A stretch of DNA of 60,552 nt, the filler included, from Bipalium vagum (Eukaryota): assembly GCA_037834085.1 (NCBI GenBank). It is 3 parts of 3 records of this genome, joined end to end, with 100 filler letters (N's around TTAATTAATTAA, not from the genome) between each part and the next. Parts side by side here need not be neighbours in the genome. Positions count along the whole stretch, not along the records: positions 22,822 to 40,154 come from JBBMKC010070838.1; 2 more parts are not named here. The stretch is one strand, 5' to 3'. The first letter of the stretch is position 1. Every line of letters begins with the position of its first letter. The notes beneath the pieces were generated by a model that worked only from the letters and a program-made list of their open reading frames with translations, did not search any database and was not told the DNA's origin. The position numbers and the translations under genes were made by a program. Shown in pieces: positions 1 through 60,552 of this stretch.

Positions 1-907
1 TAAATAATAATTTCAATTTTTATGTGACACTTAATCATTTATGATACTTTTTCTCATTTTATTTTATATTTTTCATTATTATTAAGACGTATTCCATTTT
101 ATAATACTTTTATTTTAAATTTTATGATTCGTTAACACTACATTGTTTTCTTTTTATAACATATTTCGTTAAAATTGTTATTTTTAAAGAATCCATACTT
201 TTAATAAAATTGTTTAAGGAGACATGAATTTTTAATTTTTTTCAAGACATTATTATTTATAAAAAAATAAATTGTAATTATTTATATTTTAATATTATCT
301 TTTTATTCCTTTTATAAAAAATCATTTTTAGAAATATGTTTCCTTTAGAATAACTTATTACCTTAATAACAGGATTTATGATTATTATTATTTTATTAAA
401 ATAGTTAATGATTCGAATTTTATAAATTATTTTTTATTCTTATTATTTTTTCCTTTTATTATTTTCCTATAATTTTACAAAGATTTTAATTGTAATACGA
501 TAATCTGACAGAAAAATAATAATAAAAATATTTTCAAATGAAAAGAATTGTAATTATTTTTCTTTATTTTTTAATTTCTCCAATGAAAAAGAAAAATAAA
601 AAAATGTGAGAGATTATATTGATTTTAATTTAATTTTTAAAAATTTATTTAAATCAAGAGCTTACGGTTAAATATTTTAATTTGATGTGGGTCATTTTCA
701 ATGTTAAGAGCAAATCGATTCTTGTTACTGTGAAATACAAAAAATGTAATAATTCTCAGATGGTACTCGAAAATAACAGATTTTTTATAATGTCTATTTA
801 GACAAGGATTTTTGCAAAACTTTTTCACTGTGTGCCTCTTTCTTTGATAATGTTCTCATTTCATTAGTGAATCAATTGACGAATACCCTGGAAGGAGGTG
901 TGGAATT

Positions 908-933
908 TATATATATATATATATATATATATA
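908..933. repeat. (TA)n microsatellite
   Basis: About 13 TA units directly abutting the left TIR of a mariner relic. Confidence 0.9.
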
Positions 934-2008
934 AATGTGGTAAGGATAAATAGTACTTAGAATCTGCCAGATATATTGAAGATACTTAAGTAAAATTATG
1001 CATGAAAAATAATAATCATTAAAAGTATGAAATATACGATTTTTTTAAATATTTTAATTTGTGTTTGAACTAAATTAGATTGTTTCAAAATAAATGTTCA
1101 AAGATGTGAAATTTTGCGATGTAATTCCAATTTTTATCATCTAACAAAGATTATTAATTAGCTTTAAAAAATATACGGTGGAGAATTGCAGTCTAGGGTC
1201 ACCAATTATAATTGGGTTCGAGAATTTTCATCTGGTAAAACAAAAGTTTTCGATACATCCAAAAGTAGAACACATGTCAAAATTATTGAAGAAATTGCTG
1301 AAAAAATTTAAAGATATTGTGAAAATGAACGAAAAACTACTAATACACAACTTTCTGAGAGGCTAAAAATATGCAAATATTCAGCTGCATCTAGAGTCAA
1401 TTTGAATCTGAAAGTTATGTAGCAAGTTCGTACCGAGATTTCAAACGACTGAGCGAATGACTAAATAAAAAATGAACTATGAAAGAAATCTTCGTCTTCT
1501 AGATGCAGTTGTACCAATTTTTATGGTTAATAATAATTACAGATCAGACCTTCCTTATCTTAAAGATAGTCAAAGGAATGAGTTTTCCAAAATCAGAAGC
1601 AATCCAAAGTCTTGCTACTCGTAATTTCACATCGTAAATATTCCATGTTGAACGTTTTTAAGGATTGAAATGTCATCTTGAAGCTAGATTTTACTGAGGA
1701 AATCCGAAAGTCGAATTACTACAGTAATCTCATACTTGAAACCCGTAGCATCCAACGCAACCCATGCTGCCAGGAGCTTTTTTTGTTTTTTATGATAACC
1801 TTCCTATTTACAAATCCAAGAAAACCAAAGAAAAATAACAAAAGTTGATTTCTATAGCTGGATTATCCTCCATACAGGTGGAAACAGTGTGTTAATCTAA
1901 ACGACAGTTATATCGAGAAATGAAACATGTGTGTGTACTGTTAAAATTTTTATTGAGTTTTTTCAATATTTCTGATAGAGTCTAAGTTCATTTTAGCCTT
2001 ACCACGCA
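934..2008 (+). mobile_element. Decayed mariner-type DNA transposon with recognisable TIRs
   Basis: Left end tgtggtaaggataaatagtacttagaatctgccagatatattgaa matches the reverse complement of the right end (cgtggtaaggctaaaatgaacttagactctatcagaaatattgaa). Internal remnants read like transposase (YNWVREFSSG, KFVP, IITDQT, FYDN, LDYPPY) with many stops and frameshifts. Confidence 0.7.
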
Positions 2009-5000
2009 TATATAATAATCAAACGAAAAAAACAAATAAAATTGTTAATTTTTAGTTGAACAATATTATTCAATGTGTAAGTGGTTACATTAACTTGTAA
2101 TCAAAAGTTCAACAACCTCCAGTAAAAACATTCTAAAATTAACCTATCCAAATTTGTATCAAGTATAAAATTAGTTTTCTGGGGTCCATTAATAGTTCAC
2201 GTAAGGCAGAAGAATCCTTATAACAATAATAAAATTTTGTGAAGATTGTTTATTTTTCACATTTTATTTATTTCTAAACTGAGTTTAAAATAAGCCTGAA
2301 AATCACTCTTTACTTTCTCTTGTGAATGTTAACCAATGATTCAGCATTATTATTAGCAATATTAATATTATTATTAATACTTTTTCATGTTATTATTATA
2401 TTTATATTTATTATTATAATTGGCTATAATTTTTTAAAAAAATTATTATTATTTATTTTCACACTTTCTTTTCTCCTTTAATCTCTATGAAGAGGCTAAT
2501 CAAACTTGGGGATTTTTTTTTAATTATTTACTGTTATTATTTTAAAATATTTAAAGAGTATGAATGAAATTTTAAAAATAAAAAAAAGAATTTCCAGGAC
2601 TGAGAAAGTTTATTAAAATATTATTTGTTTTATCACTTACTAAATTTATTCGAAAAATGACTTGTAGTTCTGATTGTAAACCGATTGATATTAACAATTT
2701 CCTAAAATCAACATTATTATTATCAATATTATTATCATTACTGATATTTTTTGATTTATTTATTTTTGATTTTTATATTTTTTTATTATTATATTTTTAT
2801 TATCAGTATTATTATTATTATGTATTTTCCATACTTTTTCTCCTTTCATCTTTTCAATTGTAAGCCTAATAAAATAAAAAATCAATTCTTAGGAAAAACA
2901 AAAACTGTAATTGCAAATAAATACTTTTAGTAGGAAGGTAGTCATGATTTCATTCATTGTTAAAAGACTTTTGTTTTTATTAAGTAAAGCGGCACTCTTA
3001 TTAATGGGCATAAAGTTTTAATTTACTTTAAGGAGATTCGAATCAAAGATCCCTTTGATGTTGTTAATTAAAGATTTTCCTATTATTTTTAAAAGATAAA
3101 ATATCATTCAAAACATCATAAAAGGCCGAGAAACAATTTAAGTCTTTGGGTTTTTTGTTACAAAATGAATTGTAACTCCAATAAAGTCTTTCAGATGATT
3201 ATTACCTTAATGGACATTGAAATCATTAGTGCATTCTCGTAGATTTTTGCAATGAAATTCATCCAGAGATGAAATCTTTGTCGTTTCATCACGATCTGTT
3301 TCATCAGACTTTGAAGACCTTGTTCTGATAAAATTTCCCAGAAGCTGTGGTTTGAATAAAAACATCACTTTGTTTATTAATTCAGTGAGAATAATGCGAT
3401 TTGCAGATAAGGGATGTCTGCTCACTCAGATTATCAAATAATCAGATTAAAATAATAACATAATGAAATTAGTATGATAATGTCCATTGAAACAAAAACA
3501 ACAGAAACCGGGTATGATGAATTTTCGTCTACTTACAAAAAATATTAATAACATGCTTAATATTGCAGTCTGTTTTCCATATTCATTCTCCACATATTAT
3601 CGGTCGGTAAAAGTATTAGATGTATTAATATAATATTTTGCAATCATCAATAAAGCCTTTTTACTAATAATTTAAAACTTCGAGCTCAACAATATTCATA
3701 ATGGTACTGACTCTTGTATTTATTTATTTATATATTTCTTATATACTTCTGTATAATCTTTGTTTTCTTCTGTTAGATTCATGTACATTAATTTAATAAA
3801 GCAATACTCCATAACGATTTACCAATTGTACATGCAAATTGTAAGAGATCATTTCCATTAGAGTTTTTTGTATATTCATTATTCAAAAGCTGTTATGATA
3901 AGACAATATTATCAACTGTCAAACCATGCTTTGAAAATGTTTCTCATGACTACATCTACTGTTGAGTGTGGCATAAATAGGTGGAATATCGTCAGATTCG
4001 AAACGTTTTTCTTTATTATTTATATTTTTTTCTATTTCTCCAAAAATAAATATCGCTGAGGAAATGCGGATTTCTCGTGATGATTGTTTTTTCCATTTCT
4101 ATAGGAAATGTAAAATGTAACAATAAATGTATTTTATTTATGTAATGTTTTATTAATTATATATTATTTGTGTGATATTTTCAGTTCAGTAGGAATTTAA
4201 TGTTTTGTCTTACTGTTCATTCTGTAAACAATACTTCACCTAACTTATTGATCTTACGCAGAAATAATAAAAAAACACAAAGCCTTAGAATAAAAAATTG
4301 AGAAGTTTATTTTCAATATATTAAAATCAAATAAAATATCGTACAGAATATCGTCAGAATTTTGTGCCGGGCTTTCAGAAATAAAAAAATATTTTAAAAT
4401 TTAAAACGAAGCTATAAAATAGAGTATATTTATTTTATTCAAAAAAGTTTTAAATTATTAATCAAGCATCAAGCAAAACTTAAAACAACAAAAAATCAAG
4501 TGTTTGAAAAAGTATTTGTATTTTACATCACACTTTGGTTGGGTCATTATTCAACCAATAAAAATAGACCTAAGAACACCAAACAATGTTCATTAATTAA
4601 GATTAAAATATTTGATTAAAATAAATCAATGTTGATGAATATTTTATTTTAATAAAATATTTTTATATTTCTATGTCATAAAGAATCAAAAGAAAATATG
4701 GTAACGGTATAGTATCTCCCTTTTCAATAATTAAAATATTAAATGAAAGAAATAAAAGTCTCTGACTCATACCTTAAAAATTATTAAGTATCGCATTGAT
4801 GTTATTTGAATTTTCGCTGTTTCTTTTAAAAATTAAAACAAAAGATTTTCTATATGTATATGTTAATTAGCGATTATCTTCAATTTTAAAGTTAGTTATT
4901 TAAGAAAGAAATTTTGGTTAAATTGTGACTTCTACGCAATTTACTAAATAGACAATTTTCCAATTTGTATACTTAATATATATTTTAGAACATGTATTTT

Positions 5001-5200
5001 ATAACGTTTTTAATCTTAAGAAAATTAAATCAACATGTTCGATTTCTCCTTTAATTTTTTTCTAATTAATTATTATTAAATAAATTGAGACTCCAAGCAT
5101 AATAATAGATATACGGATATAAAATCAAAAAGGAGTAATTAATTTGAACAATATCTCTGATCTGGCTGTTCAGCTTATCGGGTTTACTGAAATATATGTA

Positions 5201-5658
5201 TTAGGTTGGCCGGAAATAAATTTCGTTTTTAATATACAGTTATAAAATTTAGTTTTATAATTAATAAGATTTTGATTATTTTTATTGTTATATATCAAAA
5301 GAAAGGTCATTTTTGCTCTATATAACAATGCTCACCCATACGTTTCAATGATCACACGCCACAAATTACATAACTTGGTATATGAAACTCTCGACCATTC
5401 ACAATATTCTCCCGACCTTTCGCCTACGAACTATTACTTTTCCAAAGATCTCGACAGTTCCGACGCGACAGACAGTTCAAGAATCATAACGATGTCCAAC
5501 AAACATCTTCAACGACTTTGTCGACTCCATAAATCCAGAATACAATGCTACGGGAATAATTAATCTTGTCATTCCTTGGCAGAAATGCATTAATGATAGT
5601 GGTACTTATTTCGATTAATAAATTTTGGTTTTACGGTATTTATTTCCGGCCAAGCTAA
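5201..5658 (+). mobile_element. Internally deleted mariner (MITE-like), TA-flanked
   Basis: TIRs ttaggttggccggaaataaat / atttatttccggccaagctaa with TA on both sides. Only the C-terminal transposase remains (ORF 5285-5563: YNNAHPY...YSPDLSPTNYYF). Confidence 0.85.
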
Positions 5659-7859
5659 TATTAACAGAGCTCAAACCCACTTCATTGCCCAGAAAGGGAT
5701 GGTTAGAATTGAAAGTAATAGAGATTTGTGAACAGTTATTTCGATTAAATGCTAAATAATAGTTATGGCCAGATAATGACAGTTTCAAAGTTGCTTTTAT
5801 ATTTTCTTGTATTTATATTATTAAGATATATCAAGTCTTCCAATAATGGTATCTATATCTTTGTTTCAAAATTTCAAAAAGATAATAAATAAATCAATAC
5901 ATTGGAATTTATCAATTTAAAGGTTTATTTATTGCAGAATTTAATTTCTTGTATAAATTAAAGTTTTAGCTATATTTAGTTAGTATTTTTTTATATTATG
6001 CGATACGAATAAAGACCAAATCGAATCATTTTAAGATATCTATGGAAAAAAGGCCTCAATACCAAAGGCCACAGCTGAAGATTTATGTTCCATAGAAAGT
6101 AAAGACTTAATTGATAAACTTACCGAGTCTAATTGGTTTAAACGCTTTAACAATATCGGATTGATCTCGTTCCGGCTGGCATAGCTTAGTGAATGACAAG
6201 ATTTTACAGACAATGATGGTAATTGATCAGACTTTGACGCATCTCCGCCTATGGCTGCATTTTCTCGTTCACCTTTGGTTTGGAAGATTAGAAAAAGTTA
6301 AAAAGGCTTGTCACAAATGTCTTACCTCCAAAAGCAAGGAATTATATTTTCTTCAGATTCGACAGTTAGTAGAGATAGCTTGAATCCATTGAAAACAAAA
6401 GATTTTATTTGGAAGATTAATTATCTTTTGTTCTTCTTTTATGTACATTTTATTAAATGTTGTTTTATGGGAGAAGAGTTTTGATACGCCCTACTATTAA
6501 CATAAGTTTAAATTTTCCTATTACCTCAAGGGTCGTGTTTATGTTTCAAGTCAGTTTGACATTATCCGAAAACTACAAGGTAATCATGTTGAATTTAAGA
6601 GTTTATTAAAAAATTATTTTTTCAAAACCATTTCAAATATAATTATAAATAATATTTTCTGATGATACAATTACCATCGTGATATGTTAGTAAACATTCA
6701 TTTGTTGTGCAATTGAATTTCCAAGATAAACAATGAGGAGATGAAAAATAAAATGAAAAAAATATCAGATAAATATATCAATTTCTTGTTTTCTTTTAAA
6801 TATTCTTTTATCATAAAATTTTGCTTAACAGGTGGGGAATTATCAAGTTTTATGAAATTTGAATGCTGTGAGAACATAAAACTTTTAAAGAATAATTCAA
6901 TTACAATTTTAAAAATTTACTTATTTTATTTTTTCTGAAAGAAATTTGAATATATTCATTTTTAAAAAAGGAAAATTAAAACAAAATATTTAAGATTGAA
7001 TAAAAACACAAAATATTGAATGAAATTGGCGTACGATCAGAGCCTCGATGATATTCGTATGAATATAAAAATAAATTTAAATAAAACACTTTATTTGGAA
7101 AAATAATACAAAAACGTTATTGAAAACGAAAGGGAGAAATATTTTTATAATATTTAAATATAAAATAAAAATCAATGTGAAATTTCTCTTCTCAAAAATG
7201 TAATTGCCAAAAACGTAATCTGTCATTGACTTAGGATAATGAAAAGAAGCGTAAATAACTTACATGATTTGTTTACTTGATTTGTTTTTGTTTACTTATG
7301 AAGTTGGAAAGTAAATAGAGATAAATTGCATTGGTATTGATTTTGGAATTGGTCGTGACAGATAATAGAGTAACCAATGGAGTAAAGTGGTTGATATTTA
7401 TTATCTGAATAGGACAGTTTAACTAAATTGATAATGGAAAAAGAATTATTCAAGGAGCCTTTTTAGGTATTGGTAAAATGTCAATAATCACTGTAATTTC
7501 AATTTGTTGACATTTTAATAGAGCGATGAACGGGAATAATTTAAGATTTAAAGTATTTATTAAGATTTAGTTAATAATAGCCGCTGTGAGACCGACATAT
7601 TCTCAATATTTTTACTTGGACTCTTCCAAGGTGCTGATACTAAGTGATTTAAAAATTTAAAGTAAAGCTTGTTATTTATGCAAATCATTTTTTATTAATG
7701 GATTAATTCGCATGATAAAGAAAGGAGCTCAGAAAAATATAAAGCTTCCCTCTTTTTAGGTAAATGGCAAATGATTTTTAGAAAATTGTGATTTATTAGA
7801 CCCAGAGCTAATCAAAAAATGATAAAACTTATAATTTTTGGTTATTATCCAAATCTTCT

Positions 7860-8330
7860 TATTAGCAATGATTCAATCTTAGAGACAACTTTTCTTGAAC
7901 AAGCCATCTTTCCTAACTATTTAACTGAGAGATTTCAATGCTTAAATATTGTTCTCTGAACCTGATTTTTCCGAAAGAGTATTCAAAATATGTAATATCT
8001 ACCAAAACTTAAATGTTGAATTCTGACCTGCAATAATCAGCAATCGACGCAGACATTCTTTTTCATGTCAATGTGAGACCTCAGCGTTCTTCAATCTACA
8101 GGCAAACACACTTACACTTGCTATGAGAAATTCTTCCACATCCAATGTACTCCCATGACATAGCTTCTACAGATTTTCATTTATACAGGTTAATGTCACA
8201 TACTCTTGAAGATAATCAATTCAATTCGTACGAATAAGTTCAAAATAGGTTTTCGAGATGGATCCATTCTAAAGACAATTTTTAGCCACAGAATATCCAT
8301 GTGGCCAGAGTTAAGAAAGAACATCATTTT
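7860..8330 (-). mobile_element. Possible hAT-transposase relic
   Basis: GC-richer island; minus-strand reading FKFW*ILHILNTLSEKSGSENNI resembles the hAT/ZMYM1-like FW..IL...N.LS..LQ segment. No termini found. Confidence 0.2.
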
Positions 8331-9189
8331 TATTTTTCATAAAATAAATATTAAAATTAGTTTAAAAAGTTTAAAATTAATAATATAAATATAATATTAA
8401 TTGATTGTTTCAAATTTTTTTCAGTTCTTAAATCCTTTTTAGATTAACCGTGATCAATTACTTATCTTTTTTATAAAACTAATTTTCAAATAATAATATT
8501 GTTTGTTGTACCTAGAAAGTTTGTCTTAATTTGAACATCATGAAGAAAAACTTTACTATTCGATCAAAATTATATGAATAGAATAACAACAATATTAGAA
8601 GATTTACTAGTCTCATTTCAATCAACTCGTACGTACCTTAAAATTGATATAAGCAGCATTTTTAACTGTCAAAAAATATGGGTTCGTGAGGTATTTGAGG
8701 ATATAAGTTTTAAAATTAATTTTATATATGATTTCTTAAATAAATCCAAAAAACATTTTTGCTTGAAAATGGTTTTTTAGTCTTCTTTTTAGTTTGGCAA
8801 TATAGCTAATGACATCCACTCTCATTATTTATCTTGCTTATCTGCATAAAAACAATTGAAATAAAAACAATAAAATAAAAAACGTGGAAAGATTGCTCAC
8901 TACCAATGTGATTAGTTTCCGACCCATATTATCATTATATATAGTTTCAAAATATTAATTATACCTATTGTCCTTATCTTGGTAATCAGACTGAAATCTT
9001 TTTATTCCCACTGGCATTAAAACCTTGTCTGTAGGTATTCACTATTTCCATATAATATTTAATACAATCACTTTATGAAGCAAGTTTTTTGTAGATTTTT
9101 TATCAAAATTTTAATAACTTTCATTAACACAAATTTTATATTTATAAAAAATGTATAATAGGAAATAAAATATAAGTTTTGTGTCAATT

Positions 9190-9490
9190 TTAGGTTGTGT
9201 CAAAAGTTTCCTTGATTTTGATAGTTTAATTTACTTTAATCAAAATCAAAATTTTAATATCATTGATATTTTACTATCAAAACATATTTGTCCATTTTGT
9301 TTAAATAAACAAATCAATGTGTTTATTTGAATTATACTTATAGTAAAATGAATTTAGAAAAGTTGTAATTTCAAATTTGATCCCTTTATTATTGGAAAAG
9401 GGAATTGCTGCCACCACAAGGACTATTTGTAATACGGAGATGTATCGTTGCCTACAGCGCAGTTTTAAATTTGGTTCAAAGAGTTTCAAA
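9190..9490 (-). mobile_element. Mariner 3' end fragment
   Basis: TIR-like ttaggttgtgtcaaaagtttccttgatttt near 9190; minus-strand KQNGQ resembles a mariner C-terminus. Confidence 0.35.
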
Positions 9491-12357
9491 ACGGAGATAT
9501 TAGTCTCGACGATAATATCTTGAAATAATAATAATCAAAATATAATGAAAATATAATAAAATTAAATTTTATTAAGAATTTTATATTCTAACCAAAATAT
9601 AATATTGTCCTTTTTATTTCTTTTATTAATAAATAAAGTAAATATCTTCAGATAATTGACAAAAACTAAACCTAACTACCTACCAGTATCACATAGATAC
9701 CTGGAGGAATTTCAATTAATTTAAGTTCGATAGTTTTACTGAATGTGTAATTAAATAATTAATTACCATAATTCCATATCAATACCAACATTTAAGGTGA
9801 ATAAAATTTTCAATTTATTTTTAATTTATATATTCTCTTTAAATTTTTTTCTGTCTACTAGAATTCAGGGAATATTTGAGAGGAATGGGCAGTTTTGAGC
9901 ATGAATTATTTGTGTACCAGTTAGAAAACAATATAAATAATCCCAAAGAAATTAATTATATATTCAATGTTTATTATTAAGAACAGTATGTCATCATATT
10001 ATTATATATATAAATGATAAGCTATGAACATAATGCTCGGGGAATTATTAAAATTTGATGAATTTCAATGGTTCTTGTCAATTGAGAAGAGAAAATTCCC
10101 AATAATTACATGTTTTATTAAATACTCTTTTTCATAAATAATAATATAATTATCATATTAATTATTCAATCTAACAAATCTTGTTCATTTTATCGATATA
10201 TAATATTATTCTCAAATATCATATTTATAATAGAATAATTATTTTATAGAAAATCATAATAAAAAGGTACGTGATATTTCTAATTTATCACAAATGATGA
10301 CTTATGTATAATATATTCTCCTATAAACGAAATTAATGAAAAATATTCTGAAATATTTTAAATATATTTTAAAATTTTACTCATTCTAAAAATTTTAAAA
10401 TTGATTTTAAAATTTTTTAGAAAATCAATAATTTAGGAAATAGTTGCAAAAATACTTACAAAATTTGATATTTTTATTTTTGAGAAAATGTAACTTAATT
10501 TTAATACGTCGTTTTCATATTTCTTCCTCAATAATGAAATATCGATTGATATTATGTTTTGTTTAAACACTTAAATAAATTAATAATTTGACCAGAGTTA
10601 TAAATATTCAAATTTCAAATGTCATTGGTTAATTATATTATCGAAAATATTATATTATATTATGTTATCAAAAATAATGTGTATTTTGAAATTATTATTA
10701 TTTTTCAGTAAAGATTAACTCTGTTTTTAATCTATTTGAAATTATAATTTCTATGAATTATTGATTATTATAATGATTATGATTATCATAATAATTACAT
10801 ATTAAAATCCCATGGTTTGATAAAATTTTTTGAATTTTAAGATTGTTGTTGCTTAATACATTATCGGAATGATATCTTCTCTTATCGATTACAAACTAAT
10901 AAATTTTTAATAATAATCATAAACAAAATGAAAAAAAAGAAATCTTTCATCTGGCGAATTATATGTTCATAAAAAAGAAATATTTCTGTTTCAATATTGA
11001 ATAAAGGACAATCCAAAAGAAATTGTTGAGAGTCCTATGAAAAGATAACTACAGATCTACAGTTTACATTAATGAAGTTTTAATCTAAAAAATGATTTTA
11101 AAAATAATTTTGTTTAAATTCAGCAGAATAACTAAAATAATTTAAAAATTATAAATATATTCTTATGAAATACTTAAGTACCCATAATGGTAAATTGGTA
11201 AATAAGAGATTTTCAAAAAAATTTTATTTAAAGTATTATTAAAAAAACTTAAAAATCAATTTGGATATTTGAATAAAATAATTTTGGATAATTTTTTTAT
11301 TTTTGTAACTTTTTACTTAATATCATAATATTTTTAGGCCAATATTTTATATTCTTATATATTTTATTACAATATTTATTTAATATATGAAATATAATAC
11401 ATTATTTAATATATTCATTATTATATATTATAAATTTATGGAGAAATAACTTTGTTTTCTTAATTATTTTGCGTTTGATTTTGATTATCTTTTCGATAAA
11501 AACCCATCCTTTTATATATAATATAAAAGTCCAATGCATAGATAATAAAACAGCACAAATGTATTAATTAATTATGTTTTATATAGATTCAATAAAATTG
11601 ATTTTTATTTATTTTATTACTCTTTCATTTCGAATAGATTATTTATTAAATTTTATAAAAATAATATTTACAGATTTCATAATTCTTTGATAATTTTCAT
11701 TTAATAAGAACGTCTTCTCTAAGTAAGGGTTTTTTTAATTATATGCCGTACATAGATAAAATCATTATATATAGGAAGTCTGATATGAAAGGATTAAGAA
11801 ATAGATAAAATCATCTCAAGTGGTTAATAAGATATTCTTATTCTAGTATATTCCAATTGAATTAATATTATAAAATGACATTTCTGATAAAAATAAAAAT
11901 TATTATAATAAAATAAATTGTCAATAAAAACATTGATAATGTTATTAACTCATTCAATACAATTGTAGATTTGGTGAAAATAATAATATCTCGATCAATG
12001 AAATGCTTTTATTGCGTAGAATTCGAGAGAAGGCTGTAGTGAAAAAATATTATATTAATTGCTAAACAAAAATTCGATATAAACAATTTTTTCGATATTA
12101 AAAATTTATTTGGTACATGTGATTGCTTATGTCGAGCGGTTACTGAATTATTATTTATTTGAACTCAGAGATAAAAGTTCACATTAACCATATCATTTTT
12201 TTTCGATTAAGTTTAGAAATACATGTGAAAATTCTTATTTTACTGTTCCTTTCTGAAAAAAGCAATTAGAAAAATAAATGGCGATTTTGAAAATTATAAG
12301 CCTGCTAAGATAAGTTACAATAATAAGCATTATAATAGCGGAAATAATTAATTTATT

Positions 12358-13290
12358 TTAGGTTGGTTCAAAAATAATGGAAGTTTTTCAATTTATTAAT
12401 TTTAGTTGTTTCTGTGTCAATATTTTAGAGTAAATTTTTTATTGCTATTTAAAAGCATGTTTTCTGCTTAATAATTAAGTAGATAGTTGTTTAAGTGCAT
12501 CAATTTTTTTAATTTGTTAGCCATTTTAGAAATACTTTCATAACCAGACATTTGGATAATTTTGTTCCACGAATTCAATCTTGATGGTGATGCTGTGTAA
12601 AGAACAAGAAATGTAATTCAGACATATCAAGCAGTTTCTGAACGAAGCAAGTATGTGGTTTAAACAGGGTTATTGAAGTTCATTAATGAAAAAAAATGAT
12701 GGAACTAGACTCAAAAAAATCAAACGGGGAGTTGCGAAAACATCAAATTTCATCATAAAACACTTGAACACAATTGAAAAGGTTAAGAAGCTGGACTAAT
12801 TTGTACCGTAGGAGTTGATTGAATATCAAAGAAATCGCTGTCCTGATAATCTGCTCAATGGTTGAATTATGGTGAGTGTCCTAGACAATTTTCAAATTTA
12901 ATGTCGCACTCAAAAAATTTTATGGTGATCGTTCTGTGGTCGGACTCTGTTCTCATTCATCAGAGCTCTCTAAAATCTCTTGAGACCATTACTTTTGGTA
13001 TAGATATGTACGACAAAAAGATTTGATACTAGAAAAACTTTAATGATAACAACTAGCTTTAGAAAATTGCTTCATGAACATATTCGGCCACACAGCAAAT
13101 ATCTATCAACAAAATTTGTATAATCCTCGATATGAAGCACTTGATCATTAACCATACTCACAAAATCTGGCGATCAGACTTTTGCAGTGTGTATGAATAT
13201 GCTTATTTAGAATTGACACTTTGATTATATAAAGTTTTGTTTGAATTTTAAATTATTTGATAAAAACAGCCATTTTTTTCAAAGACTTAT
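12358..13290 (+). mobile_element. Decayed mariner
   Basis: Left TIR ttaggttggttcaaaaataatgg; remnants KVKKLD*FVP*ELIEYQRNR, FMVIVLW, LLHEHIRPH, PYSQNLA. Same family as the relic ending at 34634. Confidence 0.7.
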
Positions 13291-13689
13291 ATTAGTAACA
13301 GAATATCATGACACATTTTCATGTGACACAAAATAACTTACGTTGATGCTGAATATGAAAAAATTATCAGGTTATTCGAAGATAAATCTTTATCTATCAT
13401 AATTTTTAATTAAGGATACATTATCTATTATTATTATCTATTATACATTATCTATTATTATTGAATCTTGTCTCGAATTGTCATACAAAGAATTTCTTTG
13501 CGTCTATTACGGATTATTGCAGCTTATTAGTGGAGTATTTCCTGTTATCATACAGGAGTCATTTCTTATAGTGAATTATAATTTTCCAGATCCTCTTACT
13601 TAAAGAAAAACTAGACGCAACATATTTTTATTTTGATTGAATTCTTACGATTGGTCAGATTTTCTACTTGTTTATATTTCGATCAATTA

Positions 13690-14499
13690 AAGAATGTGAG
13701 TTGATGGTGTTAAGTCCTTTGAAAGCCTCTAGTAACTCTTTCTGATAATCAGTCTCAATTACAATCTTCTTCATCTTCCTAAAAATCTTCTTTGCACCCC
13801 AATATTTGACCGTAGTTCACCTGTGGATATTACACTTTCTTTTATTCTTTTTGAATTTTATAAAGTAATATTTTTGTATGCTTCAAATGAATAAAGAAGC
13901 GCCATTTCTCTTTTCCTGTAATGATTTGGTGAAGAAATCGCTCCATACAGCCATGTATAATTCGGTGTCTAATAAGATCTTGATCTGCAATTTTTAAGCG
14001 ACTTTCTTTGAATTTTCCATTTAGTTGATTTGACTCACAAGCAAACAGTTTTTGACTAAACCATTTGAGTTTAGATGATGGAAAACAACTTTGTATTGCT
14101 GTTCATCCTTTAAAATAATATGCTGCATGTCTCACAGTTGTCCACTTTTACGATTGTAATCATTTGGTCATCATCGACATTAGATGACCGACTGATATTT
14201 GGAATGCCTTGAAACGTAAAATGTATCAATTGTGTCCAGACTAAGAGATGTTTTCAGTAAGCATTTGAAATTTTTTAGACCATTTCTACAACTGTATAGT
14301 CTCTCTCTTAAAATAAGATACCAAAATATGTTTGAAATGATGTTTTTGATAAAATTTGTACTTGCATTACAAAGCTGTAAATAAAAAACATGAAAAAAAT
14401 TTTACTGTGATGATCTTTCAAATAAATGTATTTGATATTAAATGACTATGGAACGGTAAAACAAAACTAAAATTACGGTAAACTGAGCAACAACCTAAT
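13690..14499 (-). mobile_element. Decayed mariner (5' two-thirds)
   Basis: Minus-strand FLHQIITGKEKWRF corresponds to the FL.RIVTGDEKW motif. TIR-like end gtaaactgagcaacaacctaa followed by TA. Left boundary approximate. Confidence 0.6.
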
Positions 14500-15150
14500 A
14501 ATTCTGTTCAATATGATGTTCTTGAAAGAGGACTGAAAAAATCTGTAGTACTATAAAGCGTATTTGACACAAGGTTCTGGTTAATTTTCAATACTGTATT
14601 AACCAAATCTTTTGTTTCAAGTCAATAATAGAAGACAGTTAATGGCGACCTTGTAGACAGAGCCAGAGTCGTTATCATTATTTTAACTATCGACACTTAT
14701 ATTACTAAACACCAAACACATCGAAGTCTGTGGTAAATGTCAACTAACTTCAAATATTTTTCTGCTTCATAGTCGGGCATTCAAAGTATATTTTAATGAT
14801 TTCTTTAATTCGAATTCCCAGTAAAACTATTTTATTTGTATTTATCAATATTTTTTATCAGTCCTAAATAATTTAAAATGAAACACTTTCATATTTCATT
14901 TGAAATTAGCAATGTCTATATTTTAAATGGATTTAGTTAAATAATAATCTTAATAATAATAAGATTATTATTTAATTAAATTATTAAACGTATCTTTGTT
15001 TTAATTATTCTAGGTCGTTTCCAAAATAAATAATAAAAGTAAGCACAATTTTAAAATCCTGGTACTGTCAGGTGACTGAAAATATGAAACACGTGATTTT
15101 TGAATTCTCTCCGAGGTTTTCAAATCTAATTTTAATACTTTTTTGTGTTC

Positions 15151-16175
15151 TTAGGTTATTCGGAATGTTAATTCCGTTTTTACAATGAAATTCAAGATTA
15201 TATTTTTTATTAATAAAAACATTCTCAGTCAACAATATCTTGTCCATTTTAATCCAACACCTTCTTCCATCTGTATGGTAATTTTAGGATACTATTCGTA
15301 TAAAACTTCTTTTACTGTTTTGCGTATGGACACTTTCACAAATCGAAGATGTTTCCAGCCAAAGAATGCTACAAGAAGCGGAATAAATGGAAATCAGAAG
15401 GATCAGATTAATAAGGTGGATGTGGTAGAACAGCCCATCCAAGATCAAACAGCTTATGTCAAGTATCAAACCTGTATAAGGTTTGGTTTTGCCATGCTGA
15501 TAATCTATTTCTTTTCTGTTAGTTAATGATGGCCTCTCCAGTTTGATATACTCATTTAATTTATTCTGTTGATTGTAGTAAACATCAGAATTGATGGTTC
15601 TGTTGCAGCTCAATGAAAATTTCTTCTTGCCAGTTCCACCTTACAGAGACCATCACCTTTTTTCATGGATTACTCTTTGAGGCGAGCGTTGTGGTTGTTC
15701 ATCTCTTACTGTTATTTTAAAAAATGGATCATTGGCGTCACGCTTGAGTAACAAATTGTATATGTTAATGCGCTAAATAATATCTTTTTCTGTGAGCAAA
15801 CGTATACATCGACCTTTGTAACATAGCCTAGGTCTTTTAAATGGTTATCAGCAGTGGAATGAGATAGGTGTAACAACCTTTGAATTATCCGAGTTGTCAA
15901 ATGTAGATCTTCTCTAACTGAGGTTCTCAGTTTGTCCACATCAGTTTTGACTAGTCTTCAGAACGCAGCCAATCTTAAAATTCGAAATTTCTCGAACGAA
16001 ATCTAAAAACCTACGTTTGATATTGCTGTTATACTGCACATTATTTTGTTCTGGAATTTTGCGGTATTACTTTCTTTTTTGAAACAAAGCAGTAAAATAT
16101 GCCAAAAATGTAATTTTTCAACTTTAATTTCAAATTTCTCACCTAAAAAATTTAGTAACTTTCCGAACAACCTAA
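15151..16175 (-). mobile_element. Decayed mariner with both TIRs
   Basis: ttaggttattcggaatgtta (15151) versus taactttccgaacaacctaa (ending 16175). ORFs 15712-15939 (HTH region, HLKDLGYV) and 15284-15613 (TINSDVYYNQ...HGKTKPY). Confidence 0.8.
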
Positions 16176-17393
16176 TTTATCTTAATAATATTGGACTTCA
16201 CATCTTATCAATAGTCAATCTATTTTAACAGAATCATGTACAAATCAATAATTATTAATTCATAGTGAAGAAGATTATAAAAAAATCTTATAACTTTCAG
16301 CCACCTAAGAATAACGGTTCCAAACTCAATATTCAAACAATGACTCAATTAAAACAAAAATATATTTTCGTTCAATTTGAATCTAACTAGAACAAAGTTG
16401 AAAAGAAATGTTCATTTAAAGAGAAAAAATTGAAGGTATGGAGATTTAGTTACGGTTTCAAAATTACAGTCTTCACTGGTGGACTAAAAATGGTTTTTCG
16501 ATCTCAACAAAATGAACCTTGATTAAATTTATTGTTTTAATAAATATCTGTCTCAGTTCTTAAATTTATTCAGATAATACGGATACTGTCAAAGATTCTT
16601 TATTTATATTCTCTAATATTTTACACCAAAAACATTTTTCCACTAATTAAGAAAAAAAAATTTCATATATCAAGTTAAATTTTTCATATTATCCTTTAAA
16701 CAAAAACTATTTATTATTCATACACCATTTTTCTTTCTTATTACGAAATTGCCAAAATTAAATCCTCTCCTTAAATATTAATATATAAAGATATCATTGT
16801 TTCTTCATTATTTATAATAATAAATTTTAAATTTCACTTAGATAAATAACTTTAGCCCACTATAAATCAATTTCAATTAAATATACCCATTTCCTTTCGA
16901 CAGAATTTTCTCTAAACTGTCACTGTACATTATTTTCTTTTTCTCGGTTTTTTTATTGTTTTAACGATTCCATTTTCCAATAACATTTTAAATTACATAA
17001 ACTTTTGATACATTTTTTCATTATGTACTTTATCAAAATAAAATAATAAATCTTATTTTCACAAAACATAATCCCAATTACTTTTGAGAGAAAAGGAAAA
17101 TAATATTCAAAAATAGAATTTTATAAATTTCTTATTTCAAAAATGTTTCTAGACATGTAATGAAAAAATTATCGATCATGATTTAAACAAAATTAAACTA
17201 CATGACTAAATTGAAACAAGGAGTTCGCACTAATCTTGGAATAATAAGTTATTTATTAAAAATTAAAGTAATATTTTGAATTAATTGTATACATATTTTA
17301 AGACATTGTATAAATTAAAAGACGTCTAATATTTATGGTGCACCCGACTTTTAAAATTTCCGAAAAACTGAGCATCAGAACACTTTGAGGAAC

Positions 17394-17566
17394 TCATTTG
17401 ATATAGCTGCAGCATGTTGCTTTTGTTATATTAATTTTTAGCTTAATTTTAAACTATATAGTATATTATTTAAATTTAACGAAAGTGGTGCTATTAAGAT
17501 TGCTGCGCTCCTAAAATACGCTCCACTAATTAAAAAAATCACTCTGTAAGTCTGGAGTCTAAAAAA
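17394..17566. repeat. Dispersed ~175-200 bp repeat, copy 1 (copy 2 at 43868-44070)
   Basis: Shared blocks ctgcagcatgttg, attaattttta, tatttaaatttaacgaaagt, ctgcgctcc and aatcactctgtaagtctg, in the same order and orientation. Confidence 0.85.
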
Positions 17567-17809
17567 TAGCATAACATAAGATATATTAAATTCATAACTA
17601 TTAAATTAATTTTGACAGAAGACCTACAGTAAAGAAAAAATTGAATTCTTAATGTTGAAAATTATGTATTGATTAAAAATTGTATTTCGCTATCATAATA
17701 AAATATAAACTGATTTCAACTTGTTTTAATTATTATATTTACTACAACTACTGCGCCCATTTTTAAATAAAATTAAAGTCTTAATATCTTGATAATTTAT
17801 AAAACTATT

Positions 17810-18330
17810 TATTCAAGATAATATCCGTTGAAAAAAAATTTTTACCATTATTGTAGTAATTAGTGGATTCCGTGAGTAAAAACATCCCGTTTTTGACACA
17901 AACTATTTATCCAGCTTTTTCCTTGGAAGTAAAGTGCTTTCCAGAGAGAGCTGATTGTATCGATCGAAATATGTGGAAATCTATTGAGCCCATATCCGAT
18001 TCATACAACAATGACGTAGGACTTTCAAATTTGTGGTTTTCAAATTTTTTATTACCGATGAATAATATGAGGTCTAGGGTTATCATGTAGAAAATAAGTT
18101 TCTTTTGTCTCTTCTCTCATCCAATCCCAAAATTTATGCCCCTTTGATCTCACCGAACACAGAACTTTCTTTTTTACCAGTGAATATTCAGCTTCGAAAC
18201 TGATGGCTTCACCTGGCATAACCCAAGCAGATTTTTGCTTTAAATTGTCGTAATGAATCCATTTGTTGTCTACCGTTACCACTCGATGCAGAAAGTACTT
18301 TCTTTCGTATCTTTGCAGTTATAAGGTCGA
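17810..18330 (-). mobile_element. Mariner transposase relic (catalytic region)
   Basis: ORF 18052-18282: VTVDNKWIHYDN...FLHDNPRPH. Boundaries approximate. Confidence 0.7.
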
Positions 18331-18996
18331 AAATTAGAAAATAGTAAAAATTTGCGATCAAATTTAGAAGAAAAAAATATCCAAAGTAAAAGTCTGTCAA
18401 TGTGCAATTAAAATATAATGTCTCTGTATTGATTTAAATTAATTTAAATTTCGTAAAATCTTAAAATAAAATGTAAATTTCACTCTAAAGGGACATCCAT
18501 AAATAGGGCTTATGGAAGGAAATTGGTTAATAAGATAAATAAACATTAGGAAATTTTGATTTCTTGAATCTGTTGTCTTCATTAGATTTTACTCATAAGT
18601 GTTGGGTTTACCCAAGACAACCCCCCTGGGAAAGATAACCAAGAAAAATCATAAAAAAGTATAGATTATAAGAATAATAATAATATTATTATTAATAATA
18701 ATTAAAATTAATTAATGCTTGAGTAACAATTAAAAATTCCCAGATATTTATATTTTGAAAATACTTAAGAAATAAAACAACCCTCCAAAAGTAATTTTTA
18801 TTTTTAAAGTCCAAAAGAAGTATTTGATAAATATTAATGATCATCATAAAATAATTTTTATGGAACTTTTAGGGAATTTTAGAATTTTAAGTATGATTTT
18901 GAGAATACTTCAAGAATAATTCCCAGATGAAGATCAGTTCTAAAAAGTATTTAAGCAGAGGGATTCTAGCATATTTTCACCCCTCAGAGAACGTAC

Positions 18997-19068
18997 GACT
19001 AAGAGATCACTGTTTAATTCAAAAGACTATGAGATCATTGCTTAATTCCAGAAGACTACGAGATCACC
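18997..19068. repeat. 28/29-bp tandem repeat, ~2.5 copies
   Basis: gactaagagatcactgtttaattcaaaa / gactatgagatcattgcttaattccagaa / gactacgagatcacc. Confidence 0.75.
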
Positions 19069-20098
19069 ATCGTCACACAAGGAGAAGATTGCTAATCGTC
19101 ATTCTTATCAAGTATACTATTATTACAGCAATGGGACTATGCTTAAAATTCCCCACCAACTAGTTATCGGTGAGCAACCGTTAGGGCTCAGACGACAACT
19201 CGGGAGTTTTAGCGATAATAAACTGTAAGATTTTTCCTTTTCTTTTTGTTTTATCTTATTATTTTATTTGAAGTAAACATTAATATTGATTAAGATAGTG
19301 TATAAGTAATATTTTGTTTTAATTAGACTTTGAATTAAACATTATATTTTAATTTCTGTTTGATATTAAAGGTACTTGCCATTTTATTAATTCATTTGAT
19401 TTTATTGTTGTTCGATTATATTTTATTTTGAGAAGTAGCTTGATTATGAAACATTTCAGTCATTAATTGTGATCCCAGACTTTTGATTATCCTTCTGTAT
19501 TTTTGTGTAGTTTTCGTGATTGTGTGATATAAATACAATTGTTGCTTTACTGATTGTTAATATTTGCACCACCTAAGAGTGCAGGTCTAAAAAGAGTCAG
19601 GTCTAAAAGTGATACACTAAATAGTGAATATAAGCAATAATTTAGAATAAGCTGGTTTTAACATTATGGTTTTTATTTTTATACATTACTAATGTATCAA
19701 TAAATAAAATATTTTCAATTATAATTGAAAATAGATAAATAAACAAATAATTAATTAATTATATAATTCAATCAATAAAAAAAATTTTCAATTAAGATAA
19801 TAAAAATAAATTTTAAAAATACGAATTACACAAATATTCTCATTAAATAAAAAATGTATAAAATAATAATTTCAAAATAAAATTCATATTATTTTAAACA
19901 AAAGAAACCTGATATAATATTGTAAGAGCAAAAAAAAGTTATACTTCAACATCCCTTAAATATTATATTTCACTACCAGAATCAATTCATTTTCCTATTG
20001 AGCTTGTGAGATTTATCATGCAAATTTGATTTCCTGAAAATTTTGTTTGGAATTATGGATAACAAGTTTGTTTTCTAAATTTCAATTTATCATTTTGT

Positions 20099-20125
20099 TT
20101 ATTGTTATTATTATTATTATTATTA

Positions 20126-20173
<48 letters not shown>
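20099..20173. repeat. (ATT)n microsatellite
   Basis: Near-perfect ATT run; it produces the spurious poly-Ile ORF 20047-20280. Confidence 0.9.
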
Positions 20174-20177
<4 letters not shown>

Positions 20178-20233
20178 TGTTATGTGCATATTAATTGCTC
20201 TTTTATGTTTCAATATAATAAATTTCATTACAG

Positions 20234-20276
20234 AAGAGGATCATTCAGTCGCAAAGATTACGGATCTGTTGAAATG
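20234..20276 (+). CDS. Candidate upstream 43-nt exon of the beta-TrCP gene
   Basis: tacag|aagagg...gaaatg|gtaaat. The reading RGSFSRKDYGSVEM ends in phase 0, which fits the ttttag|ATG acceptor at 23923. An assembly spacer lies between them. Confidence 0.3.
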
Positions 20277-20923
20277 GTAAATTATTTATTTATGAAATGT
20301 TTATATTTATTGTAAATTATTAAATCGATTAAGTCAACATTTAATTAAACAAGATAATTAAATAATATAATATTATAAATAATAATCGCACATTGTAAAA
20401 CGGTAAAATCATAATACCTTTGATTAAAAACTATTATCATTATATTTTATATTATTTCTTACTTGGAGTCTGTTAATAAGTGACACATTTAATTTATATA
20501 TATATATATAATTAATAATATATATGAATAAATTATTAATATTTTTATTATAAAAAATTGATCTAAAATAATTATTAAATCTTAATATTTATAAACCTTT
20601 TTAAGAAAGAGGATACATTATCCGGATATATTGTCTTATTTTCAATTAGGTAATAATAGATAGGGAAGTTCATTCTACAATTTTATCTCTCTTAATTTGC
20701 GTAACAACTCTTTTGTGAAAGACAAGAAAATAAAAATTTATTCGTACATTAATTTTCTATGGTTAAAATTATAATTATCATATTTTTCCCGGTGTTAAGC
20801 ATATGTGAAAACCATTTTAATATTCTACTTTTTAATTTTTATAAAAAGTTCCGTTATGATCGAAGATGTGCACAAAGAACATTTTTATCGATTTCTCAAA
20901 CATATTCAAAAATTTTATTCAAC

Positions 20924-21310
20924 CTACATGGTGCTCCCAATAAGTCCATGCAATAACTAGAAAAGCAATTTAATGAAAACACTCAACTTTTACACAGTAA
21001 TATGTGATATATATAGACATCATTTTTCAACATAAGAGCCATGTACATCCACAAACTTTTGCCAGCGCTAAATCAGTTCAGAGAATGCACTTTCGAAAAA
21101 ATCTGAGGACTCTTTACGTACGATACTCTCCACCTCTTCTCTCACATCTTCAGTATTTGCAAAATATTTGTCACGCAAATGCTTCTTCACATATCTGAAT
21201 GGGTAAAAATCACTTGTGGCAAGGTCTTGACTGTGGAATGAATGGTCCAATAGGTCAAATCCACTTTCTTCCAGAACTCGCATGGATTTTGCACTTTATG
21301 GACTTCTGCA
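20924..21310 (-). mobile_element. Mariner 3' end fragment
   Basis: ORF 21068-21283 (LLDHSFHSQDLATSDFYPFRYVKKHLR) is a decayed HPPYSPDLAPSDF motif. TIR-like tacatggtgctcccaataagtcc at 20924. Confidence 0.75.
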
Positions 21311-21843
21311 TTGTTCTAGAGAAACCACATTGGGATGCTCCGTTCTTTTCGTCATATCGTATATAATATTCGATAAATAATCTTCAAATGGTCGATAATC
21401 TAAGGCATATTTGTAATTCATGTTAATTCTGTCAAAGGGTAAAAATTTAACTATAACATAAGAGAGAATTGTTAAATTTCTCAAAAAGTAGAGAAATTTT
21501 ACAAACAAAAGCACAACTGAGAACTTAATGGTTAGAAGCTTTGTAAATCGTGTGTTTGTTAAAATGATAAAATTAAATGACTAAATAACAGATGTTTACA
21601 GATTACATTTGTCAATACAATTACATATTGATTCTTTCAATTTACCGATTAATAATGATTATTGTTACAATGATTTTCTTTTAGAAAACCTCAAAAAGTA
21701 CGATTAATTAGAGAAAGATAATCCTTTCCCACGATATTATTATCAGTGTCCCCGAGAATACACTTCATATTCCTAATCGGTATATGAAATATTAACACAG
21801 AAAAATATATGGAACAGAAATGAAGCAGAGAAAAAGAAAATTA

Positions 21844-22721
21844 CAGGGGGTGTGTTAGCTATTTGAGGACAAAAATTGATATTAAAGGTAAGTAATATTT
21901 TTAATGAAAAGAATGTATATTTTTAAGCAATATTAGAAACTTTATTGTTTTAAGTACACAAGTTTTATTTATTCAATAATATCGTCTTCAGTGTCAATTA
22001 CAGCTTCAAGACGACTTCTGAAAAGCTTACAAACCGCGATCAAATGGTTTTTGTTCATATTTGTCATAGCAGAACTTATAGAAGCCTGTAATGAATCTTT
22101 GGTATTATGAGGATGTTTGTTCGTCTCCTACTCTACGACGCCCCATACGAAATAGTCCGAAGGATTTAAATCCGGTGAGCTAGGTGGCCATAAGTTTGGA
22201 GTGACATGATCGTTAAAAATTAGCGATAGCAATTTTTGTGTTTTTATTGCTGTATGGCAGGGACCTGAGTCTTGTTGGAACACATAAAGTTTTCCGTGGC
22301 AAATTTTTCAATCCGGGGCTTAACATATGTATCCAGACACTCGATATAAAGAGATTCATTAAGTTTAAGTCCCTGTGTTAAGAAACAGGGTGGCATAACA
22401 TGACCTTCGTTGATCACAACACCCAATATCATTAAAAATAATGGAAACTTGGTGTGCATAACATTAGAGACTTCAGAAGCACTGGAGCACAGCCATCGAT
22501 CGTTTCTCCTATTAACCTTTTGATCTTGAGTAAATATTTTTTCATCAGAAAATAACCATAGTATGTTTGGATGATCAAGATGCTTCTTGGTTTTGTTAAA
22601 AAGACAGTTCGAGCGGATTAAAAAATTTTCTTTGCTTTTTGCCGATACAAAATGTCTTCTTCTCATGACGTAGGACTTGCATTTTAAATCATTGTGTACC
22701 GTTCGTCTTACTGTTGACTCA
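21844..22721 (-). mobile_element. Tc1/mariner-superfamily element, maT (DD37D/Bmmar1)-like, truncated by the assembly gap
   Basis: ORF 22244-22666 WLFSDEKIFTQDQKVNRRNDRW...GHVMPP, then in another frame WPPSSPDLNPSDYFVWG. Terminus TA|cagggggtgtgttagc. Confidence 0.85.
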
Positions 22722-22821
22722 NNNNNNNNNNNNNNNNNNNNNNNNNNNNNNNNNNNNNNNNNNNNTTAATTAATTAANNNNNNNNNNNNNNNNNNNNNNN
22801 NNNNNNNNNNNNNNNNNNNNN
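22722..22821. other. Assembly spacer (44 N + TTAATTAATTAA + 44 N)
   Basis: Exactly 100 nt; the palindromic linker has stops in all six frames; identical to the spacer at 40155. Confidence 0.97.
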
Positions 22822-22824
22822 CAC

Positions 22825-22886
22825 TATTATTCTCATTTTGAAGTTTATTGTTCCATTTTGAAGTTTATTATTCTCATTTTGAAATT
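22825..22886. repeat. ~20-bp tandem repeat, 3 copies
   Basis: tattattctcattttgaagt / ttattgttccattttgaagt / ttattattctcattttgaaa. Confidence 0.8.
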
Positions 22887-23922
22887 AAAAAGGTATAGTT
22901 ACACTTTCATTACACTAAAGAGGATTGAGCCATGAGGTTGTTATATCAAAACAACTATCAGTTCTGTAAGGAAGTTTCACAACATATATCCAAGCATATT
23001 TAGACTCACTCTGTCAACACCATCGAACAATGGTGGCGCGCTTTTATTTGTGTATTTTCAAATAAAATGATTAAAGTTTGTACATGGTATCAAAAAATTC
23101 CTTTTTTATAATTATATTTTTTACAGAAATTCTTAATATTTAAATTTGCCTGGCCTTTTCTAATACTTATAAGAAAGTGATAATATTCATTATTATAAAA
23201 AAGTTTTAGTATTCATTGATATCGAGTAATAATAATGTTAGTCCTTTATATTCATCTTGAATTCTAAGTTGGTTCACTTTCAAAGTGTTATTATTAGTCT
23301 AAGTTTCAATCATAATCAGTATTGTACAAGATTAATTACAATATAAAGGTTTTTCTCGTTTTAATTGTGTCAAAAATTCTATTGATAACTTTTTTATTAT
23401 TTATTTTTCTGAAGTTTGAATGATTTTGGTGTGGGCTTCAGTTGTTGAATTCTGGATTTTTAATTGCATCAAATTAGCTGCTTTAAATTTGAGTTTCTTA
23501 AGAAAAAATTGATTTTTAAAATTTTTCAATCAATTATTTTTTGAGAAAATTATTAGAAAACTTTAATTTAGAAAATGAAAATCATATTGGAAACATTAGT
23601 AAGGATAAAAAACTAAATCCTTATTTCTTAGCTTATTTGATGCTTTTAACATGAAAATTAATAAAAATTATTAATTTACAAATTTTTCTTGTATTTGATT
23701 AATTCAACATCTTAACTGTTTTATCCATTTACTATTATGGCATATGTATATTCTTTGTTTAAATTTCATACTAAAATTTAATTAAATCAATTTTATAAAC
23801 ATAACAATTAACAATGTTTGCATTTAACTTAAATAATTCATGAATTGAAAATTAAATATTAAATCAAAGATAAATATAATTATTAATTGAAATATCGTAT
23901 TTTTGTTTATTATGCATTTTAG

Positions 23923-26900
23923 ATGTATTCATCCGTCAATTCCAGTGGCGATGCTTTGGAATGTGATGATCAAGATTTGGTTAATTTTTCAGAAACTTTC
24001 AAACGACACCAAGCGGATATCGAAGCAAATTTTTTAAAGTTTACCAAGGATCAGCAGATAAATCTTGTCCAGGGACTATTAAAACAGATGTCACATTATC
24101 AGCACGGTCAGATAGATGCCTACCTCAAACCTATGCTTCAGAGAGATTTTATTACAGATTTACCAGGTAATCAATTATTTCAAACTTTAATATAATAATT
24201 TTCAGTATTTAGCATTTTTTTGTCAATTTTAATGCATTCCATACATCGATAACTTTTATGTTTGATTTAATTAAATTTTTTTTTGTTCCTGAATCGATAC
24301 AATATTTTCTTTTCAGCTAAAGGCCTCTTTCAAGTATCGGAACAGATTCTCTCGTATTTGGACGCGAAGTCATTATGTGCAGCCAATCAAGTAAGCTACA
24401 GCTGGCGACAAGTGATTCGAGAAGGTTACTTATGGAAAAAGCTTATCGAGCACATGGTGATGACAAACTCACTTTGGCGCGGCTTGGGTGAACGTTGTGG
24501 TTGGATAAATAAGCTCAGTATTCCAGGTCGACATATTCATCCTCGGAATCCACGGAGTCGGATTTTTAAAAGTGGTTCAGATTCCAGTGGGATTTACATG
24601 TCCAATAATTTGAGCGGTCTCCTCGTTTCTCCGAATTCCACCACGGTAGTAAATGAAAATTATCTGATAACTGGAGGTGGACCCGGAACGGGGACCTGTG
24701 GAGTAGTAGGTCTAGGAGGAGCAGGGGTAGGAGTGGGGGGACATCAAGAATTTATGGATGATAATCCAATCATATCTGGTTACGAATTGATGGATCCAGA
24801 ATATTATCGGAGGCTGTATCCGGAAATCATTGTTAATATCAAGGTTTTTAATTTTTTTGGATTTTATTATATTGAAATTCGAACTCATCTTTTCAGAGAA
24901 TTCAGAAAAATTGGCTCACAGGAAAGTACAATTTGAAAAAAATCGAATGCCACAGTGAATCAAGCAAAGGGGTTTATTGTCTGCAGTACGATGACCGAAA
25001 AATTGTCAGTGGCTTGCGAGATAATAGCATAAAAGTATTTCAATGTTTTTTCACTGATTAATTTACTTTTGTGACTGAAAACTATCTTTGAACGACATTA
25101 TCTGTTGTATTTGGTTAACAAAACCAAATTGATTAGAGAGATAAATGGAAATATAATCTTTAGTCCGAAAACCTCTGTTAAGTATCTCTAAAGAATGAGG
25201 GCTGAAGCTAAATCTATGTTTAATTTCCATGATAAAGTAAAATATTACAAATATTAAATATTGTCTGATTCATTGTTAATATTGACATAATTCGATATGG
25301 ATCGATTGAAATTATTAAATTAAAATTCTTTTTTAATAATAGTATGAAAATGTTATTTTTTCCTGACAAACGGAATTAATTTTAATGTCATAGTGAAATT
25401 TTAAACGATTTTTAGATTTAAAAATGTACAAGACTACCAACAGTGACGGAAAATTCCTAATGGACAATACGAAAATCGATTTCACGGCTTCTTTGTGGTC
25501 TTGGTTTTGTAATGCTTGGTTTCTAACTTGTATCGGTTTTACTTGATTTTCTGATGAACGTGGAGGAAAAAACAAGTTTCACTTTACTCTTTCTCATCTT
25601 GCTTCCATTGATTATTGAAAAATCTAATTTGATTTTCAGTTTTCGATTTTTTTACTGATCTTTCTTTATTGATTTTCATATTTTCACGGTTTTGCGTTGA
25701 AGCGATTTTATGTTTTTCGATCTTTTGCGATGCGGGAAAATATTTTTAAAAGAATAATCAATTTCATTTTTGATCAAAAGATCAAGATAACCGATTTCTT
25801 TTTTTCGTTTTGATTATCTTTATTTTGATAGACATCAGGTTTTATTCAGTCATCAAAATCAACAAAAAATCAGATCCAGACTTCGTTTTATTTTCTTTTA
25901 CGTATTAAATCAATTAAATTCTGAAAGAATCGATTATTGATCTTCTTTCTGTTCATTTAGCCACTTAAAGATATCAGTTGACGAGCATACTATTTAATAA
26001 TTTCTTAAAAAATCACTAAATAACATTTGGATATTAAAATCGATTTTTTATGTATGACCGTGTTTTATTTATTGTCAACGGAGATATTTATTGGACAAAA
26101 ATTACTTTTATTGATTCACTTCATAAACTTTAGAAAAATTAAAATCTAGATCTAAAAGAAATCAATAAATGTGCATCATTTATTTATATATCCTTGCTAT
26201 TTATAACTCTAAGAGATGTGCTGGAACTTTTTTGTTAACCTTTTTTTAATATTAATATATTATAAATATCTATATTGATTTCATGTTGACTATTTTTCTT
26301 ATTATTTGACAGAAAAATATAGATTTTTAAATTTAGTTTAAAAAATCGATAAAGCTCAGAATTTCCGAGTATTTAATCTAAACAAGGATAAAATCTGTAA
26401 AACCGTAAGTGTTAATACATAATAAAGAAATCTTTTTATTGATTCACTCGTGAAATCGTTTATTATTGTAAAATTAATAATACGCTAAAAATTCGATCGA
26501 ATTTCTTTCGGACTGTAACGGTTTTTCTTTTCTGTATTCGGCATGCTTATAATATCAAGTTTTATATTAGGTCTACAAATATGACTCCGCCGTTTTTACC
26601 CTTATTTAAAATATAATAAATAAAAAACAACCAAAGCAAATTTATAAAAGATTTTTTATTAAAAACAATTTCCTTCACTCATGACAACGTTTTCTCAAAG
26701 TTGTGGCAGTTTATGTATGCCATCATAGAAAAAAATATTTGATTTAGAGGCAATCCAATGATCTAGCCATTTTTTTTACATTTTTTAAAGCTGTGCTCTG
26801 ACAGACCATGTGCCATCGAACGGAATAAATGATAATCCGTCTGAGAAATGTCTGGAGAGTATGGCGGGTGGGGTAAGACATCCCATTTCAACTATTTTAT

Positions 26901-29900
26901 AGCCTCATCAACGGTTTTGCGACATGAGGCCGAAAGTTGTCATGAAGCAATATTATCAGGCCATTCTGGTCGATTGGCAGCGATTTCTTCTTTTAGTTGC
27001 ATTAACTGCTGTTGATAGCGATCGGCAGTCACTGTTTCACCAGGTTTCAGAAGTTCGTAGTACAGGTTACCTTTTTGATCCTACCATATGCATAACAATA
27101 CTTTTTTTCCCAAGAATGTTGCGCTTTGGAGTTGACTAACCTGGATCAACCCAAGATCTTTTTCGTCTGGGATTGGAGAAATATATCTATTTTTCATCGC
27201 CAGTTATTATACAATGAAGGAAAGATTTTTTTTGTTCATTTTGATCAAAATTTCGCATGTGGTTTTTCTCTGCTCTTGGCTTTTTTCTGTTAATGCATGA
27301 GGCAACCACTTTCCCACCTTTAGAATCTTTCCTAAACCGCGTAAACGATTGGAGATTGTTTGTTGGGCAACATTCAATGAAGCAGCTAATTGTACCTGAG
27401 TTTGACAGTCGTCTTCGTTCAACAAGTCTTGCAAATCAGGATCTTCAAATTTTTTGGGTGGATTTCCGTGGGCATTGTCATTAAGGTTAAAATTGCCCAT
27501 TGGAATTTTTGAAACGATTCCCGACATGTTCTTTCAGCTAAAGAATTGTTGCCATAAGCCTGTTCTAGTAATTAATTTGCTTCATCGGCATTTTTCTTTA
27601 AATTAAATAAAAATAATTAAGCTTCCCGCAAATGGTTATTTTCCGGCACAAATGTTTTCATCTAAAATATTAAATAATTAATGATGTGCAAACTATTTTA
27701 AAAATTATATTATTATAATTAGCGCTCAAAGTGAATATTATTTAAACAACAAATATAAAAAAAAATAATATCATTTTAATTTTAATTATAAAAAATAAAA
27801 ACGGGGAGTCATATTTGTAGACCTAATATATTCGCGTTTTATTGTTGAAATATTTAAAAATTATTTTTATTAATTTCATCTCGCTTATTAAGTTTTTGTT
27901 AAAATATGGGTTATTATAAATTAAAAATCAATAATATATGAAAAAAATCAAAAGAAATTTGCCGTCGAACTATTACCATCGATTTAATTTTCTCATTCTT
28001 GGGATGATTTGGTTCCATTTTTGTTCTCATTGTGTAAATATTAAAAATCACCTTTTATTGTTGACTAAATTGATATTTATCGATTATTTTAGAGTAAAAA
28101 TTAATAATACCATAAAAATCTATTAAAACAATTATCCTTTTAATTATTATTTATGTTAATTTAACCAAAATTATTTAAATTAAAAATCCAAATCAGAAAA
28201 AATCGATATATTTCCAATTGAACTCTTGAGTTACCTTTTATCTTTCACTGTGGGATGAGTTTAATTTAAAATCTATCTGCCATGATTGGGTAATGAAATA
28301 TATTGAATTTCCTTTTTATTGATTTATTCTTGGTTATGTGAAGCTAGAAAATTTTCAATTGATGTTTTTTGATAGTTAGTTTTATTTATTTTATTATTTT
28401 TTTATTTATTTTTGTTAATTAATATGGAATATCTTCGATTATTTATTATTTTATTTCGAAAAATTCGATAAATTTCCCAGCGAACTGCTTACGATCGATA
28501 ATCTCTGGTTTCTTAAGGTTTGGGATGCTCGAACTCTCGAATGTATTCGAGTATTAACGGGACATGTTGGTAGTGTCTTGTGTTTGCAATATGACAACAA
28601 TGTCATCATCAGTGGTTCCAGTGATTCTACAGTTCGTGTTTGGAGTCTTTCGTCGTGGTCATGTGTCAATACTATTTATCATCATTGTGAAGCCGTTTTG
28701 CATTTGCGTTTCGCTCACAGTATCCTTGTAACGTGCTCAAAAGTAATGTATTGTGATTTTTTTCTCAAGTGTTGTTCATTTGTTTTATCTTTATTTTCGT
28801 CTCTTCTCTTTCTCATCATCCCCTTACCAATGCTCACAACATCCGACTTCCTCTCACATCCAGGATCGCAGTATCGCTGTTTGGGATATGTTTGCTCCCG
28901 GTGATATCAGATTGAGAAGGGTGCTTGTTGGACATAGAGCGGCAGTCAATGTTGTGGATTTCGATCAAAAAAATATTGTTTCGGCAAGTGGCGATCGAAC
29001 AATTAAAGTCTGGAACACTCAGTCATGCGAATTCTTGCATACGATGAACGGTCATCGACGAGGTATCGCCTGTTTGCAATATCGTAACAATCTGGTCGTG
29101 TCCGGGAGCTCAGACAACACAATTCGTTTGTGGCAGATCGAAACCGGAACCTGTTTGCGAACGTTGGAAGGTCATCAAGAATTGGTTCGCTGTATCAGAT
29201 TCGATTCCAAATATATTGTATCGGGCGCTTATGACGGGTAATAATCATAAAATTAATATGAATGTAGATTATATATATTATTATTATTAATTTATTTTTA
29301 GTATTTATCAATTAGTTTTATATTTTTACTATCATTAATTATTAATAATTTATTTTTTATGAATTCTTGATTATTTCTTTTTCATTAAATATCGATTTCC
29401 TTTTTAAAATTATTTTTGTATCAGTTATCGAAATTTTTTTTTATTTTTAATAATTTTACATTTTTTATCAATGATCTTTGGCTTTTTATTATTGTTAGTT
29501 GAAAATTAATCTGATATACCGTGATTCGAACCCGGGACCCTTCACATGCGCATGGACTGCTCTGACCACTGAGCTACATCCCCAACTAACTTTCAAATTA
29601 TCTCAATTATATTTTAATTTTAATTTATTAAGTTTTTTTTATTAATTATTATGATTATTTTATTTACTGATTTATTATTTTCATCTTTAAAAATATATTT
29701 TATTTTTAATGTCCTTAATTATTGCTTTTTATTTTATTAATTGTCGAATATTTTATTATTTCTATTTTCATTAAATATCAATTTTTTAATATTTTTTTTT
29801 ATTAATTATTTATAATTTTTTGATATTTAATGTTTATAAATTTATTATCAGTAATCTTTGACCTATTATTATGTATTATTATTATTATTATTATTATTAC

Positions 29901-31735
29901 CAACTTACAACGGTATTTTTGAGAGGAAATTGGTTTGTTTTTGCTTAATTTTTCCAGAAACACATTAAAAAATCAATAAGGAAAGCAAAAGATCGGTCAT
30001 TTTCAAGCGTACAAAACACCCACATATTTTTTTATTGATATATTTTGATTATTTAAAATAATGAATATTGTTATTATTTTAAATATTGATCTTTTTAAAA
30101 TTTTCTGAAATATTCTTAGTTATTCATTGATTTTTAAATTTATTTTTCTTCATTCGTTTTAACAATTAAAACATCGATAAAACCATTATTTTGATATATT
30201 ATATTATTTTAGTAAACAAAAATTATTATCATTTGATGATGGGTAACTGAACTATTTGATTGACATTTTTAAAAGAAAGTGATTTCGTTGTTCATAACAA
30301 ATTTTTTATTGAGATTCGATTTTTGTTAACTGATTTATTAGTTTATTGATTGAGTTTAATGGGAAATATTTAAAAATATTGAAACAAAAATAAGCTGAAA
30401 TAAGAATTAAGAGATCAATTCTTTTATTGTTGTCTAAATATTCATTCTCTAATGTTAATTAAAACTTTCAATTACTTACATTATAGATATTGAACTGATT
30501 ACTGGAAAATGTCTAAATATATATTAAAAACCTTTGTTGCAATATATAAGATCCAATTTTCGCGATTGGCACTTGTCTCGTAAGGAATTGTTGACATTAT
30601 CACTAATTGTTTTTCGATTAATTAATTGCAATAATCATTAAATCGACGCTAGGCGTGCATTCTCCGTCATACGTGAATCTGTGTGGTTGGTCATTGACTA
30701 TGTCCGTTATCTAAGGGACTTCACATCATCGATTGATTTTCCACATTTTGAGTTCTGAGTTTTGTTTGCTTTATGTGCTCAACTTTGATTTTTTGATGAT
30801 ATTGATTTCAATAATTATTTTTACTATTAATCAATAATTGATTACTACTAGTACTAATGCTAATAATATTATCTTTAATACTTTTTTTTTATTAGGTATT
30901 ACTTGATTGATTTCTCATAATAATGTTATTATTTTTATATTAATTGTAGATTTCTCATTTTATTATTATTATTAAAATATGAATTTCTTAGTTTATTAAA
31001 ATAAGAACGATAAGTCAATAATGTATGATATTGAATGTAGAAACGTGTAAGGATATTATGTGATTTGAAATTGATTTGAATTTATATCTAAATAACAGAC
31101 TTTAAATTATTGTAATAAATAATATAAAAATTGGCTAAAATTTTATTTCATATTATTATTAATTTTTATTGATTAAAATATACATTTTAATATCATTTAC
31201 ATGAAAATTTGAATCGAATAACTTAAGAATGATGAAGTTATTGAGTCAATAATTAATGGTAATTTCTCTTTGTCTTTGTATGTTTGGTTGTCATTGTAAA
31301 GGTTATTGAGAATGATCTTGATCTGGATGATGATGATCTAATTATGATGAAGATGATGATTATTAGGCTTTTTTCAGGAAAATCAAAGTTTGGGATCTTG
31401 TGGCTGCCTTGAATCCCCAAAGTCCTGCCACCAGTCTCTGTCTTCAGACACTCAATCAACACACCGGTCGTGTGTTCAGGCTACAGTTCGATGAGTTCCA
31501 AATCGTTTCCAGCTCTCACGACGACACGATTTTGATTTGGGATTTCCTGGACACTGCTGGTGTCAATCAGGTAGTCAAATTAAATGATTATAATAACGAG
31601 GAAATTGTTTACAACAACAACGATCATGGCAACGACAGCAACATTCACCGTAACCACAGTAGCAACAGCCATAGCAACCACAACGCATTTGATGATTATA
31701 GCTACGAAGAACCCCACGAACTTGATATGACTTGA
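23923..31735 (+). CDS. BTRC: beta-TrCP / Slimb (FBXW1/FBXW11) F-box WD40 substrate receptor of the SCF E3 ligase; ~621 aa from the ATG at 23923
   Basis: Exons 23923-24166, 24317-24843, 24897-25034, 28518-28742, 28864-29237 and 31378-31735, all GT-AG and in frame. Dimerisation domain ([22 protein letters not shown]), F-box ([11 protein letters not shown]) and seven WD40 repeats with beta-TrCP signatures ([76 protein letters not shown]). The first ATG follows ttttag, so an upstream exon may exist. Confidence 0.96.
26567..27826 (-). mobile_element. Near full-length mariner (Mos1/mauritiana-like), inactivated, in beta-TrCP intron 3
   Basis: TIRs ttaggtctacaaatatgactcc...gttttt at both ends, TA on both sides, 1260 bp. 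Transposase starts at 27661 ([14 protein letters not shown]) and has KWLPHAL, LLHDN and HPPYSPDI motifs, broken by frameshifts. Confidence 0.93.
29512..29583 (-). pseudogene. Degenerate tRNA-Ala(CGC) or tRNA-derived SINE head, antisense in beta-TrCP intron 5
   Basis: Minus strand GGGGATGTAGCTCAGTGGTCAGAGCA GTCCA TGCGCAT GTGAA GGGTC CCGGGTTCGAATCACGG TATATCA. A and B boxes and D arm intact, G3.U70 retained, CGC at the anticodon position. Acceptor and anticodon stems are mismatched and position 33 is G. Confidence 0.7.
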
Positions 31736-33829
31736 TTCACACATTCCTGGCCCATTATCTGTCTGTCTCTTGAATTCCCACTCACCCTAAACCCTCTTCT
31801 CTGTCTTGCTGTGTCCATCTTTTTCTATCTGTCTGTCTGTCTGTCTGTCTCTCTCACTAACTTTCGTTCACATTATTGGAAAAAAATCACTTTTATGCAA
31901 ATACAGTTTTCTGAAAAAACGTTTTTATGTCAATTCTTTGTCATTCTGTTATTATTCCCATTGATTTTTATCGATTATTTTGACAGTAATATATTTCTGG
32001 GTGAGAGAAAATTCTGAGCGTCGTTTGCATCACATTTAATTTTAAATCTATATAAAAGTGCTATACTAAATAAATATTGATTAATCGATAAAGGTAGTGT
32101 AATATGTAGTGCATGATCTTCCGATTCCAAATCGTCCTGGTTAATTTCTTGACAACAAAAATATCGAGATTTTTCGATAAATGCGAGCACTTTTCATTGA
32201 TATTATGGGAAATCCAATTTTACAGGGAAAGAATTCATTCAAAATTTTGAAAAAGATTAGAATCAATTTACTTTTACAGCTTGTCTGTGTATCTTAATTT
32301 GTATCTTCATTCTCAAGAAACGAGATTCAGAGAGGGCGAGAGAGCAGCGCATAACGTGAACAGGTTTTGCATCAAAGGTTCCCATTGAATGATACTCGAA
32401 TGTTATTTAAGAACCCAAAATCGATTTTCTCTCTTAAGAGCTGATGTTTTGACTTTGAGATAGGTCCTGTTGCTATAATCACTAAAACATAATTAATCGT
32501 GCTCATGCTTTTTCTTCGTCGACAGGAACACCTTTCGAGATGGTTTAAAAAGTAGTACCCTTGGATATGAGGGCATTTTTCACTGAGTTCATATTGTACT
32601 ACTTGTTTGAATTGCTTTAACGTGCTTTGTATGTCAGAAAAATTGACCAATTGGCTTTCGGGTTTTTTGATTTTTTCTATCACAGTCTGTATGTGCTTGT
32701 GATATTTCACTTCGGGTCGAGATTCACATGATGTTTAGGAAACACTTTTTACACGGAATCAAAGTCGCCGACCTTTGTTCCGTTTTTTGACAGTTTTTTG
32801 CCATGAGTTGTTCAAAAGTCGAAAATTTCTTTGGGATATCGATTTAGTTCAAACGACGCTCGGAACGTTACCCTCTTTAATATGAGCCTATTTTAAATCA
32901 AGTTTAAATTTTTTATAATTATTGATTTTGTGTGGAAAGAATTACTAGTTTTGATATGCGGATTTTTTGCGAATTATAAAATCTAAAAGTTCGGTTTTTA
33001 GAATAACGTCTTTTGATTTTGATTTTCTTTGCCATCAGTTTCAAAAAGTGCGACACATGTGTATCATTGATTTTTTTTCTGTCGATTTGTTATTTTAAAA
33101 TCGATTTTGTTATTGATCGATAATTTATTGAAATTTAACTTATCGTTATTGCGTGGAGTTTTTGTTAAATCTTTGACTTTTTTTTAATGTTGTCAGACCT
33201 CAAAAAATGTGAAGTGAGTTTTTCTATAAAATAGCAAATGCGAATATGAGTATTTATCGATTGAATGGTTCATTAGAAATAAAATTACAGAAGGATTATT
33301 ATTGAAAGTGAGTTTTATTGAATTAAAAATACGGAAAACTATGTATACATGTGTGTGGTGCAAAATAGCATTCAATATTTAAGGACACTTGTTGATATCA
33401 TCTAATGACGCGCTTAAAATAATAAAGGGTTAAAAGAACTGCTAATATTGGAAACGGTTGTAATTCGAGATTTAGAAATGTGGTCGAAGTGAGCCGTAAT
33501 TAGTAAGAGTCACACGAAGTTATCCAATCAATGAGGATATTTTTCCACGAATTGTTTTCGGGACTAAAAAGAATTTTTCAACATTTTTTTCAAAGTGATC
33601 ACTAAAAGCAAATTTTTTTCTCGACAAAAAGACGAAATCACAGATTTTGATCCACTTGGCCTAGAAATATCAGAGAAATTATGAAAAATTGTTAAATAAG
33701 GGTCTAAATTTATTTTCCTGGAATGTATCGTAACCGGTTATCGATTTTCTTTTATTCTCATTCGGCTGTGTTTATGTTATGAAATAATAGAGGACCTATC
33801 AGATTGACTAACACTGGGTGTTGTCATAG

Positions 33830-34634
33830 AACCTTTAGGTGCATTATATCTGTTTCTCGGACATATCTCTAGACAATAATGGTCTCACCAGATTTTAGGA
33901 GGCTGTGATAAATGAGATCAGAGGCAGACAACCAAATGCTTACCATAACCTTTTTCGGGTGCGACGTTGTCGAACACAATTATGAACCAACCTTTGAGCA
34001 GGTCGTGGTCAGTTATAGTGCCACAACCATTTCTCATCGCACGTTACTGTATGATCAAGAAACGCAGCGTTTTGGTTGCGCAGAAAAGTCTAAAACAGAT
34101 ATGTCGGCCATTTCTTTGATATTCGGTCAATTCGTGCGATACTCATTTATTTATTTTTTATCCTTCAATTTGTGTTAAAGTGGTACAAAACGGTTATCTG
34201 ATGAACGCTGATGTTTTTCGCCGCTTCCCTTATGATTTTTTTTGAGTCTGCTTCGATGATTGTTTTTAACTGAACATCAACAACTTCTGACTTCTAAGAC
34301 CCTTTTCATCCTCCAAGCTGGAAATGACAGGCTGTAAATTTTTCAACCCATGTACATATGCTTCGTTTAGAAACAGCTTGATAGCTCAATACTTAGATTC
34401 CGTTTCATGTCGCTTCCGCAGCATTATGACTACGTTTAAATTTGTGCAGAAGAATTATCCGAATTTCTGGTTTTGAAAGCATTTCGAAAATAGTTAACTA
34501 ATTTAAATTAAGTGATGCATTTAAATAATTAACTACTTGATTATTAAGCAGAAAACGCGCTTTAAATAATGTTCTGTAAAAATATTGATACAGAAACAAT
34601 TTAAAAAACGGCCATTATTTTTGCACCAACTTAA
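33830..34634 (-). mobile_element. Decayed mariner (5' part)
   Basis: Minus-strand ELTEYQRNGR and FLDHTVTCDEKWLW. TIR ttaagttggtgcaaaaataatggccg ends at 34634 followed by TA. Left boundary approximate. Confidence 0.75.
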
Positions 34635-37600
34635 TATAGGATTCCAGAGGTGTGACTAAATTTGTTTGATTATTCAGATTTGTGATTTTGTAAAATAAAT
34701 TATTAAAAAACTTATACCTATTGAATAGAAATTGATAAATATTAATATAGCGACATCATGTGTGTTTATTATTATATGAAAAGAAAAGGAATACATTCTA
34801 GAACAAGAAAATTTGAAGTTCCCGCAACCAATAAATAATAATATGTGATGGGATCAGTTTCTGCGGACTATCTATTTTTTGTTTAACAGAAAAATATACA
34901 TTGATTGATTCAGATACAGTGAGAGAAAGGAAACGCCAGAGATTATTTTTACTATGTATACTACTTGGACGTGATATCTTCTACAAACAAGACTTGGTAC
35001 AACAATGCCCAGAGGGCATTAATTAATATGGAATATTAATAATCTGATGAATGTTGTCGGCAGTTCATTGACGGCAGTTCTGTTTTTCCAATATTTTTGG
35101 AAAAAATTTGACACTCACCGTACAAAAACGATGTCTAAATATTCAATGTGTTTTTATTGTCAATATTATCCAGTCAGAGTTTTATTGTTAAGTTTTCCAA
35201 AGGAAGCACTACATAGAAAAATTTTTGAAAAAAATCAATATATGTGAAATATAAGGGTTTCGTAAAAACTGTTTTCTTAATTATAAAATGGATTTTGTTT
35301 TTAAAACAAGACATTAGAGGTTATTAATAACGAACTTTTTATTTTTATGATGAAATTAACATTTTTAATATTGATTTTTTATAATTATTATAATTTAGAA
35401 ATAAGGACAGTTTTGATGAGATATTTGATTTCAAAATTGATTTTTAAGTGTAATAAATCAAGTATTCATTTTAAAACTGAATATTGTTTTTTTATAGAAA
35501 TGTTATCAGATCAATTGTTCGCCTTTTAATATTTAGTTGTCATTTTTGAAAATTTAGAAATGAAAAAAAATTATTACAGAAAAAGATATTACGGTCTTAT
35601 CCATTAAGTTTAAACAATGTAGTATGGAGTATATGACTAAGGCTTTAGATGATCAATAAATCTGAAGAACGATTATAATAAACAAGAAATGGAATGAAAA
35701 ATTAGAAAAATTGGAGTATGGTTAGTGAGGGAGAGTGGGACCTTCATGTATGAACTTGGAGTTGTCCCGAAGAAAAACAAAAATTTCACTTGATTAATTG
35801 ACATCCATAGAAATGGACACAGTAGCTGCACAAAAAGGTTAACAGGTTACATTTTAGTTAGAGTATATTAAACTTGTGGCCAGGTTTTGCGGACTTTGCA
35901 GGGAATCAATTTCCACTCAAAAGTGACCACTGTATTTAAAAGATGTTATCTGTTGAAAATCTTTGAATAGACATTAACTCTCTCCAGTAGAGTTTTATTG
36001 TTCCATTTGATAATTATTTAGAAAAAGTTTCATGGAACTATTTTATGTTTTGGACAGTTGGACAAAACTGTCGACATGAGCACAATTTAATTTTAGAGCC
36101 AAAAAATATCACACTAAGCTACAATATCATCATCGATTCATCATGAACTTCAATTCTTTATTGACATACGAAAACCGATACCCGGCAGATCAATATTTTG
36201 TATCACACAATTATCATATGCGATGTTAAGGTTAGAGTTTTTGAAATCTCTTTGGTATTGTGTTTAATCTGTGGTTTAAAAGTACCAAGATTTCAGAATT
36301 CATGAGAAATAAATAAAAAATTAAGCAATTTTTGTTAATAGTAACAAAATATTTATTTTTCTTACTCACTTTAATAAGAAAAATAATCAATTAACGATCT
36401 TTTAGTGATTAATACTCTAAATGTCAATATTGAATTTCTAATTCAGTTATAATCAATGCTTATAAATAGACTTTATCATTCGTTAACTTTTTATTTTTAA
36501 AAATATTATTAAAATTTTTGTAATAAATATATCTATTAAGACATTTGAATATTAAAAATATTCTCCAATGATTAAATTCGTTTTGGATCAGCATTATTTT
36601 ATATTAATCAATATTTGTCAATGCAATATTTTTATTTACAAAAAATTAATATTGATTATTATGTTCATTTTGTTTCTTCCTAATCTTACAATACTCAAAA
36701 ACAATTATCTTACGGTAAACCCATCGATAAAAATTCCATTGATCTATACATTAAAATTTTATGTTAGACCCTTTTTTTTAAAATTGTCATCTATTTATAA
36801 ATAAATATTTTTCATGAATAATTTTCAAATGACAGTTGTATAAAAATAAAAATTATTTAAACTTATATATTAATCACTATCACGCATATATAGATTTTTT
36901 ATGGAGCGGTGGTTAAAGTAGTTGTCATTGAAATTTTGTTTTGTTAACAAATGATTTTATCGATTTATTTCTTTTTCAATATTTCAAGTTTGTATAAAAT
37001 CATAAAGAAAGATCATAAAAAATAACTGTTATTGACAAAAATATTGATTATCACTTAAATACAGATTTGTTTTATTTTTATTGATTTTCGTAATCAAATT
37101 AAATATTCTACATTAACATGATTTAATCATGATATAAATTTTTCTATCTGTCAGTGTCTGATGACAAAACGTCGTAAACGTATGAGTTTTTCATTGTTAT
37201 CAGTAATATATCCCTCAAACCATTTATAGTGCATGTCAATCAATATTGAACGTGACCTCTGTGTTTCAAGCTTCTTGACTTTTTGACATATCTAATTGAC
37301 AACCTAACTGATACTTTTAAGCTTGGTCATGGTTGTCATTGATGTTTTCTTTTCAGTGGTAACTTTCTGTAAAGTAACCGGTATTACTTTTGTCTTTACA
37401 ATTGAAAGTCGTTTTTTAAAAATGTTTTTTTAAAGAGAAATTAAAAAAATGCTCATCTTTTTCCAAAAAATTTCAATTTAATTTCTGATAGCATTCTTTC
37501 AATGTTGATTTATTGTTATCGATTGAGAAGAGTCGAGAAAAATTATCTTAACATTCTCTTCTGATATTCTTTTGGTTTCACTTATCTTTACTAGCATTTA

Positions 37601-37707
37601 CACAATTCAATCAATATATTAAATAAATTTTTATCGTGAAATCGATTTGATTTTTTAATAAACAATTTTCTTGGCCAGTTATTGATTTCCAATAATATTG
37701 ATTAAAG

Positions 37708-38316
37708 GATTCAAGTATGAACATGGTGCGAAGTCCAGTTGTGAGTCTTGACAATGATGACGAATCAATAATACCCATTGTTGACCCTGTGGTAATATTG
37801 AATAATGCATCGGCATCGAACAAAAATTTAGGGTTCGAATATGATTTAAATGCTCACGATAATTTCTCCATGATGATGAGTAGTACGAATTTTGCCATTG
37901 ATCCTTCAGCTCTTAATAATATGCTCGTCGGTCACACAATTCCCGGTAACAATAACACTCTCGTTTGTAATCAAAACGGCAGCAGCAACATCACTAACAA
38001 CAACCACAGTCACAACAACAGTATCATCACAACCACCACTAATAACACCACAAATAATGGAAATAGATCAGCTAGCAGCTTTAACATTAATAGTTACAGA
38101 AGACTCCATCAGACTCCTTCCAAACCTTCATTTGATCCTCGAGTCAGACAAAGTAACGACTCTCTCAACGAATCAAGACTCCGACCAACTTTTGATAACT
38201 TTCTTTTCGACAGCAGTCACACAAGTATCACTTCAGATCATGACGATATTCAGGCACAAGATAACGAAAATGAACACGATCACATGAGATCTTCTTCGTC
38301 TCGTCGATTTTCTTGA
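37708..38316 (+). CDS. Asn/Ser/Thr-rich low-complexity coding exon; probable alternative terminal exon of beta-TrCP
   Basis: 202 open codons after attaaag|GAT TCA AGT ATG, in phase with the CAG|gtagtc donor at 31570/31571 of beta-TrCP. AATAAA near 38965. It could instead be a separate single-exon gene from the ATG at 37717. Confidence 0.6.
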   Translation, partial: DSSMNMVRSPVVSLDNDDESIIPIVDPVVILNNASASNKNLGFEYDLNAHDNFSMMMSSTNFAIDPSALNNMLVGHTIPGNNNTLVCNQNGSSNITNNNHSHNNSIITTTTNNTTNNGNRSASSFNINSYRRLHQTPSKPSFDPRVRQSNDSLNESRLRPTFDNFLFDSSHTSITSDHDDIQAQDNENEHDHMRSSSSRRFS

Positions 38317-40154
38317 ATTAATTTTCTCTTCTTCTCACACTTTGTTTTGTTCTTGCTCTCTCTCTCTCTCTCGTCGATTTCGGTGTGTTTTAAAATCCGT
38401 TCTGTTTATTGTGGAGTCCAGTTTGAAAAATAGAGACGAGATGTTCAATTGGTTCGTCATTTTAAAACTTTTCTTTGATTTTTATCATTTTACTTGATAA
38501 TTAATGTGTTATTGATTGTGTAACATGGTTTATTATTATTATTAATTATTGGTTATTGTCCTTTATTGGGACCTTTATTTGAACAGAGAAAATCTTTCTT
38601 TTTCTCTGACTTGTTATTGCTTTGTCGATTTTCCTGCTGGGTTTTATGTTATGTTTTGGTTTGTACTTGTTTATTCGATTAATTTCTTTTTTTTCGATAA
38701 ATTTTGACAATTATTTCCCGATTTATTTTCCTATCCAGTGTCGAATCATGTTTAGACTTAGAGAATTGCGAGTTGATTTCGATCGTTGATAAATTGTGCG
38801 AATAATACCACCACCACTACCACCAAGTTTTTTCTAAATTCGTGAAATCTATTATTTATATCTATATACATATACATATATTATAAATGATAATATTGTC
38901 CTTCAAAGCCGTGAGAAAGATATTGGAGATAAACGGCCTGCGAAAATGTAGAAGATTGTAGTATAATAAAGTATTTGATACTTCTTTTTAATTCGGGTCT
39001 TTTTTCGATGAAAATGGTATATTAGGTTTTTCAACTTTATTACGAGAAAAAAATATTTAATAAAAAATATTTATTCTTAAAGCGAGAAAAATAGAAAAGC
39101 AAACCAATGTTTTTGAAGAAGAAATGTCAAACACGATTAAAATTGAATAAGTTCAGAAATTCTAAAAATTTACAAAGCCTTTGTTTTATCACACTAATTA
39201 GAGGTCAAGCAGAATTTGATTTAATTTATAAGATTATTTCTAAATGGTTTCAATGACAAATTTTTGTTTCCAAAGCAATGGGTCACCAAAGCGGAATAAT
39301 TTTATAAATTGATTTATTTTATGATTTCTGATTAATATTTAAATTTTACATGGGTATTTTAATCCACTGCCAAGATAATCCTGTAGATGAATAACAACAG
39401 AAAGAATCAGTTATTACAGTTGAACATGTTTAACTTTAACATGATTGGTTGAAAATTGTACATTTGTTCACAAAAATGTTCAACACACACAAGATTTTTT
39501 CATAAAAATTAAAGATTTATTTATTTTAAATACAAGCTCCTCCTTGGAAAGTAATCCAAAATTGTATTTCTGGTTATTTTCTATCTAATAAATGAGGGTT
39601 AACGTTGTCGAGACATTCCAGTTTATTAGGGGCAATTTTGAATAAACAGTTTAAAATGTGTGGATTTCTAAAATTTTTAATGTTCAAGATACAGATTGTA
39701 AAACTTACAGATTTATAGCCTCCTTTCAGAAAATTTGTTAATTTTGAAAAATGTTCAGCTTAAACAGATCCAACTGTGTACTAATATAAGATTTTGTTTC
39801 TAAATTTTTCAGTTAAAAATTACATATTAAATATAATTTTTAAATTAATCAAAATTTTGTAATCCTGTATCAAGTATTCCGTATTGTTCAGACAACATTA
39901 AACACTTTCGTTTCGGAACTGTTATTTGTCTAAATATAGCATGTTTAGAGCATTGTTCACTTCAGAATGTGCACTTTTATAGTCAAAGCTTATATTATTG
40001 TAAGGTTTTGGTTCGACGCTTACTGCGAGATCTAATCTCGAAAATATAAAAATGCTAACTCTATTAATATAGGTTAAAACTGGGCTCACCAACTACGTCA
40101 AAGGTAGTGTAACAAATAGGTGTTCTAAGATACGAACTAAGTTTAATTAAATTA

Positions 40155-40254
40155 NNNNNNNNNNNNNNNNNNNNNNNNNNNNNNNNNNNNNNNNNNNNTT
40201 AATTAATTAANNNNNNNNNNNNNNNNNNNNNNNNNNNNNNNNNNNNNNNNNNNN
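40155..40254. other. Assembly spacer (44 N + TTAATTAATTAA + 44 N)
   Basis: Same 100-nt structure as 22722-22821. Confidence 0.97.
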
Positions 40255-40363
40255 CCGCTAACAAGATTTAATTATTAAAACAACAATTGAAATAAGATAT
40301 TTTTAATATATTAGTTTGAAAAATTTTATATTAAAAAGCGAACGAACTTAGTTGCCAACCCAA
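40255..40363. mobile_element. Mariner terminus at a contig edge
   Basis: aaaaagcgaacgaacttagttgccaacccaa followed by TA is a typical mariner TIR end. Confidence 0.5.
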
Positions 40364-40887
40364 TAATTATGTGGTGTTGTGTTTCTTTTGATTTGATGTT
40401 AAGCCTCCAAACTTAAGGGATTTTAATATTTTTTTAACTATGACAAAAATGATAATGATAATAATAATAATTCCATTTTCATTGTTGTAAAAGTCGTATA
40501 AATCATAAACATAAAATAGTTATACAATATACCAGACTAAAATGTTTTGTGTGAATTTTTAAGCTGCTGTTTTATGTATTTTTTGCCATGAAATCCGTTA
40601 TGAAGGATTTATTTTGCTCAATAATTTTAAGTATATTTTATCAACAGAAAATATTTAATAGCACCATAAAGGTAGTGCTTATCGGTCATTTTATTGATCT
40701 AAATAATTTAAATTATTGTCAATATTTATATATCGTGCTTTCCGTAAATCATAGTATAGTAGAACACTAATAGTAATTCTAAGTAAAGTTAATAAATACA
40801 CAAGAGATTGGTTACTTTGTCTATTCGAGGATTAATTAAAATAACTTGCTTGCATTAATATCAGATCTCAATACAATTAAATGGAGA

Positions 40888-41610
40888 TAAAGGGTGGTCA
40901 AGGTTTAATTGCGCATTGTTTAAATAGCTCTTGTGTTAAATATATTAAATTTCTTTTTTTATTTTTTTGAATATTATAGATCAGCTATATCAATTTAACG
41001 ATTTGACGATGAAGTCAAAAAAGCGTGAAGATGAAGCCAAGAGAATTATTCAGTTTTTCGTGACCAATAATGGAGATCGAAAGATAACGATTAAGCACTT
41101 CGTAGATGAAGGATGCAAAAGGCGAACAATTCAGCAAGTGTTGAAACGTTATGTTGATACTGATAAAGTTGGATACTCCAAGAAATCAGATCCACAACCA
41201 TCCGTGTTAACTGCTAAACAGCTGAAGAAGGTCAAGAATGCGCAATCCATTATATGCGCAATCCAAACATCAGTGAACGTTCAACGGCTACTAAATTCAA
41301 AATTTCAAAAACTATGGTAGTGAATGCGAAGAAGAAATTGAGAATCAAATCTACAAAGAAGATTACTAGTCCAAAATATGTGAAAGATCAAAAGGAACGG
41401 GCTGAAAGATCACTTAGAAAACTGTACAAACTGTTGATTCCGTCTGGTGGTAATAAGTTATAACAAGTAATAACAAGGAATGTGGCACAATTCGCAAATT
41501 TAAGAATGCTTGTGTGAAGATTTCAAAGGAAGTAGCCCAGAAAAGCGGTGCTAATTTGTTTACAAATTTCAATCATAATTTGTACACTGGTGGCTATAAA
41601 GGACTGTAGT
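40888..41610 (+). mobile_element. Internally deleted Tc1/mariner-superfamily element (ITmD37E-like N-terminus)
   Basis: TIR-like taaagggtggtcaagg. ORFs 40967-41320 and 41254-41463 give an HTH region (TIKHFVDEGCKRRTIQQVLKRY...NPNISERSTATKFKIS...PKYVKDQKERA); the catalytic core is missing. Confidence 0.7.
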
Positions 41611-41965
41611 TTTATCTAGTTCAAATATATGTATTTGTGTTCTTTGTATTTCCAAAGAAAGTTTTTAAAAAAAAATAAAGTTATTGTTAACAAGACCAAC
41701 ATATGAATGATCATTTAAACAATCTATTAAATTTTCAAAAGAAATATTTTTAAAAGGTTTTTAAAAAATTTTAATTAAAAAATCGAATAAATTAAAGTTA
41801 CGAAAAAAAATCATCGATTAAACATTTTTAATCCATATTAAATGATTAAAACAAAATTGAAATAAAAAATATTTATTAACTAAAAATTGTTTTTTAAATA
41901 ATATATTTTTGGGATTTTTTCAATTTAAATTTTTTTGGTCATTAAATTTTGGAAATTATTACACG

Positions 41966-43344
41966 ATGAATGAAGGTATTAAATTTGAAAGATTTTTCCA
42001 AGCCATTCAGTCAAACAATATCATGGAACTTGCAGCTTTTAAATGTAACAAGGTTCCGGAATATTTCAAATTCAGAGTAGGACAATATAACTTTGTTAAA
42101 CAAATTACTTTACTTACAAATTTAAGAACCCTTTTGTCGATGCATCAATGGTCGGTAACGTTCAAGTCCTTAAGATTCTCTATCGACAGATCCCCGATTT
42201 AATCAGTTATGAAGACAACGTAAGACAAATATGACCTTTTGTTTTAAACAAAACTTGTTTCCAGCGAAATTTCAGTCCCTTTCACCAAGCTTTGTTGAAT
42301 GGACATTTAGAAGCAGCAAAGTTCATATTTAAATGTCAGAGGCTCTCGGAGATTAATTCTAATAAGATGGTAGATTTTATCAAATATAGTTCGCAATATT
42401 GATTATACTCAGGGGTACATATTACACAAGGTTATCCTCAAAAACCAGTTGAATATTTTGGAATTTCTCTTGACATTCGTGGACATTAACTTCGAAAACC
42501 AAGTTACTTGAACTAATACATTATCGTGGATTGACTACTTTTTAGGAGGGTCTTTCTTCTTTACATCAAGCTGTAATAACTAATAATGACAGCATCATTA
42601 AATTGTTGATATCTAAACAAGCATTGCTAAATAATGCGGACAAAGTTTGTGTTACATCATGGGAAACATTCGAAAATAATCTTAAATGGCTTTTGACCTT
42701 TCAGAACGGAGATACGCCCTTGCACTTGGCAATAAAGCTGGGAAACAACTCTGCAGCGAGAGCCCTAATTCAATCGATACCTTCTCAATATATCGACCAG
42801 ACCAATTGTGACGGTAACAGTGCTCTCCATCTGGCCGCTTACAAGCAGAACACGGATATCATACCCTTCCTGTTAAAAAATGGAGCTGACATCAATTTAG
42901 AAAATCAGTCCCTGGTATCTCCCCTGGTTATCGCTCAATCTTCCAATAATTCCAGCTTGAAGAAACTTTTTAAAAATCAAGAGAAAGGTAAGTGGAATAA
43001 ATTCTTGAAGATATTTAAGGTAGGGGTTCATATATTTATTTGATCACATTGTCATGAGTTTTATTTAAGAAATTGAGACCGGATAAGAACGATGTAAGTA
43101 AATGTTGAGAATATTTATTTAAAACTATTTGATTCAGAAATCGAAAGGAAAAGCCAAGAAGGAAAATCTCAACAGCAGTTTTTGTGAAGTAAATTCAGTT
43201 TGGTGGTTGGTTTTGTTTTAATGAAATAATATTAGGAAGTGAAGAAAGAGCAACAATTTGAATTCAAACCTTACTCGGTACCCATATTTCTTATACAGTA
43301 CAGATTTAATATATTTTATCTAGAGACTCAAAACCCACATTTGA
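41966..43344 (+). CDS. Ankyrin-repeat protein, paralog A (~316 aa, 10 exons)
   Basis: Exons 41966-42076, 42127-42219, 42265-42369, 42413-42502, 42546-42644, 42705-43019, 43070-43093, 43138-43188, 43236-43277 and 43324-43344. All introns GT-AG, 43-60 nt, phase 0. Ankyrin motifs SPFHQALLNG, GLSSLHQAV, GDTPLHLA, GNSALHLAA. Ends RLKTHI*; AATAAA at 43366. The last four small exons are less certain. Confidence 0.88.
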
Positions 43345-43867
43345 GGATAATGGAAACTTATACAGAATAAAAAGCTGTGAAGAACAATGCAGAAAATCAA
43401 TAAATATTTATTTTAGTTTTTTTATTTTAAAAAATTGTTTGTTTTAAACAATGCAAATAGACATATGTAAAATTTAACGAAATAATGAAAAATTTATTTG
43501 TTTGCGGTGATTTCCCGATTTCCTTTTTTGTTTTTTTGTCGTTAAATGAAATTTCTGTTATAATTAATTGTGAAATTTTATTTGTTTTATGTTTCGCAGT
43601 AGTCAGACTTCAGTAACCCGTGTATCTACAAGATAACTAATGAAGATCTTAAGCCTTTAGTGTTTTGACATTAAATATGAAATATATAATTAGGTCGACA
43701 GTCCAAGTGCTGGTGAACACTTGATGTCTGATGATTTAAAAATTTTTTTGTATAATATTACACAATAGAGAAAATAATGTTGTTTAAAAGCTTTAAATTA
43801 AAACTCGTGATTAAAGCTCAATTAAAAGAGAAGAGGAACTTCTTTCTTTTTATTGATACATGGGATT

Positions 43868-44070
43868 TCATTCGAAATATCTGCAGCATGTTGTTTTTGT
43901 TGTAAATTACCAATTCAATCTCAAAGTAATATTAATTTTTAGCCTTATGTTTGTAACTATATAGTAAAGTATTTAAATTTAACGAAAGTTGTCGCTTTTT
44001 GAGGTTACTGCGCTCCCATAAAATGCTCCGCTAATTAAACAATCACTCTGTAAGTCTGAATTCTAAAAAA
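43868..44070. repeat. Dispersed repeat, copy 2 (copy 1 at 17394-17566)
   Basis: Same blocks as copy 1, with an extra ~30-bp segment. Confidence 0.85.
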
Positions 44071-44199
44071 AGACGTGCAGTGATATCGAAGTTCAACCGA
44101 CACATGTGATAAAGAATGATGTACAGTAATTGTCAATATTCTGCATTTTACTAAACTGTCGTTAAAACGCCTAGCTAGATTAGTAAGATTTAATTATTT

Positions 44200-44901
44200 C
44201 TACGGCCAAACAAATTTATCGATATTTTGAAAAGGTTCTCCAATTGCATAAGAACGGAAAATGGCAACTAAGTAATTGCGTATTTTCGTTTGTGATGCTG
44301 ATTGATCATGGTTTAACCATTGAGCTGAACGGTGATGGTTGTCATACGTAATCCACTTTTCATTGAACATCACAATTCGGTCAAAAAACGCAATTTCAAA
44401 TCGACAATTACGTTCAACTAATGAAGAATCCATTTGTCTAACTTTGTTAATTTACCAATTTTCCAATGTGGTTTCAAGTTTTCCCAATAGTGATATCTAA
44501 TTCTTCTGCACGTCCTTGAACTGTTGTACGTGGATTGATCTCCACTAAACCTATCGATTTGTCCTTTATGATGATAGCATTTCGTGGAAGACTCTGATCA
44601 ACTTCTAGGGTCTCTTCTACATTGAGAAATTTTGTAAACCAGTGTTGAATCATACTTTTGTGTGTTGTTTTGTTTTGTGTGATATTACAACTAGATTCCT
44701 CTCGAGTAAGCTCAATTTTAAATTTGTTTTAAAACAGTTCACTTAACTGCTTCTTTTCCATATAAAATTCTTTACTTACTTAACACATTATTTTAATCTT
44801 CATGAAAATTTAAATTAGAATATGCACTTTAAAACTAAAGTAAATTGTTAAAATCATGTCTTATAAATGTCACAAAAAGAAAATATTTTTGAACAACCTA
44901 A
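44200..44901 (-). mobile_element. Decayed mariner (5' part)
   Basis: ORF 44200-44433 FFDRIVMFNEKWITYDNHHRSAQWL; TIR-like atttttgaacaacctaa ending at 44901. Confidence 0.75.
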
Positions 44902-44931
44902 AAGAAGTATGTTATATTGAATCTCCATAAA

Positions 44932-45440
44932 TACAATGGTGCATATTCAATTGTACGCCTAATAAAAATTACGAATATTTTCATTTACTTTGTATTTCCA
45001 ATAGTATATTAAATGTAATGAAACTGGATTTTTTTGTAAGAATAATGTGTAGGCGATATTTTTTAAAGAAAATTCTTTGTGAATATTCAACAGAAAATTT
45101 TTATTTTTAAAATCAGACAAGAGTCCATAAAGGTTGGAATATTTAATTGTACGCAGTGTAATTTAAGATTTGTTTTATCAGACTATTATAATATATTAAT
45201 ATTTAAATATCTATAATTTGAATATTTTTCAAAAATAAAAGTAATTCTTTATTTCTTAATGATATATACAACACAAATCCTGTTCCTTTTAGTCATGTGA
45301 CAGAGGAAAACATTGACAGACGAAGAAATCACACAAATTGAAACGTACACAAACTTTTCAAATTAGAAATTTATTAGGTCAGTCAAAAGATGTCATAAGA
45401 AATTAACTGGAAAGACTCGTTAACTACGGAGTGAGATAAA
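44932..45440 (+). mobile_element. Possible Tc3-like element 5' fragment
   Basis: TA|caatggtgcatattcaattgtacg start, repeated aattgtacgc motif, and RGK..LTDEEITQIETY resembling a Tc3-type N-terminus. Confidence 0.35.
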
Positions 45441-45787
45441 GGTAATTCAACATTCATTTCTTCTCTTCTCAACTCTCAAATCATTTCAAACTCTCCTCAA
45501 ATATGACGTCACAAATACTAGACCGAGTGTAAACTTTTAATACCAGCTACTAAACAACATATTGCTAACGTATTACTCAAGATAAGCATGTTAAATACTT
45601 TAATTGGTTTTGTTATAAAATATCTGACATTTCATTTAAAGTTAGAATAGGTTTTTAGCAATGAGAAATAATATTTCCTTTATATTAATGAATTTATAGT
45701 TATATTACTTAAAGATAAACATGAATGTAAATTTGATATACTTATACTTTTAAAAAGTAAAAGTTGTATTTCTGTTTATTAATATAT

Positions 45788-46745
45788 CAGGTTGTGTAGT
45801 ATGAAATTTGTAGGTAATGAAATTGCCAACTTTAATTGTTGTTTTTTTGTTATCGGCTTGATATTTTACCATTCGGTTTATAGCATTGGTAAATTATATA
45901 TCTGTCTTGTTTGTAAATATCATTTTAATCTGATAAAGTATAAATCAATTGTTTAAATTAATCATTTTTGTTAAAAATTGATATATCGGAAATACGCGTA
46001 ATTATGAAATATGAGATTTTACTCAAAACAACGGCAACGCAGACAGCTGAAAACATTAATGCAGTATTTGGGACTACAAAACAAACAGTTTCCAATTGGT
46101 TTTCAAAATGTCGTAAGGATAATTTTAACCTCCAAAATGAGCCATGTGGTCGTTCAGAATCAAATGTGTGCAACGACAAATTAAAGATTATCATTGAGCC
46201 TAACCCATGTCAGAGTTCCCAGGTATTCTCTGTAAAGTTTGGTTTCACTAAAAAAAACTACTTTAGATCATATAAATCAAATAGGAAAGGTGAAAAAATT
46301 AAATAAATGGGTTCCTCATGAACTGAATGCAAAACAAAAAGAATAGCGTTTGCAAACCTGTTTGATGTTCCTTTCTCGTCAAAAATCTGATCCATTTTTG
46401 AATCATATTGTCACTTGTGACGAAAAATAGATAAGATATGACAACCGCAAACGTTCTTCACAGTGGTTGGACAAATATGAACCACCGAAACACAGTCCAA
46501 AGCGTAATATCCATGAATAGAAACTGATGGTGAGTGATTGGTGGTGAAGTGCAGGTGTGATTCATTATGAATTCTTGATACCGGGCTCATCGATCACAGC
46601 AGAAGTGTACTGTAAGTCATTGAACGAAATGGTAAAAAAAATTAAGATAAAACTGCCAAAATTAATCAATAGATGAATTTCTATTTTATTCCAGGATAAT
46701 GCTAAGCCACACACTGCGAAAATGAGTGTGGCAAAAATAAAAAAA
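45788..46745 (+). mobile_element. Decayed mariner, 3' truncated
   Basis: ORF 45968-46306 HTH region, then WVPHEL, FLNHIVTCDEK, YDNRKRSSQWLD and FQDNAKPH with several in-frame stops. Confidence 0.88.
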
Positions 46746-49700
46746 AGCTCTTGATTTTCACATTCAAAATGTCCTTAACAACTTAGAAAATGATTTGTAA
46801 TTTGATCTCAAAAGATATTAAAAAGACAGTAATAATGAAGGTAAGGAATTTGTATTAATTCCAGTGTTTAAGCGATCGAGTTAATTTAAAATAATTAATT
46901 AACTTTATTTAGTGATAGAAGTGAATTCTTATCACTAACATTTTAATATGTCTCCAATTCCCTTCTATTATTCTTTTGATAACTCGATTCTGATTTGTTC
47001 TAGGCGACGAATACGCATTTTTGTTAACAGAACTTTTTCGGCTATTATAAAGTAGAGAATGTATTTATTAATTAAATAATTATGGATTGTGTATAAAAGA
47101 TCTAACCTTGCAAATGTGGAATCATCTTTTTTAGTTTCCCCTGAGGTGAAATTAAAGTAGATGATTATTTAATGGAATGAAAATAAAATAGATGATTAAT
47201 TATTATGTAATCATGCTTAATTTAAATATATATGTTCTGCGTTGTAGTAGAGGTGGATAATCTTACCATTTAAATGTATTTTTATCTTTACTATAATTAA
47301 ATATATTATAATAATTATTATATCGAGTAATACTATCAGTATTATAAAAAACACTAATAATTTAATTAACAATGACTTTAGAATTCAAAATAAAAGTACT
47401 GTTAAAAACTCTAACCTTTATTGTAAACAAAACCTATATAAGTTAAACATCATTAATTTATTTTTTGAATCTTAATAATAACTTTGGGATTCAAAAATCC
47501 TCTACCCTTTAACAGAATTAAATAAAACCTTAATTTTCTAATTAAAAAAATTCTTTACTCTTTTAACTTAAAAACTTTTACAAATATTAAAAAAACTTTT
47601 TACTCTGTAATCAATAACTAAAGAAGAGTTTAAAATACTAACCTAATTTCTCTCATATACTTTATAAGTATATATTTAACTATTTTAATTTATTCTTTAA
47701 CTGTTTTAAATTTTTATATTAACTTTAAGTATAATTACAAAATTATCAAGGCTTTTGATAATTTTTTGCAGAGACCTCTATATGTTATGAGTAGTGTGAT
47801 ATCCCAAGAATCATGGGACTAGAACAAAAATGATATATAAGGATCTCATGAACAAACTGAAGACGAGGAAATAATCCAATATTGGAGAAATTATTGTCCT
47901 AGGAATGTTCTTTATCCCTAATACTTGTCGCCCGAGAGCCTGAAATACTACAGCTCAATAGTATGAGGGCAAAAAGACTGATAACGATTAGGAAATATTG
48001 TGTTTTATGATTTTAAATTTTGTTAAAGACATTGAAGAGGGGTTTTTATGATGGAGGGTTATGTAATTTTATGGTATAGAGTTATATATATGTATTTTTA
48101 TGATGAGGGTTATTTTATAATTTTTCTGAAAGAGTAATTCCTAAGAAAAAAAATAAAAAGGCAATTAATTAAATTGGGATGATTAATATTTATGGTTTTT
48201 ATATTGTTTTTTAAAAATTAGATGATTTTTTTATCTTCGAAAAATTAAAATATGGAGGGAAACTGAAAAAAGATGATCCAAAATGTGATAGCAAGTATAC
48301 CTTATTTTGTTAATCTCTCTTTAAAATCCACAAATAAACTATTACCAAGCATTCCATTACACTCTCAATGCTGTACCAGAATATCTTTGTTCAACCACAA
48401 TAAAACCACAGCAAAAATAATCATATCTATTTTTACTTCGGTAATTTGTTGGAGAAAAATAGTGATTTCACACTGGTTTTATAGGCATTTTTAAGTGACT
48501 TAACATCTATCATTTGACAGCTAAGATGTCAATATTAAAGATGCTAACATTGTCACGTTCTTTCTTAAAATAAATATTAATGTAAATAAATAAAAATTTT
48601 TTAATTTTCTGTAAGAGCAATTCAATAAAGGTTTTGTACTTTAATGTAACATGGTACTGATTAACAATTAGTAGTTTATGTTAAACTAATATTTTTAATA
48701 AAATTTAATTAATTAATTAATTTTAAAATTAAACAATTAAGATAAATAATAATAAATAACAAGTTTATTATTTTTCAATAACTTAAAATGAAAAGAGGAA
48801 TTGAACCTCAACAATTTTATGAAATTCTTATATCAAGATATTTACAAATATCTGAATTAAAAGCAAATGCAACATATCTCAGTTCCAGCTAAAAATCATG
48901 GGCAATTTAAAATTGGAAATTTTTTTCCACCAATAAGACGGAAATATTGATATCAAAATTTTATCAGTAATTGTTGCATTGATTGGCGGTTTCATGTAAG
49001 GACAGTTTACATTTTTCAGTGGGAAACTTGGAACTAAGACTCTTTTAAAGTTTAAAATTTAGATTATTTGTTAATTTAGTTTTATAAATATTCACTAATA
49101 AATTTATTCACTAAAAGTGTTTTGAGTTTTATATCTAAGTAAATACATTAAATCCAAGTTTTTATAACTGTATTGCAAAATTAAATTTTTTTAAAACATT
49201 TTTAAACATTTTTTAACATTTTTTTAAAAAACCTTAAAATGAGTTTAAATTACATTATCATTATCTTCATACATAGCTATTAATACTTCCACAAAACATA
49301 TTTGCCCATTTAAAAATACTTTAGTAAGTTCTTATTAAGATATTATTAACGCAATCAAAATTAATCAAAAAAATATTTGTGCGTGCTTCTAATTTTGCAA
49401 AGTCATTTTCATAAGCCCCAAATAATATTCAATGCCCTTCTTTCATGTTCTCTTTTCACTTGGAAATAGTAAAAATATGTATCTTGAAATGCCACAAAAG
49501 TCAATGTTTTAACCTATTGATTTAGAGTATTTTTTAAGGGAACCATACTCTAATGGTTACATCAAACACAAAAAAATTAGATTTTTAATTTTTTTTATTT
49601 TTCCGATTGATGGTCCTTTTACTTATTACAAAGTAGGTACATGGAATCTATTTCTTTTTTGTCCATATAAAGAAAATAAGAACTGATTTGTTTTTATGGC

Positions 49701-49818
49701 AAAATAAAAGCGAGTTACACCTGGAATACCTTTGACTTCTTTTCAATTGACTAAGAATATTGAGCATCGATAATTCAAAATTCTTAAACATCCACATGAT
49801 TTTTTTATTTTGTCACTA

Positions 49819-51100
49819 TTAGGTGTACCGGAAAGTTATGCAGATTTTTTTAAATACATTTTTTATCATATATGATAAAATTAATCTTATTGTTTAAATA
49901 TTGTATTTTGTTTAGATATGTATTAATTACTAAGATAAACATTTAAATTTTATTAAAGTTTTAATATTCTATATATTTTTAGATTTAAACATGACACTAT
50001 TTATTCCGGAAAACCAGCATTTGCGGGAAGTGATCTTACATTATTTTATTATGAAAAGAACTGCGACAGAAACTTACCACATACTTTGCCAGGTGTATGG
50101 GAACCATGCTCCATCTCAGACTACCTGTGAGCGTTGGTTTAAACGCTTTAAAAATGAGAATTTCAGTATCAAAGATATTGGACACCCTGGTCGAAGTTTA
50201 TCATTTGAGGATCAAGAAATCCAAGCCATATTGAATGAAAATCCTTTCGAAACTCAGAAAAAACTTGCCTTGCAACTAGATGTTGCCCAAAAAATAGGTT
50301 CTAATAGGTTAAAGGCAATGGGTAATATTTTAAAGGAAGGGAAATGGGTGCCGCATAAACTGGACGATAGGCAAATTGAAAACAGAAAAGTGGTCTGTGA
50401 AATGTTGCTGCATCGACACTGAAGGAAATCTTTCTTACACAAAATTTTTACAGGAGATGAAAAGTGGATATATTATGAGAATCCCAAACGCAAGAAATCA
50501 AGGGTTGATCCGGGTCAGGATTCAAAACAGACAGCAAGGCAAAATCATTTTGGAAAAAAAGCAATGCTCTACGTTTGGTGGGATCAAAGGATATGATATA
50601 TCATGAGCTTCTTAACTGGGTGAAACTATTAATTCTTCTCGGTATGAAAAACAAATAATGGACCTGAACCAATCTTTGATAACCAAACGTCCAGAATTGG
50701 CAAAAAGACATGGTAAAGTAATTTTGCTCCATGACTACGCCTCGTCACATACATCAAAAGGAGTCAAAAGTGTCTTAAAAGATCTAGCCTGGGAAGTACT
50801 GACCCACCCGCCATATTCACCAAATCTTGCTCCTTCGGATTTCCATTTGTTAAGGTCGATGGCACATGGCCTTGCTGAGCAGCATTTCAAAACGTATGAA
50901 GATGTCCAAAAATGAGTCTTAGACTGGTTCGTCTCAAAACTAGAGAAGGTTTTTTGGGACGGCATCCACAAATTGACTGAAAGATGGGAGAAATGTATAA
51001 ATAATGATGGAAATTTTTTTGAAAAAAATATTTTTGTATCATTTGAAATTTTCGTTTTTGTTTGTCCTAAAAAATCTGCATTTTTCTCCGGTACACCTCA
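49819..51100 (+). mobile_element. Near full-length mariner (Mos1/mauritiana-like), inactivated
   Basis: TIRs ttaggtgtaccggaaagttatgcagattttt / aaaaatctgcatttttctccggtacacctca, ~1.28 kb. MTLFIPENQHLRE, WVPHKL, TGDEKWIYYEN, LLHDYASSH, HPPYSPNLAPSDFHL; premature stop at 50420-50422 plus frameshifts. Confidence 0.93.
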
Positions 51101-51849
51101 ATTTTTTATGAAATTATTTTATTCTTCATTTTTTATATCAGTTAAGATAAAAAAACATTATTTTTCAAAAGTACAATGTAGGTTCTACTTTTTTATTTTA
51201 TGAAGATATATAAATTAAATAATTAGAAATTGGAAATCCGAAATAATTAAACTTTAAATTGATCCAAAAATCCTTTTTAAACGAGTAATTCTAACATGAG
51301 ACACAAAACTTAAATATTTCATGGTCATCGGTTATGAATGATGGCTTAAGAGTGTTTCAGATCCTTTCACAAAGCATATTTGTCCATTTAGTAAGTCCTT
51401 ATTAAGATGTTATTAACGCCATCAAATTAATTTTAAAAACTTGATTTTATTTATTTAAAATTTTTCATCATAAGTTTTTGAATGTTAAATTTAAAATTCA
51501 GATTTCATTATTTTAAATTAAATATTAATTTTAAGATTTAGTATTTAATCTAGCAAATAATTATATATGATACATATGATTAATATTTTTAATTTAAAGA
51601 TGAAAAGAAAAATTTACCTTTTAAATATCATTAAAATGACAAATAAATTGAAGACCAATTAAAAATGAAATAAAGAATAACGAAAATGTTTGAATAATAT
51701 ATTGTGTTTAAATGTTACAATAAAAATTGATTGCTTGGATCTTTGCAGTTCAAGGTTTGTTTACACTGCTTACATAATTTAAAACCAAAATTCATTTCAA
51801 AACTGTCTTTATGTTATCCAAGTTGAATAATAGTTAATTAGAAATTGAA

Positions 51850-54800
51850 ATGACTTCAAGCGTTAAAGATACATTTCCAAATAACAGTTCATGGATAGGT
51901 CGATCTGGGGTTGTTGTTGGATATAAACCTGAAGATACAATGAAAAGCTTTTTGTTCAATCAAAACAATAGACACTGCATCAATATATGTCATCAGGGTG
52001 ATATGTTACCACAGCAAAACGATATTGAGAAGGCTCTAAACTTTTTATCTAGTGATTCTGAAACCGACTCCAGTTCCATGACGGTAAAATGGTCCCATCT
52101 TAAATTGGAATAATGATGATATTTTTTCAGAAAATTACCGTAAAAAACGCACCATGTCTAGTCAAAGGTAAATGGTTTACTTTAAATAGGAAATCTTTTC
52201 ATTGATTTTGTAGATATCTCTTCAAAAATAGAGGACAAATCTAATTTATTGAAGGTAGAAGGAACTTTTCATTAATCAATAATATATTGACGATTTATCG
52301 ACTTAATTTTTTAATTTGTCATAGATCACCAAAAGTGGAATGGATTTAGACTCATGGACCAAAGGTGTCAATTCCGATTCCGATTGTACTTCCAACGATA
52401 TATCAAATGATTTCGCCGATGATGGATGCGGTGGTCGAGGTGACGGTGGCGAAAAAGAAAGCAGAACGATCATTTTTCCAAGACAGAAATCGTTTAATGA
52501 AATCCTGGAAGAGAAACTTCAACACGAGGTCGATTTCGATTCCATAGATTCTATTCTTTTTCCTGGTTCTTTTTCTCTTTACACTTCCCTTCTTTCGGCC
52601 TTCTTTCTTATCTTTTCTTTTTTCTCCATCTACCTATTCTGTTTTTTGTCAATTTCTCTTTCTCTTTGCCTTCTTTTTCACATTTTTTTTCTCTGTCTTC
52701 GATCTTCTTTTCTCCACTTATTTCTTACTGTCTCTTTCTTCTCCTCTTTTCTCCATCTTCCTCTGATCTCCTATATTCCCTTTTCGTCCTCTTTTTCTTT
52801 TATCCTTTTCTCCTCTCTTCCATTTTTATATCTTTTTTCTTCTATCTCCTCTCTATTCTTCTCTTTCTCTCTATTGCAACCCTCTATTTCTTTTTTCTGA
52901 CTGTCTTTCCCTTCGACCTCCGTAATTTAATTGATCATTTCCGGTTCAGGAAACGCTATTCAACACTCAAAGAGGACAACACTCTTGTAGATCAGGATCG
53001 ACTAGAGTCAAATCAAAGTTCACTTTTCTCAAAAAGAATGAGGGAAAGGCAGCCTGGTGCAGCAACGTTCGTCGGTCACAGAGTGGTCAGTTGACAAAAC
53101 CACAGCCGATCAATGGAAAGGGACGTAGTCAATCGAACGATCGCGTCGTGTCTATGAAACCGCCGCAATCAGCACACCCAGCTTTGAAGCTTCACAAACT
53201 ACAACCTTGTCTACCGACAGCATTGTCACAGCACCAGTCCCACCAAAATCATCATGAATCGACCAACAACACACATTCTCATTCTCATCAAATGAATAAA
53301 AAGAAGCACCAACCACAATCATTGACCACTGAAAAGAAGTCTGTGCAAAATCCCGGGAAAAAATCGACGGAATTGACGATATCCATGGGCGCAGAGAAAC
53401 AGTCGACAAACCCATCTCGGAAAACCGTCCACTTTGCATCGACTTTCAAAAACGATAGCGATATCGACTTAAAACCTGAGCAATCAATGAAAATGGTATT
53501 CAAATAATTTTTTTCATTGATCCATAAATTAATTGATTTATCAATAATTGATAAATTATACTCATTAATAAGAATAATTATTAATCAATACTTAATTTTT
53601 AATAATTATGAAAATTCAATTATTGACTTTCTAAGTTTTCTATAATTAATTTTAGAATTATTGATTTAATATTTAAAAAATCAATTAATCAAATCAACTT
53701 TATTAAACAAAACAATTACCATCTGAATCAACAATTTTTTGCCATATATTAATAAGTTTTTATGTACCAGTACGATAAAAATCTGATTTCTTTGAAAATT
53801 AGATAAGCATAAAACAAATTATAATCACAATGAGACTTGTGTGGGCTATACGTTGGATGAAGAAGAATTTCAAGTTTTTTATTCTTTTAGTGTTTCTTGA
53901 GCAAGTTTTGAAGGTTATGATCTTGCGTTGTCCTGTAACAATATGAGACATTTTCTGTTAACTAAGAAAAGTTGCACTTTTGACAATTTTTAATAGGCAC
54001 ACCCTATCACAGTAAACTTTACCTTTAATATTTTCATTAGTTTTTAAAAACTAAACATGACAAATTCCGTGCTAGGTCCACCAAGTGTTCATCAAAGTTT
54101 TTAGGTGATATTTCATGTTTCGGGCTTATTCCAGGCATTGATCCCTTGAGTTTCCATCGACTCATAATGTTTGAAATCTTTATTTACCTTTTTTATTTTT
54201 TTATAGATTAATTATTTTTAATAAATAACAACTCTAATTTCGATTGCTATATTTTCTTTTTAAATTAAAATATTTTTGTCTAAATTTACAACATAATATT
54301 TTTTTATTAATTAAATTTAAATTATCAATTAATTTTTCAGACTTATTTTCTCTGTTTTTGGTTTTCATAAATAATTCATATTTATTAAAAGTATTTTAAA
54401 AATATTTATAAAATAAAGATATCAGTATTATTATTAATAATAAATAATTTATTATTAACAATGATCAATAGCATTTAAAATAATAACTATATTAAACATA
54501 TTCCCGATAATATTATTAATAATAAACAATGATAATTATTAACAATAATAATAGACAAAATAAATTTTTATTTTATAAAAAGATCACATAAGTTCATTTA
54601 TAAAATTTTTTTTCAAATAAAAACTCTTAGAAAATTCAGTCACTCTTAAATCATAGTTTTAAGTAAAATAACTCAAAGCATTATTGAAAGCATATTTATT
54701 CTATTTTCCCTCTGTTGTCGTTCACTGAGGCGTCATAAATCCGTTTTGCATCGCTAAACAAAAGAATAATCACAATATTACATATTTAGATGAAATTCTA

Positions 54801-57564
54801 TTTTGTTACCTTATAAGAGGTTGGTTTGAGATCTTCCTTCTTGACCATGTCGGTTTTAATTATCTAAAGAAAACATCGATTATTTTCATGTCACCAAGAC
54901 CAATTTTCTTGCCACAAACCTGTTCGGATGCACTGTTGTTCCGTTTTAAAACTTTTTTTCCCGACGGTTTTCTTTCATCGAAAATCGATTGAAAGGGTTT
55001 CTGCAAAAGTGCTCCACCACTCTAAAAGCAACATACAAAAATCGATTAATTTCTTCTATTCTTCAATTAACAATATTCGTTAACCTTGAATAGATGGAGC
55101 AGTTTTTTCCATGGTTTATTCGTCTTCTTATAATTGTTTTCCAATACCATTTCTAATTCTGCATTTCCAGTCGATTTTGCGAGATCCAAAGAACTCTGTT
55201 GGTTGATGTTCTTCAGGCTTACATCGGCACCGTATTTCAAAAGAGATCTGATAACGTCAAAGTTTCTTCTGCAGACCGCCAAATGAAGAGCTGTGTCACC
55301 GGCCATGTTCGGTTGATTGAGGCACTGCTCCGGTAGCACTTTTATCAACGTTTTTGCTGCCAAGTTGCTACCACACCGTACGGCGGCGTGAAGAGGAGTG
55401 TCACCGTGCTAGAATATAAAAAAAAACCTTTCAATAACACAACTTCCACCTTATCAACGGTTCTTTGATGATCAATATTGACTTTTACCTTATTAACACA
55501 ATTGACCGTGGCCTTTTTCAATATCAGCAGCTTGATGATACTGTCGTTATTACCAATTGCAGCCTGGTGCATCGCAGTTAGACCGTTCTGAATTTAAACA
55601 CAAATAAAGTAACACAGCACAAACAAACAATCCAGTAACATTTCAATCAATAATTACCGGGTATAAATAATCAATATTCCCATAAGTCGATATGAGGTCC
55701 ACTATGTCCAGACGATTCTGAATGACCGCTTCCATGAGAAGTTGGTTTGCCTGAACCAAAGTGCCATTCCGTTAAGATTGAAATAAGAAAAGTGAGTAAA
55801 TCAATTACACATTCTGAGGATTTCTTAAAGAAAACTTTTGACTTTTGGAAAATAAATAGAGCTGCATCCAAGTTGCCGCTTTTAATGGCCTGCTGAAATG
55901 GCTCGATTCCCCGCTGTACAACAAAAAATCAATAAATACTGTTAGATGAAAGGGTTTATCCACTTATCATCCTCGTTCACTCACTTCATCGATTTTATCG
56001 ATATAGTCTGGAAAAGCGTTATAAAGAGCCTCCAAATTTCTCATTACACCCAAATCGGCCGCTTCTACGAAAGGGTTCTGTTTTGATTTTAGTAAATCAA
56101 AAAATCATTATTTTTTTTTCCTTTCATTAAAAAATACCAATGAGATCAATATTACCCTTATATAAAAGTTTTTCGCCTTCAATTTATCGATTCGGTTTTC
56201 AAAATTAGGGCCACATGTGAACAAAGCGGTCTTGTAGTATCTTTCCAATGCCAACTTCTCCTTTTCCGTTTTCGTTTGATCCATTTCTTAATCAATAATA
56301 ATAATATCGATAAAATTAAAAATTATAATTTAATTAAAACAGGGGTGGTTAAGAAATTTTTAACAAAAAATTCAATTTATATTACATGTAAATTTATTTC
56401 ACAAGAAAATTTAATGTTTTTACAAACAAATTTTTATTAATTTATTTTACCATAAAAACCTGCTTTATAAAAATTAATTAATTTCGATAAATTATTGATT
56501 TTTAAATCTCATTGATTCGTTCTTTTTTTATTTCGATTTTAAACTTCCCTTTGCAATTAATCGATCCAGTCAATATTAAGTAGACAAAATTATGAGAAAA
56601 TTTCGTTTTGGAAATTTAAATATGAAAAATTACATCATTATTTCCAATAATCAATGTATGAACCAATGGAAATTGAGACCTTCGTTTAATTTTAAATTCT
56701 TTTTATAAAATTGATAATTATTCAAAGTATTTTAAAAATTTATTGATGAAATCAATTTTAAATATTATATCAATAAAAAATTTTTTCCAATTGACCAATG
56801 AAAATTGAAGTCGATTCTCAATTTAATATTTGAAACATAAATCAATAATTAAAACAAAAAAATATTTAATAATTAAAATTACAACGCATCAAAAAAATCA
56901 AATGTCTCAAACATAGAAAATGATCACAGAAAAAACAATTTATATTACATTTTGTACCACACAGATAAAAATAATGCTTTTACAAACAAATTTTGAGCGA
57001 TTTATTTCACCAAAATAAACATTTCATTTGATAAAAATGTAATTTTGATTATTAAAAGTTTTTTTTAATATTACTTAAAACATTATCGATTTTATAACAA
57101 TTCTTTTCCATTTTAAAGTTTCAGTTTAAATTTTATCGATTTAATCAATGTGGAATCTATCATGAATCTAAACATGATAGAAATTCAGTTTTATTGAAAT
57201 ATTAAAATAAATAAATTATAATTTTATTAATATTTATTAATATAATATTAATAACAATGGTTATTATAAACTAATATTATTATTTAATAAATATTAATAT
57301 AACTTGTTATTAGTTTTTATTTTTCTTTATACTATAACAATAATAATTTACATTTATTTTTATAAATATTATTTTATTTTTATTTTTATTTTATTATAAT
57401 TTTTTATTATGCTATTTAATTTATGTTTACTTTTGGTTCATGTTTTATTACTTTTAATGTTTGAAAAGTACATTGATATTATATTAATAATAATATTAAT
57501 TCTTACTATTAATATTTATTATTTAATGTTTTTATTAATAATAATATCATCATTCTTCTTCTTC

Positions 57565-57598
<34 letters not shown>

Positions 57599-59915
57599 CA
57601 TATTGTTTCAATTATAATTAGTTTTATTTTTATTAATACTTACAAAATTAGTCATTTTAATAATGTTAGTATTATTTTATATTTACTGGGATTAGGATTC
57701 AGTTAGTTATTTATTGTTTTAACCATTATTCACTTTTGCAACTATCCCTTCTTCAGGCAGACGCTAATGACCATGTTGCCGAAATCGAAGATCGCAGTAT
57801 GACCACTTTCGAAACACATGTAATCATTGTCCGTTCATCTTTCTCCTCTTACAATATCGATTCTTGTTTCAATAGGATCTCGACAAGGAGCTTGTTGAGT
57901 TTGAACTTTTGGAACAGATCGCCAATGTCTCTATCAGCAGTTCCGTAGTGAGCTCCATTGCATTTTATGAGGAAGAAAGTTTACGAGAAAAACTTAAAAA
58001 ATGTCGTCATATGCTGCCGCCGACCACTCACCATCAAAACCTGTGTAATCCCAATAATCACAGGTACAACTTCCTTTTTCAATTCTCTACGCACTTTTAT
58101 TGACTGTATCCTTCCCTTTGATCATAAATGATTATTCGTTTTTTAAAGACTTTTTGAAGTAAACTAATTATAAGCAATCATATCAATTCATTAAAATTAT
58201 CTATTCTTTATTTAAAATTAATTGTTTATTTAATTCTTTATCCATTATTTTTATTATATGATTATACTTATACTAATATTAATAACAAGGATAATAATAT
58301 CTATAATAATATTATTTTTAATTTTTATTATTATATTATAATTATTTATTATTTGATTTTTAACATTTTTTCGATATTAAATTTTTAAAAATATAATTTT
58401 CTTTTATTAATAACAAAATTATCGAGTTTTCTTTATATAAAATACCTTAATACTGGATGTTTAAGAAAATTAAATTTCTTAACATTGTGAATTATTTTTC
58501 AGTTTTGACTAATTTGGTCTTTAAAATATTCAATAAAAAATAATAATTATGATAATAAAACTAATCATAAAATATTTAATAATAATAATAATTTATTATG
58601 TAACAAAAAAATTGGTAATTATATTTTGGTAAATTATATTTATTCTCATTACTGTTTTTTACCGTATTTTTTACCGTTTCATATTTATTTATGTTATTTA
58701 TTTTATATCTTTCCTTAAATGTTAACGTAATAATATAAATGAGATCAAGTGATTATTCTTGTCTTAAGTCAATTTAAAATTCAGAAAATGTAAATTTGAT
58801 TTATATCGATCAAATATTTGTTGAAGTAAACGAATGGTCATTTCGTTTCGTACTTCTAAAGCTCTATCATTTACTGACGTCTATTGATTATCTTTTGTAT
58901 CTGCAATTATTGATTTTTTGAAATAATAAATATAAAATCAAGTAAAAATGTTTAAAAAATCTAGTAAAATGCATTAAAATTAATATAATATCAATATAAT
59001 TAATATATATTAAAAGTAATAAAACATGAAACCAAAGTAAACTAAAATTAAATAACATAATAAATAAATACTAATAAAATAAAAAATTTTTAAAAGAAAA
59101 TAATAATAATTATTATTATAATAATAATAAAAGTCTTATTTTTGATTAAAACTTTTCGACTACTAATTCAAAAGATTTTCGTTTTTTGAGACATGGGAAG
59201 TTATACATCTTTGTTATTTTGATATTTCAATTTTCGGTAAATGAAAATACGAATGATACATTCCAGTAATAATAAACCGTGTGAGGAAAACCCATTTTCC
59301 AAACCAAATGAAATTAGACTACCTCAGCAATTGTCGTTCTGCGAAGAGACAGTGGAGAATGTTAAGTATTCGGTCATCTCGTCCGATACCGAATTGATCA
59401 ATCGAACAACCGAAGTGTGCCATGATAACAGTGACGCTGACGATGGCTCTGGGAGTGTCAGTGTAAATACAACAACGCTCAGTGAATTTCTGGAACCGGA
59501 ACACAATAAACCGGTTCCGTTTCTAAAAACCAATAATAATCAGGCTTTCACGAGAAAAATCTCCAAGCAAAATGATCGCTTTAAAAGTTCTGATCCGGAA
59601 ACTGAAGAATGGATCGATGAAATAGCTCCAATTCAGTCAACGAAAACCAATAGTCAGGAGAGTTCTGTTCCGATCATCAGTGCCAGACCATCGAATGTTC
59701 ATTGGACGTTTGCAGACCCTTTTCATCAATCAATATCATCAATCGATGACGATGACGACAATGACAATAATAATAACAACAATACCGAAGACGATGACGA
59801 TGACGATGATGATGTTGAGCAAAATCCACTTTTTGGCACCACTGAAAAGAAACAGCCGAAAGTAAACCAAAATAATGTACAAAAATCGATTTATCCTCCT
59901 GTTTTGGTGGATAAG
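51850..59915 (+). CDS. CENPJ: SAS-4 / CPAP / CENPJ-like centriolar protein, 5' part (~654 codons in window; continues beyond it)
   Basis: Exons 51850-52083, 52131-52167, 52214-52254, 52325-52528, 52950-53495, 57757-57819, 57876-58063 and 59267-59915, all GT-AG and phase-compatible. Four motifs occur in CPAP order: SWIGRSGVVV (cf. human WMTNPSRAGVIL), RQKSFNEILEEKLQHE (cf. KQTFEDYLEEQIQLE), KFTFLKKNEGKA (cf. PN2-3 QPFLKRGEGLA) and ELVEFELLEQIANVS (cf. ELDEFLFLEQAADEIS). The coiled coil and TCP domain are not in the window. Confidence 0.8.
52550..52920 (+). repeat. Polypyrimidine (CT-rich) low-complexity tract filling a SAS-4 intron
   Basis: About 370 nt almost entirely T/C on the + strand, within intron 52529-52949. 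Confidence 0.9.
54733..56284 (-). CDS. Ankyrin-repeat protein, paralog B (~339 aa, 9 exons), nested antisense in SAS-4 intron 5
   Basis: Exons 56284-56156, 56077-55985, 55913-55809, 55750-55658, 55587-55489, 55408-55085, 55021-54920, 54863-54810 and 54753-54733. Introns GT-AG, 56-80 nt, phase 0. GLTAMHQAA, GDTPLHAAV, GDTALHLAV; ends RCKTDL*. Exon boundaries match paralog A. Confidence 0.88.
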
Positions 59916-60110
59916 GTATTATTTAACTTTCTATAGCAATATTATCGATCTTTTAATTTGCTTATTATTATTTTTATTTTTATTATTATATACAAAATTT
60001 TATTTCAAAACAAATTTAAATGCTAGATAAATACAATTAATATCGTTATACATGATAATAACGACGAATATAGTTAAATATCACAGATAGTTATTGTTCC
60101 AATCAATAAT

Positions 60111-60217
60111 TTATAATAAATCTTCATCGCAATTGTCCAAAGAGGAGCTGTCTTCATTGTCGTTGTTGTCGATCATTATATTATCAGCTATCCGAAGAAG
60201 CCAAACTTGACAATGAC
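60111..60217 (-). CDS. Candidate terminal exon of another antisense gene
   Basis: Acceptor ...ttcattgggatag|gt, then an open reading HCQVWLLRIADNIMIDNNDNEDSSSLDNCDEDLL*. GC-richer than its flanks; minus-strand AATAAA near 60000. Confidence 0.4.
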
Positions 60218-60504
60218 CTATCCCAATGAAATACACATTACTATTATTTTTATTTTTTTATTCATAATCATAATAATTATTATTATGATTTTGATTATTA
60301 TTTTTATTAAATTAATATTAATATCACAAAACAAATCTATTTTTTAATGTCTTGAAACATTGATTTAAGTTTCTTTTCTGTCTTGATTTTTTACAAGTGA
60401 AAATGTGCAGCATTTAATTATTTGAAAATTATTTTCTTAAATTTTATTGATTTTGTGTGAAATTTAAATTAAAAAGTGAACCAAAATTTTAAGGGCTGAA
60501 AATG

Positions 60505-60552
<48 letters not shown>
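60505..60552. repeat. (AAT)n microsatellite
   Basis: Perfect AAT run to the window end. Confidence 0.92.

Follow-up and report, generated by a model that had tools for sequence, protein, structure and literature searches.

A partly conserved loop expansion in a Bipalium vagum beta-TrCP carries a degron look-alike that is a candidate self-degron

Does a beta-TrCP that carries, in an expanded loop of its own, a look-alike of the degrons that beta-TrCP reads use this motif on itself? The question is raised by a gene in a stretch of 60,552 nucleotides from Bipalium vagum (assembly GCA_037834085.1; three parts joined end to end, hereafter the window), whose second part (22822-40154, from JBBMKC010070838.1, contig C70838) holds the beta-TrCP locus. 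The original prediction saw in the loop a phospho-switchable pseudosubstrate on a flexible tether, built around the motif DSSGIYMS. Our analysis points to a lineage-specific and partly conserved expansion of a beta-TrCP surface loop, within which the motif is one part of a longer conserved element.

The window gene has six exons on the plus strand and five introns, all GT-AG, and its spliced frame runs for 621 residues without a stop. Exon 1 (23923-24166) contains the likely start ATG, found at the same place in a second copy of the gene, where no AG precedes it, and the D (dimerisation) domain (PF12125, E 2.7e-17). Exon 2 (24317-24843), with AG/GT boundaries common to both copies, encodes the F-box (PF12937, E 4.9e-11), the insert in full and the first part of the linker helix, followed by the linker end and first WD40 residues in exon 3 (24897-25034, including the equivalents of Y271 and R285), WD40 sequence in exons 4 (28518-28742) and 5 (28864-29237), and the last WD40 repeats plus a tail of unsure end in exon 6 (31378-31735). 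Family membership is indicated by the D domain and then the F-box (Pfam), as in beta-TrCP (FBXW1/11, Slimb, LIN-23), and by a WD40 part ~80% identical to that of animal beta-TrCP (278 aa). The degron-pocket residues are kept at all 17 positions checked in the window copy, five of which we take to be degron contacts. In the second copy the 14 of these positions that its contig covers are all kept, and the last exon retains GRVFRLQF. The remaining 12 positions are named as degron contacts in the available text of PMC13097077 or PMC10317156. Directly behind the last WD40 repeat, both copies show a possible donor after Asn-Gln (CAG/GT; window 31572); an Asn/His-rich tail (31566-31735) is present in the window copy and absent from the second one, and may represent read-through or an alternative end.

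Several other elements were observed in the window. Intron 5 of beta-TrCP contains a tRNA-like unit on the minus strand (29512-29584) that starts GGGGATGTAGCTCAGTGGT and has GGTTCGAATC near its end, for which ARAGORN made no call, and intron 3 contains decayed mariner-like transposase pieces recognised by eye (26700-27533), with no Pfam match for 27207-27530. A further mariner-like piece lies at 49934-50422 (Mos1 HTH domain PF17906 in 49934-50419), and the third part carries two similar ankyrin-repeat ORFs on opposite strands (42546-43043 and 55067-55408).

The loop (24505-24801, aa 145-243) sits wholly inside exon 2 and, as predicted, places 99 residues between the Trp of the CGW motif (W144) and the linker helix (Y244). 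The estimate of about 18 residues for the human loop was likewise sound (18 in beta-TrCP1 and 16 in beta-TrCP2), giving an excess of ~81 residues here. Its first section, which we call block A (24505-24633, aa 145-187), begins with about seven residues that correspond to an ordinary loop start, continues with a basic, Pro-rich stretch (24526-24570, aa 152-166), and ends in a Ser-rich stretch that holds DSSGIYMS (24580-24603, aa 170-177), a look-alike of SSG-type degrons, and two candidate priming sites, S181 and S186-P187 (24613-24633), at the +4 and +9 spacing originally described, the latter being the SP site. Large hydrophobics make up 13 of the 43 residues of block A. The variable middle (24634-24747, aa 188-225) includes the Gly-rich run that had been noted after the motif (24673-24741), and block B (24748-24801, aa 226-243) runs into the linker helix. 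Within the loop, 26 residues precede motif positions 1-7 and 66 follow (55 in the second copy). AlphaFold2 modelled the F-box and linker helices of exon 2 confidently and the first and last 8-10 loop residues with fair confidence; most of exon residues 79-151, motif included, had pLDDT <50 and no secondary structure, only two aligned sequences covering that part. No Pfam family matched the insert above the cut-off, and a C3_CUB2 match (E 0.076, under the cut-off) was disregarded.

When exon 2, exon 5, exon 6 and block A were used as queries against the animal's own genome, each returned two close matches and no third; capture of block A from another gene was rejected, since it has no other match there. 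The second copy lies on contig C199575 with its last exon on C148612, shares the intron positions of the window copy and has a loop of 88 residues. The read depths of the two copies' contigs are alike (22.5 and 19.2), although depth here is not a measure of copy number. Among other gene pairs that we observed (L030-L037), three of four showed 83-99% protein identity with 53-74% of four-fold sites different, and one was not close (26%). The simplest reading of the beta-TrCP pair and the similar gene pairs is an old genome-wide duplication; the pairs may instead come from two related species in one sample. Whether from duplication or from a second species, the second copy counts as one independent homologue.

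Between the copies, synonymous sites are at or near saturation gene-wide (pS 0.6-1.0 per region after the N-terminus). In block A a pN of 0.066 stands against a pS of 0.73, and 11 of 17 four-fold sites differ, which excludes recent splitting or gene conversion. At this distance block A is identical at 39 of 43 residues, a level that resembles the F-box region (57/62) and exceeds both the loop middle (11/25, gapped by 2 and by 13 residues; p = 5e-5) and the N-terminus (15/23); the D domain (56/59) and the WD40 part (213/221) are also well kept, and block B is identical at 14 of 18 residues. Since such identity in block A is found at saturated synonymous distance, we conclude from the two sequences that the insert is translated and that blocks A and B are under purifying selection, in agreement with the original view of the segment as part of the protein; the motif, too, survives at this distance.

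Conservation within block A is even. The basic, Pro-rich stretch is identical at 14 of 15 residues and the 25 residues ahead of the motif at 23. S169, S171, S172, S177, S181 and S186 are kept in both copies, the change at S167 is only to Thr, and the sole change within the motif is at position 6, Met in the window copy and Thr in the second (DSSGIYTS). The expectation that the motif would be better conserved than its surroundings was not borne out: it is identical at 7 of 8 residues versus 32 of 35 in the remainder of block A (Fisher p = 1.0, with little power from two sequences). Against the variable middle it stands out weakly (7/8 vs 11/25, p = 0.046, again from two sequences), and five given residues would all survive at block A's rate with a chance of 61%. 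Such even conservation thus picks out an element of 43 residues, the motif being only part of it. The idea of a Gly-rich tether fared poorly as well, as the run is not conserved and 13 residues are missing in the second copy.

No further sequence with the insert was found. A search for a third one gave 44 matches among 923 candidates, all to the F-box part only; words from the insert occurred in 0 of 79 candidates (lengths 121-387 only); a profile search of 1.84 billion representatives gave 226 matches, none of the best 150 of which extends past profile position 89; a metagenome search gave 15 loci, none carrying the insert; and an Atlas search for a homologue of the insert yielded leads only. 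A search with the WD40 part identified no close relatives, its matches being crowded by long repeat proteins, and in a tree (quick method, 30 selected rows) the two copies were joined (100) on a long, unplaced branch. In a survey of the loop itself, 205 fetched proteins had the F-box anchor and 108 of these also the linker anchor (the 97 others, mostly single-exon fragments, were left out, and lengths are one short in some rows); 99 of the 108 loops had 21 residues or fewer. Long loops were found in Paragonimus kellicotti P0212 (148 residues, in a gene model that looks faulty and repeats the F-box), P0273 (80) and the nematode proteins P0270, P0303 and P0307 (38-42). These insertions occupy the same place with unrelated sequences, and none of the five (148, 80, 42, 41 and 38 residues) matches the broad degron pattern defined below; one ordinary 17-residue loop (P0016) does. 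The 45-residue loop of P0231 was put down to intron read-through and left out. In P0263, a beta-TrCP fragment from ENA that represents another lineage with an expanded loop, the F-box helices are followed by a long, charged insertion, and the record ends short of the linker helix. Judged by these sequences, the loop that joins the F-box helices to the linker helix is an insertion hot spot.

How well the motif reads as a degron depends on the pattern applied. Measured against the canonical D-pS-G-phi-X-pS, position 1 is Ser and not Asp in both copies, and there is no DSG match anywhere in either protein; position 6 lacks a Ser/Thr in the window copy (Met, with Ser at 7) and has one in the second (Thr). 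The variant SSG/TSG pattern (S/T-S-G, a spacer of 2-4, then S/T/D/E) is matched by SSGIYMS and SSGIYTS alike. The broad published pattern (one of DSG, DDG, EEG, SSG and TSG, a spacer of 2-4, then S/T/D/E) arose in 20% of cases when the insert was shuffled 20,000 times (31% with the second copy's insert), falling to 5.6% (8.0%) when a hydrophobic residue was required after the Gly. For a pattern fitted to this motif after the fact, the share was 0.35%. When the columns of the two-copy block A were shuffled (50,000 times), both copies matched at one place in 4.8% of cases for the broad and 1.4% for the hydrophobic pattern. All these percentages are optimistic, because the motif was chosen by eye out of 60 kb. 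The insert itself is beyond chance by its purifying selection, and its likeness to a degron only modestly so. Other broad-pattern matches were seen at SSGDALE near the N-terminus (window 23941-23961), which is not matched in the second copy, and in the second copy's variable middle. In a predicted complex of unphosphorylated block A with the linker and WD40 part of a stand-in beta-TrCP from another animal (P0151), the scores were 0.03 and 0.04, where 0.34 is the mark; with a procedure unproven for peptides and no controls folded, these scores count neither for nor against binding.

Published degrons, as described in the available text of the papers cited, offer partial parallels. ATF4 DpSGICMS binds with one phosphate at a Ki of 3.6 nM, its Met at position 6 being buried (Collie et al. 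2026, PMC13097077; PDB 9TFU). As originally noted, SSGIYMS is two positions away from this degron, 5 of 7 positions being shared, with the core S-G-I-x-M-S in common; ATF4, however, has Asp at position 1 where the window copy has Ser, and in all five solved degrons of PMC13097077 the Asp at position 1 contacts R474 and Y488. PDCD4 uses a phosphoserine at position 7 (PMC13097077), where both copies here have Ser. In Table 1 of PMC10317156, SSG/TSG degrons account for 5 of 47 rows, all five with Ser at position 6, and no row of this table pairs SSG with the longer spacing seen in the window copy. DEPTOR and BIM have Ser in place of Asp, as here, and CPEB1 has S-D before position 1, also as here (PMC10317156). 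Among the SSG/TSG degrons (DEPTOR, BIM, CPEB1, PER1/2 and FBXW2) are SSGYGS in PER2 (PMC11223080) and SSGART in FBXW2 (PMC5241824); those listed in the table differ from the window copy in having Ser and not Met at position 6. For RASSF1C SSGYXS, binding is reported not to go through the WD40 repeats (PMC10487276). The usual spacing of the lysine upstream of a degron is K-X8-15 (PMC10487276); no lysine lies at 8-15 residues here, the only loop lysines being K166 and K147, with 4 and 23 residues, respectively, between them and motif position 1.

Set against this background, the most likely single mechanism, and one that we hold only tentatively, is that SSGIY(M/T)S acts as a weak self-degron of the multi-phosphate kind, with another beta-TrCP molecule as its reader. 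The phosphorylated motif would be bound by the dimer partner or by the second copy and would tune beta-TrCP's own level. Phospho-S171 would take the place of the usual Asp and phospho-S172 would occupy the first phosphate site, an arrangement modelled on the SSG/TSG degrons of DEPTOR, BIM, PER and CPEB1, while position 6 would be served by a buried Met in the ATF4 mode in the window copy and by a phospho-Thr in the second. Ubiquitination would need lysines outside the usual spacing, so that the motif could act by occupying the pocket as much as through turnover. A further reading is that phosphorylation of S171 and S172 turns the loop into a plug for beta-TrCP's pocket, either in cis or across the dimer; lacking a well-placed lysine, it would filter weak substrates or shut the ligase off and not destroy it. 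We regard this as unlikely. The pseudosubstrate idea thus stands in part, in that the segment is coding, the motif is kept and the pocket is intact, and falls short in that the motif is not, in the two sequences compared, conserved above its flanks and the tether is not kept. Taken together, the rivals of the self-degron hold the larger share of the probability, and whichever reading holds, the basic half of block A needs a role of its own; aa 152-166 form a candidate partner-docking or nuclear-import element.

Two of these rivals start from the extent of the conserved element, and these two and the self-degron do not exclude one another. Block A may serve to dock some partner and not the WD40 pocket, for example a kinase, an importin that binds the basic stretch or a cofactor specific to the lineage, the SSG match being a coincidence in a Ser/Gly-rich loop. 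Conservation that reaches evenly over 43 residues, far beyond a seven-residue degron, and that is as high ahead of the motif, fits such docking, as does the ease with which the broad pattern arises in shuffles (20-31%); the stricter pattern, however, is matched in both copies at a chance of only 1.4%, and neither a homologue of the insert nor a Pfam family above the cut-off points to a partner. We consider docking a doubtful but serious candidate. Slightly more doubtful is that blocks A and B form a structural add-on, folded back on the F-box, linker or Skp1, or on the propeller's side, with only the middle left as a free loop. Here the conservation of both insert ends with drift confined to the middle, the large hydrophobics of block A and the fair model confidence at the loop ends are set against the low pLDDT and missing secondary structure over most of exon residues 79-151, an objection that is itself weak with two aligned sequences. 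That the Ser cluster is a phospho-switch with some other reader seems improbable; examples would be an Fbw7-type ligase acting at LV-pS186-P, or a relay, proline-directed or of the CK1/CK2 type, with an effect on location or activity. S186-P does follow hydrophobics, and six other Ser/Thr sites are kept with S167 going only to Thr, but the residue at +4 from S186, Thr in the window copy and Pro in the other, misfits the Fbw7 pattern.

The other rivals deny the insert a function or a place in the protein. A tolerated expansion with no regulatory job, its copies alike through a recent split or homogenisation, would be in keeping with the unrelated insertions that the loop takes in the fluke, the nematodes and P0273; it is contradicted by the pS of 0.73, the 11 differing four-fold sites and the low pN in block A, for which it is largely refuted, and it probably holds for the Gly-rich middle. 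For the insert as a whole we give it little credence. Least probable, to the point of being barely credible, is that the segment is an intron that is always spliced out, or an assembly artefact. In many animals the loop's opening Trp codon does appear to be the site of an intron (fragments ending in GW), but there is no GT at that codon here, and the GC content of the insert region is 0.33-0.52 compared with 0.20-0.21 in two neighbouring introns. Together with the pattern of amino-acid conservation, this speaks against both an intron and RNA constraint, the latter having been rejected for block A because its four-fold sites are saturated; selection at the amino-acid level, gaps that keep the frame and the presence of the insert on two separate contigs argue against intron and artefact alike.

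The original statement that no built-in degron was known in beta-TrCP needs correction. According to the available text of Cui et al. (PMC7206145), human beta-TrCP1 and 2 degrade each other via STAMKTE (residues 97-103 of beta-TrCP1) and TDGPPNS (residues 197-203 of beta-TrCP2), motifs likewise inside beta-TrCP and each proposed as a degron for the other paralogue, and Islam et al. (PMC8093472) report that beta-TrCP2 is lost degron-dependently after DNA damage. In our alignment TDGPPNS falls in the loop homologous to the insert, and the Bipalium assembly likewise has two beta-TrCP copies. The beta-TrCP2 loop has 16 residues versus 88-99 here, and the human motifs differ between paralogues whereas both Bipalium copies carry the same motif; with no sequence homology between the human and Bipalium motifs, any likeness would be convergent. 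The human precedent is atypical in motif, and its degron mutants, although stabilised, still bound (PMC7206145); the motif here is closer to real degrons but known from sequence alone. Beyond beta-TrCP, KLHDC2, also a cullin-type substrate receptor, is autoinhibited by its own C-degron mimic, which fills the pocket of a neighbouring copy (PMC11470957, which cites Scott 2023), and for MKLN1 a self-recruitment that competes with substrates is described (PMC13676621). KLHDC2 differs from the present case in its Kelch fold, C-terminal motif, tetramer, independence of phosphorylation and experimental demonstration, the motif here being a candidate mimic by sequence. With the human self-degrons, KLHDC2 and MKLN1, a receptor that carries its own degron is thus already known, whereas the degrons of ATF4 and of the SSG/TSG group lie in substrates and not, as here, in the receptor itself. 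In the literature available to our search, we found no paper on this insertion or on any invertebrate beta-TrCP self-degron.

Among the proteins whose levels beta-TrCP sets are beta-catenin, IkB, PER and numerous regulators of the cell cycle. If the motif were a chance likeness, what is left would be a conserved, lineage-specific 43-residue segment in an insertion-prone loop, a curiosity. Should a kinase be able to plug the pocket by way of the motif, the lineage would have a direct switch on these pathways, with a kinase-controlled off switch, evolved afresh in one animal lineage, inside the receptor for beta-catenin and IkB turnover. It would also offer a clean, naturally occurring test of the self-degron idea, for which the human case depends on atypical motifs whose mutants still bind.
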